DNA of 64,000 bases from Longimicrobiales bacterium. GTDB lineage: Bacteria; Gemmatimonadota; Gemmatimonadetes; Longimicrobiales; Gaopeijiaceae. Below the pieces are notes generated by a model. It ran no database searches. It had not been told where the DNA came from and was given only the letters and a program-made list of their open reading frames with translations. The stretch covers positions 4,672,001 to 4,736,000 of the forward strand of contig OZ250165.1 of NCBI GenBank assembly GCA_965238005.1, given 5' to 3'. Below, piece after piece: positions 1 through 64,000 of this stretch (positions within the stretch are counted from its first letter, which is position 1; every line of letters starts with the position of its first letter). The translations under genes and the position numbers were made by a program.

Positions 1-253
1 CAACTTCACGGGCTTCTGCGATCCCGAGGTGGACGAGGCACTGAGGCGGTCAGACCAATCCCTGGACTTCGCGGAGCGGAAGCAGGCCCTGGACGAGGCT
101 CAGGCGCTCCTGGCCGAATCGGACCGCTTCGTGCCCATCTACTACAACGTACTCCCCGAGGTCGTGAGCACGCAGGTCGGCAACTACCGGGGAAGCGGCA
201 CCAACTTCGGCAGCTTCTGGAACCTCCATGAGTGGACGCTGAGGGATCGATGA
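1..253 (+). CDS. Peptide/nickel ABC transporter substrate-binding protein, C-terminal part (runs off window start)
   Basis: Frame reads NFTGFCDPEVDEALRRS...EAQALLAESDRFVPIYY, typical SBP family 5 C-terminus; directly upstream of two Opp/Dpp permeases. Confidence 0.8.
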   Translation, partial: NFTGFCDPEVDEALRRSDQSLDFAERKQALDEAQALLAESDRFVPIYYNVLPEVVSTQVGNYRGSGTNFGSFWNLHEWTLRDR

Positions 254-315
254 AGTGGCCGCGGGAGAGCCCATGAGTCGGTCCAAGTGAACGCCCCGCC
301 TCGTCCAGCGTAGCC

Positions 316-1080
316 ATGCTGACCTACGTCGGCCGGCGCCTGCTCCAGATGGTTCCCCTCGTGTTCGGGATCTCCGTCATTCTCTTCGCCGTCATCCAGA
401 TGGCGCCGGGAGGTCCCGAGGGCAGCCTGTTGGAGACGGGCCGCTTCATCGATCCGGAGGTCATCGAGGCATACCGGGAGCGGCTGGGAGTCGATCGACC
501 GGTCCATATCCAGTACGTCCGGTGGCTCTCCGCCGTGTCGTTCCTGGGCATCGCCATGCCGGTCTTCTGGTTCGCGCTGATCCTCCAGATGGTCTTCTCG
601 GTGCAGCTCGGGTGGCTGCCCGTGGCGGGGACGGAGACGGTGGGCGATACCTCCCTGGGCGACCACCTGAAGCACCTGATCCTACCGGCCGTGGTGCTGT
701 CGTTCCGGAACATCGCCGGCTGGTCGCGCTATCTCCGGGCCAGCCTGCTGGGAGTGCTCAGGGCCGACTACATCCGCACTGCCCGGGCGAAGGGACTGTC
801 CGAGCGGGCGGTGGTGGGGGTCCACGGCGTGCGCAACGCCCTCATTCCCGTGCTGTCGATCATGGCCCTGGGCGTCGCCGACATGTTCTCCGGTGCCGTT
901 ATCACCGAGACCATATTCGCGTGGCCGGGCATCGGCCGGATGTTCGTGCAGGCCATGTTCGCCCGCGACTACCCCCTGCTCATGGGCATCATGATCATGG
1001 GCTCGATGATGGTGATCGTCTTCAACCTCGTGGCCGACGTCCTCTACGGGGTCCTGGATCCCCGGATCCGATACGCATGA
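316..1080 (+). CDS. Peptide ABC permease (DppB/OppB type), apparently with an in-frame internal deletion
   Basis: N-term MLTYVGRRLLQMVP, EAA loop DYIRTARAKGL, C-term LDPRIRY; only 254 aa, QYVRWL runs straight into SFLGIAMPVFW. Confidence 0.8.
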   Translation: MLTYVGRRLLQMVPLVFGISVILFAVIQMAPGGPEGSLLETGRFIDPEVIEAYRERLGVDRPVHIQYVRWLSAVSFLGIAMPVFWFALILQMVFSVQLGWLPVAGTETVGDTSLGDHLKHLILPAVVLSFRNIAGWSRYLRASLLGVLRADYIRTARAKGLSERAVVGVHGVRNALIPVLSIMALGVADMFSGAVITETIFAWPGIGRMFVQAMFARDYPLLMGIMIMGSMMVIVFNLVADVLYGVLDPRIRYA

Positions 1081-1937
1081 CGGACGCCGACGCTCGAACC
1101 CCTCGGGGCCTGGTGTGGCAGCGCCTGAGACGGCACAAGCTGGCCGTCGCCTCCTTCGGCGTGGTGGCGGCCATCACGGCCGCATGCGTGACGGCGCCGC
1201 TGATCGTGCCGTACGAGTTCGACAGCATCGACCTGGGGAGCATCCGGGAGGCGCCCTCGGCGGAGCACTGGATGGGAACCGACGACCTGGGCCGGGACCT
1301 GTTCACCAGGGTCCTCTATGGCGGCCGGGTGTCCATCCTCATCGGGCTGCTGGCGGCCATCATCGGCACGGGCGTGGGTGCCTTGGTGGGAGCCGTTGCC
1401 GGCTTCTACGGGGGCGGGACCGACAACCTGCTCATGCGGCTGACCGACGTGGCCTACTCCATCCCGACGCTGCCGCTTCTCATCGTCCTGAGCTCCTACA
1501 CCCAGGCGTCCGCCATGTCCATGGCGCCCATCATCGGCCTTCTCAGCTGGATGGCCACGGCCCGCGTGGTCCGCGGCGACGTCCTCACCATCAAGGAGCT
1601 GGCCTACGTGGAGGCCGCCCGGAGCCTGGGCGTGGCGAACACGAGCATCATCATGCGCCACATCATGCCCAACGCCATCGGCCCCATCGTCGTGGGAGCG
1701 ACGCTCGCCGTAGGGAACGCCATCATCCTCGAGTCCTCCCTGAGCTTCCTGGGTCTCGGCGTCCAACCCCCCGTCCCCACCTGGGGCAACATGCTCATGG
1801 ACGCACAGGCCACCATGGCGACGAAGCCGTGGCTGACCATCTTTCCCGGGTTCGCCATCCTGCTCATCGTGCTGTCCGTGAACTTCATCGGCGACGGGCT
1901 CCAGGACGCCCTGGACCCGACGGGAGGAACCGAGTGA
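1077..1937 (+). CDS. Peptide ABC permease (DppC/OppC type)
   Basis: ATG 1077 overlaps the previous stop (ATGA); HWMGTDDLGRD, YVEAARSLG, LSFLGLGVQPP motifs. Confidence 0.9.
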   Translation: MTDADARTPRGLVWQRLRRHKLAVASFGVVAAITAACVTAPLIVPYEFDSIDLGSIREAPSAEHWMGTDDLGRDLFTRVLYGGRVSILIGLLAAIIGTGVGALVGAVAGFYGGGTDNLLMRLTDVAYSIPTLPLLIVLSSYTQASAMSMAPIIGLLSWMATARVVRGDVLTIKELAYVEAARSLGVANTSIIMRHIMPNAIGPIVVGATLAVGNAIILESSLSFLGLGVQPPVPTWGNMLMDAQATMATKPWLTIFPGFAILLIVLSVNFIGDGLQDALDPTGGTE

Positions 1938-3342
1938 CCAGCGGCGGCGCGCCGATCGGGTGGGCGTCCTGGATCACGCGCGCGGCGCCCAGCACCTGCC
2001 CTTCCCCGAACCGCCGTCCCACCACCTGCAACCCCACGGGCAGCGCCCCCGGGTCGAGCCCGCAGGGCACGGAGGCTACGGGCAGCCCGGTGAGGCTCAG
2101 CACGAAGGTGGGCGCGATCCAGTCCACGTAGGTCTTCATGGTCCGCCCGGCTACGGTCTCGGGGTAATTCTGATCCACCGGGAACGGCGGCACCGCCATG
2201 GAGGGAGTCAGCAGGTGGTCGAAGCGCTCGAAGAATGCCTGGAACTCGGCCCAGATGCGATTCCTCTGCTGCTCGGCCCACGCGTGTTGCTCGGTCGTAA
2301 CCTCGAGGCCCGCTCGGATGTTGCCCGCCACATTGGCGCCCAGCTCGTCCAGTCGGTCGAGGTGCTTGTGATGGTGCGCCACCATCCAGTACCCGCGCAG
2401 GTGCAGGAACGCGTCGCGGCCGTATGAGAGATCCATGTCGACCTCCTCCACACTGGCGCCTGCGTCACGCAGGGCGAAGGCGGCCGCGCGGCAGATGGCT
2501 TCCACGTCGGGGTCCACGCCGATGGCGATCAGGTCGGGGCAGTACGCGAAGCGCCTGCCGCTAACGTCGGCGTCCTGCACCGCCGCCGCCCGATCCGCCG
2601 CCTGCTCGCCCTGGTTCACCGGGCAGCCCGGGCTCGGCCCGGCGACCGCATCCAGGAACAGCGCCACGTCCTCGGCCCGGCGCGCCATCGGGCCGGTCAC
2701 CTGGAGGTTGTCCCACAGGTAGTCCGAGGGCCACGTGGGCACGAGGCCCGGGCTGGGCCGGATGCCCACGATGCCGTTGAACGACGCCGGAATGCGGAGC
2801 GAGCCTCCCAGGTCGGTACCCTCGGCCAACGCGATCATGCCGGTGGCGAGCGCGGCGCCGCCGCCCCCGGTCGACCCGCCGGCGCTGCGGTCGGTGTTCC
2901 AGGGATTCAGGGTGCGGCCGAACACCTCGTTGAAGGTGTTGCCGCCCGCCGCGAACTCGGGCGTGTTGGTCTTGCCCAGGATGATCGCGCCGGCCTCGCG
3001 CAGGCGCGTGACGACCCAGGCGTCCTCCTCGGGCACGTGGTCGGCGTACATGGGCGAGCCGAACGTGGTGCGCAGGCCCGCGACGGGCGTGACGTCCTTG
3101 ATGCCGACGGGCAGGCCATAGAGCGGTGGAAGGCCCCCTCCCCCCCCGTAGCACGCCTCCAGCGCGCGCGCGTCGTCGAGGGCGGCGGGATTCAGGGTGA
3201 CGACCGCGTTGATCTCGCCGTTGTAGCGCTCGACCTGCGCCAGGCTGGCCTCGATGAGCTCGACGGGCGAGAGTTCGCCCGCCCCCAGGCGGCGGCGCAG
3301 CTCGGTGGCGCTGGTCGCGTGCAACTCGTCGATCAGGGCCAT
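1885..3342 (-). CDS. Amidase signature family protein
   Basis: GLPVGIKD, GKTNTPEF, AGGSTGG, GTDLGGSLRIPAS motifs. Confidence 0.92.
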   Translation of the reverse strand: MALIDELHATSATELRRRLGAGELSPVELIEASLAQVERYNGEINAVVTLNPAALDDARALEACYGGGGGLPPLYGLPVGIKDVTPVAGLRTTFGSPMYADHVPEEDAWVVTRLREAGAIILGKTNTPEFAAGGNTFNEVFGRTLNPWNTDRSAGGSTGGGGAALATGMIALAEGTDLGGSLRIPASFNGIVGIRPSPGLVPTWPSDYLWDNLQVTGPMARRAEDVALFLDAVAGPSPGCPVNQGEQAADRAAAVQDADVSGRRFAYCPDLIAIGVDPDVEAICRAAAFALRDAGASVEEVDMDLSYGRDAFLHLRGYWMVAHHHKHLDRLDELGANVAGNIRAGLEVTTEQHAWAEQQRNRIWAEFQAFFERFDHLLTPSMAVPPFPVDQNYPETVAGRTMKTYVDWIAPTFVLSLTGLPVASVPCGLDPGALPVGLQVVGRRFGEGQVLGAARVIQDAHPIGAPPLVTRFLPSGPGRPGARRR

Positions 3343-3378
3343 GGCCGTCTCATCCCCGGGGCCTCCGGGCCCCGCCCC

Positions 3379-4176
3379 TCAGCTTCGCCCGCCGTCCAGC
3401 CATGCCACCGCGCGGCAAAACGCCGCCTCCCCACCTTTGAACTTCCACGGGAAGATGCCGATCGTGAGCCGCTGGTCTTGCAGCTCGGGCGCGTTCAGCT
3501 CGCCGCCCAAGTTCTCGACGTGCATGCAGTTGCTCGGGAAGAGCGCGTTGTGCGCGATCTGGTAGTCGCCCTGCGGGAACAGGCGGTCCACCTCGTCCTC
3601 GCCGCCGAACTTCTCCACGCACTTCGCACGCACGCGGTCGCAGTGGCCGTGCATGCCCTTCCCCAGGAACCGGCCGATCGGGAGGTTCATGGGGTGGTCG
3701 GTCGACACGGCGTCCACGCCCCAGATCTTGATCTCCTTCTCGAGCAGCCAGGGGATCATGTCCGCGTGCGGGCCCGGGTGCACGTGCACGTAGCGCTCCT
3801 CGTCGGGCTCCTCGCCGAACTGGCCGAAGCGCGCCCAGCCGGTGTTCAGCATCAGCAGATCGCCCTTCCGCACCTCGACGTGCCCCTCGATCATCTCGGG
3901 CGTGTACACGTCCAGATCGTCGAGCTCGTCCGCCAGGTTCACGATCACGCCCGGCCCGCACAGCCACTCCATGGGGATCTGGTCGATGGTCATGCCGCCG
4001 GTCACGAAGTGCCGGGGCGCGTCCAGGTGCGTGCCCATGTGGTTGGACGACTGGATGTACTGCGCGTTCACGCCGTGCTCGGACTTGCGCTTGATGTACT
4101 TCACCTCGAACGGCGGATAGTACGGCCAGGCGAACGAGTCCTGGTTGAGCGGCTGGGAGAGGTCGTAGGTCTTCAT
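3379..4176 (-). CDS. Cyclase family metal-dependent hydrolase (kynurenine formamidase-like)
   Basis: YDLSQPL start, HMGTHLDAPRH (HxGTHxDxPxH), GVDAVSTD, HVENL. Confidence 0.9.
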   Translation of the reverse strand: MKTYDLSQPLNQDSFAWPYYPPFEVKYIKRKSEHGVNAQYIQSSNHMGTHLDAPRHFVTGGMTIDQIPMEWLCGPGVIVNLADELDDLDVYTPEMIEGHVEVRKGDLLMLNTGWARFGQFGEEPDEERYVHVHPGPHADMIPWLLEKEIKIWGVDAVSTDHPMNLPIGRFLGKGMHGHCDRVRAKCVEKFGGEDEVDRLFPQGDYQIAHNALFPSNCMHVENLGGELNAPELQDQRLTIGIFPWKFKGGEAAFCRAVAWLDGGRS

Positions 4177-4216
4177 GAGCCGTTCCTCATGCGGGTCTTC
4201 ATGCTTCGTTCCTCAT
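4168..4216. repeat. Imperfect 23-bp direct repeat, period 26, at the NCS1/cyclase junction
   Basis: ggtcttcatg-agc-cgttcctcat (4168-4190) vs ggtcttcatg-ctt-cgttcctcat (4194-4216). Confidence 0.75.
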
Positions 4217-5680
4217 CAGGAGGAAATAGAGAACGAACGAGACGATGGTCGCGCTGAACCACGCGCCGTTGAATAGGAAGGCGAGCGAGGGGTGCAGCAA
4301 GCCGGCGAGGGCGACGAGCACGCCGGCGACGAGCGCCATCAGCGCCCGCGGGTTCACTCCGCCGGAATAGGCGTACGCGCCGTCGGTGGAATAGAGGCCC
4401 GGCAGATCGAGCTGCCCGCGCCGCACGGCGACGTAATCGCTCACGATCACGCCGCCCACCGCGCCCAGCAGACCCGAGTAGGTGATCAGCCAGACCTGGT
4501 ACAGGTCGAGCAGCTTCCACGGCACGATGACGATGCCGATCGCCGCGGCGATGAGCCCTCCAGCGCGGAACGAGATGCGGCGTGGGTTCAGGTTACTGAA
4601 GCTGTTCGCGGGCGCCACGACGTTCGCGGCGATGTTCGTGCTGAGCGTGGCCACGATGATCGCCACCATGGCGAGCAGGCCGAGCAGGGGCCGGTTCTGC
4701 TCCGCCGTGAGGCGCGCCACGAGGTCGACCGGGTTCCAGATCGCCTCGTCATAGAGCAATACGGTGGCGCTGGTCACGGCCACTCCGATAAAGGAGAACA
4801 GAGGCATGGTGGTGAGCAGTCCCACCGCCTGCCCCACCGCCTGGTCCTTCTGGCTCTTCGCGTAGCGCGTGAAGTCGGGGATGTTGAGCGACAGCGTGGC
4901 CCAGTAGCCCACCATGGCCGTCACCCAGGGCAGGAACAGGGTCATGATGAAGCGGCCCGCGGGCAGGTCCTGCGCGGTGCCCAGCCGATCGGACGCATCA
5001 AGCATCTCACCCAGACCGCCCACGCGCAGGATCGCCCAAGCCAACAGCGAGAGACCCATGAGGATCAGGAACGGCGCCGCGACGGTCTCGAGCACACGAA
5101 TGGATTCCGTACCGGCGATCACGAAGTAGACGTTCACGCACCAGAACAGCAGGAAGCTCACATAAAGCGGCGCGCCGTGGCCCATGAACGTCCAGTCACC
5201 GCCCAGTGCCAGCCAGCCGGGCCAGACGATGCCCAGCGCGGCGTTCACCGCCAGGCCGCCGATCCAGGTCTGGATACCGAACCAGCCGCACGCGACCACC
5301 GAGCGCATCAGCGACGGCACGTGTGCGCCCACGGGCCCGAACGACGCCCTCGCGTACACAGGGAACGGAATGCCGTAGCGTGTGCCCGCGTGGCCGTTGA
5401 TGGCCATGGGCACGTAAACGATGAGGTTGCCGAGCAGAATCGCCAGCATGCTCTGCCACCAATTCATACCCGTCTCGATCATGCTGGCGGCCAGCATGTA
5501 CGTGGGAATACACACGCTCATCCCCACCCACAGCGACGCGATGTGCAGGGTGCTCCAGGTGCGGTCGGACACCGCGGTGGGCGCGATGTCGTCGTTGACG
5601 AGCGGCCCGGTAGGGACGGGCTCATCCAGCTCGACGAGACCCGTCATGATGTCGTCCGACTGTGCGGGTGCGGTGCGCAT
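4199..5680 (-). CDS. NCS1 family nucleobase:cation symporter
   Basis: LWVGMSVCIPTY, GTRYGIPFPVYARASFG, WATLSLNIPDFTRY, TNIAANVVAPAN; start set at ATG 5680 behind GAGGAG. Confidence 0.92.
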   Translation of the reverse strand: MRTAPAQSDDIMTGLVELDEPVPTGPLVNDDIAPTAVSDRTWSTLHIASLWVGMSVCIPTYMLAASMIETGMNWWQSMLAILLGNLIVYVPMAINGHAGTRYGIPFPVYARASFGPVGAHVPSLMRSVVACGWFGIQTWIGGLAVNAALGIVWPGWLALGGDWTFMGHGAPLYVSFLLFWCVNVYFVIAGTESIRVLETVAAPFLILMGLSLLAWAILRVGGLGEMLDASDRLGTAQDLPAGRFIMTLFLPWVTAMVGYWATLSLNIPDFTRYAKSQKDQAVGQAVGLLTTMPLFSFIGVAVTSATVLLYDEAIWNPVDLVARLTAEQNRPLLGLLAMVAIIVATLSTNIAANVVAPANSFSNLNPRRISFRAGGLIAAAIGIVIVPWKLLDLYQVWLITYSGLLGAVGGVIVSDYVAVRRGQLDLPGLYSTDGAYAYSGGVNPRALMALVAGVLVALAGLLHPSLAFLFNGAWFSATIVSFVLYFLLMRNEA

Positions 5681-5698
5681 GCTGCTCCTCAGGGGCGG

Positions 5699-5756
5699 GG
5701 GCTCACGTGGCTTCCTCGGGCGTGGCACGGGCTCACGTGGCTTCCTCGGGCGTGGC
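5699..5756. repeat. 28-bp perfect direct repeat, period 30, duplicating the coxM-like stop region
   Basis: gggctcacgtggcttcctcgggcgtggc at 5699-5726 and 5729-5756. Confidence 0.9.
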
Positions 5757-6623
5757 GCGCGCGCACGCGGTCTCGAGCGCCCGGCGCGTCATCACCTCGA
5801 CCAAGTGGCGCCGGTAGTCCGCCGAAGCGTGCATGTCGCCCGGCGGGTCGACGTCGTGCTCGGCGGCGGCGGCCGCGGCTGCGCGAATCGATTCGGGGCC
5901 CGGGGCCTCGCCGATGAGCGTCGCGGCCCCCTGCCCCGCGAGCACGGGACCGTCGCCCACGCTGATCAGCGCCACGCGCGCGTTCGCGCACTTGCCCGCC
6001 TCGTCCAGCGTTACCGTCGCGGCCACGCCCACCAGCGCGAAGTCGCCCTGGCGGCGGGCGATCTCGGTGAACGAATGCCCCGTGCGGCCCGCGGCCGGGG
6101 GCGGCACCTCGATCTCAACGAGCAATTCATCGGGCCCCACGGCCGTTGCGAACAGGCCAGTGAAGAAGTCCTCCGCGGCCACCCACCGCTCGCCGCCGGG
6201 GCCCATCACGCGAAACCGCGCCCCCAGCGCAAGCATCACCGCCGGTACCTCCGCCGCCGGGTCGGCGTGCGCCAGCGTGCCGCCGATCGTGCCGCGGTTG
6301 CGGATCTGCGGGTGCGCCACCCACGGCATGGCCTCGGCGAGCAGCGGGACCCTGTCAGCCACGAGGGCGGAACGCTCGACCGCGCGCTGGCGAGTTATCG
6401 CACCGAAGCGCACGCCGCCGTCCCGGGCCTCCTGGATGAAGTCCAGGCCGGACACCCCATTCATGTCCACCAGCATGCCCGGCTGGGCGAGCCGGAAGTT
6501 CATCGCCGGAATCAAGCTCTGCCCGCCGGCCAGCACCCGCGCGCCGTCGCCGTTGTCCGCGAGCGCCGAGAGCGCCTCCTCGGCAGCCCCCGCGACGAGG
6601 TACTCGAACGGCGCGGGCTTCAC
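5733..6623 (-). CDS. Xanthine dehydrogenase/CoxM family FAD-binding subunit
   Basis: Start GTG-KPAPFEY; LAGGQSLIP, IRNRGTIGGTLAHADPAAE, DMHASADYRRHL. Confidence 0.92.
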   Translation of the reverse strand: MKPAPFEYLVAGAAEEALSALADNGDGARVLAGGQSLIPAMNFRLAQPGMLVDMNGVSGLDFIQEARDGGVRFGAITRQRAVERSALVADRVPLLAEAMPWVAHPQIRNRGTIGGTLAHADPAAEVPAVMLALGARFRVMGPGGERWVAAEDFFTGLFATAVGPDELLVEIEVPPPAAGRTGHSFTEIARRQGDFALVGVAATVTLDEAGKCANARVALISVGDGPVLAGQGAATLIGEAPGPESIRAAAAAAAEHDVDPPGDMHASADYRRHLVEVMTRRALETACARATPEEAT

Positions 6624-6654
6624 GGGGCCTCCAGGCAAGCGTCGAGTTCGATGA

Positions 6655-8994
6655 TCATGCGCCATCGGCCTCGCGAATGAGCTCGAAGAGCCGGTTGGGG
6701 CTCAGGGGCATCTCGCGGATCTCGAGACCCGGCAGCTTCAGCGCGTCTTCGATCGCCTGGGCGAACGCGGCGCCGGTGGGGATCGCCCCGGCCTCGCCGA
6801 CCCCTTTCACGCCCAGGGGATTCAGCGGCGACGAGGTGGTGACGTGATCCGTCTCGACGTTGGGCACGTCGGTGGCGGTCGGCAGCAGGTAGTCCATGAA
6901 CGACGCGTTCTGGAGCTGTCCGTGGTCGTCGAACACGAGCTGCTCGTAGAACGCGTTGCCAATGCCGTGCGCGACGCCGCCCTGGATCTGGCCTTCGACG
7001 ATCATGGGATTGATCACCGTGCCGCAGTCGTGCACGACCACGTAGCGCAGGATATCGACCATGGCCGTCTCGGGGTCCACCTCGACGATCATCGCGTGCA
7101 CGCCGTTGGCCGTGGTGCCCCGGTCGGGGCCGAAATAGGCCGTGGCCTCGAGCCCGGGTTCGGTGCCGGGCGTCACTGCGCCGCGCAGCGGGTTGGCGAT
7201 GACCGCCAGACCGCCCAGGTCGAAGCCCCGGTCCGGATCGCCGTGCACGAAGGCACGGCCCCCGGCCAGCTCCAGCGCGTCGGAGTCGACGCCCAGCTCG
7301 TCCGCGGCCAGCTCGAAGACCTTCTTGCGCACCGCCTGGGCCGCCGCGTGGCAGGCCCCGCCCGCCACGACGATGCCGCGGCTCGCGAATGTGCCCGTGC
7401 CCCATCCGAACTCGCGCGTATCGCCTGTCGTGACGAACACGTCCTCCACCTCCACGCCCAGCGCGTCCGAGACGATCTGGGCGAAGGCGGTGAAGTGCCC
7501 CTGCCCCTGGGTGCCGACACCGGTCGCCACGCGCACGGCTCCGCTCGGCTCGATCGTGACGCGCGCGCCCTCGTACGGGCCGATGCCGGTGCCCTCGACG
7601 TAGCTCACGACACCCAGGCCCAGGTGGCGGCCGGCCTCGCGGGCCCGCGCCTGTTCCTCGCCGAAACCGTCGTACCCGATCATCTCGGCCGCCCGCTCCA
7701 GCGCGGGCAGATAGTCGCCGCTGTCGTACACGAGGTCGGCTGAGTCCTGGAACGTGACCTTGTGGTTGTACGGGAAGGAACCCGGCTCCAGATAGTTCCT
7801 CTTCCGGATCTCGACGCGGTCGATACCCAGCTCGCGGGCCGCGATGTCGAGCATGCGCTCCATCACGAACACGCCATGCTGGCGGCCGGCGCCGCGCACC
7901 GGCGTGACAATCATCTTGTTGGTGAAGACCATCTTGAACTCGCCGTGGTAGTTCGGCACCTCGTACGGCCCCAGCAGGGTGCATTGGGTGTTGATCGGCA
8001 CCGTGAGGCCGTACGGGTTGTAGGCGCCCGTGTCGTGCAGGAACACGTTCTTCACCGCGACGAGCCGCCCGTCTTCGCCGAACGCGAACACCGCGTCGTG
8101 AACCTGCCCGCGCTCCTGCGTGCTGGCGTAGAAGCTCTCCTGGCGGTCCTCGATCCACTTGAGGGGCCGGCCCAGCCGCATCGCGGCCCACGGCAGCAGC
8201 ACCTCGTCGGGGTAGAACATCATGATCTTGGGCCCGAAGCCCCCGCCAACGAACGGCGCGACCACGCGCACCTGCGACTGGCGCAGGCCCAGCATGGCGG
8301 CGAGGCCGTTCCGGATGGGGATCGGCGCCTGCGTGGTATCCCACACGGTCAGCTCGCCCGCGCGCGCGTCCCACCGGGCCACGACGCCCCGGTTCTCCAT
8401 CGCGCCGGCCACGCCGCGGTCGCAGATAAAACGCCGCTCAATCACCAGGTGCGCGTCGGCCGCGGCTGCCTCGAAGTCGCCCTTCGTCTGCGCCACGTGC
8501 GCGGCCAGGTTCGTGCCGATCTGGTCGTGGATCACGGGCGCGTCGACCTCGAGCCCGGCCTCGAGGTCGACCACCACGTCCATCGGATCGATGTCCACCC
8601 ACACGTCTGCGATCGCGTCTTCGGCTATGTATCGGCTCTCGGCCACGATCATCGCGACCGGCTCGCCCGCGTAGCGCACCCGACCGCTGGCCAGGGGCCG
8701 GTTCGTGGCCTGGTTGAACACCAGGTCGTCGATGGGGGGCGGCCTCACGAGTAGTGGCCCCATGGCATTGTAGTCACCCAGGTCCTCGGCGGTGTACACG
8801 GCGACGACGCCCTCTCGAGCGCGCGCCACCGAGGCATCGATGCTCAAGATGCGCCCGTGCGCGAAGTCGCTGCGCACGAACGCGACGTGCAGCATATCGT
8901 CGAAGTGCACGTCGTCCACGAAGAGCGCGCTGCCCGTGAGCAGCGCGGCGTCCTCACTGCGGAGCACGCTCGCGCCGACGCGATCCTCAGCCAC
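6655..8994 (-). CDS. Xanthine dehydrogenase/CoxL family molybdopterin-binding subunit (form II-like)
   Basis: VGGGFGPK, TPVRGAGR, QGQGH, GQIQGGVAHG, KGVGEAG; no form I AYxCSFR loop. Confidence 0.92.
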   Translation of the reverse strand: MAEDRVGASVLRSEDAALLTGSALFVDDVHFDDMLHVAFVRSDFAHGRILSIDASVARAREGVVAVYTAEDLGDYNAMGPLLVRPPPIDDLVFNQATNRPLASGRVRYAGEPVAMIVAESRYIAEDAIADVWVDIDPMDVVVDLEAGLEVDAPVIHDQIGTNLAAHVAQTKGDFEAAAADAHLVIERRFICDRGVAGAMENRGVVARWDARAGELTVWDTTQAPIPIRNGLAAMLGLRQSQVRVVAPFVGGGFGPKIMMFYPDEVLLPWAAMRLGRPLKWIEDRQESFYASTQERGQVHDAVFAFGEDGRLVAVKNVFLHDTGAYNPYGLTVPINTQCTLLGPYEVPNYHGEFKMVFTNKMIVTPVRGAGRQHGVFVMERMLDIAARELGIDRVEIRKRNYLEPGSFPYNHKVTFQDSADLVYDSGDYLPALERAAEMIGYDGFGEEQARAREAGRHLGLGVVSYVEGTGIGPYEGARVTIEPSGAVRVATGVGTQGQGHFTAFAQIVSDALGVEVEDVFVTTGDTREFGWGTGTFASRGIVVAGGACHAAAQAVRKKVFELAADELGVDSDALELAGGRAFVHGDPDRGFDLGGLAVIANPLRGAVTPGTEPGLEATAYFGPDRGTTANGVHAMIVEVDPETAMVDILRYVVVHDCGTVINPMIVEGQIQGGVAHGIGNAFYEQLVFDDHGQLQNASFMDYLLPTATDVPNVETDHVTTSSPLNPLGVKGVGEAGAIPTGAAFAQAIEDALKLPGLEIREMPLSPNRLFELIREADGA

Positions 8995-9517
8995 CGTTTC
9001 GCTCCGCGACGTGGCGCACCGCGCGAACGATGTTCTCGTAGCCGGTGCAGCGGCACAGGTTGCCGGTAATGGCTTCGCGGATCTCGTGCTCGGTGGGGTC
9101 CGGGTTCTCCTCGAGGAACGGGATCAGCGTCATCAACATGCCGGGTGTGCAGAAGCCGCACTGAAGCCCGTGCTTCTCGTGGAAGGCGGTCTGAAGGGGG
9201 TGGAGCGCGGGGGCCGCGGGGGTCGCGGGGGTCGTGTGCGTACCGGACGCGGTCTGGCCATCCGCCGCGGCCGCGCCCGCCCCCGCCAGCCCCTCCACGG
9301 TCGTCAGCGCCTGCCCGTGCGCCTGCACCGCCAGCACCAGGCACGACCGGATCGCCTCGCCGTTCATCAGGACCGTGCAGGCCCCGCACACGCCGTGCTC
9401 GCAGCCGACGCGCGTTCCGGTGAGGTCCAGGGAGTGGCGAAGGAAGTCGCTCAACAGCAGGCGCGGCTCGACGTCGCGCTCGTACTCGGTGCCGTTGACC
9501 GTGAGCTGGATTCGCAT
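8987..9517 (-). CDS. CoxS family (2Fe-2S)-binding subunit
   Basis: [29 protein letters not shown]; carries an Ala/Thr/Pro-rich insert. Confidence 0.93.
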
Positions 9518-9652
9518 AGGCGACTGAGGTTAGGCGGCGTTTCGGCAGACAGCAAGGCGGTCGGGGCCGTTACCGTGCGCGCCATCCGTCCTTGCGATCC
9601 CACACGCACGATACCGATGATGGGGCTCCGTCCCCGTCGCCCCGGAGCGCCC

Positions 9653-10029
9653 TTGAGCCGCCAGCCGATCCACTACGACTTCGACGACCGCCCGAGGTTG
9701 GCGCGCTCTTCGCCACCCTTCCCGCCCCGGTCATCGGCGGAGGCGGCCTGATCATGTTCGCGATGATCTTCGCGAGCGGCATGGCCATCGTGCGCCGCGG
9801 CCCGGACTTCGATCAGCGTGACATGGTCATCGTGGCCGTCGCGCTGGGGCTGGGGCTGGGAGCCGAGCTGAGGCCCTCGGCACTTCAGCACTTACCGGAA
9901 GCCGTGCGCACGCTGTTCGGGTCGGGCCTCATCACGGGGGGGCTGACCGCGCTCGTCCTGAACCTGGTTCTGCCCGGCGCGGTCTCCGTCGAACCCGCCT
10001 CGGATCCGGGCGAGGAACCTAGCGGGTGA
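9653..10029 (+). pseudogene. NCS2 (xanthine/uracil) permease relic with large internal deletion
   Basis: GGAG + TTG-SRQPIHYDFDDRP (typical N-term) joined out of frame to C-term PEVGALFATLPAPVIGG...GSGLITGGLTALVLNLVLP. Confidence 0.75.
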
Positions 10030-11246
10030 GCGCCGTGACGGAGCGACTCCGCGTCGGTGTCATCGGAGCCGGGCGGTGGGCGAAGACCGCGCATCTCCCG
10101 GGATTTCGTCGCTCGCCCCTGTGCGAGCTCGTGACAATCTGCGACCTGGACCGTGACCTGGCCGAAGCCACGGCTGCCGAATTCGACATCCCCGACGTGG
10201 TGACGGACTACGAGAAGGTCCTCTCGAGGAACGACCTCGACCTGGTGGACATCGTCACCCGTGGCGATCACCAGGATCTGGTCTTCGCCACCCTGAAGGC
10301 TGGGAAGCACTGCCTCGTCGAGAAGCCCGTGTGTCACGACTACGCGGACGTGTGGCGAGCGCACGAGCTAGCGGAGTCGAAGGGGCTCAAGACCAAGGTC
10401 GGCCTGACCTTCCGCTACGCCCCTGCCGTCATGTACATGTTCGACCTGATCCGTGACGGCTTCGTGGGCCACCCCTTCGTCTTCAACGGGTACGAGCAGA
10501 ACTCCCAGTGGCTGGATCCCGACAACCCCGTGGACAAACGGATCCACAAGACCAGGCCGGAGGGGGAGCCGCCGTGGGGCGAGGACCTGAGTCGCGAGGG
10601 AATCACGGTGTCCGCGCTGGAGGGCTACGGCGCGCCCACCATCGACATCGGCCTGGAGTGCGTCGGAAGCGACCTGACCAGCGTGGTGGGGGTGCTCGCC
10701 AACATGGTCCCCTATCGGCGCCGGACCAACCTCGACACCGAGCGTGAGCGCGTCAACATCGACGACGCCGACATGTTCATGGGAGAGGCGGCCAACGGCG
10801 CCCTTTTCTCCATGCAGTCGAGCTACGTCACCGTGGGCAACTACCCGGGCATCGAGGCGCGGATCTTCGGCTCCGGCGCAGCCATTCAGGTGCGCCTCGT
10901 GGAGGAGTTCGGAGTGATCCAGACCATGCACACGGCCAAGCCCGACGCTGTGGAGTTCGTGCAGCAGGAGATCCCCGAGCGCTACTTTCCACCGGGCTCT
11001 CAAGACGACGATCACTGGGGGACCGCCTTCTACGGGAATCTGGTCCACAACTTCTGCCAAGAGATCGTGGACGGGGGTGACGCCAACCAGGGCAACTTCG
11101 CCCGGAGCGCCCGCGTCCAGGAGATCATCAACGCCGTGACCCTGTCCCATCGCACGCGCGGGTGGGTGAGTCTCCCGTTGGAAGGCGGCGGGAAGGACGG
11201 GAGCGTCGAGGCCGACGGAGTCGGCCAGGGAGATCCTCGCCCATGA
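10026..11246 (+). CDS. Gfo/Idh/MocA family oxidoreductase
   Basis: LRVGVIGAG, GKHCLVEKP; GTG overlaps previous stop. Confidence 0.88.
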   Translation: MSAVTERLRVGVIGAGRWAKTAHLPGFRRSPLCELVTICDLDRDLAEATAAEFDIPDVVTDYEKVLSRNDLDLVDIVTRGDHQDLVFATLKAGKHCLVEKPVCHDYADVWRAHELAESKGLKTKVGLTFRYAPAVMYMFDLIRDGFVGHPFVFNGYEQNSQWLDPDNPVDKRIHKTRPEGEPPWGEDLSREGITVSALEGYGAPTIDIGLECVGSDLTSVVGVLANMVPYRRRTNLDTERERVNIDDADMFMGEAANGALFSMQSSYVTVGNYPGIEARIFGSGAAIQVRLVEEFGVIQTMHTAKPDAVEFVQQEIPERYFPPGSQDDDHWGTAFYGNLVHNFCQEIVDGGDANQGNFARSARVQEIINAVTLSHRTRGWVSLPLEGGGKDGSVEADGVGQGDPRP

Positions 11247-11301
11247 ACGGAAGACCGAGAGCGCTGCCGCCGAGCGCCCCATTACGCGAGGGGAGTGCAC
11301 C

Positions 11302-12303
11302 ATGACGGAGAGCAAGCTCCGCTGGGGTGTCATCAGCACGTCCAACATCGGACGGGCCGCGGTGAACCCGGCCATCCAGGCTTCCCGGAACGGCGAGCTC
11401 TTGGCCGTGGCCAGTCGCGAGGAGGTGCGGGCCCGCGAGTTCGCCGAGAAGTGGGAGATTCCCGGGCACTACGGGAGCTACGACGCCCTACTGGACGACG
11501 CCTCGCTCGACGCCGTCTACATTCCGCTGCCGAACAGCATGCACCGCGAGTGGACGATCCGGACCGCCGAAAAGGGTAAGCACATCCTCTGCGAAAAGCC
11601 GCTGGCATTGAGCGCGGCCGAGTGCCGGGAGATGGAGGCATCCGCCGAAGCCAACGGGGTGAAGCTCATGGAAGCCTTCATGTACCGCTTCCATCCCAGG
11701 ACGGAGAGGGTCGTGGAGATGGTACGGGCCGGGGTCGTGGGCGACCTGAAGGTGATCACAAGTGCCTTCACGTTCCGGCTCAAGAACCCCGACAACATCC
11801 GGCTCAAGCCCGAGCTGGGCGGCGGCTCGTTGATGGACGTGGGCTGCTACTGCGTGAACGTCAGCCGGACGATCGCCGGTGCCGAGCCCGTGGAGGTGCA
11901 GGCGGTGGCCCATCAGGGATCGAGCGGCGTCGACGAGCAGATGGTCGGCACGCTCCGCTTCGAGGACGGCCTGCTGGCGCAGTTCGACTGCGCCCTGACC
12001 ATGGAGCGGCGGGAGTCCTGTCTGGTGGCCGGAGCCGACGCCTACCTGACGGTGCCTGCGGCCTTCCTGCCCGGAACCGACGACGTGGTCATCCGGGAGC
12101 ATCGGAGCCGGGGTGAGATGACCGAGCACACGGTGGCGGGCGACGACGAGTACCGCCTTATGGTGGAGCATTTCGCCGACTGCGTCCTGAACGACCGTCC
12201 CCTGCGCTACACGGCCGAGGAGGCGGCACGCAACATGAGCGTCATCGCGGCGCTCTACGAGTCGGCCCGGAGGGGTGGCGCGGTCGTGGAGGTTCAGAGG
12301 TAG
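11302..12303 (+). CDS. Gfo/Idh/MocA family oxidoreductase
   Basis: LRWGVIST, YIPLPNSMH, GKHILCEKPLA, EAFMYRFHP, GGGSLMDVGCY. Confidence 0.92.
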   Translation: MTESKLRWGVISTSNIGRAAVNPAIQASRNGELLAVASREEVRAREFAEKWEIPGHYGSYDALLDDASLDAVYIPLPNSMHREWTIRTAEKGKHILCEKPLALSAAECREMEASAEANGVKLMEAFMYRFHPRTERVVEMVRAGVVGDLKVITSAFTFRLKNPDNIRLKPELGGGSLMDVGCYCVNVSRTIAGAEPVEVQAVAHQGSSGVDEQMVGTLRFEDGLLAQFDCALTMERRESCLVAGADAYLTVPAAFLPGTDDVVIREHRSRGEMTEHTVAGDDEYRLMVEHFADCVLNDRPLRYTAEEAARNMSVIAALYESARRGGAVVEVQR

Positions 12304-12339
12304 ATCCCCCCCCCGCTATCTTGCCTGTGGAGGCGCAAC

Positions 12340-13209
12340 ATGTGTCGATTCACGCTGTACCTCGGTCCCCCCATCCGGCTCGCCTCCCTGCTGACCGAGC
12401 CGGAGCACTCCTTGATTCGCCAGAGCGCGCACGCCCGCGAGCGGGAGCCCCTCAACGGCGACGGCTTCGGCGTCGGTTGGTACATCTCGGACGACGGCGA
12501 GGAGCCGGCGGTGTTGCGATCGGTCCGGCCCGCGTGGAACAACCGCAATGTGGCAAATCTCGCTCGGGCCATCTCCTCGCCGTGCATCCTGGCCCACGTG
12601 CGGGCGGCCACGTCCGGCATCTCTGTGAACGAGGCCAACTGTCACCCGTTCCAGTTCGGGCGTTACCTCCTGATGCACAACGGGCTCCTCGGCGCGTTCC
12701 GGCAGATACGGCGCCCCCTCATGGAGTCGGTGGGCGATACGGCCTACGCCAACGTGTTCGGCAGCACCGACACGGAGCACTTCTTCGCCGTGTTCATAGA
12801 CGAGCTCCTGAAGCGCTCCGAAGAGGACCCCTCTCTCCTTCTGGCCCGATCCCTGGCGGCGGCCATCACCCGGGTGCTCGAGCTGGTGCGGGTGCATGCG
12901 AACGGCGCCGCGAGCAAGCTGAACGTGGCGGTTTCCGACGGACGAGAGGCCGTGATTTCGAGGTACATGGAGGGTGGCTCCGATCCGCCGACCCTGTACT
13001 ACATCCAGCGCGAGCTCTACGAGCCTGCGGCCAAGGACTCGCCGGGGCGGCGGCGCTACGAGCGCTCCGGGTCCGTGGTGGTCTCGTCGGAGCGCCTCAC
13101 CGACGATCCCGAGTGGACGATGGTGCCGGCCAACCATCTCGTGGCTCTCAGCCGTGAGGCGCCCCAGCGACTCTTCAGCCTCGAGCAGGGCGAGGTGGTA
13201 GAAGTCTGA
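12340..13209 (+). CDS. Class II glutamine amidotransferase, EgtC-like Ntn hydrolase
   Basis: N-terminal MCR, NGDGFGVGWY, AHVRAAT, NCHPF, MHNG, GSTDTE. Confidence 0.88.
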   Translation: MCRFTLYLGPPIRLASLLTEPEHSLIRQSAHAREREPLNGDGFGVGWYISDDGEEPAVLRSVRPAWNNRNVANLARAISSPCILAHVRAATSGISVNEANCHPFQFGRYLLMHNGLLGAFRQIRRPLMESVGDTAYANVFGSTDTEHFFAVFIDELLKRSEEDPSLLLARSLAAAITRVLELVRVHANGAASKLNVAVSDGREAVISRYMEGGSDPPTLYYIQRELYEPAAKDSPGRRRYERSGSVVVSSERLTDDPEWTMVPANHLVALSREAPQRLFSLEQGEVVEV

Positions 13210-13268
13210 ACCGCGGCCCTCCTCAAGGAGGGGAGGTGCCCTTCCGTGCCTTGATTGGGGGGTACTCG

Positions 13269-13462
13269 ATGGACACGCTCGTTCAGGACCTGAAATACGT
13301 ACTCCGAACGCTCGGCCGGCACCCGGGCTTCACCGTCGCGGTACTCCCTGGGAATCGGCTTGGCCTACGTCGCGGTAGCGGCCATGGAGAGATGGCGGAG
13401 AAGTTCTGGCCGGGACAGGACCCCATCGGCAAGCGGGTCACCATGGAGTGGGAGCAGTCGGT
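13269..13462 (+). pseudogene. ADOP/MacB-type ABC permease relic
   Basis: MDTLVQDLKYVLRTLGRHPGFTVAVL (ADOP N-term) then EMAEKFWPGQDPIGKRV (internal motif); the rest is missing. Confidence 0.7.
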
Positions 13463-13568
13463 AGGCCACGGTGGCACGCTCGCTGGCTCTCGGCTGAGCG
13501 GTGAGCGTGGTGGGAAGGAGGATGGCCAGGAAAGCGACTGCGAACAAGAAATCTCGCTCGGGGGTCAT
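13463..13568 (-). pseudogene. N-terminal relic of a secreted protein, DUF2911-like
   Basis: Signal peptide followed by AQPRASERATVA, then abrupt junction with the convergent ADOP relic. Confidence 0.5.
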
Positions 13569-13623
13569 GCCGAAGAATTCTCCGCGATAAAGGATGAACG
13601 GCTCGGAGGGAATACGCTACCGC

Positions 13624-14628
13624 CTATTTCTCCCGCTGGAAGGCCTCGTCGAAGGCCGTCTCCGACGACGGATAATCCAGATCTCGCACGTAGCGACACG
13701 CCTCGGCGGCACCGTGCTCCCGTTCCATTCCCGCGTCCTCCCACTCTACGGAGAGAGGGCCCCGGTACCCCACGCGGTTGAGCGCGCGGATAACCTCCTC
13801 GAAGGGTACGCGACCGCGACCCAGAGAGCGGAAATTCCAGAAGCGATCCTGGTGGCCGAACGGCAGATGGCCGCCGAACACACCCGCTGGCGTGGGGGTC
13901 GAGGACCACCAGACGTCCTTCATGTGGGCGTGGAGGATGCGGGACTCGAAACGGTCGATGAACGCGACGCAGTCCACCCCTTGGTAGGCGAGGTGCGAGG
14001 GGTCGTAGTTGAACCCGAAGGCCTCGCGGTACCCCACAGCCTCCAGTGCCCGCTCCGCGGTGACGATGTCGAAGGCGATCTCCGTGGGGTGCACCTCCAG
14101 AGCGAATCGCACGCCCACCTCGTCGAACACGTCCAGAATGGGATTCCACAGCTCTGCGAACTCCTGGAAACCGTGCTCGATCGTCGCGGGGCTCACGGGT
14201 GGGAATGCGTAGAGGAGTGGCCAGATGGGACTCCCGGTGAAGCCGTTCACCACCTCGAGGCCCATGTTGGCCGCCGCCCGGGCCGTCCGCCTCATCTCTT
14301 CCGCCGCACGGGAGCGTACGCCGTCCGGATCGCCGTCCCCCCAAACGTGAGGGGGCAGGATGTCCCGGTGGCGCTGGTCCACCACGTCCGCCACGGCCTG
14401 GCCAACCAGGTGGTTGCTGATGGCCCACACCCCGAGGCCGTGCGCCTCGAGCATCTCCCGGCGCTCCCGGCAGTACGTGGGATCGTCCACCCCACGCGTC
14501 ACGTCGAAGTGGTCGCCCCAGCAGGCCAGCTCCAGGCCGTCGTACCCCCACTCGGCCGCCTTGCGGCAGAGGTCTTCCAGGGGAAGGTCGGCCCACTGTC
14601 CGGTGAAGAGGGTTACCGGTCGCGTCAT
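13624..14628 (-). CDS. Sugar phosphate isomerase/epimerase family TIM-barrel protein
   Basis: [50 protein letters not shown]. Confidence 0.9.
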
Positions 14629-14743
14629 CCCGTGCCTCGGATCCGAGTAGTCAAGCGGCCGGACCAGCGGCTGGCCCGCGGTGGGCTGAGCCTCGGATCG
14701 TGCCTTGCTGGGCCGGTGGGCCTCCACATGCTGGCGACTCAGG

Positions 14744-15907
14744 CTATCCAGGGGGCTCGTAGGAGCCCGAGACCCACGAGCCCCGGCGGCGGCTCTCCAC
14801 GGCCGCCTCGATGAAGTGAACGCCCCGGGCCCCGTCCTGGACTGTGGGGAAGTCGTCGTCGAAGGGGCCGGGCTCGGCAGCCCCCTTCCTGACGCGCAGG
14901 GTGCGGGCGACGTTCCGGTAGAGATTCGCGAACGCCTCGATGAAGCCCTCCGGATGTCCCCCGGGGAGCCGCGTGTGTGCCTGGGTCCGCTCCGCGAGGT
15001 CCGAGCCACCGGCGTGGAGCACCCGCTCCGCTCCATCCGCAGCCATCAGCCGGAGACGGTCCGGAGACTCCTGATCCCAGTCCAATCCTCCCTCGGTGCC
15101 GTAAACCCGGAGGCGGAGGTGATTACGCTCGCCCACGGAGATCTGCGAGGCAAAGAGGATACCCCTCGCGCCACCCACGAAGTGGAGGAGCAGCGTGGCA
15201 TCGTCCTCCAGGGCCCGGCCCGATACCAGGGTCCCGAGGTCGGCAAAGAGGCTCTCCACCTCGAGCCCCGTGACGTACCGGGTCAGGTTGTGGGCATGGG
15301 ACCCGAGGTCCCCCAGAGCCGAGGAGATGCCGGCCCGGGACGGATCGAGCCTCCACTCGGCCTGCTTGTGCCCCTCCGCCTCCAGGAGGGCGGCGAGCCA
15401 CCCCTGGGAGTACTCCACGACCACTTTGCGAACCGGCCCCAGAGAGCCTGAGCGCACCCGCTCACGGGCCTCCTTCACCATGGGGTAACCCGTGTAGTTG
15501 TGCGTCACCACGAAGATACGATCCCCCTCGGCAGCCATCCGGCACAGGGTCTCGGCATCCTCCAGTGTGGTGGTGAGAGGCTTGTCGCACACCACGTGGA
15601 AGCCGGCGTCCAGGAATGCATGGGCCACCGGAAAGTGGAGGTGGTTGGGGGTCACGATAGAGACGATCTCGATGCGATCGTCGGCGGGAAGGGCGGCCTC
15701 GGCCCCCGCCATCTCGTCGTACGAGGCGTACGTGCGCGCGGGATCAAGGCCGAGCTCGCCACCAGCCCGTCGCGAGCGCTCCTCGTCAGACGAGAACGCC
15801 CCCGCAACCAGAGTGAACTGGCCGTCGAGGGCCGCCGCCATCCGGTGGACGGGCCCGATGAAGGCGTCGGGGCCGCCGCCCACCATGCCGTACCGGATGG
15901 CCGTCAC
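14744..15907 (-). CDS. Gfo/Idh/MocA family oxidoreductase
   Basis: [48 protein letters not shown] start overlaps the MFS relic stop. Confidence 0.9.
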
Positions 15908-16411
15908 GCCCCGATCCGTTCCACGACGTATCCGCCGGCACGGCGGTCCCACGCGTACAGTGTCCCGAAGATCAGCATGAGCACGCCACACAGGGGCACC
16001 ACGTACCGGAAGGAGATGCGACCGCCGTAGTTGTCGGCCGGCCCCAGTACCGACTGGGCCTCACCCACCAGCTCGGGAGACGCGTCCGAGGCGATGATGG
16101 CGCGGAGCGCATTGGCGGTCGCCGGCCACGATCATGATCAGGGTGCCGGCCAGGCGCCCCAGGAACGAGAGCCGGAGCAGGGAGCGCATCCCCAGCGTGT
16201 CACACAGAGGCGCAAAGACCAGCTGTGACACGGCGAATCCCCAGAGGGCCGCTCCGCCGATCCACCCCACCTCCTGGTTGGTCAGCAGGAACTCCCTATT
16301 GAGAGCGACCATGATGCCGCCCACCGTGGCGAAGGCCACCGACGTGGCGACGAGGGCCACGCAGCTCCCGACGAATAGCCTCCGGTCGCGGACGGAAGGA
16401 GAGTCGGTCAT
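15904..16411 (-). pseudogene. MFS transporter with most of its middle deleted, frameshifted at the junction
   Basis: N-term RRLFVGSCVALVATS...IMIVAG; from about 16125 another frame reads ATANALRAII...GGRISFRYVVPL...[14 protein letters not shown]. Confidence 0.8.
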
Positions 16412-16413
16412 GA

Positions 16414-17106
16414 TCAAGCCAATCCCAGATATTCCAGGACCTCGGGAGGCGGTGGATCCCACCGCTCCAAAGGTACGTTGCCGATGTATTGGAGGTCCTG
16501 CATCCCCTCCTCGGTGGTCCAGAACGCCCCGGCCGTGAGGTCACGGACCCGGGCAAAGAAGCGAGCGCCGGCCTCGAATCCGGCCGCCGCATCCGGTACG
16601 TAGGCGATATCGGCGCAGATCTCGTCCTTGCGCTCGGGACTCAGATCCCGGAAGCGTGTGCCTTGGCCGAAGCGGCGGCCCGCCTCCACGTCGAGCCACA
16701 CGAGCCCTCCCCGGATGAGAACCTGGTCGCGGCGCATGCCCTCGTAGGGAGCGCTCACCCACTCGTCGATGTAGTGGTGAGCGCCCAACTGACTCGCCGA
16801 ACGGGAGCTCTCGTCGGCGGGAATGATCACGTCGCAGAGCGAAGCGAGCGTGTCCAGCTCGTCTTGTGTGAGGACGCGCTCCCAGGGGATGACGACAGAC
16901 AAGAGATCCGGATCGGTAGGCGTACCGGCCGCGAGGGTGTTGCGGATCGGCTCCGACCCACCGGGCCCGTCCTGCGCCCCAGTACCACACGACGCTAGAC
17001 CGGGAGTCGCCGCGGCCACGGCCATGACTTTCAGGGCCATCCGCCGGTCCATGGGGAGGAGTACGGGGAGGGTCTTCTCGCTGGTCTCCCGCCGTTTCTT
17101 GCTCAT
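16414..17106 (-). CDS. Gluconate 2-dehydrogenase subunit 3 family protein (Tat-like signal)
   Basis: MDRRMALK twin-arginine motif, LCDVIIPAD, FFARVRDLTAGAFWTTEEG...YIGN. Confidence 0.85.
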   Translation of the reverse strand: MSKKRRETSEKTLPVLLPMDRRMALKVMAVAAATPGLASCGTGAQDGPGGSEPIRNTLAAGTPTDPDLLSVVIPWERVLTQDELDTLASLCDVIIPADESSRSASQLGAHHYIDEWVSAPYEGMRRDQVLIRGGLVWLDVEAGRRFGQGTRFRDLSPERKDEICADIAYVPDAAAGFEAGARFFARVRDLTAGAFWTTEEGMQDLQYIGNVPLERWDPPPPEVLEYLGLA

Positions 17107-18884
17107 CCGATGCTCCCGCGCTGGAGCTCATCCACCAGGTAGTCTGTCGCGCGCCACGCGACCGACATGATGCTCAACGTGGGGTTCTTGTCGGCGTTCG
17201 ACAGGAAAGATCCCCCATCGGTCACGAAGAGGTTGTCCACCTCCCACGACTGGCAGAAGGAGTTGAGCACGGCCCTCGAGGGGTCGTCGCCCATACACAC
17301 GCCCCCCACTTCGTGAATGATTTCGCCGGGCGGGGCGATGGCCTGGGCGCCATCGTCGTGGATGGTGCTGAGCACTCGGCCGCCCATGGACTCGATGATT
17401 TCGGCGAACGTGTGCTCCATATGCCGGGCCTGGTTCAGCTCGTGGTCCGACCACTTCCACCAGAAGCGAAGGACCGGGATGCCCCACTGATCCACGGTGT
17501 CCGGATCGATCTCGCAATAGCAGTCCTCGTTGGGAATCATCTCGCCCCGTCCGGAGAAGCTGAGGAACGACCCGTAGTAGCGGCGGCAGTCCTCCTTGAA
17601 CGCCTGTCCGTAGGACCCCCCCGTAAAGCGTTCCAGCCTATTGAAGGTGCCGCCGCCCGGCATGCGCCGTCCGCCTCCGAACTCGATGTGATAACCCCTC
17701 GCGAAGTCCAGGCGACCCCGGGCCTGCTCCTCGTATAGCCACCAGGGCATATACATATGCAATCCCGAGGCGCCGTCGGTGTTGTGGGGCGGCATGTTCT
17801 CCAACGCCGGGATCTGGCCCTGCACCTCGGCGCCCACCGTGTCCATGATGTATTTCCCCAGCAGTCCGCTTCCGTTGGCGAGGCCGTCCGGAAACAGGTC
17901 GCTCTTGGAGTTCAGGAGGATCCGAGCGGACGAGAGAGCGCTCGCGGCGAGGACCACGACGCGTGCGCTGACGTGCTCGTCGAGACGGGTGCGCTTGTCG
18001 ATGTAGTGGACGCCCGTGGCCCTTCCCCGTGCGTCGACCGTCACCTCACGCACCATGGCGTCAGTAATGAGGTCGACATTGCCCGTCGCCAGGGCCGGTG
18101 GGATCAGGACCGTCGTGGACTGGAAATTAGCCTTGATGGAGCACCCCCGTCCGCACGGTGTGGCCCAAAAACAGGCCGCCCGGGAGCGCATGGACTCGCT
18201 GAGCACCCGCTGAGCCAGCGGGTTGTTCGGATGTATGAGTCCCGGAAGAGTCCCGTGGTCCTGGACCTCCGAAAGGATCGCTCTGTGGGCCGGGATCACG
18301 GGAATTCCCAGATTTGCGCAGGCGCGCCGGGTAAAGAGTTCGTGGGCGCGCGGTGCGGGCGGGGCCTGGAGGACCCCGGGGGACGAGTCGGGCGTGTTCT
18401 CGAGCCCTTCGTTAGACCCGTACACGCCGATGAGCCTCTCGGTCTTGTCGTAGTAGGGGGCCATATCCTCGTACGTCATGGGCCAGTCGAAGCCCAGGCC
18501 ATCCCGTGAGTGGTGCTTGAAGTCGTACGGTCCCATGCGGAGCGAGATGCGGCCCCAGTGGTTGGTACGGCCACCCAGCATTCGGGGCCTCCACCAGCGA
18601 AACTCGGTGCCCTCGCCGCTTGTGTACGGCTCGCCGGGGACCTGCCAGCCGCCGTCGACCGTGGCGTCATAGAAGCCGAAGGGTTTCTCGGGCGTCTCGG
18701 CTCCTCTGAGCGGTGCATCCTTGGGGAGGTTGAACATGGGGGTCTCGGTAACCGGGTCGTAGTTCCTCCCGGCTTCGAGTAAGAGGACCTTCACTCCGGC
18801 CACGGCGAGGAGATAAGCGCACATGCCACCGGCGGCGCCCGAGCCCACTATGATGACGTCGTACTCCTGTTGGGCTCTGCTCAT
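17103..18884 (-). CDS. GMC family oxidoreductase (glycoside 3-dehydrogenase-like)
   Basis: IVGSGAAGG, LGGRTNHWGR, IIHEVGG, NLFVTDGG, KNPTLSIM. Confidence 0.9.
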   Translation of the reverse strand: MSRAQQEYDVIIVGSGAAGGMCAYLLAVAGVKVLLLEAGRNYDPVTETPMFNLPKDAPLRGAETPEKPFGFYDATVDGGWQVPGEPYTSGEGTEFRWWRPRMLGGRTNHWGRISLRMGPYDFKHHSRDGLGFDWPMTYEDMAPYYDKTERLIGVYGSNEGLENTPDSSPGVLQAPPAPRAHELFTRRACANLGIPVIPAHRAILSEVQDHGTLPGLIHPNNPLAQRVLSESMRSRAACFWATPCGRGCSIKANFQSTTVLIPPALATGNVDLITDAMVREVTVDARGRATGVHYIDKRTRLDEHVSARVVVLAASALSSARILLNSKSDLFPDGLANGSGLLGKYIMDTVGAEVQGQIPALENMPPHNTDGASGLHMYMPWWLYEEQARGRLDFARGYHIEFGGGRRMPGGGTFNRLERFTGGSYGQAFKEDCRRYYGSFLSFSGRGEMIPNEDCYCEIDPDTVDQWGIPVLRFWWKWSDHELNQARHMEHTFAEIIESMGGRVLSTIHDDGAQAIAPPGEIIHEVGGVCMGDDPSRAVLNSFCQSWEVDNLFVTDGGSFLSNADKNPTLSIMSVAWRATDYLVDELQRGSIG

Positions 18885-19684
18885 GGCAGCTGCCTAATTT
18901 TGATGCTCCGGAAGGCGACTCTGTCTCCGTGATCCTGCAGCCCGATGTGGCCTCTGGACGCCTGTCCGTATTCAGGCCACTCCTTGAACTTGCTGCCGGC
19001 GACCCGCTCCAACCAGTCGGCGCTGTGGAGCTCGTATTCCACGGTACGCACGCCGTTCAACCAATGCTCCACGTGGTCGCCGTTCACGAGAATGCGCACG
19101 GAGTTCCACTCTCCGACGGGCCGCGCCAGGCCGCGGGGAGTCGGATGGAGCCCGAAGTTGGACCCCGCCGAGGTGAGGGCCGACCGACCGTCGGGGTGGT
19201 TCTCGTCGTCGAGGATCTGCATTTCGGGAGCCCCCATGTAGATGCTCTCGGGGCCTTCCACAGCACGGAAAAAGACGCCGCTGTTCCCGCCGAGCTCCAC
19301 CTTCCACTCCAGTGTCAGGTCGAAGTTCTCGAACTGCTCCATGGTGATGACGTCCCGCCCTGGTTCGAGAAGGGTGAGCTCTCCGTCCAGGACCCGCCAC
19401 CCGTCGGGCATTCCGCCCATCATATAGCCGCGCCACCCTTCCGTGCTGTGCCCGTCGAAGAGGAGCTCCCAGCCCGCCTCGCGCTCGGTGTCCGTCAGCG
19501 TGTTGATCGGTGGTGAGAGCGGCGGCGTCTGTTGCGCCCCGGCCGATCCCGAGAGTAGGAGCGGCCCGCATCCCAGCATCCCGACACCCAGAGCGGGGAG
19601 CAGGCAAGCGATCAAGCGTGCTCGTGCCCCCTGCCGCCGGGCAAGGAATCCGGCGGTCTTCGTGGCCCCGGTCACATCGACCAT
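18881..19684 (-). CDS. DUF1080 (3-keto-disaccharide hydrolase family) secreted protein
   Basis: GWELLFDG, NSGVFF, EMQILDD, GEWN, VEHWLNG, GHIGLQDHG; start uncertain. Confidence 0.9.
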   Translation of the reverse strand: MVDVTGATKTAGFLARRQGARARLIACLLPALGVGMLGCGPLLLSGSAGAQQTPPLSPPINTLTDTEREAGWELLFDGHSTEGWRGYMMGGMPDGWRVLDGELTLLEPGRDVITMEQFENFDLTLEWKVELGGNSGVFFRAVEGPESIYMGAPEMQILDDENHPDGRSALTSAGSNFGLHPTPRGLARPVGEWNSVRILVNGDHVEHWLNGVRTVEYELHSADWLERVAGSKFKEWPEYGQASRGHIGLQDHGDRVAFRSIKIRQLP

Positions 19685-19790
19685 CCGGGCCGGTACTCGC
19701 GCGTCAGGTACTGATTGGCCTTCTCGACGTTGGTCACACGCATGTTCTCTCCATCGTTCTCGATTTTCCCGCCTTGAAGCTCAACATGTT
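19672..19790 (-). pseudogene. C-terminal relic of a Gfo/Idh/MocA oxidoreductase
   Basis: KIENDGENMRVTNVEKANQYLTREYRPGW* matches the characteristic C-terminus of these enzymes; no upstream part. Confidence 0.6.
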
Positions 19791-20002
19791 CTCCAGGCCG
19801 CAGCGCCCAACCCAAAAGTCCACGACTACCACCCAGGCATCGCGCTAGGGCGTAAGCAGGGCACCGCACAGGAGTTGCCCTCGGAGCAGCTCGACTCTCA
19901 GTCCGTCGCGGGTTCGTCAGGCGGCGCCCCGGGCCGCCGCACGTCCTCACGCTGGGCCTCCCTCATCGCGCGTATCTACCATGTCCTACCACTCGTCTGC
20001 CC

Positions 20003-20026
20003 GGGGCACCGCGCGAAGCGTGGTCG
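20003..20026. repeat. REP-like palindrome with GCGAAGC core, copy 1
   Basis: ggggcaccgcgcgaagcgtggtcg; 23/24 match to the reverse complement of 50575-50598. Confidence 0.75.
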
Positions 20027-20285
20027 CGGTGCTTCGATGAGCATCATCGCCTTCATTACAGATCCCGTTCCCGTTCGCTCTATCCTCACCTACCTCGATC
20101 TTCCCAGTCGGCCTCCTCCCGTGACCGCCGCCCGCGCCCCACCCCAGACGGAGCTCGGATCGATCAGACCGGCGGGTTCGACTTGCATGGGCGAACGGTG
20201 AGCGTTTGCCTTGGCCGGTAGCGGCGTCAAAACGGGAGCTTCTTGGGCTGCCTCGACTCGCTTCTTGGCTACCTCGACTCGCTCA

Positions 20286-20349
20286 AGGAGCGTGCGAACT
20301 TGGCCAAGGGCCTTAACTTGGCCAAGGGCCCTTAAAATGCCTATCCCTA
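20286..20349 (+). repeat. 46-bp dispersed direct repeat, copy 1 (contains an internal 18-bp duplication)
   Basis: aggagcgtgcg[aacttggccaagggcc]x2...ttaaaatgcctatcccta; partner at 23401-23446. Confidence 0.85.
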
Positions 20350-20882
20350 CCAGCTGCGCGACCCGAAGCCTCATGTCCACCAGACGCCGGTCGGAGTGCA
20401 TGTTCTCGAAGCGAGCTTCGCACTCCTTCACGACACCCCACATACCAGATGGCCCGGTCACGTCCTGGGGTAGCCCCGACACGTTCGTGACGCCCTCGAC
20501 TATGGTGAGCCTGAGCAATCCCTCGTCGGAAGGCACGTAGAGGTCGAGAAAGGCCGAGAAGTCAGACGCGCCCTCTTCGGCGCCGAGATTCGGAGTGCGG
20601 CGCCGTAGTCGTCCTCGAAGGCGACCGAGGCCGCGGGACTCTGAGGGGAAATGTCGCTGAGGTCCTACCCTCCACCACGACCGTCCTGAGCCCGGCCTTC
20701 GTCAGAGCGGCGGCGGTCTCCTCCAGGGCGGCCCGGTCCTCCTGAGCGAACCAGATCTCGGGCACCCCGTAGGCGGCCTTCATCCGAACCTCGGCCGCAG
20801 TGAGGTGGAAGTGCGGCGCGGCTGCGACTGGATCCACTTCGTTGTGCGGAGGATCTGATACGAGGGGCGGCTGAGGATCCAT
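20350..20882 (-). pseudogene. Degraded hypothetical gene, frameshifted and cut at the IS91-like end
   Basis: Two protein-like frames (MDPQPPLV...LRTVVVEG and FLDLYVPSDEGLLRL...LVDMRLR) ending at the repeat. Confidence 0.45.
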
Positions 20883-21130
20883 GTCTTCAAGCTATGTCGC
20901 CGTTAGGACGCCCGCCACGAAAAAGAGGGCGGCGCTGGTTAAGGTCCGAATTGTTCTTCGCGTCTTCTCTGGGGCTATCGACGGTTGAGTTGACGCACAG
21001 CCAGCATTAACACCAAATCGAATTTCGTCCGTGCGCGGGCGTCGTGGCGCGACAGGAAGCACGCGACCAACTCGGTTGGGGACCTGACCATGAGCTGATC
21101 AATCCGGAAGTGTTCGGCAATTTCCCGCGA

Positions 21131-21793
21131 CTACGTAATCCCTTGGGGCGATGACGTAGGACGACAGCCGCGCACCATTAGCCAGAAGCTCACGCCCATC
21201 AGCAGGTGAGCGATGTCGATGTGGTTGAGCCAGGGCCCGACGGAGAGCCGTGCGGCGTATACAGCACCCGTGATGATGGAGAGAGAGAGGCCACCCGCGA
21301 TCCAACCTGCGCCGGGGTGTCCTCGGCAAAACGCCCTCGCCTCCACACCGATCACTGGCAATAGGCCCACCGCCGCGTTCACGATGAAGAGGAGAACCCG
21401 GGGACCCAGAGCGACGTTTCCAGCCAAGAACAGAAAAAGCTGAGCCTGGATAAGTCGATCGAGGCGGCGCTCCAGGTGCTCGGGCGCATGGGAGACCAGG
21501 GTCGCACGCTGTGCGAAGTACGTAGACATGCCGGTGGCGAGGCTCGAGACCCAGAGGACCAGGGACAGACCCGTCTGCGACAGCTCGTGCTTGAATCCGT
21601 GCTTGAAGACCCCCGCGAACGTCGCGATCGCCATCATCAGGAAGAAACCACTCCAGAGCCTCGAACGCGCCCCGAGCCCTGTCCTGAGGCTGCGGAAGTA
21701 GAGGAAGCACTGCACGGCGAGGACGAGATTCGTGCCCGCCGTGACAGGGGCTCGGATCGCGAATCCAGCGATCTCGATCCACGTCGTCTCCAT
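21131..21793 (-). CDS. Multi-pass membrane protein (DUF6962-like)
   Basis: About 7 hydrophobic segments, GVFKHGF and WLNHIDIAHLLM His motifs. Confidence 0.6.
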   Translation of the reverse strand: METTWIEIAGFAIRAPVTAGTNLVLAVQCFLYFRSLRTGLGARSRLWSGFFLMMAIATFAGVFKHGFKHELSQTGLSLVLWVSSLATGMSTYFAQRATLVSHAPEHLERRLDRLIQAQLFLFLAGNVALGPRVLLFIVNAAVGLLPVIGVEARAFCRGHPGAGWIAGGLSLSIITGAVYAARLSVGPWLNHIDIAHLLMGVSFWLMVRGCRPTSSPQGIT

Positions 21794-22013
21794 GAGTCAT
21801 GCCTCCACGGAGTGCGAGGACGGGCGTGTGAACTTCCAGAAGTGGAACGCCTCGGTGAGGCCGACGACACCGGGACACCAGGCCGATACCCGCAAGGACG
21901 TGGCCCAACTCCTCCGGAGCTCGTTAATCAGCCATCTGGCCTGGGCGGTAAGGAGCGACGGCAAGCCGCGGGCATTGATCCCTATGCGTCGGGGAACCGG
22001 AGAGGTCAGGTCC

Positions 22014-22997
22014 TCACCAGCACTGGAACGGGTGATACTCGACCTCCCGATCCTGCTTGAGCAACTCCTCCGTCGCAGCGAGGTCGGGGCGGTCGGGTGG
22101 CACGCTGTTCTCCGCTCGACCGTCCGGGTAGATCGTGATCGTCGTAGTCTTGGAAAAAATCTTCTTCGCCTTCGCCCGCACCACTTGAAGCCCGCCGTCC
22201 GCGAGAACCGAGCGGTAGTACACGAGGTGCCCTTCGCCGATCACCCTGAACAGCGCGCCCAGCACACCGGACAAGGGGCGGCCGGACGTGCCGTCGATCT
22301 CGTCAAACATCACCACGTCGCCGAAGACCAACAGCCGGTACGTGATCTCTTGACGGTTCGTCACCCGGAGCTTAGGCACTGAGAGCGTATCGATGAAGCT
22401 GAATTTGTCGGTCCCGTCTGGCCGGTCGGGCCACGCGGTACGGACGTTCATCGCGAGGGTCGGGTGAGTGCCCTTCCCTACCGATCTGACGATGCCATCC
22501 GGTCGATACTCGAGCTGCGTGCCTTGATCCAGGTGGAGCGCCCACAACAGATGGTCAGGGGCCTTGCTCGGATCCACCACCCCGGCCAAACGGAGGAACT
22601 CCCAGAAGAGGTAGTCGGGGGAAATGAACAGCACGCCGCCGAACGGATTCCGCTCCATCGCATGCCGAACCAGCTGCAGGTATAGAGCGGACTGGAATCG
22701 CGTCCAGTTCGGCGTCGCGAGCAAGTCATACTCGCCGTAGGACAGTGCGGCCGTGCGCATCTCGGCTGCGAGTTCGGCACGGGGGATCGTATCAACCGGG
22801 CAGGCTGGTGCCTGAGCATGGGCACTTGGGCTCACCAAAAGCAGCGATAAAAGGAGCGAAACAACAGCGGTGAGAGCCGATCTGGAACGCTTCGGCATGG
22901 CCGAGAAGGCGATCTTGGAGCAGTCGGGCGTGGTAACGACATTCCGTGCGGCGACCATCGTATCTCGCTTCATGGAAGCTCCTCCCCTCAACAACAA
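22014..22997 (-). CDS. Hypothetical secreted protein
   Basis: Long ORF with signal peptide ending SPSAHA-Q; start uncertain; no recognised motif. Confidence 0.65.
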   Translation of the reverse strand: MLLRGGASMKRDTMVAARNVVTTPDCSKIAFSAMPKRSRSALTAVVSLLLSLLLVSPSAHAQAPACPVDTIPRAELAAEMRTAALSYGEYDLLATPNWTRFQSALYLQLVRHAMERNPFGGVLFISPDYLFWEFLRLAGVVDPSKAPDHLLWALHLDQGTQLEYRPDGIVRSVGKGTHPTLAMNVRTAWPDRPDGTDKFSFIDTLSVPKLRVTNRQEITYRLLVFGDVVMFDEIDGTSGRPLSGVLGALFRVIGEGHLVYYRSVLADGGLQVVRAKAKKIFSKTTTITIYPDGRAENSVPPDRPDLAATEELLKQDREVEYHPFQCW

Positions 22998-23026
22998 GTT
23001 ATCGCCGAGCGGGAAAAACCCTAATA

Positions 23027-23067
23027 CGTCAGATTACGTAGCGATAGCCCGTCAGATTACGTAGCGA
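23027..23067. repeat. 18-bp perfect direct repeat, period 23
   Basis: cgtcagattacgtagcga at 23027-23044 and 23050-23067. Confidence 0.85.
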
Positions 23068-23400
23068 CTTGCCGAATGGAAGGAACGGGGAGCGCCCTTG
23101 CGACCAGCGTTCGGGACCGAGCCCTCAGACAGGAGCTCACGCAATCGCTCGAGCTGCTTCGCTCGATCTCGCACCGCCCGCCTGATGAGTTCAGACGGTA
23201 GATTGTGGGGACCACCGGCGGCGTCAAGCGATTCATGCCGGGGAAGAGGAGCTCAGCTACCCTGAATCGGACCCGTTCTACAGCCGATGGAACACCTTGA
23301 ACGTGTGGGAACGTCACGACTACATCCTTGGAATGGCGCTGGTCCTGTCGAACGCGATCGGACCGCGACCGTAGAGCCAGGTCGACAGGGGCGAGTATCT

Positions 23401-23446
23401 AGGAGCGTGCGAACTTGGCCAAGGGCCTTTAAAATGCCTATCCCTA
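23401..23446 (+). repeat. 46-bp dispersed direct repeat, copy 2 (putative solo IS91-like end)
   Basis: aggagcgtgcgaacttggccaagggcctttaaaatgcctatcccta. Confidence 0.85.
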
Positions 23447-23542
23447 GGTGACTTGTGTGTCTACTCTTCGCCGACGGGCGTCGAGAGTCCGCATCACCCT
23501 CGTTGGCGTGCCTCCGGCTACCTTTCCATAGGCGCCTCCTGG

Positions 23543-25030
23543 TCATCGGTTCTCGAAGAGAATCAGGAGATCGTCCACCTCGTCGATGCCGCTGACGTCC
23601 AGATCTCCGTCGTTGTCACGGTCGTGGAGGATCGCGCACGAGGCCGCGGTCGGAGCCGTGAGCGAGGTCGGAAGGCGGGACAAGAAACCATCCCCTAGGT
23701 TGGCGTGGACCTCGAAGTGTCCCGACCGGAAGTGGGACGAGACGGCGTCGAGGTCGCCGTCTCCGTCCAGGTCACCCAGGTCTATCGCGAGGGGAAACGC
23801 GCCCAGAAAATGGTTCTGGTCCAGCGTCAAGCCGGCCTCTCCATCTCCGAGGTAGACCGCCAGGGTCCCCTCGGATGCGTTCACGGCGGCGAAGTCCACG
23901 TGGCCGTCCCCATTGAGGTCGCCGTCCGCCAGCATCCAGGGGTCTCCACCGGCCGGTATCCGGTCCCTTTCGGTGAAGGTCCCGTCCCCGTTGGACACGA
24001 AGGCCGCGATGTCGAGGCTCAACCGTGACCCGATCACGAGGTCCATGAGACCGTCCTCATTGAGGTCTCCCGTGGCGCAGGACCACTCCCCGTCCCCTGC
24101 CTCGAAGGTGCCCCGCGAGCCGAAGATCCCGGATCCGTCGTTCTCGAACAGAGCTACGTGGCTCCCATCGTGCGTAGCGGCCGCGATGTCCGGGTCTCCG
24201 TCGTTCTCGAAGTCGAGAAGGCAGACTCCACGAACCTTGGCTCCAGCCTCCAGATTCTGCCGGTGCACGAGGCCGCCGGCCCCGTCGCCGTGGAAGATGG
24301 CCACATGGCTACCCTGAGCGCTCCCCACGGCAAAGTCGATGTCACCGTCCCCGTCGAAGTCGGCCCCTTCGTTCGTGCTCGGCTCGTTGGCCTCGGGGAT
24401 CGGCACTACCGTGAAGGGGCCATACCCCCCGGTCCCGTCGTTCATGAAGACCCGTAGGTCGCCGGACTCCTCGTTGGGCAGGATCAGGTCGGACCAGCCG
24501 TCGCCGTCTAGGTCCCCCGCGTACGCGCCATAGGTCTGGATGCGCTCTTCACCGGGGCGTCGCACGTCGAGCGTGCTCACGTGATCGAGGGTCATCGAGG
24601 TGGGTGTGACCGCTACCCAGAACGTCCAGGTGTGCCCCCGTTCCAGCTCGGCACCGTCCAAGGCGCGCACGGACCCCGTCGGAATGGTCGCCGTCACCCA
24701 CTCCCCTGCCGAGAGGGACCTCGAGGGGGAGAACCGAAGCGCGCGATCCTCGTCCGCCAGGGTCACAGAGCCCGCCAATACGCCGGACCACCGGCCGAAC
24801 ACCCGGACGTCGTCAGGCGACACGGTGGCCGCATCGAGTGGTCGGTCGAACTCCACGACCAAGTCATCGGAAGCGCCTACGGAAATAGTGTTGGGCGTCG
24901 GAGTGACAGACCGAATCTGGAGGGGGGTGCCGGGACCGATTCCGTCGTCGGAGCTCGAGCACGCCAGCACCAAGGGAGCCGAGGCAGTCAAACCGAGCAC
25001 CGTGGCCCTCACGAACGGAAATCGTGACAC
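23543..25030 (-). CDS. Lipoprotein with Ig-like domain and FG-GAP/VCBS repeats
   Basis: Lipobox LVLAC; VTPTPN...VEFDRPLD Ig-like domain; repeated GDLDGDG/DFDGDGDID motifs. Confidence 0.85.
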   Translation of the reverse strand: MSRFPFVRATVLGLTASAPLVLACSSSDDGIGPGTPLQIRSVTPTPNTISVGASDDLVVEFDRPLDAATVSPDDVRVFGRWSGVLAGSVTLADEDRALRFSPSRSLSAGEWVTATIPTGSVRALDGAELERGHTWTFWVAVTPTSMTLDHVSTLDVRRPGEERIQTYGAYAGDLDGDGWSDLILPNEESGDLRVFMNDGTGGYGPFTVVPIPEANEPSTNEGADFDGDGDIDFAVGSAQGSHVAIFHGDGAGGLVHRQNLEAGAKVRGVCLLDFENDGDPDIAAATHDGSHVALFENDGSGIFGSRGTFEAGDGEWSCATGDLNEDGLMDLVIGSRLSLDIAAFVSNGDGTFTERDRIPAGGDPWMLADGDLNGDGHVDFAAVNASEGTLAVYLGDGEAGLTLDQNHFLGAFPLAIDLGDLDGDGDLDAVSSHFRSGHFEVHANLGDGFLSRLPTSLTAPTAASCAILHDRDNDGDLDVSGIDEVDDLLILFENR

Positions 25031-25060
25031 TCCGATGGCTCCCCGTGCAGCGTGGACTGA

Positions 25061-25324
25061 TCAATTGACCTCGAGGATGGTCGCCACGAGGACGAGACCC
25101 CATCCGGCGAAGGACAGCCCGACGAGTACCGGTGCGATCCCCGACCCCGCGACGTTCCACACCTCGCCGGTCATGGGACGCCACTGCCAGAAGAGGAGCG
25201 CCAGCAACAGCGCCACGTTGATGAGGAGAGCCTGACCCAACGATACGGCCCATGGGCGCCCTCCGAGTGCTAGGCCAACCCCGGTCCGGACCGTCGCCGG
25301 AGCAGCGGTCGACTCACTCGACAC
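25061..25324 (-). pseudogene. Methanethiol S-methyltransferase (MddA-like, ICMT family) relic
   Basis: ALLINVALL fused to LALLFWQWRPM...VWNV...GWGLVLVATIL; intervening QHSVMAR/ERSTY block and C-terminal half absent. Confidence 0.6.
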
Positions 25325-25526
25325 CCGCCCCCTTCCGCCTCACGGCAAAGCTGCCTCACCCGGGTAGGTAGGGCAAGCTTCACACGCTGCGGCTGCTCGT
25401 CACGAGGGGCGAGACGGCAGCAACCCGCCGGCCGATTTCCGTTATCTTCCCTGTTTCCGGCGTCCCGCGGCCACATCGAACGAGCTCCTTTCCCCTGCGG
25501 ACCCACTCACACATCGACGCCCACCC

Positions 25527-26852
25527 TTGAGACGCTCCAGCTCCTCCATCTTCCTCTTCTGGGTGCCCCTGGCGGCCACGTGGCTCATGATGGCTTCGGA
25601 GGGGCCGTTCGTAGCCGCGGTGATCGCCCGTCTGGCCGATCCCAAGTTCAACCTGGCGGCCTACGGCCTGGCCTTCGCGTTCGCAATCCTCATCGAGGCG
25701 CCGGTCATCATGCTCATGAGCGCGTCGACGGCCCTCGCGGAGGATTCGGAGACGTATCGCAAGCTCAGGAACTTCACACACGGGCTGAGCGTGCTGTCCA
25801 CCGGCCTCCTTCTGCTCGTGTTGGTTCCGCCGGTCTACGGCTGGTTGATGAGCACCGTTATCGGTCTGCCGGACGAAGTGGCCGATCTGACCTACGGAGC
25901 CCTGTGGATCTTCCTGCCGTGGGCGGGAGCCATCGGGTATCGACGGTTCGTGCAGGGCCTACTGATCCGTTCGGGGCGCACGCGCCTCGTGGCCCTGGGA
26001 ACCGTGGTGCGGATCTCGACCATGGCGGCCACCGCCCTCACGCTGTACTGGAGCTTCTCGCTTCCGGGCGCGTGGGTCGGAGCAGCCGCGTTGACCGCGG
26101 GTGTCTGCGTGGAGGCCGTGGCCGCACGGCTCATGGCCGTCACCGCCATCCGTGAGCTCCTCGCCCACGACACTGCGAACCCCGAGGCGGGCGAGGTACT
26201 GGGCTACCGGGGCATCGCCCGGTTCTACTACCCACTGGCCCTGACCTCGGTCATCGGACTCACGGTGCAGCCGCTGCTCACCTTCTTCATGGGTCGCGCC
26301 CTGTCACCCCTCGAATCACTGGCCGTCTTCCCGGTCGTGCATGCCCTCTCGTTTCTCTTCCGATCCTTGGGGCTGAGCTTCCAGGAGGCCGCCCTGGCTC
26401 TCATGGGAAAGCGGCACGAGCACTTCCCCGAGCTGGCGCGGTTTGCCCTCTGGCTCGCGCTCGCGACGTCTGCCGCCCTCGGCCTGGTGACCTTCACGCC
26501 CCTCGCCTCCGTGTGGTTCGCGACCATCTCAGGTCTGACCCCCGAGTTGACCGCCTTCGCCCTCGGCCCGGCCCGTATCCTGGTGCCCCTTCCCGCACTG
26601 TCGGTTCTGCTCTCGCTCCAGAGAGCGGTTCTCATACAGGAACGCAGGACCCATCCCATCACGGTGGCCACGTCCATCGAGGTCATGGGGGTAGCCATCC
26701 TCTTCGTGACCTTCGGGTGGGGACTGGACTTCGTGGGCGTCACGGCGGCCATCATCGCCTTCCTGGGAGGCCGGCTGGCCGGAGTGCTCTATCTGATGCG
26801 GAGCTGCCTGGATGTGCTGCGGGGAGCCAGCGTCGACCCTGCCGAGGCGTAG
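25527..26852 (+). CDS. MATE/ANKH-like (MOP superfamily) membrane transporter
   Basis: Two-fold repeat FWVPLAATWLMM / FYYPLALTSVI, about 12 TM segments; start uncertain. Confidence 0.7.
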   Translation: MRRSSSSIFLFWVPLAATWLMMASEGPFVAAVIARLADPKFNLAAYGLAFAFAILIEAPVIMLMSASTALAEDSETYRKLRNFTHGLSVLSTGLLLLVLVPPVYGWLMSTVIGLPDEVADLTYGALWIFLPWAGAIGYRRFVQGLLIRSGRTRLVALGTVVRISTMAATALTLYWSFSLPGAWVGAAALTAGVCVEAVAARLMAVTAIRELLAHDTANPEAGEVLGYRGIARFYYPLALTSVIGLTVQPLLTFFMGRALSPLESLAVFPVVHALSFLFRSLGLSFQEAALALMGKRHEHFPELARFALWLALATSAALGLVTFTPLASVWFATISGLTPELTAFALGPARILVPLPALSVLLSLQRAVLIQERRTHPITVATSIEVMGVAILFVTFGWGLDFVGVTAAIIAFLGGRLAGVLYLMRSCLDVLRGASVDPAEA

Positions 26853-26928
26853 GCCCTCGGTCACGTCGAGGGGATCTGTCTCGCCCTGGCGGTCACTTCC
26901 GCAGCGGACGCGGCAGGGCTTCCTCGAC

Positions 26929-26968
26929 TGAGCGGTACCCCTGATGGGTGAGCGGTACCCCTGATGGG
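26929..26968. repeat. 20-bp perfect tandem repeat x2
   Basis: tgagcggtacccctgatggg twice. Confidence 0.9.
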
Positions 26969-27031
26969 TAACAGTTACACACCCGGTTGCCCCGGTCCCG
27001 AGACGGCGGCATCGTAGCTGTCGGGGTCCGC

Positions 27032-27095
27032 GCCCCCGATCAGGATCGGATTCGCCCCGTTCAGGATGGGATTTGCCCCGATCAGGATGGGACCC
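27032..27095. repeat. 21-bp imperfect tandem repeat x3
   Basis: Units like gccccgatcaggatgggatt; minus strand reads GPILIGA/NPILNGA/NPILIGG. Confidence 0.75.
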
Positions 27096-27163
27096 GCCGT
27101 CAGGAGTAGACGCGACGGCAGGAGTCGACCGGGCACCAGAACCGTGATTAATCGAGCGAGTGG

Positions 27164-27844
27164 ATGAAGCAGACCGGACGCCTGGGCTTTCGCATCGTGA
27201 TGGACCTCCCCCGACCGGGCCCCGAGCTGGTGGCGCGCTTTCGAGGAGTTCCGAGCTCCAATGCCGCCGACGTCATGGGACGCTTCCACTTCATGGATTC
27301 GGGAATCACGAGCCGGTCGGGCATGCCGGCGTGCGGCGTCGCCATCACTGTGAGCTGCCGGCCGGGGGACAACCTCATGGTGCACAAGGCCCTCGAGGTC
27401 GCCGAGCCCGGTGACGTGGTCGTGGTCACGACCAACGGCAACACCACGAGCGCCGTCTTCGGCGAGCTCATGTGCAGCTCCGCCGTGGCAGCCCGTCTCG
27501 GCGGCATCGTTGTGGACGGGGCCATCCGTGACGTCTCCCAGATCGCCGCCCTGTCGTTCCCGGCGTTCAGCCGGTGCGTGAGCCCAGGAGGATGCGACAA
27601 AGACGGCCCCGGGGAGATCAACGTCCCCATCGCCTGCGGGGGCACCGCCGTGATGCCCGGGGACATCGTCTTGGGCGATGAGGACGGAGTGGTCGTGGTG
27701 CCCCGGGACGCCGCGGGACAGGTTGCGGAGCTCGTCGACGCGCTGCAGGCCAGAGAGGCCGCGCGTATCGAGGCGATTCAGGGGGGCGAGATCTTCAAGG
27801 CCCAGATCGACGAGAGCCTCCGAGAAAAAGGGATCATTGAGTGA
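27164..27844 (+). CDS. RraA/HMG-aldolase family protein
   Basis: PGDNLMVHKAL, AVFGELM, VDGAIRD, PGDIVLGDEDGVVVVP. Confidence 0.9.
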   Translation: MKQTGRLGFRIVMDLPRPGPELVARFRGVPSSNAADVMGRFHFMDSGITSRSGMPACGVAITVSCRPGDNLMVHKALEVAEPGDVVVVTTNGNTTSAVFGELMCSSAVAARLGGIVVDGAIRDVSQIAALSFPAFSRCVSPGGCDKDGPGEINVPIACGGTAVMPGDIVLGDEDGVVVVPRDAAGQVAELVDALQAREAARIEAIQGGEIFKAQIDESLREKGIIE

Positions 27845-27918
27845 CGTCCCCTTCGCCGCTGCTCCTCATGACGCCGGGGCCCACTCGGGTGCCGGACCGT
27901 GTGTTGGCGGCCGGCGCA
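27841..27918 (+). pseudogene. N-terminal stub of a class V PLP aminotransferase
   Basis: GTG overlapping the RraA stop, LLLMTPGPTRVPDRVLAAG, then unrelated sequence. Confidence 0.65.
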
Positions 27919-28310
27919 CACGTGAGCCCCCGCTTGAGAATCACCCTAAGGACGGTCTCCCGCTGGGCACCCAGGGCCATGCGGATACCGATCTCGTGGG
28001 TACGCTGGCTCACGCCGAAGGCGATGACCCCGGCGAGGCTGACCAGGAACGCGACACCCGCAAAGATCGACAGGAGGACCACCGGCGTGAAGCGACTGGC
28101 GAACGCGATGAGCAGGTCGGTTCCCATCCAGGCGATCAAGAGGCCCAAGACGCCGCCGGCTATCGCCAGGAGGGTGTGCTCCGCGATCAGCTGCTGAACG
28201 AGCCTGCCACGCCGCGCGCCCAGAGCTGTGCGTACCGCGAGCTCCTGCGTCCGCTTCGTCATAGGCTCTCTAGAATGCGCTCAGCAGCTCGCGGGGGCCT
28301 TACGCCACCG
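27919..28310 (-). pseudogene. ADOP/MacB-type ABC permease relic with multiple deletions
   Basis: PPRAAERIL prefix; RTQELAVRTALGARRGRLVQQL (first FtsX) joined to VSQRTHEIGIRMALGA (second FtsX); directly downstream of PadR. Confidence 0.8.
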
Positions 28311-28313
28311 GGA

Positions 28314-28649
28314 TCACAGCCCGCCATCGAGCTCCGCCTCCAGCCCCCGCCAGAGCCCAATGAGTGCTTGCCGCGATTCCCGAAGCGCAGCCAACCCCTT
28401 AGGCGTGACGCTCACATAGCGACGACGGCGTCCTCCTCGCGTGTCGGAGGGATCACCGTAGTGCGACGCGATGAGGCCCTTTGTCTCGAGTCTGTCGAAG
28501 GTGACGTAGAGGGCGCCTCGAGATACCTCGCGGCCCGATCGCTCCTGGATCTCCCGAGTGAGCCTCACGCCGTAGGCCTCATCGCCCAAATGGAGGGAGG
28601 CCAGGAGGACCATCTGCTCGAATTCACCCAGATATCGCTTCACTGACAC
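28314..28649 (-). CDS. PadR family transcriptional regulator (ADOP-associated type)
   Basis: LGEFEQMVLL, AYGV, GALYVTFDRLETKG, RGGRRRRY. Confidence 0.92.
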   Translation of the reverse strand: MSVKRYLGEFEQMVLLASLHLGDEAYGVRLTREIQERSGREVSRGALYVTFDRLETKGLIASHYGDPSDTRGGRRRRYVSVTPKGLAALRESRQALIGLWRGLEAELDGGL

Positions 28650-28692
28650 GAGTTCCTACCCGGCCAGGGTTGCCGACTTTATAAGCTTGCCA

Positions 28693-28707
28693 GCTTGCAA
28701 TGTAAGC
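28693..28707. promoter_or_regulatory. Candidate PadR operator
   Basis: Quasi-palindrome gcttgcaatgtaagc (one mismatch) about 45 bp upstream of padR in an AT-rich stretch. Confidence 0.35.
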
Positions 28708-28871
28708 AACCCGGCGAAACACGCAAGCACAGCCTCCATTTCACCCGGCGTGGCGGCCCTTCGAGCCGCTGTGTCGGACCCATACCACGTGCCAAGACGC
28801 CTTCCTCCACCCCCGAACACGCCCCCAGGGCGGGTGTACGTGAAAGCGGGTAGATCTTATGTTATATTTAC

Positions 28872-28928
28872 GATCCCGTCGATCAATCGAGATCCGGTCG
28901 GTCAACCGAGATCCCGTCGATCAACCGA
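28872..28928. repeat. 19-bp tandem repeat x3 (iteron/operator-like)
   Basis: gatcccgtcgatcaatcga / gatccggtcggtcaaccga / gatcccgtcgatcaaccga, flanked by AT-rich tracts. Confidence 0.9.
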
Positions 28929-29044
28929 GCGTCGGTGTTATGTTTAAGGTTGCACGTGCCGACACTATAGGGGTTTACGGATGGCCCGCGCGCGTTCTTT
29001 GGGCCGCCTTGATCACAGACGTTCAATCTCGGATGGACCCGACC

Positions 29045-29449
29045 ATGGCTAAGCCCGCCCTACCTTTGATCGTCAAGTGGAGAGACTTAGCCGAAGAAGG
29101 CTACTTCTACACAGATATCGCCAAAGCTCACCCCGAGTATACCGCCAGTCAGATCCGGCACTATTGCCTCGGGCACTCCGGCGCGAAGGCTCCTGGCCCG
29201 CTCCAGCGTCGCCGTCGCTGGCCCGACAACCCGTGGCTGCAAGGTGAGAAATCTCCTCATGCCCTTCTCAAGGAGGAAGACGTGAAGAGCGTGCTGGAAG
29301 ACTGGGACGAGAAGAAGGGATACTGGGGACACGCAGCTGGCCACTGGGCCAAGCTCCTGGACGTCTCCCCCAGCACGATCCTGGCTGTCCGCCGCGGCGA
29401 TACGTGGAAGCACCTCAAGCACCCGAACGCCGGACGGAAGAAGAACTAG
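29045..29449 (+). CDS. Small basic protein with two HTH-like modules, resembling the C-terminal DNA-binding tail of phage HNH endonucleases
   Basis: GEKSPHALLKEEDV...WAKLLDVSPSTILAVRRGDTWKH; no HNH motif; ATG 29045 or 29033. Confidence 0.6.
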   Translation: MAKPALPLIVKWRDLAEEGYFYTDIAKAHPEYTASQIRHYCLGHSGAKAPGPLQRRRRWPDNPWLQGEKSPHALLKEEDVKSVLEDWDEKKGYWGHAAGHWAKLLDVSPSTILAVRRGDTWKHLKHPNAGRKKN

Positions 29450-29538
29450 GAGCCCCCAGGCGGCAGCGTGGGACCGCAGGTAGCGGAGTCAGGGAGTGTG
29501 TTGTCGGAGGTGGCGCCGTCTCGCCGGTCCTGGCGAAG

Positions 29539-30185
29539 TCAGGTGTGGGGGTGGACCTGTTTCACTTGGAGGATTATTCCCCCCAGGCGCTCGGCGATGG
29601 CGTCCTCCTCCTCGACGAAGAACGCGTAGCGCGTCACGGGATCGTCATCACCGCTGGTGTCCACGTAGGTGATTCGCGCCAGGGCACCCGGAAGCTCTGG
29701 TCGGTGATGACATTGTAGGTCCGATAGACCAGGTACTCCTCGAGCACGTTCTGCTCGTCCCCGTCCCGGTCCCGGCAGTGGGTCACGAGCTTGATCTTGT
29801 TCTGCCCGTCGAACACGGTCCCCCCGAGGGAATTCTTCGGCAGGTTGAAGCGCAGCGGAGGGAAGCGGCACGTCTTTAGCCTGAATTTGCCGCGCGTTCG
29901 CACCTTGAGCTCGATCTCCCGCATGGAGCCGTCGTCCGCCGTCACGCTCAGGACGCCGGGGCGATACTCGCTGTCCTCCTTGCGATCTCCCTTGAGCTTG
30001 TCGAAGTCGGCAGCCAGGGTAAGCTCCAGGAGCTCGTTGGACGTGAAAAGAGGGGGCGGAGAAGCCGGCTCCTGAGCGGCGGCGGCGGACGCGACGGCTT
30101 GAGCCGGCGCTGGGAGCGCCATGGCCTGAACAGGGAATGAAGACACAATGGCCACGACGACGATGAGGATGACGAGCTTCCACAA
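29539..30185 (-). pseudogene. Secreted CotH-kinase-like hypothetical protein, frameshifted near 29685 and truncated
   Basis: Signal peptide, VRTRGKFR...CRFPPLR, KLVTHC, EYLVYRTYN; continues in another frame as LARITYVD...AFFVEE. Confidence 0.6.
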
Positions 30186-30191
30186 GGCTGG

Positions 30192-31292
30192 CTAACTCCT
30201 TCTCTTCAGTCCCTCGAGCGATCGCAGCTCCGCGGCGCGCACACGATCACCGCCCTCCTTTCGGATGGCGTCCAACAGGGCACCCGCCGGCACGTGGTCC
30301 TTGAGCCGCACGAGATACTCGAGGATGGAGACCACCCCCTCACCGGGGATGATCTCCGCCAGTCGCCATCGGATGGCCATCTCACCGAGATGCCTCTCCA
30401 CTATTTGCTGGGCCTCGCCGGCCGATTCCGTATAGACCAGCAGGATGGCGTACTGCTTCTTTTCCTTGTGGATATCGGTCTCTGCGTCCAGATAGCGGTC
30501 CACCCGAGCCACGCGGTCGGCCACCTCCTGGAGGTCGGTCTGCGGCATGGCCGTCAACAAGGCCTGGTCACCGATGGCAAGGGCCGTCCTCCCCGACTCG
30601 GGTCCTGCCAGAACGTCTCCCAGGGCCAGCCCCGACGTGCGCCCGAGCTGATCGACGTAGATGTTGCCAAACTTCATCTTCCAGAGGATCAAGTTCACCA
30701 CGTTGAATACGATGGAGGCCAGAAGGGCGGTCCCGAGGCGCTGGTCACCGGCGGCCAGGCCCACACCGATGGCCAGAAAGACGTACACGGCGTCCTTGGT
30801 GTCCTCGAGCGTGGTGCGAAAGCGAACGGCAGCCACGATCCCTGCCAGGCTGAACGCCAAGGCAACGCTCGTCTTGACGACGATGACGATGCCCGTGACG
30901 GCCACCGGCAAAATGATGAGGGTGTGCACGACCGACTGATCGTAGCCGCCCCTCCTCTTGATGATGATGTACGTCCAGGCCACGGGGATCATGATGGCTA
31001 GGGCCCCCAGGAGGGAGATCCCCTCCACGGCCAGTTCGTCCCACCCTCCGACGGCCAGGCCCTCGGCCACGGGTACCCCCCCGAACGTCTCGCTGATCGC
31101 ATCGGAGATGACGCCCCCTGCCTGGGACCGCGTTATGGCCCGGGTCAGCCGGGGAAAGGCCCAGATCAGAACGCCGAAGGTGGCGATCAGAAGGACGTAG
31201 TAGACCGAGATCCGCACCATCGAGCGGGCTACCTGACGCGACGCGAGCTCGGTCTTGGTCTCGGTCTTGGTTTTGGTCTCGGACTTACTCAA
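30192..31292 (-). CDS. DUF4956 domain membrane protein
   Basis: ALAFSLAGIVAAVRFRTTLEDTKDAVYVFLAIGVGLAAG. Confidence 0.85.
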   Translation of the reverse strand: MSKSETKTKTETKTELASRQVARSMVRISVYYVLLIATFGVLIWAFPRLTRAITRSQAGGVISDAISETFGGVPVAEGLAVGGWDELAVEGISLLGALAIMIPVAWTYIIIKRRGGYDQSVVHTLIILPVAVTGIVIVVKTSVALAFSLAGIVAAVRFRTTLEDTKDAVYVFLAIGVGLAAGDQRLGTALLASIVFNVVNLILWKMKFGNIYVDQLGRTSGLALGDVLAGPESGRTALAIGDQALLTAMPQTDLQEVADRVARVDRYLDAETDIHKEKKQYAILLVYTESAGEAQQIVERHLGEMAIRWRLAEIIPGEGVVSILEYLVRLKDHVPAGALLDAIRKEGGDRVRAAELRSLEGLKRRS

Positions 31293-31711
31293 AGCGCATG
31301 CTCGGAACCGAATTCGGAGAGCAGCACGTCATCGAAGTGATCGGCTTGCTCCGAGGTCCATAGAATCAGATCGATGATCTCTCCCGGATCCAGGTCCTCC
31401 ACAGGACGTCCCGCCGTGAGAAAAACGATCCCGTCTTCGGCCACCGAGAATGCCGCGCGGCCGAGGAAGTCGTGGTTGAGACCGAGGAGCCGGTCCATGA
31501 ACTCGTGACGTGCGTCGGCGGGCATACGCATGATGGAGAGACGGACCACCAGCACCAGGCCTTCCGGACCCTCGGATTGCCTCACCACACCGGTGAAGCC
31601 CGAGGCGGAACCACGTTGGATGGGCTCTTCGAACCCTGCGGCCAGGGTGCCGTGCTCAAGGTGATCGAGGATGCGCTCGACCAGAGCCATCAACGACATG
31701 ATCTCAGCCAT
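31289..31711 (-). CDS. YbjN/CesT (type III chaperone-fold) domain protein
   Basis: Small acidic protein, FMDRLLGLNH...AAFSV...DLDPGE...ADHFDDVL. Confidence 0.7.
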   Translation of the reverse strand: MAEIMSLMALVERILDHLEHGTLAAGFEEPIQRGSASGFTGVVRQSEGPEGLVLVVRLSIMRMPADARHEFMDRLLGLNHDFLGRAAFSVAEDGIVFLTAGRPVEDLDPGEIIDLILWTSEQADHFDDVLLSEFGSEHAL

Positions 31712-31730
31712 GAGGCAACCTCGTCACCCC

Positions 31731-31786
31731 GACGCCGGATCCGCAAGTCCAATGAAGCGACACCGGATCCGCAAGTTCAATGAAGC
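31731..31786. repeat. 28-bp tandem repeat x2 (2 mismatches)
   Basis: gacgccggatccgcaagtccaatgaagc / gacaccggatccgcaagttcaatgaagc. Confidence 0.88.
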
Positions 31787-31817
31787 GGAGCCGGGAAGCG
31801 GAGCCGGCCCTGAACGG

Positions 31818-32880
31818 CTACATGCTCTCCCACCAGGTGGAGCCCACCGGCTTGAAGTGGCTCAGGCGCTTGCCGGCCTTGAAGGCGTTGCAGCGGTGGT
31901 GGTAGATGTAGGTATTGTCGTCGTAGTCGGTCAAAAGCCCCGCCCCGTCCAACCCGCCGACCACCAGCCCGTTGATGGTGAAGTTGTTGTTCGTGGTCAC
32001 GACGTATCCAGCCAGGACGATGCCGTCCCAGGAGAACCCGTTTGCGGGCGTAAGATTCCCCGTCACGATGAGCACACCCCTCCCACACGCAATCGAGGGC
32101 GCGAGGAGGTTCCCGGTGAAGCGGGTCACCGTGAAGGAGTCGGCGGGCAAGGAACATGAAGGCCATGTGTTCTCGTAGTCCACGGGAAAGCCCGTGTTCG
32201 TCAACAACGACCAGTCGATCCCCAGGGAGTCCAGGACCGCACTGTACGACCCGTAGCTCCTCGTGTCGGGATTTCCGTTGATGGAGGCTGGCCTCGATCG
32301 TCAGCGTGCCCGAGCCCCGCAGCACCCCGATGATGTCCGTCTGCGTCTGCTCACACTCCGCGGCCGTGGCCTGATCGTTGCCAAGGACCCTCGCGTTCGT
32401 GCGGACGTAAACGTTACCCGACGCTTGGGTCAGGGCCGCAAGGTGATCCAGGGCCACCTCCCTCTTCTTGGCCCACTGGTAGACCGTGCGACGGGCGGCG
32501 GATCCGGTGAAGGTGGGGTCCGTGTAGACGCCCTCGGAGCCCAGCAGGTACAGCGATTCGAAGTCGTCGATCTCGGCGACCAACCGAGCCGTGAGGACCG
32601 CGTCTCCTCCCTCGATCGAGTAGGTCACCGTATCTTCGTGAACGCCCACCTCGTTCGCCACGTACCTCTGGAGACCTGCCCGGGCGATGGACAGGGCGGC
32701 TTGCGTCTCCTTGCCGTGTAAGGCCAGCTGCGCCTCGTTGAGCACTACCTGGTAACCGGCGGCACCGGCGATTCCGATGGCGAAGAGCAAGAGGACCACC
32801 AGGGCGAGAACGAATCCGGCGCGTGGGTCCTGATCCCCCTGGCCTCCGATCGCCGGCGACGGCTCGCGAATCGGCCTCAT
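31818..32880 (-). pseudogene. PilX-like minor pilin with a 1-nt frameshift near 32288 (real or sequencing error)
   Basis: AG-FVLALVVLLL without Glu5, ALSIARAGL; C-term GRGVLIVTGNL...WDGIVLAG...WWESM in the adjacent frame. Confidence 0.7.
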
Positions 32881-32882
32881 GG

Positions 32883-33719
32883 TCAGTTCGAGTTCCTCAA
32901 CGGGATCTTCACGGTCCACTCGTCTTCGTACGCGTCGACCGCTCCCAACGAGTCCGAGGCGATGGCCGAGGCGGTCACCCGGAGGACCTCGATGCTATCC
33001 AGGGCGGCCCCGGTGATAGAGCTGCCGAAGGTCGCACCGCCGTCTTTCGAGTACTCGAACTTCGTGTCGGGCGTGATCCCGGTCGCGAACTCCCGGAGCG
33101 TGTCTCCGGTGACGCCACGGAATACGGCCAGGGTGGTGGGGTCGAGCTCCGACTCGTCGATCTTGAACTCCACCTCTTGGTAGATGATGATCACGTCGCC
33201 GACGGCCACAGTACCGGCTGAGATGCGGGCGAAGTCCTGGGACGCTCCCACGGTGTCCGCAGCCCTGCGGTTCGCACAGTCTGCCGCATCGATTGAGCCT
33301 GATGAAGCGAGAATGGATCCCCAGGTGGCGGCCGTGTACACCCAGTCCCCATTGCCGTCGACCTTAGCGTAACCGGCCACATCGATGCTGTCTATGTCGG
33401 AGAGGCCAGGCATGTACACGCGCGTAACAGAGGTGCCGCCGTCGCAGAACCCTCCCACGGCCAGCGGCAGGCGAACGACGAACCGGCGGGATTGGGCGGT
33501 GGTGACTCCGCCGCCCGAGACACCCCGGATCTCCGACGCGATGAGGTCGGACACGACCCGGAGGTTGTCCTGCACCTTCGCCCGCTCCACCACCAGGGCG
33601 TAGAAGTCATTCTGGGCCCAAAGCACCGACGCGACGAGGCTGACGATCAGGGTGGAAAGCGTGAGGGCCAGAATGGCCTCGAGGAAGGTGAAACCGTCGT
33701 CTCGGCGTGGCGCTACCAA
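32883..33719 (-). CDS. PilW-like minor pilin
   Basis: Prepilin site RRDDG-FTFLEAILAL, QDNLR...SEIR, C-term KIPLRN; TTG start overlaps pilV-like stop. Confidence 0.8.
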   Translation of the reverse strand: MVAPRRDDGFTFLEAILALTLSTLIVSLVASVLWAQNDFYALVVERAKVQDNLRVVSDLIASEIRGVSGGGVTTAQSRRFVVRLPLAVGGFCDGGTSVTRVYMPGLSDIDSIDVAGYAKVDGNGDWVYTAATWGSILASSGSIDAADCANRRAADTVGASQDFARISAGTVAVGDVIIIYQEVEFKIDESELDPTTLAVFRGVTGDTLREFATGITPDTKFEYSKDGGATFGSSITGAALDSIEVLRVTASAIASDSLGAVDAYEDEWTVKIPLRNSN

Positions 33720-34105
33720 GACCGGGTGACGAACGTCGACCCGGCGAAGGACGGACCGGTGCCACTTGCCGGAAGCAGCCATACCTTGGCGTGCCGGGCC
33801 AATGCCGTAGAATCGCTTACCAATACCAGCCAATAGAACGTCGATCCCCGAACCGAGGTGATAGCGAAAGTCGTCCCTACCGTCAGCGAGTCGTACTCCA
33901 CAACCTCCAGGCTGTCCAGCCGCTCCTGCCCCCGCACCGAGAGCTCCGACCGGATTGCCGCCCTCTCCATCCGAAGGGACAGCGTTCCCGTGAGGTTCAT
34001 CACCATGAGCACCCCGGCCGAGAATATCAACAGAGCTCCGATGACTTCGATCAGGGTGAAGCCCCCCGCGGAGGCGCGCAGGCACCTGGGACGCCGTACA
34101 TTCAA
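33713..34105 (-). CDS. PilV-like minor pilin
   Basis: GG-FTLIEVIGALLIFSAG prepilin motif. Confidence 0.85.
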   Translation of the reverse strand: MNVRRPRCLRASAGGFTLIEVIGALLIFSAGVLMVMNLTGTLSLRMERAAIRSELSVRGQERLDSLEVVEYDSLTVGTTFAITSVRGSTFYWLVLVSDSTALARHAKVWLLPASGTGPSFAGSTFVTRSW

Positions 34106-34560
34106 CGTTTGTCGACCTTCGAGGCCCCCATGCCGTTGAAGGACACATCGTATCCCGTGTCGCCTGCGACGAACCGGGCCACGCCCAAAGACGAGCCTGC
34201 ACCGCTCAAGTCACCCACGCCACGGGAATTGAAGACCAAGCTGTCTCCAGTCAGCTGAAGGTCGATGGAGTCGAGCCAGATGTCGTCCGTCTGGCTGAAC
34301 GCCCGCTTCACTATCGTATCGCCGGACTCGGACCGGACCAGGTAACTCACCTGCGACTCGTCGAAGTCGATGATCACGGTCTCTCGACTTCTCACTGCCA
34401 TCGTCCTCGCGAGTGAGATGTCCAGTGCAAAGATCTGGGCCGCTCGCTGAGCGGCCGTACGAGCCTGATAAGCCGAAAACACCCCCGCCGCCGCCGCGAG
34501 TGAGAGTGATAGGAGAAGCATGACGACCACCAGCTCGAGCAACGTGAAGCCTAGGCTCAC
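34102..34560 (-). CDS. FimT/GspH-like minor pilin
   Basis: G-FTLLELVVVM, DISLARTMAV, LVFNSRG. Confidence 0.85.
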   Translation of the reverse strand: MSLGFTLLELVVVMLLLSLSLAAAAGVFSAYQARTAAQRAAQIFALDISLARTMAVRSRETVIIDFDESQVSYLVRSESGDTIVKRAFSQTDDIWLDSIDLQLTGDSLVFNSRGVGDLSGAGSSLGVARFVAGDTGYDVSFNGMGASKVDKR

Positions 34561-34638
34561 CTCGTGGTCACCCCTCCTTCACAGGCCATTGTCTCTCGTA
34601 GACCCCAAGTATCTGTCTTCCAATGCGTTACTTAAACA

Positions 34639-35397
34639 TTGCTACGGTGTGGCCGACTTCTCAATCATTTTCTGCGATACGAGGCGGACGGGTGTGCCCT
34701 GTTCCGTGGGAGGACGGGAAGTATACCTTGTTTCGACCCATTCAAGTACCGTTCGATCCCGGGGCGGAACGAGGAGATCCCCATACCCCGCAAGGCATTC
34801 CGTCTGGAACACCCTCTGGTCGCGGGGGGGCTTCTTCTTGCGCTGGCGTTACCTCTACATGGCGGCCTTCACGCTCAGGGCCCTGACGAGGGCGTGTCCA
34901 CGGACGCCGTCAGGGCCTCCTTCGGCGCTTTCCTTCGCGGCGCGAGAATCAGAGGGGGGACGGGAGCGATGCTGGGTGGCGAGGCCTCTCTCCACTTCTC
35001 CCAACACTTTTCCATCGGGGCGGCCGGAGGAGGCCTGCTGAAGGCCGTGCCTGTAGTCGAGTCCAGCTCCGACCTGGGTACCGACCTGCGCATGGGGTAC
35101 GGAGGCCTGTTATTCGGATACGAGTCTCGGACCAACCACACCGTCTCGCTGGCCGGACGCTTCCTCCTTGGCGCCGGAAATGCGGAGGTGCGGGCGGTGC
35201 CCGTGGGCAACGAGCTCGGAGCGGACAACTTCCTGGTCCTGGAGCCCGAGGTCCACCTGCGCGTTCACACCGTGGGACGACTTTACCTCGGATTCGCGGC
35301 CGGGTATCGACTGGTTCTCGGAGTCCAGGATCTGCCCACGGTGGTCGCCGACGATCTCGAGGGGGCCAGCCTGACGATCACGCTGCTGATCTCCTAG
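34639..35397 (+). CDS. Putative outer-membrane beta-barrel protein (true start probably near 34800)
   Basis: Hydrophobic signal LLLALALP...HAQ, alternating strands MGYGGLLFGY, FLVLEPEV, AAGYRLV. Confidence 0.6.
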   Translation: MLRCGRLLNHFLRYEADGCALFRGRTGSIPCFDPFKYRSIPGRNEEIPIPRKAFRLEHPLVAGGLLLALALPLHGGLHAQGPDEGVSTDAVRASFGAFLRGARIRGGTGAMLGGEASLHFSQHFSIGAAGGGLLKAVPVVESSSDLGTDLRMGYGGLLFGYESRTNHTVSLAGRFLLGAGNAEVRAVPVGNELGADNFLVLEPEVHLRVHTVGRLYLGFAAGYRLVLGVQDLPTVVADDLEGASLTITLLIS

Positions 35398-35487
35398 CGG
35401 GCCTCACATGCCGTTCAGCCGGCAGTTGGAGCTGGCTCGCCGTTCGAGGCGGGTCCGCCGCCGGCGGACACCACCTGAAGCGTGCCC

Positions 35488-38400
35488 CTACTCGGTGGAT
35501 CCGTTGGCGCGCTCGGCCATGAGGGCGATCTCCCGCACGGCCACCGAGAGCCCTGACACGGACATGGACTCCTCAGCGCGGATTTCTTCCATGAGCTCCT
35601 GAAAGCGTCCGTATTCACCCGCGCCGGTGCTGAGGGGGCCATTCCCATCCCCAGACCCCACCACCACCGTCGCAAGGGAGTAGTGCGCCCGGCTCAAGTC
35701 GGCCGCCAGTGCCTGCGCGGCCCGCTGCTCCCACCGGTCCTCGGATGCCGATCCAAAGATCGCCTGCCTGAGCCATGGAATGTGGAACAGCTCGGACACC
35801 TTGTAGTACGCCCGGCCGGCCACCAGCGTTTCGGCGCCTGTCTCCCGGGCCACTCGCAGGATCTCCAAGAGCTGGTCGAGGAAGCGGAGGGTGATCAGGC
35901 TACGGGCGAAGGCCGGCTCGGCGCCGTGCCGCTCGATCTCGGCGACGCGACGCTCGAACACGACGCGATCCTCTCCCGCCACAAAGTCCCCGAAGTCCTC
36001 ACGCAGCTTCTGGAGCTTCGTTCGATTCTCATTGATGAGGGTGGCCGTTTGGTTCTCGCTGTCGACGTTGGCCAAAAGCCAACGAGTCGTCCTCTCCAGG
36101 ACCCGCGACAGCCCTAACAGCCAACGGTACGCCACCTGTGACGAGAGCCCCGCAGCGGTGCCGCTCACCCGTCGAACCAGTTGGTCGTGCCCGGCCAGAC
36201 GCGCTGCCACGAACCAGGCCCGGGCGACGTCGGCGGCTTCACGGCCCGTGTCCCGTGCCACCCGGTTCACGAATGTCGCCCCCATGAGACCCACCAGATC
36301 GTTGGTCAGCTGGCAGGCGACAATCTCACGGCGGAGCCGGTGGAGCCCGAGGCCGTCCTTGCCGGCGGCCTTGAGGGCGGCCTTGGGGAAGTAGCGCAGT
36401 AGGTATTCCTTCGTAGCCGCATCGTCCGGGAGCTTGCTCTTCAGCAGACGCCCCATGAGCTCCATCTTGGCATATGCGAGCAACACGCTCAGCTCCGGGC
36501 GGGTCAACGAGCTCCCCAGCTCTTCGAGCCGATCGAACAAGACCTCCCACGTGGGCAGATGCTCCGTGGCCCGCTCCAGCCCACCGGTCTTCTCCAGAGC
36601 GGACATGAGGTCCCTGAAGTCGTCCAGGCCGTCCTTGGCCCGAACCTCGTCGAGGGAGACGGCGAGACTCTGGCCCTCGTTGTCGGTGAGAACCAGCTGG
36701 GCCACGGAGTCGGTGACATCCTCGAGGAGCTGGTTGCGCTCGTCCTCGCCCATGGCACCGGAGCGGACCGGGTGGCGGAGCAGGATCTTCAGGTTCACCT
36801 CCCGGTCGGAGAGGTCCACGCCGCCCGAGTTGTCGAGTGCGTCGGTATTGAGCCGCCCGCCCCGGAGGGCGAAGTCGATCCGGGCGCGCTGTGTGAAGCC
36901 CAGGTTTCCGCCTTCGCCCACGACCCGGCAGCGGAGCTCGTCGGAGCTGACGCGGACCGCTTCGTTGGAAGGATCACCTGCGTCGGCGTGGGACTCGTAG
37001 GGAGCCTTCACATACGTGCCGATCCCGCCATTCCAGAGCAGCTCCACAGGAGCCTGGAGCACCACGCGGATCAGCGACTCACCGTCGAGGGTCTCCACTT
37101 CATCCGGCACTCCCAGGGCCTTACGGGCCTCGGGTGTGAGATCGACCTCCTTCGCACCCCGGGGGACGATCATGGCGCCCGCGCTCAGGCAGTCCCGATC
37201 GTAATCGTCCCAGCTCGAGGGCCCCAGCCCGAAGAGGCGCTGGCGCTCCTTGAACGAGGTCTCCGGATCCGGATCGGGATCGATGAAGACATGGCGGTGG
37301 TCGAAGGCCGCGATGAGCATGATCTGGGTGGATAGGAGCATGCCGTTACCGAAGACGTCGCCGCTCATGTCCCCGATCCCCACCACGGTGAACGGCTCCG
37401 ACTGGATGTCCTTCCCCTCCTCCCGGAAGTGCCGCTTCACGCACTCCCAGGCACCCCCGGCCGTGATGCCCACCACCTTGTGGTCGTAGCCCTGCGATCC
37501 TCCGGAGGCGAAGGCGTCGCCCAGCCAGAAGTCGTACTCGGCGGCGACACCGTTGGCCAAGTCCGAGTACTTGGTCGTCCCTTTGTCGGCAGCGACGACC
37601 AGGTAGGGGTCGGCCTTGTCCCAGCACACCACGTGCTCCGGCGGAACGATGGCACCCTGGTGGTCCAGATTGTCCGTAAGGTCCAGGAGCCCCCGCATGA
37701 GTGTCTCGTACTGCTCCCGTGCCTCCTCGGCCATCTCGTCGCGGTCGGCGATCTTCCGGAGAGTGATGTACCCACCCTTCGAGCCAGCCGGCACGATGAC
37801 CGCGTTCTTGACCATCTGGGTGTTCACGAGCCCGAGGATCTCCGTGCGGAAATCGTCGGGCCGGTCGCTGTAGCGGATCCCTCCACGGGCGACTCGGGCC
37901 CCTCGGAGGTGGACACCCTCCATCCGGGAGGACCGCACCCACACCTCGTAGAGGAGCCGGGTACGGGCCACGTCACGTAGGGCCCTGGCCGACACCTTCA
38001 ACGAGATGTAGGGAACGCCCCCGGAGCGCCGGGTGGGCGATCGGCCCCCATTCCGGAAGTAGTTGGTGCGCACCGTCGCGTCGAGGAGCGCCACCATCCG
38101 GCGGAGCGCCCGGTCATCGGCGAGGAGCGTCACCTGGGTCATGAGCTGAGTGAGGAGGGCGCGCAGATCCTCCACGAGCACCTTGCGGTCCTTCAAGGTC
38201 ACGGGCCCCTCGGGATCGAACTTGGCCTCGAAGATGTCGAAGAAGACCCGGGCGATGTTGGGATAGCTTACCAGGGCCGTAGGCAGCGACCGTCGGCTGG
38301 GGACCGCCCCCAACTGGAACGCGTAGGCCACGTACGCCCTCAGGACGTCGGCCTCTCTCCAGGAGAGGCCGGCCAGCAGGACGAGGGCGTTCAGGGAGTC

Positions 38401-40458
38401 GTTGGTCGCGTCGCCGAAGCGGACAGCCAAAATGGCCTCGGCGAGGAGCGTCCCCTGATCGTCGGCCTCCAGCGGCCGTCCCGCGGAGTCCTGAACCGAG
38501 AACGAGTAGATGATGGCGTCGGGCACGCCCTGTCCCTTGATCTCGTAGGGCACCACCGCGATGACCCGAAGACCCGAATTCTCCAGGATGGGCATGAAGT
38601 CCGAGAGGATCAGCCTCTCCCCTAAGAGGTAGAGCTTCAGCTCGGTCGTGGCCCCCTCCTCGTCTTCGGGGCCGCCCGTGGCCAGCGAGATCGACACCAT
38701 GCGATCGTCCGCCAGCATGGCTTCCAGCTCGAGGATGTCCTGCACCGCCACCGCCGGCTCTGTGGCCGCCCGGTATTCGGGGCTGAATCCCTCGCCGTAC
38801 CGGCGCGCCAGGCGCCGAGCCTCGTCGGGAGGACGCACCTTCTCGAGGCCCCCTTGGACCCGATCCGACCAAGACCGGATGAGCTCCCGGACCAGGTTCT
38901 CGAGGTCGCGGCCCTGGACTCCCAGGATCTCGTCACCGGGAGCCGTCATGGAGAAGTGCAGTCGGGCTTGGTCCCCCTCCCCCAGCGCCAGATAGTAGTT
39001 CAGGACCTCAGCCTGGAAACGCCGACCCAGAGCTTCCTCGATGGCGCGCCGGACCTCCCCCGAGAACCTCTCCTTCGGGATGATCACCATGACCGAGAAC
39101 CCCCGGCGCAGGGGGTCTTTCCGCAGCGTGACGCGGACGTCGGCGACGTGGTACGACGTCAGGACGATCTGGACGTCGGCGCCGATCTGCTCCACCGAAG
39201 AGACGAACAGCTCCTCCTTCGGCATGGAGCTGAAGATCGTCTTGATCTCCTTGTAGTCGTGCGATCCTTCGGCGGCACCGGCGTTCTCGAGGATCAGCTG
39301 AAGCTTGCGGCGTAGGATGGGGATCTTCTCGGCCTCCTCCGCGTAGGCCTTCGAGGTGAACAGGCCGATGAAGCGGTGCTCGCCCACGACCTCCCCATCC
39401 GGCGAGAGCTTCTTGACCCCGATATAGTCCATCCGGGCGAGGCGGTGCACGGTTGAAAGAGCGTTGGTCTTGCGGATGATCAGGTGTGGCCCGCCCTCCA
39501 CCAGGTCCCTGAGCCCGGGGTCGAGGTCCCTCAGGAGAACCGGCTCTGCACAGGACGACTCGGCCTCGTTCCGCATCATGCCCAGCCCCGAGCCCGGCTC
39601 GACGACGATGGCCTTGCCGCCCTCAGTGTCGACCAGTTGGTAGCCCCGGTATCCGAGGAAAACGAACCCCCCGTCCCGAACCCAACGGAGAAACGACTGG
39701 ATCTCCCCGAGCTCCTCGCTGATGTCGTCGAGCTCTTGCATACTCTCCGCGAGCTCGGCCACCGTCGCGTTCACCGCGTCGATCATGGGATGAAAGTCGT
39801 CCGTGACCCGCACCACGTCCTGAAGGCGCCGGCTGGCCTCGTTGCGGAGGAAGTCCTGGAGCTCCGGGTCCGTCACTCGGGTCACCTCGCAGTGCACCAG
39901 GGACTCCTTGGTCTCCCCCTCTCGGGAGGAATGCACCGCGGTGATCTCGCCGTCTTCCCCCCGCTCCACGTAGATCACGGGATAGATAAGATGCTCGATG
40001 GAGAGGTCCTGCGTGTGCAGGAACTCCCGCAGGGAGTCCACGATGAACGGACGCTCCGAGATGTTCGTCCGTATAACCGTTACCGGTGCGTACCACTCCT
40101 CGTTGTCGACGTCCGGATTGAACACCTCCACGTCGACCCGGTCCGGACGGGCGTGCTGGAGAAAGCGCCAGGCGCCAAGGGCCATGCGAGCCAGCGCGTC
40201 GGAGCTGCGCTCCTGCAGAAACTCCTCGGTCGCCTTGGAGAGGAAGATCTCGGCGAACGAGATGGCGAGATCTGCCTCATCCGGGGAGATCTGTCGCTCG
40301 AGCTGCCGGCATACGGCGTCGATGGTCGGCGAGTCCTGTCGGAGTCGGCGGACAGTTGCTTCGGAAGTGTCGCTCATGGGTAGCTCAGGGAGAGCCTGTA
40401 TCGCGTTGGCGTCGCGACGAGCAGGGGTCGGAGATGAGTCTCTGTCCGTGATCGTCAA
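35488..40458 (-). CDS. gdhB: Large NAD-specific glutamate dehydrogenase
   Basis: About 1650 aa; EGVHLRG.RVARGGIRYSDR, QMVKNAVIVP.GSKGG, DPYLVVAADKGT, GDMSGDVFGNG, LLWNGGIGTY; start may be 40378. Confidence 0.95.
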   Translation of the reverse strand: MTITDRDSSPTPARRDANAIQALPELPMSDTSEATVRRLRQDSPTIDAVCRQLERQISPDEADLAISFAEIFLSKATEEFLQERSSDALARMALGAWRFLQHARPDRVDVEVFNPDVDNEEWYAPVTVIRTNISERPFIVDSLREFLHTQDLSIEHLIYPVIYVERGEDGEITAVHSSREGETKESLVHCEVTRVTDPELQDFLRNEASRRLQDVVRVTDDFHPMIDAVNATVAELAESMQELDDISEELGEIQSFLRWVRDGGFVFLGYRGYQLVDTEGGKAIVVEPGSGLGMMRNEAESSCAEPVLLRDLDPGLRDLVEGGPHLIIRKTNALSTVHRLARMDYIGVKKLSPDGEVVGEHRFIGLFTSKAYAEEAEKIPILRRKLQLILENAGAAEGSHDYKEIKTIFSSMPKEELFVSSVEQIGADVQIVLTSYHVADVRVTLRKDPLRRGFSVMVIIPKERFSGEVRRAIEEALGRRFQAEVLNYYLALGEGDQARLHFSMTAPGDEILGVQGRDLENLVRELIRSWSDRVQGGLEKVRPPDEARRLARRYGEGFSPEYRAATEPAVAVQDILELEAMLADDRMVSISLATGGPEDEEGATTELKLYLLGERLILSDFMPILENSGLRVIAVVPYEIKGQGVPDAIIYSFSVQDSAGRPLEADDQGTLLAEAILAVRFGDATNDSLNALVLLAGLSWREADVLRAYVAYAFQLGAVPSRRSLPTALVSYPNIARVFFDIFEAKFDPEGPVTLKDRKVLVEDLRALLTQLMTQVTLLADDRALRRMVALLDATVRTNYFRNGGRSPTRRSGGVPYISLKVSARALRDVARTRLLYEVWVRSSRMEGVHLRGARVARGGIRYSDRPDDFRTEILGLVNTQMVKNAVIVPAGSKGGYITLRKIADRDEMAEEAREQYETLMRGLLDLTDNLDHQGAIVPPEHVVCWDKADPYLVVAADKGTTKYSDLANGVAAEYDFWLGDAFASGGSQGYDHKVVGITAGGAWECVKRHFREEGKDIQSEPFTVVGIGDMSGDVFGNGMLLSTQIMLIAAFDHRHVFIDPDPDPETSFKERQRLFGLGPSSWDDYDRDCLSAGAMIVPRGAKEVDLTPEARKALGVPDEVETLDGESLIRVVLQAPVELLWNGGIGTYVKAPYESHADAGDPSNEAVRVSSDELRCRVVGEGGNLGFTQRARIDFALRGGRLNTDALDNSGGVDLSDREVNLKILLRHPVRSGAMGEDERNQLLEDVTDSVAQLVLTDNEGQSLAVSLDEVRAKDGLDDFRDLMSALEKTGGLERATEHLPTWEVLFDRLEELGSSLTRPELSVLLAYAKMELMGRLLKSKLPDDAATKEYLLRYFPKAALKAAGKDGLGLHRLRREIVACQLTNDLVGLMGATFVNRVARDTGREAADVARAWFVAARLAGHDQLVRRVSGTAAGLSSQVAYRWLLGLSRVLERTTRWLLANVDSENQTATLINENRTKLQKLREDFGDFVAGEDRVVFERRVAEIERHGAEPAFARSLITLRFLDQLLEILRVARETGAETLVAGRAYYKVSELFHIPWLRQAIFGSASEDRWEQRAAQALAADLSRAHYSLATVVVGSGDGNGPLSTGAGEYGRFQELMEEIRAEESMSVSGLSVAVREIALMAERANGSTE

Positions 40459-40653
40459 AGATAGAAACGGCCGTTGCTCTCTTCAAGGAGTGCGTTGCTC
40501 CTCACACCGGATATCGGCAGCCATGGAGCGGAAGGCAAGAAGCGTAACCGGATGCCGGAGCAGACGAGGATCGCCCTTTCAGCCCTGGCCCCCGCCCACC
40601 GGCTGCGCCTAGCTTTGGAACGCGGGCCACGCTTTGACGATCCCAGGCAATTG

Positions 40654-41895
40654 ATGCGCTTCATTCACGCCGCCGACGTACACCTCGACACCGCATTCTC
40701 GAGCCGCTCGGACACAGTCCGTACGCGTCTGCGAGAAGCGTCGCGTATCGCATTTCGACGGCTCGTGGATCTGGCACTCGATGAGCGGGTGGACGCCGTC
40801 CTCTTGGCCGGTGATCTTTTCGACGACGGACGGCTTTCTTTCCAGACCGAGCGCTTCCTCCTCGAGCAGCTCCACCGCCTCGAGCAGGCGGGCATCCCCG
40901 TAGTGTACGCCACAGGAAACCATGATCCCGGGCGTGAAGGGCAACGATCCGCGGATCTGGCGTGGCCCGGGAACGTAACCGTTGCGCGGGACCGCGACCC
41001 CGTGCGCATCGCAGTGGAGAGCTGCGACGGGGAGACCCTGGGCATGGTGACCGCCGCGGGGCATGAGACCTCCTCCGAGACGGTGGATCTGTCGGATGCC
41101 TTCCCGACCCCCGACGGACGCCTCCCGGAGGTGGCGGTCCTCCACTCCCAGGTAGTCGACTCCCCAGGATCCGCGGATCATCAGCGGTACGCCCCCTCGC
41201 ACCTCGAGACCCTGAGCAGCTCGGGCTTCGACTACTGGGCGCTGGGCCATGTCCACAAGCGCTCCTGCCTCTGCGAGCACCCGGGCATCCACTACCCCGG
41301 GAATCTCCAGGGACGCACGCACGGCGAGCGGGGAGCCAAGGGGTGCCTTCTCGTGGAGCTCTCCCCGGGAGCGCCCCCACGCGTGGAATTCAAGGAGATG
41401 GCTCCCATCCGGTGGGAGGACGTGGAGGTTCAGGATCCCACCGACGCCGACACGCTCGACGCCCTCGTCCGCACCGTTGCTTCGCGATGGGACGAGATGG
41501 CGGACGGCACGGGCGTATCGGGGTGGATCGCACGCGTCCGCCTCAGCGGGGCCACGCCGCTGTGGAGGGAGCTCTCGCGGGAGGAGGACCAGGAGCACCT
41601 GCGGGAGGAGCTGGCTGATCGACTCGGCGTGCTGGACCTGACTCTCCAGATCGGCAGCGTCCATCCGGAGATCCGGGCGGAGGATCACGCGGACCGAGAG
41701 GACGTGCTCGGCCAGGCCCTACGACTGGTGGCCGCGCTCCGATCCGGCGAGACCACCTTGACCGATCTTCCCAGCGATCAGCTCATCGGCCTCGACGAGC
41801 CGGATCACCTGGACGAGTACGTCAGGAAGCTCCTGCATGTAGGCGAAGAGGAGATCCTTTCACGTATGCTCAAGAGCGTCGTCGAGCAGAGATGA
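40654..41895 (+). CDS. Mre11/SbcD-like metallophosphoesterase (YhaO-like)
   Basis: MRFIHAADVHLD, AGDLFD, GNHD, DYWALGHVH, YPGNLQGR. Confidence 0.92.
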   Translation: MRFIHAADVHLDTAFSSRSDTVRTRLREASRIAFRRLVDLALDERVDAVLLAGDLFDDGRLSFQTERFLLEQLHRLEQAGIPVVYATGNHDPGREGQRSADLAWPGNVTVARDRDPVRIAVESCDGETLGMVTAAGHETSSETVDLSDAFPTPDGRLPEVAVLHSQVVDSPGSADHQRYAPSHLETLSSSGFDYWALGHVHKRSCLCEHPGIHYPGNLQGRTHGERGAKGCLLVELSPGAPPRVEFKEMAPIRWEDVEVQDPTDADTLDALVRTVASRWDEMADGTGVSGWIARVRLSGATPLWRELSREEDQEHLREELADRLGVLDLTLQIGSVHPEIRAEDHADREDVLGQALRLVAALRSGETTLTDLPSDQLIGLDEPDHLDEYVRKLLHVGEEEILSRMLKSVVEQR

Positions 41896-44594
41896 GGTTC
41901 GAGCGCATACGCGCCCGGGCGTTCGGCCGCCTGGAAGAGTTCGACACGGGCGAAGAACCGCTCGCGAGCCTCACGGTGGTCGTGGGACCGAACGAGTCCG
42001 GCAAGACCACCTTCTTCCACATGCTCGGCTCGGTCATCTACGGGCTCTATCCCACCTCCCGGGATCAGCATCCATATACGCCGTGGAGCGGCCGTGACCT
42101 GGACGTGGAGGCCGACCTCCGCCGGGACGGCGATGAGCTGTGGAGCGTCCGCAGGCGTCTCCTGGCGTCCCCCACCGGTCACCTCACCCGAGGTGATCAC
42201 GAGGTGCCCCTGCGAAACCAGACCCTGTCCTGTGCGACCCACGTCACGCGCGGGGTCTTCCATCAGGTGTTCGCCCTGACCCTGGCCGAGGTGGCCACCC
42301 TGGAGTCGGAGGCCTGGTCGGAGATCCAGGACCGGCTCATCGGCGCCATGGGGGCCCGAGACCTGGTACCGGCCCGCTCGGCAGCTGAGGTTCTCGAGGT
42401 CGAGGCCCGGGGGCTTTGGCGGCCCGACCGTCGGGGCAAGCAGGACATCCGTGAGCTGCGAGACCGGATTCACCGCGCGTCCACGCGACGGCGCCAAGCG
42501 CTGGACACGGATCGACTCCTGAGAGGGTCAATGAAGAAGCTGCAGCGGACCCGTGAGGAGCTGAAGGAGGCCAAGCTCTTGCGCGAGCAGCAACGCCTCC
42601 TGATCGAGCGCACCACCACGCTCCTCCCTGTGAGAAAGCTCCTCGACCGTGCAGCAGAGCTCGACCTTGAGGCGGGCCCGACCCAGGAGCTCGACGCGAT
42701 TCCCCGGGACCCCGTCGGCACCCACAGCCGCCTCGTAGCCGACGTGGCCAAGCTCCAGAGCCGTCTCGAACGCGCATGTGAGGAGGCCGACGCGCCCCGG
42801 GATCGAGCCGCCCGCTTCGGATCGGCCGAGGAGCGCATGCTCGGGGCTCGAGCGGACATCGAAGATCTGGTGGTCGAGGTGGCCGGCCTAAAGCCTGCTA
42901 GTACTCGTCTCGGTGCCCTCGAGCGCGAGATCCAGGACCGTCGCCGTCGCGCCGACTCCTCGCTCAACGAGCTCTTCACGCGAGATCTCACCGAAAGCGA
43001 AGAGAAGGTCCTCAGGCGCATCGTGCCCAAGGAGCTCCACGACCGGGTCAGAGACACGGCTAGGGCCCGGGACCGGCAGCTTGAGCACGAGGTACGCTCC
43101 ACGCTGCGCCAGGCCGCTCCGAGGCCCTCCGCCCGTACGCTGATGGTCGGAGCCGCGTCCGGCCTGGCGGCCGCGGCTCTGTTGCTTTCCGGGGGCGACG
43201 AGGCCTGGCCGCGGGTCATCGGTGCAGTCCTGGCCCTGGTCTCTGCAATGTTCCTCACTCGCTGGTGGACCATGCGCGAGGCGTTCGAACGGGGTGAGAG
43301 AGGCGTACCCTCCGACTTCGCTACCGTGGGAGATGCCGCCGCCTGCCAGGGCGTGGCCGATGGTGCCGAGGGCGTGGAGTCGACCGTCCGGGAGCTTCGC
43401 AAGCTCCTCGCTGATCTGCCGATCCGTGACGACGTTGTCGAGGAGGCCGGGCCCGAGCTCAGCGTCACCGTCGCGCGGCTCCAGGAGCTGTTGGACGAGT
43501 TGGATGCTCGGACCGTCGAGGCCGAGCGCTCCAGGGAGGCCTTCGACCGGGCGCACCAGCGCATCGCAACGGCCGGCCGGGGGCTCGAGATCGATCTTCC
43601 CCTGGACGACTTGGTGGCGGTTCACGTGCTGGAGAGCAAGCTACGGGAAGCGGAGAGGGCGGAGGAGGCGTCCAAGTTCGCCCACCGAGAGCTCGAGAGC
43701 CTGGACCGAGCCCAGGACGACCTCCGGAGCGAGCTGGACGCGCACACCGCCGAGCTGCGCTCCCTCGAAGAGGCCCTCCGAAGGCTGGGCGACGACGATG
43801 TGGCCGCCGGATTGGAGGAAGCGGAGCGGAGACGGCGAGGCCGCGTGCGTGCGGAGCAGATCCGTGAGGACCTGATGCGCTCCCACCCCGATCTGGACGA
43901 GCTCCTGGCTCGACTCGACGAGCTTGGAAACTCCGACGGGCGTCCCATAGGAGACGACGAGCTGGCGGCTGCACGGATCGCCCTCGAGGAGCAGTCGGAC
44001 CGGATCGAGGAGCTCACCGGGCATATGAAGGAGCTCGAGCACGAGTGCGGCCGTGCCGAGGAGCAGATCACGGCCGATCAGATCGACGGGGAGATCGAGG
44101 CCTTCGAGGCCGAGCTCGCCCACTTGAAGGCCGAGCACGACCGGAAGCTCCTGTTGGCGCACCTCGTCCGGGAAGCCGATCGCCGATTCCGCGAGGAGCA
44201 CCAGCCCGACGTTGTGCGTAAGGCCTCGGAGTACCTGAAGACCATCACGAGCGGCCGGTACGATCGCATCACCGTGGGGGAGGCCGGGGACTTCTACGTG
44301 CGTGGGCCCGGGGCCGGCGGGGCCGTGGAGGCGTCGAGCCTGTCCACGGGAGCCCAGCAACAGCTCTACCTGGCAATCCGGTTGGCGGTCATGAGTCATC
44401 TGGACGAAGGTAGAGAGCGTCTCCCCGCCTTCGTCGACGAGACCTTCGTGAACTGGGACGATTCCCGGCGCGCCCGAGGCTTCGAGCTCCTGCACGAGCT
44501 CTCACGGACCCGTCAGGTGTTCGTCATGACCTGTCACGCACCGTGGGCCGACGAGTTGGCGGAGCACGGTGCTCAGAGGATTGACCTGGAGTGA
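41892..44594 (+). CDS. YhaN-like (AAA_27) SMC/Rad50-type ATPase
   Basis: Walker A GPNESGKTT, long coiled coil with central hydrophobic hairpin, LSTGAQQQLYLAIRLA, VDETFVNWD, MTCH. Confidence 0.9.
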   Translation: MRFERIRARAFGRLEEFDTGEEPLASLTVVVGPNESGKTTFFHMLGSVIYGLYPTSRDQHPYTPWSGRDLDVEADLRRDGDELWSVRRRLLASPTGHLTRGDHEVPLRNQTLSCATHVTRGVFHQVFALTLAEVATLESEAWSEIQDRLIGAMGARDLVPARSAAEVLEVEARGLWRPDRRGKQDIRELRDRIHRASTRRRQALDTDRLLRGSMKKLQRTREELKEAKLLREQQRLLIERTTTLLPVRKLLDRAAELDLEAGPTQELDAIPRDPVGTHSRLVADVAKLQSRLERACEEADAPRDRAARFGSAEERMLGARADIEDLVVEVAGLKPASTRLGALEREIQDRRRRADSSLNELFTRDLTESEEKVLRRIVPKELHDRVRDTARARDRQLEHEVRSTLRQAAPRPSARTLMVGAASGLAAAALLLSGGDEAWPRVIGAVLALVSAMFLTRWWTMREAFERGERGVPSDFATVGDAAACQGVADGAEGVESTVRELRKLLADLPIRDDVVEEAGPELSVTVARLQELLDELDARTVEAERSREAFDRAHQRIATAGRGLEIDLPLDDLVAVHVLESKLREAERAEEASKFAHRELESLDRAQDDLRSELDAHTAELRSLEEALRRLGDDDVAAGLEEAERRRRGRVRAEQIREDLMRSHPDLDELLARLDELGNSDGRPIGDDELAAARIALEEQSDRIEELTGHMKELEHECGRAEEQITADQIDGEIEAFEAELAHLKAEHDRKLLLAHLVREADRRFREEHQPDVVRKASEYLKTITSGRYDRITVGEAGDFYVRGPGAGGAVEASSLSTGAQQQLYLAIRLAVMSHLDEGRERLPAFVDETFVNWDDSRRARGFELLHELSRTRQVFVMTCHAPWADELAEHGAQRIDLE

Positions 44595-45445
44595 CCACCC
44601 GGCCCCCGGCGTGGGAATATGCGCTGCCCCTCCACGTGGAGTGCCACGGGGACGGCGGCAGCCCTGTCGTGCTCCTGCACGGCTACGCAGCGAGCTCCTT
44701 CTTCTGGCGGTATTGGATTCCCGCTCTGGCGGAGTATCACGAGGTGTGGGCGGTGGACCTCAAGGGGCACGGCTCGGCGCCGGCTCCTCCGGACCATCGC
44801 TACTCTCCTCATGACCACGCCGAGTTGATCCACCGCTTCATCATCCAAAGGGACCTGCGTGAGCTGACGCTCTTCGGGCACTCCATGGGTGGGGGGATCG
44901 CGTTGCTCGTTGCCCTTCGACTGCTGGACCAGGGACGGCTCCAACGACTGGTGCTAGTCTCCAGCGCCGCCTACCCGCAGCGTCTGCCCCCCTTCGTGAA
45001 GCTGGCCCGCAGGGGTCGAGCGACCCGCTGGCTGTTCGCGGTGGTCCCGAAGCGGCGGCTCATCAGGTGGGTGCTCCGGTCCATCGTCTACGATCCGTTA
45101 GCCATCAGCGGAGCTCAGGTGGAGGCCTACGCCGAGCCGCTCACGAGGGCACCTCATCGCCTGGCCCTCATCGAAACAGCACTGGGCATCGTCCCGTCGG
45201 ATCTCGACGAGTTCACCGCCCGTTTTCGCGAGATCGACGTTCCGACGCTTCTCCTCTGGGGGCGTCACGACCGCGTGGTGCCCCTCTCCGTGGGTGAGAG
45301 GCTCTCTGGCGCCCTACCCCAGGCCACCCTCGAGGTGTTGGAGGAGTGCGGACATCTACCGCCCGAGGAGCTCCCGGAGGACTCTCTGGAGATCGTCCAG
45401 AGCTTCCTCAGGGGCGGCGTCTCAGACGCTCCGTCAGAAGGGTAA
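44591..45445 (+). CDS. Alpha/beta hydrolase
   Basis: LLHG, DLKGHG, GHSMGG, WGRHD, CGHLPPEE. Confidence 0.92.
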   Translation: MTTRPPAWEYALPLHVECHGDGGSPVVLLHGYAASSFFWRYWIPALAEYHEVWAVDLKGHGSAPAPPDHRYSPHDHAELIHRFIIQRDLRELTLFGHSMGGGIALLVALRLLDQGRLQRLVLVSSAAYPQRLPPFVKLARRGRATRWLFAVVPKRRLIRWVLRSIVYDPLAISGAQVEAYAEPLTRAPHRLALIETALGIVPSDLDEFTARFREIDVPTLLLWGRHDRVVPLSVGERLSGALPQATLEVLEECGHLPPEELPEDSLEIVQSFLRGGVSDAPSEG

Positions 45446-46130
45446 GGAGCATCTTGCTCCCGGCGCGCACCGTGCCCATCACCGAGCCCGATATCTTGGA
45501 CTCTCCAGCGGATCGAGCTCGGTGGGCGACCTCGATCTCCACGATTCGGAACGCGTGCCGAGCCGCCCGGATTTGCATCTGCAGCGTCCAGCCCCAGTTA
45601 CGATCGTCCATCTCCAGCTCGATGAGCTTGCGGAAGTCGATGGCCCTAAACGGGGGCAGGTCACGAAAGCTGCGACCGAAGAGGAGACGAATCATCGAGG
45701 TGACGAGGCGGTTTCCGAGACGCGCATGTCTGAAGACGGTGCCGACCTTTCCGCCCCCTCGACGTCTGACGCCCAGCGTTAGGTCCGCCTCTCCTCGCAA
45801 GATCGGATCGACGAGCATCTCGATCTGGCCCGGACCTTCCCCGTGATCGGCGTCCAGGAATACCAGGACCGCAGGTGGATTAGGCATGGACCGCAGGAAG
45901 TCGATGCCTGCGAGGCACGCCGCTCCGTAGCCCCGCTGGGGCTCGGTCACCAGGTACGCCCCTCCTTCCACGGCCACGTCCGGGGTCCGGTCCCTGGAGC
46001 CGTTGTCCACCACCACTACCTGCCCCACGGATCGGTCCCGCAGGTCGGAGAGGAGCCCCGGAAGTGTTTCCTCCTCATCAAGGGCGGGGATCAGCACTGC
46101 AACGAAGTGGGTCACGGGGAGACCGGGCAC
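45408..46130 (-). CDS. Glycosyltransferase family 2
   Basis: LIPALDEE, VDNGSRD, RGYGAACLAG, FLDAD, WGWTLQMQ, GESKISG. Confidence 0.9.
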   Translation of the reverse strand: MPGLPVTHFVAVLIPALDEEETLPGLLSDLRDRSVGQVVVVDNGSRDRTPDVAVEGGAYLVTEPQRGYGAACLAGIDFLRSMPNPPAVLVFLDADHGEGPGQIEMLVDPILRGEADLTLGVRRRGGGKVGTVFRHARLGNRLVTSMIRLLFGRSFRDLPPFRAIDFRKLIELEMDDRNWGWTLQMQIRAARHAFRIVEIEVAHRARSAGESKISGSVMGTVRAGSKMLLTLLTERLRRRP

Positions 46131-46189
46131 GGTGGCGAGCCAATGAAGCGTCGGCGGTGAACCTAACGCCTCCGGAGAAGGAACCCCTC

Positions 46190-47488
46190 ATGGGCTCTGG
46201 CCGTTTCCTCGCGGCCATAGGCGCCGTCGAGCTCGTCCTCCTGGCCACCGCTGCATGGTGGCCTGGGCGAGGCTTCCCCTCGCCCGGCCTCGGCCTCGTG
46301 GGGGGCGCCTTCTTGGCGTACGGGCTTGCCGCATACGCGACCGGACGGGGGGGGCCACAACGCTCCGTCCGGACAGAGCTCATGATCATCTGGGTGTGGG
46401 CCCTCGTCTTCCGCCTGGTCCTGCTTCCGGTGCCCCCCGAGCTCACGGACGACTTCTACCGATATCTCTGGGACGGGCACGTCCAGCTTCAGGGCGTCAA
46501 CCCGTACCTTTACGCGCCGGCCGATCCGGCCTTGGAGGCGCTGCGGACACCGTGGCACGGACTCATCAACAGTCCGTCGGTGTTCACCATCTACCCGCCC
46601 CTGGCCCAGATCGTCTTCCTGCTGAACGCCCTGCTGGGAGGGACGATCCTCGGCCTGAAGGTGGTGTGGGTGGGCCTGGATCTTGTGACCGCGTTCCTCC
46701 TGGGAAGGGTGGCGAGCCGGTCGGGGCGTGACCCCCGGGGGGTGCTGACCCTCTACCTGTGGTCCCCATTGCTCATCATCGAGACCGCCTGGAACGGGCA
46801 CCTGGAGGCCTTGGGGCTCGTGTTCATCGCCCTTCTCCTCTATTCCGGCGCCCACCCGGCGCGCGTGGGAGTGGCCCTGGCCCTGGCCACGCTGGCCAAG
46901 TTCGCTCCCGCCGCCGCTCTGCCTCCGCTCTGGAGACGGTACGGATGGCGGATGGTGCTGGCGCTCGGCGTCACCCTCGCGGTGCTCTATCTGCCTTACG
47001 TGTCGGCGGGCAAGATGCTGTGGGGAGGCCTGTCTACGTTCGCCGAGCACTGGCGATTCCAGGAGGGTGCCTTCGCGGTCTTGGAGTGGATCATTCCCGG
47101 CCCCGTGGCGCCCCGTGTGGCGGCGGGGCTGATCGTCCTGGCGGTCATCGGTTGGACGACCTGGAGGTCGTACAATGCCGAGAAAGCCCTTTTTTGGATC
47201 CTGGGAGCTGGCCTGCTCCTTTCCCCCACCGTCCACCCCTGGTACGTGCTCTGGGCCCTTCCGTTCGCGGCCCTGCGCGGGAACCGGGGCTGGATCCTCC
47301 TAAGCGGGCTCGTATTCCTAGGCTACTGGGGCCTCGAGACGTATCACTCCCAGGGAGTCTGGCCTCAGCCCGTGTGGGCCCGCTTGCTGCTCTGGGCCCC
47401 GGTCTTCGGATTGCTTGCCTACGATGCCACGGGGCTCTCCGGGCGAGGCGTGGCGGCGGCCGAGGTGGAGGCGGCCGAGGTCGTCTAG
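46190..47488 (+). CDS. GT-C membrane glycosyltransferase (family 87-like)
   Basis: LTDDFYRYLWDG, GVNPY, TIYPPLAQ, YLWSPL, LSPTVHPWY; start uncertain. Confidence 0.85.
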   Translation: MGSGRFLAAIGAVELVLLATAAWWPGRGFPSPGLGLVGGAFLAYGLAAYATGRGGPQRSVRTELMIIWVWALVFRLVLLPVPPELTDDFYRYLWDGHVQLQGVNPYLYAPADPALEALRTPWHGLINSPSVFTIYPPLAQIVFLLNALLGGTILGLKVVWVGLDLVTAFLLGRVASRSGRDPRGVLTLYLWSPLLIIETAWNGHLEALGLVFIALLLYSGAHPARVGVALALATLAKFAPAAALPPLWRRYGWRMVLALGVTLAVLYLPYVSAGKMLWGGLSTFAEHWRFQEGAFAVLEWIIPGPVAPRVAAGLIVLAVIGWTTWRSYNAEKALFWILGAGLLLSPTVHPWYVLWALPFAALRGNRGWILLSGLVFLGYWGLETYHSQGVWPQPVWARLLLWAPVFGLLAYDATGLSGRGVAAAEVEAAEVV

Positions 47489-48898
47489 CCCCCTCAGTCC
47501 CAGGCCCAAGTATCCGGAGCCGAAGAGCACGATGAACGGTACCGACCCGTAGAACCCGGCCGCGAGGGCCCCGGCGAGGTAGCCGACCATGACCACACCC
47601 AGGGACAGCTTGAGAATCAGATCACGGGCGGGGATCGGAGCCCGGTACGAAACCCGGGTCGCCTCGCCCTTCTTGGGAGTGCGCACGAACGGATCATCGC
47701 CTCCATGGAAGAGCCCCCGGATCACGGACCCGGTCACCGCCACCGTCAGCCCGATGCCCAGAGCCAAGGCCTGCGGCACTGCCCGCAAGCTCCAGCTCCG
47801 GCTCCGGCCCCGCTTGGAGGCCGCTTGGGAGTAGAACACGAGGAACGGCACCGTAGCCGCCGTGAACACCAGGAGGTCGGGCAGCAGATAGTGCTCGACC
47901 CCCAGCGCACGTCGGGCGATTTGGGAGGGGACGAGCAGTAGCCCCAGAAGCAGCGTCAGGGGGTGGGCTAAATGTCCGCAAAGGTGCACGGTCCCCTCCA
48001 ACTTCACCCCCAGCGGCCATGGTCCCCGAAGCAGCTCAGGGAGGACCCTCTTCGCGGTGGTCCCTCCCTGAGCCCAACGCCTCTGCTGTACCTCCAGGGC
48101 GCCGACGGTAGACGGGATCTCGGCCGGAACGCCGACGTCCTCCAGGAAGACGAAGCGCCACCCCTTCATCTGGGCCCTGTAGCTGAGGTCCAGATCCTCG
48201 GTCAGCGTGTCGGCCCGCCAGCCCCCGGCCTCGTGGATGCAGGTGCGCCGCCACATGCCGGCCGTGCCGTTGAAGTTGAAGAAGTGCCCGCTCTTGTACC
48301 GACCACCTTGCTCGAAGAAGAAGTGTCCGTCGAGGAAGAGACTCTGGCCCTTGGTCAACCAGCTCTCGTCCGAGTTCAGATGGTCCCAGCGGGCCTGCAC
48401 CATGCCGACCCCCGGATCACGGAAGGGGGGCAGGATCCTCCGGATCAGATCGGGCGGTGCGACGAAGTCCGCGTCGAGGACGAGAAGGAAGTCTCCTCGC
48501 GATCGCTCGGTCCCGTAGGCCAGGGCGCCGGCCTTGAAGCCGGCCCGCGTCCCTCGGCGCATATGCTCCACCGACACGCCCCTGGCTCGCCACCCCTCGG
48601 CCAGAGCCTCCGCGGTGCCGTCGGTGGAGTCGTCCAGGATCTGCACGTCGAAGCGGTCACGGGGATAATCCTGCCCACACGCTGCATCCACGAGCCGTTC
48701 GATGACATGGACCTCGTTGTAGATGGGCAGCTGGATCGTAACCCGAGGAAGCTTGGACTCGGGCCAGGGGTCCAGAACGGCCGACTTCGGCCGTCTGGAG
48801 AGCACCAGCAAATACGCCCGGTGCAGCGCGAAAGGAAGGAGCAGGGCGAGCACACCTGCCGTGAGAATCAAGGTGATGTAGGCCAGTACTTCCGGCAT
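47318..48898 (-). CDS. Cellulose-synthase-like GT2 glycosyltransferase
   Basis: TIQLPIYNE, LDDSTD, GFKAGAL, DADF, TLTEDLDLSYR, QQRRW, FVRTPK. Confidence 0.9.
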   Translation of the reverse strand: MPEVLAYITLILTAGVLALLLPFALHRAYLLVLSRRPKSAVLDPWPESKLPRVTIQLPIYNEVHVIERLVDAACGQDYPRDRFDVQILDDSTDGTAEALAEGWRARGVSVEHMRRGTRAGFKAGALAYGTERSRGDFLLVLDADFVAPPDLIRRILPPFRDPGVGMVQARWDHLNSDESWLTKGQSLFLDGHFFFEQGGRYKSGHFFNFNGTAGMWRRTCIHEAGGWRADTLTEDLDLSYRAQMKGWRFVFLEDVGVPAEIPSTVGALEVQQRRWAQGGTTAKRVLPELLRGPWPLGVKLEGTVHLCGHLAHPLTLLLGLLLVPSQIARRALGVEHYLLPDLLVFTAATVPFLVFYSQAASKRGRSRSWSLRAVPQALALGIGLTVAVTGSVIRGLFHGGDDPFVRTPKKGEATRVSYRAPIPARDLILKLSLGVVMVGYLAGALAAGFYGSVPFIVLFGSGYLGLGLRGLDDLGRLHLGRRHASPGEPRGIVGKQSEDRGPEQQAGPHGLRPDSLGVIRLEAPVA

Positions 48899-48984
48899 GC
48901 AGCTCGCTCGGGTGATGAAGGAGATGAGAAGCGGGGACCTCGTTGTCCAGTGTACTTCAAACCCGGCCGCCGGTCATGGGGTTC

Positions 48985-49449
48985 CTACGGACCCTCCTCG
49001 ATCTCAGCGGTCCAGGTGATCTCCACCGCACCCTTCAGGCTCTGGGCAGTGGGGCACTTGTCCACGTGCCGCTCCAGCGCCTCGTCCACGATCTCCCGGG
49101 TCCCTTCGGGAATCTGGATGGTGTAGTGGACATGGATCTTGGTGAGGACCGGGATCTTGTCCCGCATCTCGTTGAAGCCCTCGGCACTCAAGCGGATGTG
49201 ATCGCTCGGCAACTTGACCCCGCGCACTTCCAGTGCGCCGATGAGAGTCCCGAGTAGTCAGCCGGCCGCCGACGCCACCAGATAGTCGACGGGCAATGGC
49301 AGGTTGGGCTCCGAGTCCAACCCGTAGTGGGCCTTCACCGGGCCGTGCACGCCGAAGTCGATCTGGGTGCCATCCTCCAGGAGAGCCCGTCGATGGACTC
49401 CCGACAGCCTCCCAACCTCGGCCCGGGCGACGTAGAACGGATCGTTCAT
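48985..49449 (-). CDS. OsmC/Ohr family protein, probable selenoprotein (Sec64 from in-frame TGA 49258-49260)
   Basis: One continuous frame MNDPFY...PVDYLVASAAG-TGA-LLGTLIGALEVRG...HVDKCPTAQSLKG; TGA occupies the first catalytic Cys position. Confidence 0.85.
49216..49249 (-). promoter_or_regulatory. Candidate bacterial SECIS element
   Basis: mRNA after UGA: GACUCUC-AUCG-GCGCACU-GGA-AGUGCGC-GGGGUC; perfect 7-bp upper stem, G-led loop starting 27 nt after UGA. Confidence 0.7.
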
Positions 49450-49640
49450 TCCTCCACCTCCCCCTCGTGTTCGGTAGCCGCCACCTCGAAGCCCGGGCAA
49501 GCGAGCACGGGGAGCGGTGGATACTTCGGATATCGCGAGTCCTCGAAGGATCGCTCGCAAAGATAAAAGATAGACGCTCGCTCGTTCTCGACCAGTCGGA
49601 CGAAGGCGCACCTCTCACAGAGCCCCACCGCCCTACTCAT
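49446..49640 (-). CDS. Small 4-Cys protein (64 aa), putative metal-binding
   Basis: MSRAVGLCERC...FYLCERS...YPKYPPLPVLACPGF; ATGA overlaps with both neighbours. Confidence 0.75.
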   Translation of the reverse strand: MSRAVGLCERCAFVRLVENERASIFYLCERSFEDSRYPKYPPLPVLACPGFEVAATEHEGEVEE

Positions 49641-50373
49641 GGCCGAATTCCCAGCAGCGCCGCCTGGCGCTCGGATCGCCCTCCCCGGTGTGAGAACAAA
49701 CCGGCGGTTCCACACAGAGTGCAGTGCTCCGAAACCGTGATGCGGCTCTCTTGGATACCCAGTGCGCGGGCCCGAGAGACCAGAAGGGCTCGTACGTCCA
49801 CCGGCGTGGGACCGGACGGTGTTGGCAGCCCCAGGGCGTCGCAGACCTCCGGGCCAACCTCGTAGCAGGCCCCGCAGATGGCCGGGCCGAGATGCGCGTG
49901 TAGGTGGGCAGCGTCCGAGGCGAACTGTGTGTGGAGCGTCTGGATCCCCTCCGCCATGATGCCGCCCGCTATCCCCCTCCATCCAGCGTGTAGAAGAGCC
50001 ACGACCCGCCGCTCCGGGTCCACGAGGTAGACCGGCACGCAGCCGGCCACCGTCACCGCGAGCAGCACCCCGGGCGTGGATGTGGCATGCCCGTCCGCCG
50101 GACCGCTGTCGACATGTACCCCCGTGGGAGTGCGTCGTACACGGCCACCCTGGTCTCGTGGACCTGACGAGCGTGGGCGACCGTGCCGAAGCCTGTGGCC
50201 ATCAGAACGGCTCGCCAACGATCGTCCGCCCGGGGGGGTGGAGACTCCCCAAAGAGCCGGAGGTCGAAGGGATCGTTCTTGGAGCCCGCGTGGGTGATGC
50301 CGGCCATCACCCATGGAAAGCGGTCCGCCCACGCACCCACGGGATGAAACGGGATACCGGCGTCGGCAAGCAT
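49637..50373 (-). pseudogene. pgeF: PgeF/YfiH (laccase-domain, purine nucleoside phosphorylase-like) protein with a 1-nt frameshift near 50125 (real or sequencing error)
   Basis: ARQVHE in one frame; ADGH, VAGCVPV, LHAGWRG, LGPAICGACYEVG, FSHR in the next; start uncertain. Confidence 0.75.
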
Positions 50374-50386
50374 GTCGAAAACTCTA

Positions 50387-50749
50387 GAAGGCTGTTGAGG
50401 AAGTACAGTGCGTCGCGCACAGGATGCTTGCGCGCGTTCAGACAAGGAACGACGACGAGTCGTAGCCGAGCTACGGCGAGGAGGAGAGACGCAGGATCAA
50501 CCGCGCAACCACCCTGTGCCCAACGGAATAGTTGCTATGAACTTACGTGTTCGTGGGTTGCGGTGGCACGGCCCCGACCACGCTTCGCGTGGTGCCCCCG
50601 TTGTTGGAGCTCCTAACCGTAGCGACGGCTATGGCCTCGTCGCTCCGACCCACGCTGTCGCGCGGGTACCCCGGATCTGGGGCCGTGGCATCCCGGGTAC
50701 CCGTGCGGTAGCACGGGTGGCGACCCGCTGTACTTCCTCATCAGCCTTC
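50387..50749. mobile_element. MITE-like non-coding element with 30-bp terminal inverted repeats
   Basis: gaaggctgttgaggaagtacagtgcgtcgc (50387-50416) vs reverse complement of 50720-50749, 27/30 identical; CTAG at the left edge. Confidence 0.7.
50575..50598. repeat. REP-like palindrome with GCGAAGC core, copy 2
   Basis: cgaccacgcttcgcgtggtgcccc; 18-bp core flanked by GCCCC on both sides. Confidence 0.75.
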
Positions 50750-50859
50750 AGACCCCCGAGGCGATTTTCAAGGAAAAAGCTCGGAGCCCCCGGCGCGGCT
50801 CCACGTCGCCGCCGGTGTGCCGCGCGGGGGCCCACTCTTGCCGATCCGTGGTCGTCGGT

Positions 50860-53325
50860 CTACCGCACGCCGGTCACGCGGAGACCCGCCACCAGAGTGC
50901 GGGGCAGTCCGGGACGGAGCCCAGCCGGGCGCCTCGCCACGCTGTAACGCTCGTCCGAGACATTCTGGACGCCGGCGAACACGGTCCCCCTGCGGTCGAG
51001 CTGCAGCTCCCCGGCCAGGTTGAATACCACGTACGAGTCCGTGCCCTCCCCCCCTGGGATGGGACCTCGACCGGCCCGCGTTCGCATAGCGCCCGACGCC
51101 ATCGTGGAGAGCGTGACGCTCCACCGCGGATGATCGTACCCGATGCTGCCGCTCATCTGGTGCGCGGGGAGGTATGGGAGGCGGTCGCCGATCTCAACCT
51201 CGCCCCAGGGACCGTAGTCGGAGTCGAAGGAAGACCGGAATTCGGCACGCGTATGCGTATAGGTGATCCGTAGGGGCACACGACCCGCCCAGCCGCGTCC
51301 CCAGGCGAAATCGTAGTCCACGGAGACCTCGACACCCGCTACCGCGGCGTCCCCTCCGTTGTACGCCTCGCCCGTGCCATCCTCGGTGGTGGCCAGCGTC
51401 GCCCGTCCGAGGATGTTCGCGTAGTCGCTGTAGAACGCGCTCGCCTGGGCGGCCAACCCCGAGTTCCGCCACCTCCCGCCGAACTCGTAGTTGACGCTGC
51501 TCTCCGGGCGCGTGGCCTCGGCGGCACCGGGTCCCTGAGGTCCGAACCCCTTGTGAACACCCCAGAAGAGGTTGAGGTCACGGGCGGCACGATACGAGAA
51601 CCCGATGCCGGGGATCCACACATTCACCCGGTTCTCCCGAACCCGGGCGGGGTCGTCGCTGGCGTAGTCCGTTCGGGCGAAGTCGATGTGCTCGAAACGG
51701 ACCCCGGGAGTCACGACCAGGCGTCCGAGCTCGACTTCGTCCTGCACGAAGAAGGCGAGCGCGTCGGCCGAGCTCACCCGATTGGACTGGCTCCCGGGCT
51801 CACCAACGGTCGTGAGGACCATGGTACCGTCCTGCATCTGGAACGCGTCCTCCCACTGGAAGCGGTCCTCCTGGTCACGGTGGAACCGAAGGCCCAGCTC
51901 GAGCTCATGACGGCCGAGGCCGAGGCCCACCGTCGACTGCACACCCTCGGCGAAGTAATCACGATTGTTTGCCCGAACCCTGAGTGCGTCGGGGTCGCTA
52001 CCCTCCCCGCGCAGGATCTCGAGGGCCGGCGCATTCTCGTCAGGAGCATCCAAGACCTTGCTGATGCCCGTGCCCAGCACGCTCTGCAGCTTGTACCAAT
52101 TCCGGGAGAAGTCAGTGCGATACGCCGTCGTCGTTACGTCGCCGGCACCGCGGGTCCAGAAGTGGCGGAGCTGAATCTGCGAGTGCTCGGCCTTCATCAG
52201 GTCCGACTCGGAGGCCGGGTATCGGTACAGCGGATTCGTGGCGAAGTCCGCGTCCGTGAGGCCGAGATAGGTCTCTGCCGACTCCTCGTCGGTGTAGCCG
52301 AGCTTGATCTCCAGCTCCTGATACGAGGGGCCTTCACGATCGCTGTTGACCCGAACCTTCCCCATGAAGTCGGCCACGTCGAAGCCCGTCCCCGCGCCGG
52401 TGTCCAGCTCCTTGAAGCCGTCGGTCTCCAGCGTGTACCCCTCCAGGAGCCACCCGAAGCGGGTGCCGGAGTCACCGATCCGGCCGTGACCCCTCAGGGT
52501 GGCGTTCTCACCCGCGGCTCCCTCCATGAACCACGAGAGCCGATCGGGGATGGACGACGAGACGAGGTTGATCGCGCCACCGATGGTGCGGGGACCATAC
52601 TTGACCTGGCTCGATCCCTTCCGGACCTCCACGGCCTCCATGCGCCCGGCCACCGGAAAGTAATAGGCAGACGGAGCCGTGTAGGGAGCGGGGGCGATGA
52701 GTACGCCGTCCTCCATGAGGGTGATCTTGGAGCTCCGGTCCACACCCGTCCCCCTGAGCCCGATGTTGGGACGAAGCCCGAACCCGTCCTCGTCCTGGAC
52801 GTTCACCCCCGGAACGAGGCGCAGGAAGTTGTGGATGTTGTCGAACACGAAGGCGGGAGACTCCAGGTCCGCCGCGACCAGCACGTGCGCAGCCCCGGGA
52901 ATCTCGTCGATGCCAAGGGGGTCACCGATCATCCGGGTGCGCGCAGTGAGGACCCTGATCGGGTCCAGGCGGATCGGTCCGGCACCCATCTCGGCGGTCA
53001 CCCGGAGCTCCCTGTCGTCGACCACCGTCACCGTCTTGGTGAGGGTCGAGTAGCCGAGGCGCACGAACCGTAGCGAGACGGTGCCTAGGGGGATCCCCCT
53101 CAGCGCGTAGCGTCCGGCGTCATCGGACAGGGTGCGAAGGGATGTGCCCACCACCTCGACCGAGGTTCCAGCAAGGGCCGAGCCGTCCTCGGTGGCCTGG
53201 ACGAACCCTGCAATCCTGCCGGGGCCGTCCTGTGCATTGACAGAAGGTGACAACAGCGAGGCTACGACGATCAGCTGGAGGATCCTGCGAACGGAGACAC
53301 TCATGGCCCTGGCCTCACTCGGCAT
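50860..53325 (-). CDS. TonB-dependent receptor, FecA-like
   Basis: Signal peptide, carboxypeptidase-like N domain, plug GLRPNIGLRG...EVRKGS...GGAIN, C-term GLRPGLPRT. Confidence 0.92.
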   Translation of the reverse strand: MPSEARAMSVSVRRILQLIVVASLLSPSVNAQDGPGRIAGFVQATEDGSALAGTSVEVVGTSLRTLSDDAGRYALRGIPLGTVSLRFVRLGYSTLTKTVTVVDDRELRVTAEMGAGPIRLDPIRVLTARTRMIGDPLGIDEIPGAAHVLVAADLESPAFVFDNIHNFLRLVPGVNVQDEDGFGLRPNIGLRGTGVDRSSKITLMEDGVLIAPAPYTAPSAYYFPVAGRMEAVEVRKGSSQVKYGPRTIGGAINLVSSSIPDRLSWFMEGAAGENATLRGHGRIGDSGTRFGWLLEGYTLETDGFKELDTGAGTGFDVADFMGKVRVNSDREGPSYQELEIKLGYTDEESAETYLGLTDADFATNPLYRYPASESDLMKAEHSQIQLRHFWTRGAGDVTTTAYRTDFSRNWYKLQSVLGTGISKVLDAPDENAPALEILRGEGSDPDALRVRANNRDYFAEGVQSTVGLGLGRHELELGLRFHRDQEDRFQWEDAFQMQDGTMVLTTVGEPGSQSNRVSSADALAFFVQDEVELGRLVVTPGVRFEHIDFARTDYASDDPARVRENRVNVWIPGIGFSYRAARDLNLFWGVHKGFGPQGPGAAEATRPESSVNYEFGGRWRNSGLAAQASAFYSDYANILGRATLATTEDGTGEAYNGGDAAVAGVEVSVDYDFAWGRGWAGRVPLRITYTHTRAEFRSSFDSDYGPWGEVEIGDRLPYLPAHQMSGSIGYDHPRWSVTLSTMASGAMRTRAGRGPIPGGEGTDSYVVFNLAGELQLDRRGTVFAGVQNVSDERYSVARRPAGLRPGLPRTLVAGLRVTGVR

Positions 53326-53375
53326 CTATATGTAAACCCGGCGTTGGCGCTCTCAACGCGTCCCGTCGATAGGCA

Positions 53376-53394
53376 AATGAGAACGATTCTCATT
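53376..53394. promoter_or_regulatory. Fur-box-like operator
   Basis: Palindrome AATGAGAA-cga-TTCTCATT about 50 bp upstream of the TonB receptor. Confidence 0.75.
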
Positions 53395-53549
53395 CGCAAC
53401 AACGAATGTACATCCCGTTAGACTTGGGGTCAACAAGGAATTCGGACCTGAGTCGGGGCTCCCTGAGGCGGGAAATTCCACTAGTTTAGGAGTTCCATTT
53501 TGAGGTCGATGGGGACGGCCTTTCCGGCCCCGTCTGAAGCCCGAGAGCG

Positions 53550-56378
53550 ATGGAAGACAAGCCCTTCGACAGTCAGAACGCCGGGTACGTCCAGGCACTC
53601 TATGAGGAGTTCGCCCGAAACCCCGACGCAGTGCCCGAGGAGTGGCGGCGGTTCTTCTCGTTGGGTCCGACCGCCGCCCGGGAGGCAGGGCTCATGGTGC
53701 CCGAAAGTCTGGCGGCGAACGGGGGCGGAGCGGTTGTGGAGGCACCCGTCCGCGGCGGGAGCCAGGCCCCGACGGCGGAGCTCGACGCCGTGCCGGGCCA
53801 GGCGGACACCCTGCGCCGCATGATGCCCGTCGTGGCGAAGGCCACGTCCTTCGCTCAGGCGTTTCGCGATCATGGGCATCACCTCTCTCAGATCGACCCA
53901 CTAGGCTCTCCTCCGCCAGGGCACCCGCAGCTCGACCCCTCTTTCTTCGGCACGAGCATGGAGGAGCTCGAGGAGCTACCGGCATCGCTCGTCATGGAGG
54001 GCGGGGGCGACGAATCCCTCGCCCATGCCCTGAAGAGGCTCCAGGACGCCTACTGCGGCACCATAGGCTACGAGTTCGAGCACCTCGAGGACCCATCTGT
54101 CGTTCGGTGGCTCTGGGATCAGGTTGAGTCGGGAGTCCATGCGCAGCCCATCGAGGCGGGAGAGCAGGTGCGACTCCTGCAACGACTCACCGAAGTCGAG
54201 GGATTGGAGCAATTCATCCACAAGGCCTACCTGGGTCAGAAGCGCTTCTCCATCGAAGGGACGGACATGATGGTCCCCATGATGGACCTCGCCCTGGAGG
54301 AGGCCACCCGGGCAGGAGCCGAACGGGTCGTCCTGGGAATGGCTCATCGCGGCCGGCTCAACGTCCTCGCCCACTTCGTGGGTGTGGGATACGAGGAGAT
54401 CATCCGCGAGTTCGAGGGTGTCGAAGCCAAGGGCGCCTTCACAGTGGAAGGCACGGGCGACGTGAAGTACCACCACGGAGCAGAGGGAGTGCGCAGCCTC
54501 CCCGATGGATCCGTGATCCACATCATCCTCGTACCGAATCCAAGCCACCTCGAATTCGTGAACCCCGTGGTGGAGGGCGTGGCGCGCGCCCTCCAGCACC
54601 GTGGAGACCAGCAGGGCGCCGAACAGGATACGTCCGCCGTGGTGCCCATCCTCATCCACGGTGACGCGGCGTTCGCCGGCGAGGGCGTCGTGGCCGAGAC
54701 GCTGAACCTCGGAAGGCTGAGGGGCTATACGACGGGCGGAACCATCCACCTCATCGCCAACAACCAGATCGGCTTCACGACCCTTCCCATCGACGGTCGC
54801 TCTACTCGCTACGCCAGCGACCTCGCCAAGGGATTCAGCTTCCCCATCATCCATGCGAACGCCGACGACGCTGAGGCGTGCCTGACCGCGGTTCGGCTCG
54901 CCATGGCGTACCGGGCCGAGTATCAAGACGACGTCGTCATCGACCTGGTGGGCTACCGCCGCTATGGCCACAACGAGGGTGACGAGCCTGCCTACACCCA
55001 GCCCTTCGAGTCGAAGACGATCAAAGATCATCCGACGGTGCGTGCCATCTACGCCGAGAAGCTCATGAAGGCGGGGGTCCTGAGCGCCGAGGACGTGGAG
55101 GCCCTGGAGGCCCGTGTGTCGGGCTACCTCCGCGAAGCCCAGGACAAGGTGCAGAGCGAGGACCGCCCTTCCCACGATGCGATGGAGGACTCGAACCTGG
55201 AGCCGCCCAAGGGGTTGGTCCCGTCGGTGCCGCTGGAGGTTCTGGTGGACGTGAACGCCGCTTCCATGGCGACCCCCAAGGGCTTCAGCATGCACCCCAA
55301 GCTCAAGAGACAGCTGGCGAAGCGTGACGACGGCTTTGGGCCGCACTTCCTCCTGGACTGGGGTCATGCCGAGGCCCTGGCGTTCGGCTCGCTTCTCTGG
55401 GAGGGCATCCCGGTGCGGCTCACCGGACAGGACTCCCAGCGCGGCCCCTTCAGCCACCGGCACCTCGTGCTCCACGACTCGGAGACGGGCCAGGAGCATA
55501 CGCCTCTGGCACACTACGGAGACGCGCGCTTCACGGTCCTCAACTCGCCCCTCTCCGAGATGGCCGTGCTGGGCTTCGAATACGGCTACAGCGTTGCGTC
55601 GGAGAAGGACCTGGTTCTCTGGGAGGCCCAGTTCGGCGACTTCGCAAACGCCGCCCAGGTCTCCATCGACCAGTTCGTGTCTTCAGGTTGGGAAAAGTGG
55701 GGGCAGGTGGCCACACTGGCCATGCTCCTTCCGCACGGCTACGAGGGGCAGGGGCCGGAGCACTCGAGCGCGCGACTGGAGCGCTTCCTACAGCTGTGCG
55801 CGGAGGACAACATGCGTGTGGTGTCCCCCACTAATCCGGCACAGCACTACCACCTCCTCCGGCGACAGGCGCACGTCCGGCCGGAGCGGCCCCTGGTGGT
55901 CATGACGCCCAAGAGCCTCCTCCGTCATCCGAGGGCCACGTCCACCGTCTCCGATCTGGTGGAGGGAAGCTTCCGGCCCGTCCTGGACGATCCCTCGGTG
56001 GTCGAGCCCGAGGCCGTCACCCGCCTGCTGCTCTGCTCCGGAAAGCTTTACTACGACCTGGTCGGCAGTGAGCTCCGCGAGAACCTGCCCGGCGTGGCCG
56101 TGGCGCGACTGGAGGAGCTCTATCCGTTCCCGGGATCCGGGGTCGAGGAGCTCCTAGCTCGCTATCCGTCCGTTCGTGAGCTGGTCTGGGCTCAGGAGGA
56201 GCCGCGAAACATGGGAGCCCTCTCGTACGTGGGCCCGCGCCTCAGGGCCGTGGTCCCTCGGGAGCTGAAGCTCAGCCACGTGGCCCGCCCCGAGCGAGCC
56301 AGCCCCTCCGAGGGGAAGCACATCGATCATGTGGTGGAGCAGGCCCGAGTGATTCGGGAGTCGCTCAAAGTGGGCTAG
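53550..56378 (+). CDS. sucA: 2-oxoglutarate dehydrogenase E1
   Basis: GQKRFSIEG, GMAHRGRLNVL, GDVKYH, HGDAAFAGEG, WEAQFGDFAN, GQGPEHSSARLERFLQ. Confidence 0.96.
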   Translation: MEDKPFDSQNAGYVQALYEEFARNPDAVPEEWRRFFSLGPTAAREAGLMVPESLAANGGGAVVEAPVRGGSQAPTAELDAVPGQADTLRRMMPVVAKATSFAQAFRDHGHHLSQIDPLGSPPPGHPQLDPSFFGTSMEELEELPASLVMEGGGDESLAHALKRLQDAYCGTIGYEFEHLEDPSVVRWLWDQVESGVHAQPIEAGEQVRLLQRLTEVEGLEQFIHKAYLGQKRFSIEGTDMMVPMMDLALEEATRAGAERVVLGMAHRGRLNVLAHFVGVGYEEIIREFEGVEAKGAFTVEGTGDVKYHHGAEGVRSLPDGSVIHIILVPNPSHLEFVNPVVEGVARALQHRGDQQGAEQDTSAVVPILIHGDAAFAGEGVVAETLNLGRLRGYTTGGTIHLIANNQIGFTTLPIDGRSTRYASDLAKGFSFPIIHANADDAEACLTAVRLAMAYRAEYQDDVVIDLVGYRRYGHNEGDEPAYTQPFESKTIKDHPTVRAIYAEKLMKAGVLSAEDVEALEARVSGYLREAQDKVQSEDRPSHDAMEDSNLEPPKGLVPSVPLEVLVDVNAASMATPKGFSMHPKLKRQLAKRDDGFGPHFLLDWGHAEALAFGSLLWEGIPVRLTGQDSQRGPFSHRHLVLHDSETGQEHTPLAHYGDARFTVLNSPLSEMAVLGFEYGYSVASEKDLVLWEAQFGDFANAAQVSIDQFVSSGWEKWGQVATLAMLLPHGYEGQGPEHSSARLERFLQLCAEDNMRVVSPTNPAQHYHLLRRQAHVRPERPLVVMTPKSLLRHPRATSTVSDLVEGSFRPVLDDPSVVEPEAVTRLLLCSGKLYYDLVGSELRENLPGVAVARLEELYPFPGSGVEELLARYPSVRELVWAQEEPRNMGALSYVGPRLRAVVPRELKLSHVARPERASPSEGKHIDHVVEQARVIRESLKVG

Positions 56379-57979
56379 GAGTCTGCGCCGCAGAACCCTG
56401 CGGCGGCTATCTTTGGTGGTAGCGAAGGCATTGGGAAGGCTTGCGGATCACCGAGGGGGGTGAATGGGAACGACATTTCGACCGTACGATCCGGAGCAGA
56501 TGTTGTTGCTGCCTCCGGATCTTCGGGAGTGGGTGTCGGAGGGTCATTTGGCGCACCATGTGAGCGACCTGGTGGACGCGGTGGAGCTGAGCGCGTTCTA
56601 CGGGCGGTACCGGGGGGACGGGCGGCGCAACTCGCCGTACGACCCTCGGATGATGGTCAAGGTGCTGATCTACGCGTATGCGACGGGCACCTTCTCGTCG
56701 CGGAAGATGGCGAGGAAGCTGGAGGAGGATGTCGCGTTTCGGATGCTGGCGGCGGAGAACTTCCCGAAGCACCGGACGCTGTGCGAGTTCCGCAAGCGCC
56801 ATCTCGGGGATTTCCGGGCGGTGTTTGTGGAGGTGGTGATGCTCGCGCGGGCCTTGGGGCTGGCGGGGCTTGGCAGGGTGTCGGTGGACGGGACGAAGGT
56901 TCGGGCGAACGCGAACAAGCGCAAGGCGATGAGCTACGGCCGGATGGTGACCGGGGAGCCTCGGCTGGAGGCGGAGATCCGGGGGCTGTTGGAGAGGGCC
57001 GAGGCGGTGGACGAAGCGGAAGACGAGCGCTACGGCGAGGAAGCATGCGGAGACGAGGTGCCGGAGGAGCTCAAGCGGCGCGAGGACCGGCTGGCGGCGA
57101 TCCGGGAGGCGAAGGCGCGCCTGGAAGCCGAGCAGAGAGCGGCGGACGACGCACGGGGCCGCAAGCCGGGGCAGACGCGCAACCCGAAGGGCGGCAGGCC
57201 CTACAAGCGGGAGTACGGAGAGCCGGACGAGGCGGCGCAGAGCAACTTCACGGACCCTGAGAGCCGGATCATGAAGACGAGTTCGGAGGGGTTCCAGCAG
57301 TGCTACAACGCACAGACGGTCGTGGAGGGGGAGAACCAGCTGGTGGTCGGGGCCGAGGTGACGGACAACGCGAGCGACCAGGGCCAGCTGGTGCCCATGG
57401 TCGACGCGGTGGCGCAAGCGTACGGCGAGACGCCGGCGCAGGTGCTGGCGGACACGGGCTATTGCAACGAGCGGGATCTCGAGGAACTGGAAGAGCGAGA
57501 CATCGACGGGTATGTGGCGCTGGCCCGGGAGGGCAAGGCCGCCCCCACGGTTGACAAGGAGGAATATCCGGCGAAAGTCCGCATGGCGGAGAAGCTGGCG
57601 AGCGAAGATGGCCGCAGACGCTACGCACGGCGAAAGTCGCAGGCCGAGGCGCCCATCGGCTGGATCAAGGAAGTGATGGGCTTTCGACGATTCAGCTTCC
57701 GGGGCCTCGAGAAGGTCCGGGCCGAGTGGACCCTCGTGTGCCTGGCACTCAATGTGAAGCGGCTGCACACCCTTCAGGCGGCATGACTGCACGAGGGTTC
57801 ACCCGCATCTGCCGGCGCGAGGGCTCTCGTAGCTCTCTTGCCCCCCCAACGCATCCATTCCGCTCTCCCGATCCGTCGCAGACACAAGTCCTCAACCTCC
57901 CAATCACCCGGATCCGCCTCGCCGCGGACGGCTCGATGACCATTCGGCTCAGTCAGCTGTGCTTCTGCGGCGCAGACTC
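56379..57979 (+). mobile_element. Complete IS1182-family insertion sequence (1601 bp)
   Basis: Perfect 17-bp TIRs gagtctgcgccgcagaa (56379-56395, 57963-57979) flanked by CTAG (56375-56378, 57980-57983). Confidence 0.92.
56464..57786 (+). CDS. IS1182 family transposase
   Basis: PYDPRMMVKVLIYAY, SSRK, VDGTKVRANA, NFTDPESRIM, QQCYNAQ, LADTGY, FRRFSFRG. Confidence 0.93.
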   Translation: MGTTFRPYDPEQMLLLPPDLREWVSEGHLAHHVSDLVDAVELSAFYGRYRGDGRRNSPYDPRMMVKVLIYAYATGTFSSRKMARKLEEDVAFRMLAAENFPKHRTLCEFRKRHLGDFRAVFVEVVMLARALGLAGLGRVSVDGTKVRANANKRKAMSYGRMVTGEPRLEAEIRGLLERAEAVDEAEDERYGEEACGDEVPEELKRREDRLAAIREAKARLEAEQRAADDARGRKPGQTRNPKGGRPYKREYGEPDEAAQSNFTDPESRIMKTSSEGFQQCYNAQTVVEGENQLVVGAEVTDNASDQGQLVPMVDAVAQAYGETPAQVLADTGYCNERDLEELEERDIDGYVALAREGKAAPTVDKEEYPAKVRMAEKLASEDGRRRYARRKSQAEAPIGWIKEVMGFRRFSFRGLEKVRAEWTLVCLALNVKRLHTLQAA

Positions 57980-57989
57980 CTAGGCTTTG

Positions 57990-59000
57990 TCACTCCCAGC
58001 GAATGAGGAGCTTTCCGAAGTTCGCGTTGGCCTCCATCACCCGATGGGCTTCGGCGGCCTCCTCGGGGGAGAAGATGCGGTCGACGACCGGACTCGCCTG
58101 CCCGCGCAGGAACAGCGGAAGGACGCGCTCCTCGAAGGCCTCGGCCAGGGCCGCCTTCTCCTCGAGGGGCCGGGCTCTCAGGACCGTGCCCCTGAGTGTC
58201 GCTCGACGACTCATCATGGCTCTCAGGTCGATGGTGGCGACGGCCCCTCCAGGTACACCTACGACGACATGGCGACCCCGGGTCGCCATGACCCTCTGAT
58301 TCCCCTCCAGGTAGAGTCCGCCCACGAGATCCAGGATCACGTCCACCCCCCGTCCCTCCGTGACCTCCAGGACGCGGTCGGGCCAGTCTGTGTCACCCGG
58401 GACGGCGTGGTCCAGCCCCAGTGCCGCCGCCCGCTCGAGCTTCGCGGGGGTCCGGGACGTACCCAGAGTGCGGGCGCCGAGGGCCTTGGCGATCTGCAGG
58501 GCCGCGGTTCCCACGCCGCTCCCCACCGCGTGGATGAGGAGGGTCTCCCCCGACCGGAGCCCCATCTGCATCACCGCCGCGTCGAAGGCGGTCATGAACA
58601 CCTCGGGAATCGCCCCCGCCTCTTCGAGGCCGAGGGAGTCGGGCACCGGAACGACGGTGGTGCCATGGGTCTTCACGTATTGGGCATATCCGCCGCCGCC
58701 CAGGATCCCCATGATCCGGTCCCCCACCTGCCAGCGATCCACCTCGGGCCCCAGGGCATCCACGATGCCGGAGAACTCGAGACCGAGAATCTCCTCCGGC
58801 CAGCCCTCAGGGACCGGATAGCGTCCCATTCTCTGCAAAAGGTCTGCGCGATTGACGCCGGACGTAGCGACCCGCACCCGGATCTCTCCGGCCTCCGGGA
58901 CCGGCATCGGCGCGGACTGGAGCGAGAGGACCTCAGGCCCCCCCGATCCATCCATGACCACCGCCTGCATGCTGCCCGTCGCTTCCATGCCCGCTATCAT
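57990..59000 (-). CDS. NAD(P)H-quinone oxidoreductase (PIG3/zeta-crystallin family)
   Basis: GVNRADLLQRMGRYP, PEVFMTA, HAVGSGVGTAA, NFGKLL. Confidence 0.92.
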   Translation of the reverse strand: MIAGMEATGSMQAVVMDGSGGPEVLSLQSAPMPVPEAGEIRVRVATSGVNRADLLQRMGRYPVPEGWPEEILGLEFSGIVDALGPEVDRWQVGDRIMGILGGGGYAQYVKTHGTTVVPVPDSLGLEEAGAIPEVFMTAFDAAVMQMGLRSGETLLIHAVGSGVGTAALQIAKALGARTLGTSRTPAKLERAAALGLDHAVPGDTDWPDRVLEVTEGRGVDVILDLVGGLYLEGNQRVMATRGRHVVVGVPGGAVATIDLRAMMSRRATLRGTVLRARPLEEKAALAEAFEERVLPLFLRGQASPVVDRIFSPEEAAEAHRVMEANANFGKLLIRWE

Positions 59001-59032
59001 AGGCTGATGCAGACACTGCGCCAGGCCGCCTG

Positions 59033-59815
59033 ATGCTCCTCCCCGTCGAGCTCGACCGTCCCATCGTCTTCCTGGATCTGGAGACGACGGGACTCAGCAC
59101 CCGGGATGATCGGATCATCGAGATGGCCATCCTCCGCGTCTCCCCTCAGGGGGACGTGTTGGAGCGGGTTCGCCGCTTCAACCCCGGCATACCCATTCAC
59201 CCCGAGGCCACGGCTGTCCACGGGATCACGGACGACGACGTGGCCGACGAGGCGCCGTTCGCCGCTCGAGCCAAGGCCCTGGTGCAACTGCTGGACCCTT
59301 GTGACCTGGCCGGCTTCAACATCCGCCGATTTGACCTTCCCATGCTCCTGGCCGAGTTCAAGCGGGCTGAGGTCGAGTTCGATTATAAGTCGCGCCGGAT
59401 CATCGACATCCAGGGGATCTTTCACCGGGAGGAGCCCCGCGACCTCTCGGCAGCCGCACGATTCTACCTGGGCCGTGAGCATCAGGAAGCCCACAGCGCT
59501 CTGGGCGACATCCGAACCACGGCCGCCGTTCTGGCAGCCCAGATCGAGCGCTACCCCCATCTGCCCCACGACATGGACGCCCTCAATCAGTACTGCGACG
59601 AGTTCTTTCCCATCCGGACCGCCGTCGATCTGTGGTTCGAGGACGGAGACGAGGGACGCCTCTTCCGGAGGGGCAAGTACAGGGGTCGAGCTCTCTCGGA
59701 GGTGGCCCTGATGGAGCGGGACTACCTCGAGTGGATGCTCACCGCCGAAGACATGGACGACGAGGTGCTCGCCATCGTGCGAGAGGCCCTGGCGGGCCAA
59801 GAGCCACCCACCTAA
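59033..59815 (+). CDS. DEDDh 3'-5' exonuclease (DNA polymerase III epsilon-like)
   Basis: FLDLETTG, VHGITD, GFNIRRFD, AHSALGD. Confidence 0.92.
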   Translation: MLLPVELDRPIVFLDLETTGLSTRDDRIIEMAILRVSPQGDVLERVRRFNPGIPIHPEATAVHGITDDDVADEAPFAARAKALVQLLDPCDLAGFNIRRFDLPMLLAEFKRAEVEFDYKSRRIIDIQGIFHREEPRDLSAAARFYLGREHQEAHSALGDIRTTAAVLAAQIERYPHLPHDMDALNQYCDEFFPIRTAVDLWFEDGDEGRLFRRGKYRGRALSEVALMERDYLEWMLTAEDMDDEVLAIVREALAGQEPPT

Positions 59816-59876
59816 TTCTACCGTCCCGCCGGGCATTCGTGGAGTCGGCTCCCGTGGGCGAGAGCCGACACTCGAG

Positions 59877-62870
59877 ATGGTGACACCAGGACTGGAGTCA
59901 GTAATGTTTCGCGCCACCGACAAGACGTCTCTGTCGCCCTTTCTCGCGGCCCTCCTGCTGCTTCCGGCACAGGCGACCGCTCAGAGTGCTCCGATCTCGG
60001 AAGACCAGCTCTCTACCTTCCAACCCAGACTCATCGGGCCTGCGGTGACGGGCGGACGAATTCACGACATTGAAGCTCTCGCCCACGACCCTTCGACCAT
60101 ATTCCTGGCCACTGCCTCCGGCGGGCTATGGAAGACCACCAACCGTGGTCACACCTGGCGAAACGTCTTCGCCGACAAGGAGGTGAGCACCTTCGGTGAC
60201 GTGGCCATCGCGCCGTCCGATCCCGACATCATGTATGCCGGGACGGGGGAGCAGAACAACCGGCAGAGCACGTCCTGGGGGAATGGCGTCTACCGATCCG
60301 ACGACGGAGGAGACACCTGGCGCCACCTCGGACTGGAGGAGACGCGGCACATCGGCAAGGTGCTGGTTCATCCCACGGACCCCGACGTGGTGTACGTGGC
60401 CGCTCTCGGGAATCTCTGGCGAGGCAGCGAGGAGCGCGGGGTCTATCGATCCCGGGACGGGGGCATAAGCTGGGATCGAATCCTGTTCGTGGACGAGTAC
60501 ACGGGCGCCGTGGACCTAGTCATAGACAGCCGGAACCCGGGCACCCTCTACGCCGCCACCTACCAGCGGCTCAGGAGAACCTGGGGGTTCAACGGCGGAG
60601 GGCCGGGGAGTGGGATCTACCGGACCACGGATGGGGGAGACACCTGGCGGGAGCTCACGAACGGCATCCCGGACGGGGACAAAGGCCGGATCGGCCTCGC
60701 CATCTCCGAGTCGAACCCCATGGTGCTGAACGCCCTCGTCGAGCACGCCGACGAGGACGCGCAGGGGACCTATCGCAGCGAGGACGGCGGAGCGACCTGG
60801 CGTCGGGCCAGCTCGATGAACCCCCGGCCCATGTACTACTCCGAGATCTTCATCGACCCCTCCGAGGAGGATCGTGTCTACGTGTTGGGGACCTCGTCGA
60901 ACAAGAGCGAGGATGGTGGCGTGAACTGGACGGAGGTCGCGAAGCGACCCACCTACGACGTGGGAGTCCACGCCGACCACCATGACCTCTGGATCGACCC
61001 CAACGAGCCGAACCACTTCTACCTGGTTGGTGACGCGGGGCTGTGGGAGACGTACGACCAGGGCGTGAATTTCAGGAAGATCAACAACTTCGCCATCGGG
61101 CAGTTCTACGCCATCGGTGTCGACAACCGTGATCCGTATTGGGTGTATGGCGGCATGCAGGACAACCACTCCTGGATGGGCCCCTCCGAGACGCGCCGGT
61201 GGATCGGCATCATCAACGACGACTGGAAGCAGACAGGCTTCGGGGACGGCATGTACCAGCAAGTCGACCCCACCAGTCATCGCTTCGTCTACGCCAACTC
61301 AAACGGGGGTGCTTACTACAGGCTGGACGCTGAGACGGGCGATATGCTCGACATCCGGCCTCGAGCGCCCGAGGGTGAGCCCTCGTACCGATGGGACTGG
61401 GTCTCACCGAGCCTCGTCTCCAGGCACGACCCGTCGGTCGTCTACCTGGGCGGGAATCGGCTGTTCATCGCCCGTGATCGCGGCGAGTCATGGATGCGGA
61501 CCGAGGACCTGACGCGCAACATCGACCGGGACGAGCTCCAGCTCATGGGTGTCTACGGCTCGCACATCCGGAACTCGCGGAACGACGGGACGTCCAGCTT
61601 CGGCGAGATCACCGTCATCGCCGAGTCGCCTCTGGACCCTCAGATCCTTTGGGTTGGCACCGACGACGGGAACCTCCAGGTGTCGCGAGACGGCGGCCGG
61701 GGTTGGAGCGAGGTGAGCCGGAACGTCAGTGGTGTCGCCGATGGCACCTACGTGAGCCGGGTGGTCGCCTCGCGGAAGGGTTCGGGAGTGGCCTATGTAG
61801 CCTTCGATGCACACCGGGACGGGGACTTCGACCCCTACCTCTTCCGCACGGAGGACTACGGGCAGAAGTGGGACCCCGTCATGGAAGGACTGCCGTCTGG
61901 CTCTGTGAACTCCTTGGTGGAGCACCCCGACAACTCGGACGTGCTCTTCGCGGGTTCCGAGCACTCGGTGTTCGTCAGCACGGATGCGGGTGCGAGCTGG
62001 GCCAAGATGCCCAACCTGCCGACCACCCATGTCGATGACATGGTCATCCATGCGAGGGAGAAGGACCTGGTTATCGGGACACACGGCCAGAGCGTCTGGA
62101 TTCTGGACGACACGAGCCCGTTGGCTGAGTGGACGGCCGTGGTGGCCGCCGCTGACGTCCACGTCTTCAGCATCCAGCGAGCCACCATATTCAACTACAG
62201 GAAGGACACGTCGTATCGCGGTCAGGCAGAGTTCGCGGGAGAGAACCCGGTGTCGGGTGCCATCATCACGTACAGCTTGGGGGCCGGTGGCGGTGACGCC
62301 ACCCTCCGTGTGACCAACTCATCCGGTCGCGTGGTCCGGGAGCTCGCCATTCCTTCAGTGCCCGGCATCCACCGGGTGAACTGGGACCTTCGCAACTCCA
62401 CGTCGAGTGACACGGAGATCTGGCGGTCTCACGACGACCCACGGCTGTCTCGTCCCATCGACGACCTGGGACCCTGGGTGTCACCAGGGCGGTTCTCGAT
62501 CACCGTGGAGGCGAGGGGCGTGACGTCCAGCCAGACGCTGGAGGTGAGAGGCGATCCGGAGATGCCCGTCACGCAAGCCATGTACGAGGAGCGGGAGGCG
62601 TTCCTCCTGGACCTCATCGACTTTGCTCGACACATTCAGGAAGCCCGGCCCGGCCTGAGCTGTGAAGAATTCGGGTTCGGTAGGGGTGGCCAGAGACCCG
62701 AAGGTACCGACGGCGAACTTTGCCAGATTCAGCAAGGCGCCGAGCAGCTTTCCCGGGCCCTGACCGGCAATGAGGTGCGTCCGGGCTCACTGTACCCGCC
62801 CACCCCGGAGCACCAAGCGAGAAAGTCCGCGCTGGAGGTCCGACTGGCTCGGACCCTCGACTCCATGTGA
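59877..62870 (+). CDS. Secreted VPS10/BNR-repeat (Asp-box) beta-propeller protein
   Basis: IGPAVTGGRI, many S.DGG.TW Asp-boxes, GGMQDN, GTHG; start may be 59904. Confidence 0.88.
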   Translation: MVTPGLESVMFRATDKTSLSPFLAALLLLPAQATAQSAPISEDQLSTFQPRLIGPAVTGGRIHDIEALAHDPSTIFLATASGGLWKTTNRGHTWRNVFADKEVSTFGDVAIAPSDPDIMYAGTGEQNNRQSTSWGNGVYRSDDGGDTWRHLGLEETRHIGKVLVHPTDPDVVYVAALGNLWRGSEERGVYRSRDGGISWDRILFVDEYTGAVDLVIDSRNPGTLYAATYQRLRRTWGFNGGGPGSGIYRTTDGGDTWRELTNGIPDGDKGRIGLAISESNPMVLNALVEHADEDAQGTYRSEDGGATWRRASSMNPRPMYYSEIFIDPSEEDRVYVLGTSSNKSEDGGVNWTEVAKRPTYDVGVHADHHDLWIDPNEPNHFYLVGDAGLWETYDQGVNFRKINNFAIGQFYAIGVDNRDPYWVYGGMQDNHSWMGPSETRRWIGIINDDWKQTGFGDGMYQQVDPTSHRFVYANSNGGAYYRLDAETGDMLDIRPRAPEGEPSYRWDWVSPSLVSRHDPSVVYLGGNRLFIARDRGESWMRTEDLTRNIDRDELQLMGVYGSHIRNSRNDGTSSFGEITVIAESPLDPQILWVGTDDGNLQVSRDGGRGWSEVSRNVSGVADGTYVSRVVASRKGSGVAYVAFDAHRDGDFDPYLFRTEDYGQKWDPVMEGLPSGSVNSLVEHPDNSDVLFAGSEHSVFVSTDAGASWAKMPNLPTTHVDDMVIHAREKDLVIGTHGQSVWILDDTSPLAEWTAVVAAADVHVFSIQRATIFNYRKDTSYRGQAEFAGENPVSGAIITYSLGAGGGDATLRVTNSSGRVVRELAIPSVPGIHRVNWDLRNSTSSDTEIWRSHDDPRLSRPIDDLGPWVSPGRFSITVEARGVTSSQTLEVRGDPEMPVTQAMYEEREAFLLDLIDFARHIQEARPGLSCEEFGFGRGGQRPEGTDGELCQIQQGAEQLSRALTGNEVRPGSLYPPTPEHQARKSALEVRLARTLDSM

Positions 62871-62931
62871 TCCGGCCGTGGATCGTGAGACCGATCTAAA
62901 GACCGACTGAAACCGCATACAGCCCAAGGCC

Positions 62932-63324
62932 ATGAACAACTTTTTCCTGCAGTTCCACTCCGGAGTCCGCTACCTGATCCTCCTCGCAGGCGTCCTGACC
63001 GTGCTCTACGCCGTCTACGGAGCCGTTTCGGGACGTGCCTACGACAAGGGGATGCGAATCCTCTCCTCCAGCTTCGCCGGGCTGCTGCACCTCCAGATCC
63101 TCCTGGGCCTGGCGCTCATCTTCTCCGGGCGTTTTCAACCGGCCGTGACCGGTCACATCTTCATGATGCTTTTCGCCGCGGCGGCCGGTCAGATTCCGGT
63201 CTCGGTCATGCGCCGGCGGCCGGAGGAGAAGAAGACCTACCTTCCTCACGGTGTCTGGGCCCTGGCGGCCCTTGCCATGATGGTGCTGGGGGTCATGGCG
63301 ATCGGGCGGCCCATCGTGGGATAG
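62932..63324 (+). CDS. Small 4-TM membrane protein
   Basis: HSGVRYL, HLQILLG, HIFMM, four hydrophobic segments. Confidence 0.75.
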   Translation: MNNFFLQFHSGVRYLILLAGVLTVLYAVYGAVSGRAYDKGMRILSSSFAGLLHLQILLGLALIFSGRFQPAVTGHIFMMLFAAAAGQIPVSVMRRRPEEKKTYLPHGVWALAALAMMVLGVMAIGRPIVG

Positions 63325-63548
63325 GCCTGGCCTGGGCACAGACCGGCACCCGTGTGAACGGATCCGCGTTCGGCTCGCAGGGCCGGCGGCGACCCGCCCT
63401 GGATCGCCGGCCTCCGTGCTCGAGGAACCTGTGACGTGGGACCTGAGTGGGCGACAGCAAATGGCCCGTGGCAGGAGTTGACGCTCCTAATAATGCGCAG
63501 AGAGAATAGCACTGTGCCTTCTGAGATGGGCGATCCGAAAAAGCGAAG

Positions 63549-64000
63549 ATGACGTCGACACCAGAGCACTCCCCGGACGCCCCGTCTCCCTCTGTGACAC
63601 AAGGCAGCCCCGATCTGGCCCTGGTCATGGGCGGCGGCGGCGCGCGAGCCGCCTACCAGGTGGGATTCCTCCGGTGCCTGGCCCGACGGTTCCCCAACCT
63701 GCGGGTTCCCATCGTCACCGGCGTTTCCGCGGGAGGGATCAACGCCGCCCTTCTCGCCTCGCACCACGGCTCCTTCCACCAGGCCGTGGAGGAGATGGTC
63801 TCGCTCTGGGAGCGGCTCACGGTCGAAGACGTCTTCCGGGTCGACACGCCGTCACTGGGTTGGACGGGTCTTCGCTGGGCGTTTCAGCTATTGTCCGGGG
63901 GTGTGGGGGGCGCGGGGCGGGTCAAGGGTCTGGTCGACACGTCGCCTTTGCGGAGCTACCTGTCCGAGGTGATGCACGCCGTGAACAGCGAGCTCACCGG
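63549..64000 (+). CDS. Patatin-like phospholipase, N-terminal part (runs off window end)
   Basis: ALVMGGGGARAAYQVG and TGVSAG (GxSxG); absent from the ORF track because no stop lies in the window. Confidence 0.88.
   Translation, partial: MTSTPEHSPDAPSPSVTQGSPDLALVMGGGGARAAYQVGFLRCLARRFPNLRVPIVTGVSAGGINAALLASHHGSFHQAVEEMVSLWERLTVEDVFRVDTPSLGWTGLRWAFQLLSGGVGGAGRVKGLVDTSPLRSYLSEVMHAVNSELT

Follow-up and report, generated by a model that had tools for sequence, protein, structure and literature searches.

In 2005, Sargasso Sea data led to the prediction of an OsmC-like selenoprotein carrying the motif UxxT (PMC1088965), which was reported again in the GOS data (PMC2398784) and not detected in the Olavius symbionts (PMC1976440). 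It is relisted as PF02566/COG1765, with the UxxT motif, in catalogue entries of 2022 and 2026 (PMC9312934, PMC13188914). Ohr and OsmC peroxidases are described as needing an Arg and a Glu besides their two Cys residues, and a third, Ohr-like/YhfA group, described as poorly characterised, has the two Cys without the Arg and the Glu (PMC5384416, PMC8945050, PMC3469484). The weight of the Glu is illustrated by Xylella Ohr, where it forms the pair Glu51/Cys61 and where the E51A variant is reported to retain residual activity only, with the Cys pKa raised from 5.9 to 7.2 (PMC5962072). PMC5384416 cites a study that reported activity of one Ohr-like enzyme lacking the Arg and Glu, but found the enzyme inactive in its own experiments.

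Here we describe an OsmC-fold gene on the minus strand of the window, the whole 64,000-nt stretch of a Longimicrobiales genome that was analysed. The gene is of the Ohr-like/YhfA type and has one in-frame TGA, at the position of the first catalytic Cys (Table 1). Comparison with homologs indicates that this codon is almost certainly recoded as selenocysteine (Sec) in an intact gene, and that the gene belongs to a subfamily of its own, here named after its GVHG motif.

The reading frame and its predicted fold

A previous sequence-only reading had joined two ORF pieces (49258-49611 and 48985-49227) into one frame of 154 codons starting at the ATG at 49449, with a lone TGA at codon 64, and had noted that the second Cys (KCPT) was intact. 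Retranslation agrees on each of these points, with a TAG stop at 48987-48985 (-) and the sole in-frame TGA in the context YLVASAAG-U-LLGT. When read through, the protein matches Pfam PF02566 (OsmC) with 57.7 bits over residues 51-146, compared with a cut-off of 27.5; the 3' piece alone reaches 36.4 bits and the 5' piece gives no score.

Table 1. Window coordinates of the gene, its predicted functional sites and the adjoining reading frame
Feature	Position	Strand	Basis or remark
Cys-rich ORF of 64 aa, its stop overlapping the OsmC ATG (ATGA)	49446..49640	-	sequence; homologs in 78/171 main-clade loci
Shine-Dalgarno-like GGAGGT, 6 nt ahead of the ATG	49456..49461	-	sequence; putative function
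Intact OsmC-fold gene (Ohr-like/YhfA-type, GVHG subfamily)	48985..49449	-	154 codons, one TGA read through
GVHG motif, residues 33-36, subfamily signature, after strand 3	49342..49353	-	locus alignment and model secondary structure
Val54-Asp55	49285..49290	-	Val at the Ohr/OsmC catalytic-Glu position; Asp55 invariant
TGA codon 64, predicted Sec, site of the peroxidatic-position Cys	49258..49260	-	homolog comparison
Bacterial SECIS upper stem-loop, 7 bp, GGA loop at 49231-49229	49222..49238	-	folding and covariation
Cys132, second (resolving-position) Cys, H-x-x-K-C-P-T	49054..49056	-	translation and alignment

An AlphaFold2 model of the read-through protein, built from a 28-row alignment with Cys substituted at position 64, has a mean pLDDT of 96. 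Its best structural matches are all OsmC/Ohr-fold proteins, led by 2onf (Z 15.9, rmsd 2.0, 139 aligned residues), and an ESM Atlas search with a natural Cys ortholog returned generic OsmC-like clusters and nothing more specific. The TGA site lies mid-way along the first long helix of the model (residues 53-75). Codon 64 aligns with the Cys of AHAGC in the T. thermophilus OsmC 1ukk, and the two redox residues, U64 and C132, about 60 positions apart, align with both Cys of that protein.

TGA and Cys at position 64 of relatives

Across 173 distinct related loci (genome and metagenome loci minus duplicates and one distant canonical OsmC), the codon-64 site is TGA in 170 and TGC (Cys) in 3, a ratio that is no unbiased census of the two forms because the loci were retrieved with queries from the window gene. 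A match was obtained in 107 of 109 genome loci, which include the window genome's own two genes and some duplicates, with TGA in 106 and TGC in the distant canonical OsmC; 79 of 80 metagenome loci cover the site (76 TGA, 3 TGC). The loci are labelled Longimicrobiales or Gemmatimonadota nearly throughout, with the closest at 95% identity, and the Cys132 position is Cys in all 171 main-clade TGA loci. Both halves of the gene are under purifying selection, with dN/dS between 0.09 and 0.27 in six pairwise comparisons with relatives.

In protein databases, 27 of the 120 matches listed (from 333) are near full-length and 93 are pieces of 84-99 residues that cover 51-58% of the query. Position 64 is Cys in 26 of these 27 near-full-length relatives, and the remaining one has a deletion there. 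A set of 150 cluster representatives contains 19 that end at profile position 62-63, 32 that begin at 65-66 and 80 that span the site; database proteins thus break at the Sec site in 51 of the 150. Among 48 further relatives, mostly full-length, position 64 is Cys in 37 and Trp in one. The homolog comparison at this position that the sequence-only reading had proposed therefore gives a predominance of TGA or Cys. A contig check over 4 of 24 runs found no other letter at 49258-49260 among 40 of 111 rows; none of the pieces listed there spans the codon by 31 letters in both directions, and one of the runs may be the source sample.

The hairpin downstream of the TGA

The sequence-only reading had also described a GCGCACU-GGA-AGUGCGC hairpin, with its loop 27 nt after the UGA, on a GU-rich lower stem. 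The hairpin itself is confirmed: its loop opens with a G that is base 27 counted from the UGA (26-nt spacing), the energy is -12.6 kcal/mol, and the four bSECIS constraints as quoted in PMC13188914 hold for it. The lower stem did not survive closer analysis, as its pairing changes with the folded window and, across 74 sequences, is no better than in shuffles (62.6% vs 62.7%); averaged pairing probabilities show the 7-bp stem alone.

Taken alone, the hairpin is weak evidence, because its folding z-scores are modest (-1.9 to -2.4 in windows of 48-81 nt, +0.3 at 111 nt) and because 1941 of the 80668 in-frame TGA sites of the source genome satisfy a loose SECIS-like rule. Hairpin energy was accordingly rejected as stand-alone evidence: values of -7.5 kcal/mol or lower occur in 170 of 170 TGA loci, and 2 of the 3 Cys loci still fold likewise. 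A genome-wide SECIS screen was also rejected as a selenoprotein list, being too unspecific. Most of the 48 hits under a strict rule seem to be due to chance; among the 48 is an in-frame TGA at C1:3644359 (-) of the source genome, which follows a 218-codon open stretch in the context KLWAA-U-IGGALL and has a GGA hairpin 17 nt downstream.

The hairpin nevertheless goes beyond chance, because it covaries across homologs. Six of the stem pairs are formed in every one of the 170 TGA loci, and 168 loci form the closing pair. One pair alternates between A-U (126) and G-C (40), another between C-G and U-A or G-U, and these swaps alter the encoded residues (ALEV, ALEA, VLEA, GLEA). In the 74 sequences used for covariation (the window gene and 73 others that remain of 155 after dereplication at 90%), 99.8% of cells are paired and three pairs have two-sided changes. 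These amount to 35 cells, compared with 11.6 in shuffles and with none of 500 shuffles as high; relatedness inflates such counts, and slid controls, which retain that relatedness, are far lower. Codon choice follows the same element, with Leu73 encoded by CTG in 158 of 159 main-clade sequences vs 945 of 2163 for other Leu codons, and Ala72 by GCA, a codon that is rare elsewhere, in 126 of 154. The three Cys genes all have CTC, so the first loop G is lost in them. An Rfam scan of window positions 47000-52000 gave no match, and a promoter and terminator scan gave no signal above shuffles.

Selenocysteine machinery in the source genome and the phylum

The source genome (95.85% complete) encodes selA (555.9 bits), selB with both SelB winged-helix domains, selD, and a tRNA-Sec (selC) with a TCA anticodon, which completes the set of four genes that the sequence-only reading had named for a search. 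The selD gene (C1:578521-579441) has its own in-frame TGA, in GAG-U-ASK, presumably the usual Sec site of selenophosphate synthetase. With this machinery, a complex of SelB and Sec-tRNA would in all likelihood bind the GGA-loop SECIS and insert Sec64.

A search of 301 Gemmatimonadota genomes produced 139 matches at E <= 3.4e-10, all with an in-frame TGA, beyond which lie 11 weaker listed matches without one and 27 weaker ones left out. The 139 come from 87 genomes, often as two paralogs per genome. Each of these 87 genomes has selA, the 56 genomes in which selA was not matched all lack the gene, and 158 selA genomes (one of them, G188, unpublished) lack it too; no p-value is claimed for this link, since kin genomes are not independent. 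With selA in 245 of the 301 genomes, Sec use appears to be the norm in Gemmatimonadota, and a literature search combining the phylum name with selenocysteine found nothing on phylum-wide Sec use in titles or the beginnings of abstracts.

Other readings of the TGA codon

The sequence-only reading had preferred a Sec/Cys peroxidase to a pseudogene. The selenoprotein part of that proposal stands, carried by the TGA and Cys homologs, the covarying SECIS, the machinery and purifying selection; the peroxidase part is not established, given Val54 at the position of the Glu. Of the outcomes that the sequence-only reading had named as refuting, neither a prevailing non-Cys residue at the site in homologs nor an absence of selABCD was seen, and the contig rows covered gave no TGC or TGT at the codon.

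The pgeF/YfiH-like gene upstream (49637-50445, -) has a frameshift near 50120 here, which may be a real lesion or an assembly error, and is intact in two relatives (L024 and L025). Such a lesion would suit a decayed or misread locus, in which the TGA would be a nonsense mutation or a miscalled TGC/TGT. It is irrelevant to codon 64, because the identical TGA is common to 170 distinct loci from many genomes, and both the purifying selection on the two gene halves and a covarying SECIS that tracks TGA versus Cys speak against decay or error. Conservation effectively refutes this explanation, whose probability we consider negligible. The TGA could also be read as Trp, Gly or Cys, or the gene could be made as two separate polypeptides, as might be suggested by the ATG directly after the TGA in many relatives and by the 93 database pieces among the 120 listed matches. 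In the window gene, however, the next codon is CTA, which is not a start codon, and a split would fall within the helix of residues 53-75 and delete the catalytic residue. Insertion of another residue fits poorly with Cys at the aligned position in 26 of 27 close relatives among the listed matches and in 37 of the wider 48, with a single Trp, and with the strict tie to selA, which leaves this explanation very improbable. Recoding of codon 64 as Sec is the reading adopted in the following sections.

Active-site residues and possible function

Ten residues ahead of Sec64 stands Val54, which aligns with the Glu of P-E-E-L in 1ukk. Val54 and Asp55 are each present in 171 of 171 main-clade loci, and none of the 48 further relatives has Glu at 54. 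Conserved in the family instead are Tyr6, Arg20, GVHG, Asp55, Arg76 and His128, together with Gly67 and Thr68 (171/171). The GVHG motif occurs in 169 of the 171 loci, the remaining two not covering it, and its His35 is found in 38 of the 48 further relatives. The catalytic Arg belongs to the strand 1-2 loop in Ohr and to the strand 3-helix 1 loop in OsmC, and no invariant Arg could be assigned to either place: none of the tabulated positions within 33-52 is an invariant Arg, Arg20 is near-invariant but sits at the start of strand 2 in the AlphaFold2 model, and alignments to solved structures fell short of this region. By the Glu half of the group's definition, the Val places the protein in the Ohr-like/YhfA third group.

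We lean slightly towards a dimeric selenol-thiol peroxidase as the product, a function that is supported by the conservation of both redox positions and the Ohr/OsmC fold and that is weakened by the absence of the catalytic Glu. By analogy with the family as described in PMC5384416, two chains would form a dimer with two active sites. In a cycle that, taken as a whole, seems to us somewhat probable, the Sec64 selenolate would attack an organic hydroperoxide and then condense with Cys132 to a selenenyl-sulfide; a dithiol, for which a lipoyl group is the likeliest candidate, would reduce this again. Selenols have a low pKa, near 5. Because the family lacks the Ohr/OsmC Glu, this low pKa would take the place of the Cys activation that Glu and Arg provide in Ohr. 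The Glu is likewise missing from the natural Cys orthologs, which shows that the family can do without Sec and weakens the unproven idea that Sec compensates.

The same missing Glu is compatible with a selenoprotein that is no hydroperoxide reductase, in which Sec64 and Cys132 would reduce or transfer another electrophile (a disulfide, a persulfide or a small-molecule sulfur or selenium compound) in a pocket that would owe its shape to the family-specific residues His35, Asp55, Arg20 and His128. We regard this as a serious possibility, at somewhat under an even chance. Its residues are near-invariant and family-specific, and the top structural matches of the model are uncharacterised Ohr-like proteins (2onf, Z 15.9; 1ml8, 14.2; 2egt, 14.1), with proven peroxidases at Z 13.6 or below, although, once the top hit is set aside, the Z values differ by about 1 and are mostly tied. 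The function of the YhfA group is still to be investigated according to PMC8945050, and the source genome has three other OsmC-family genes without a TGA. On the other hand, no conserved neighbour from sulfur or selenium metabolism was found around the related loci, and peroxide reduction is the only activity measured for the OsmC fold in the literature cited here. We retain the selenol-thiol peroxidase as the slightly favoured function.

Genomic surroundings

The 64-aa ORF directly upstream contains a C-x-x-C, two more Cys and the segment YPKYPPLPV, and has no Pfam or NCBIfam match; judged from the sequence overlap, it is probably translationally coupled to the OsmC gene. The recurrent neighbours of the 171 main-clade loci are this Cys-rich ORF (78), pgeF (73) and sucA (40). 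The neighbourhood was rejected as a functional clue, since the recurrent genes resemble lineage synteny and other loci have unrelated neighbours, and no clue to a redox partner was found among the genes around related loci. The sucA gene of the window is on the other strand, 4 kb off, which is why we draw no connection from it to lipoyl reductants; directly after it lies an IS1182-family transposase (window 56464-57786, +, 370 bits).

Paralogs and the origin of the predicted Sec codon

A second Sec-OsmC paralog of the GVHG subfamily is present in the source genome at C1:3998801-3999259 (L128:1492-1959, -), between an HDAC-domain gene and an OmpA-family gene on the other strand. It is 34% identical, has U65 and carries a GGA-loop hairpin at the equal 26-nt spacing, and many relatives have both paralogs.

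In a quick tree of 132 rows, the GVHG subfamily forms one branch (SH-aLRT 96) apart from the NF041052 rows. Of the 75 dereplicated main-clade rows it keeps 38, and it contains only 2 rows for NF041052 and 7 for other OsmC proteins, a part of the tree that drew long-branch warnings. It suggests that Sec arose independently of NF041052. Within the main clade, Cys forms occur in three places among the Sec genes, and Cys monophyly was rejected (p-AU 0.025) in a test on 57 rows that included 16 of the 29 Cys rows. This scatter is consistent with repeated reversions from Sec to Cys. A fuller scenario would have the GVHG Sec acquired independently of the UxxT proteins, ancestral over the two paralog lineages, reverted to Cys several times and replacing the Glu/Arg activation by its selenol; as a whole we consider it rather unlikely. 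If it were true, natural Sec/Cys ortholog pairs would offer a direct test of what the Ohr-like third group does.

An assembly labelled as Deltaproteobacteria (G326) contains two NF041052 genes with an in-frame TGA (L220 and L223), one with UxxT and one with UxxS, both of which score above the model's cut-off and served as controls. The same assembly also holds two gene copies of the Gemmatimonadota type (L095 and L097), which may reflect bin contamination or transfer.

Implications for annotation and enzymology

The analysis corrects a systematic annotation error in a widespread gene, present in 87 of 301 sampled Gemmatimonadota genomes, that databases store as two fragments and that the curated OsmC selenoprotein model (NF041052) misses. 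It adds a second OsmC-fold lineage with predicted Sec at the same site, and offers a textbook SECIS case in which base pairing constrains the encoded residues. Orthologs that naturally have Sec or Cys and share about 55-60% identity provide a clean probe of Glu-less Ohr-like proteins. Neither the recoding mechanism nor the kind of system is new. Sec at the OsmC site has been predicted since 2005.

Comparison with known systems

With NF041052 (OsmC_like_Se) the window gene shares the OsmC fold, Sec at the first catalytic-Cys position, a retained second Cys and the status of a sequence-based prediction. The TGA of both NF041052 control genes aligns with codon 64, and the representative listed in a supplement row of PMC12013277 has Sec at the same position. 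The two differ in that the window gene scores 27.7 bits, compared with a cut-off of 95, and has U-L-L-G-T (UxxxT) where the catalogued family has UxxT, a motif that is not absolute, as the UxxS control gene demonstrates. The window protein is 24% identical to one control gene over 99 residues and has only a 44-residue match (E 0.10) to the other; ordinary OsmC-family proteins with Cys are at least as similar to it. The GVHG motif is a further difference. The best E-value of the NF041052 profile with 49 subfamily members is 1.7e-08; at E 1e-22 the profile was not found in the 301 Gemmatimonadota genomes, while the control assembly gave 177 bits. A literature search, which covered sources other than publications on NCBIfam selenoprotein families, found no description of the GVHG subfamily.

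The Ohr/OsmC peroxidases (TIGR03561, TIGR03562; 1zb9, 1n2f, 1qwi, 1ukk) resemble the window protein in fold (Z 12-13.6, rmsd 2.6-3.0) and in the two redox positions in corresponding helices. The window protein differs from them in having Val for Glu and the predicted Sec for Cys, at 12-23% identity, and scores 19.3 bits with TIGR03562 (cut-off 85.8), with no match to TIGR03561 at E up to 1.

The Ohr-like/YhfA proteins (2onf Ta0195, 1ml8, 2egt, 2pn2, 2opl), which form a loose collection rather than one family, also lack the Glu, provide the best structural matches and, as in 2opl, share P-V-[DE]-Y-L ahead of the Cys helix. Identity to the solved members is only 12-21%, the PRK10738 score is 16.1 vs 138 bits, and the window protein, unlike them, carries the predicted Sec and the GVHG motif. 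By these sequence criteria, the window gene is placed outside the curated NF041052 model, in a separate GVHG subfamily.
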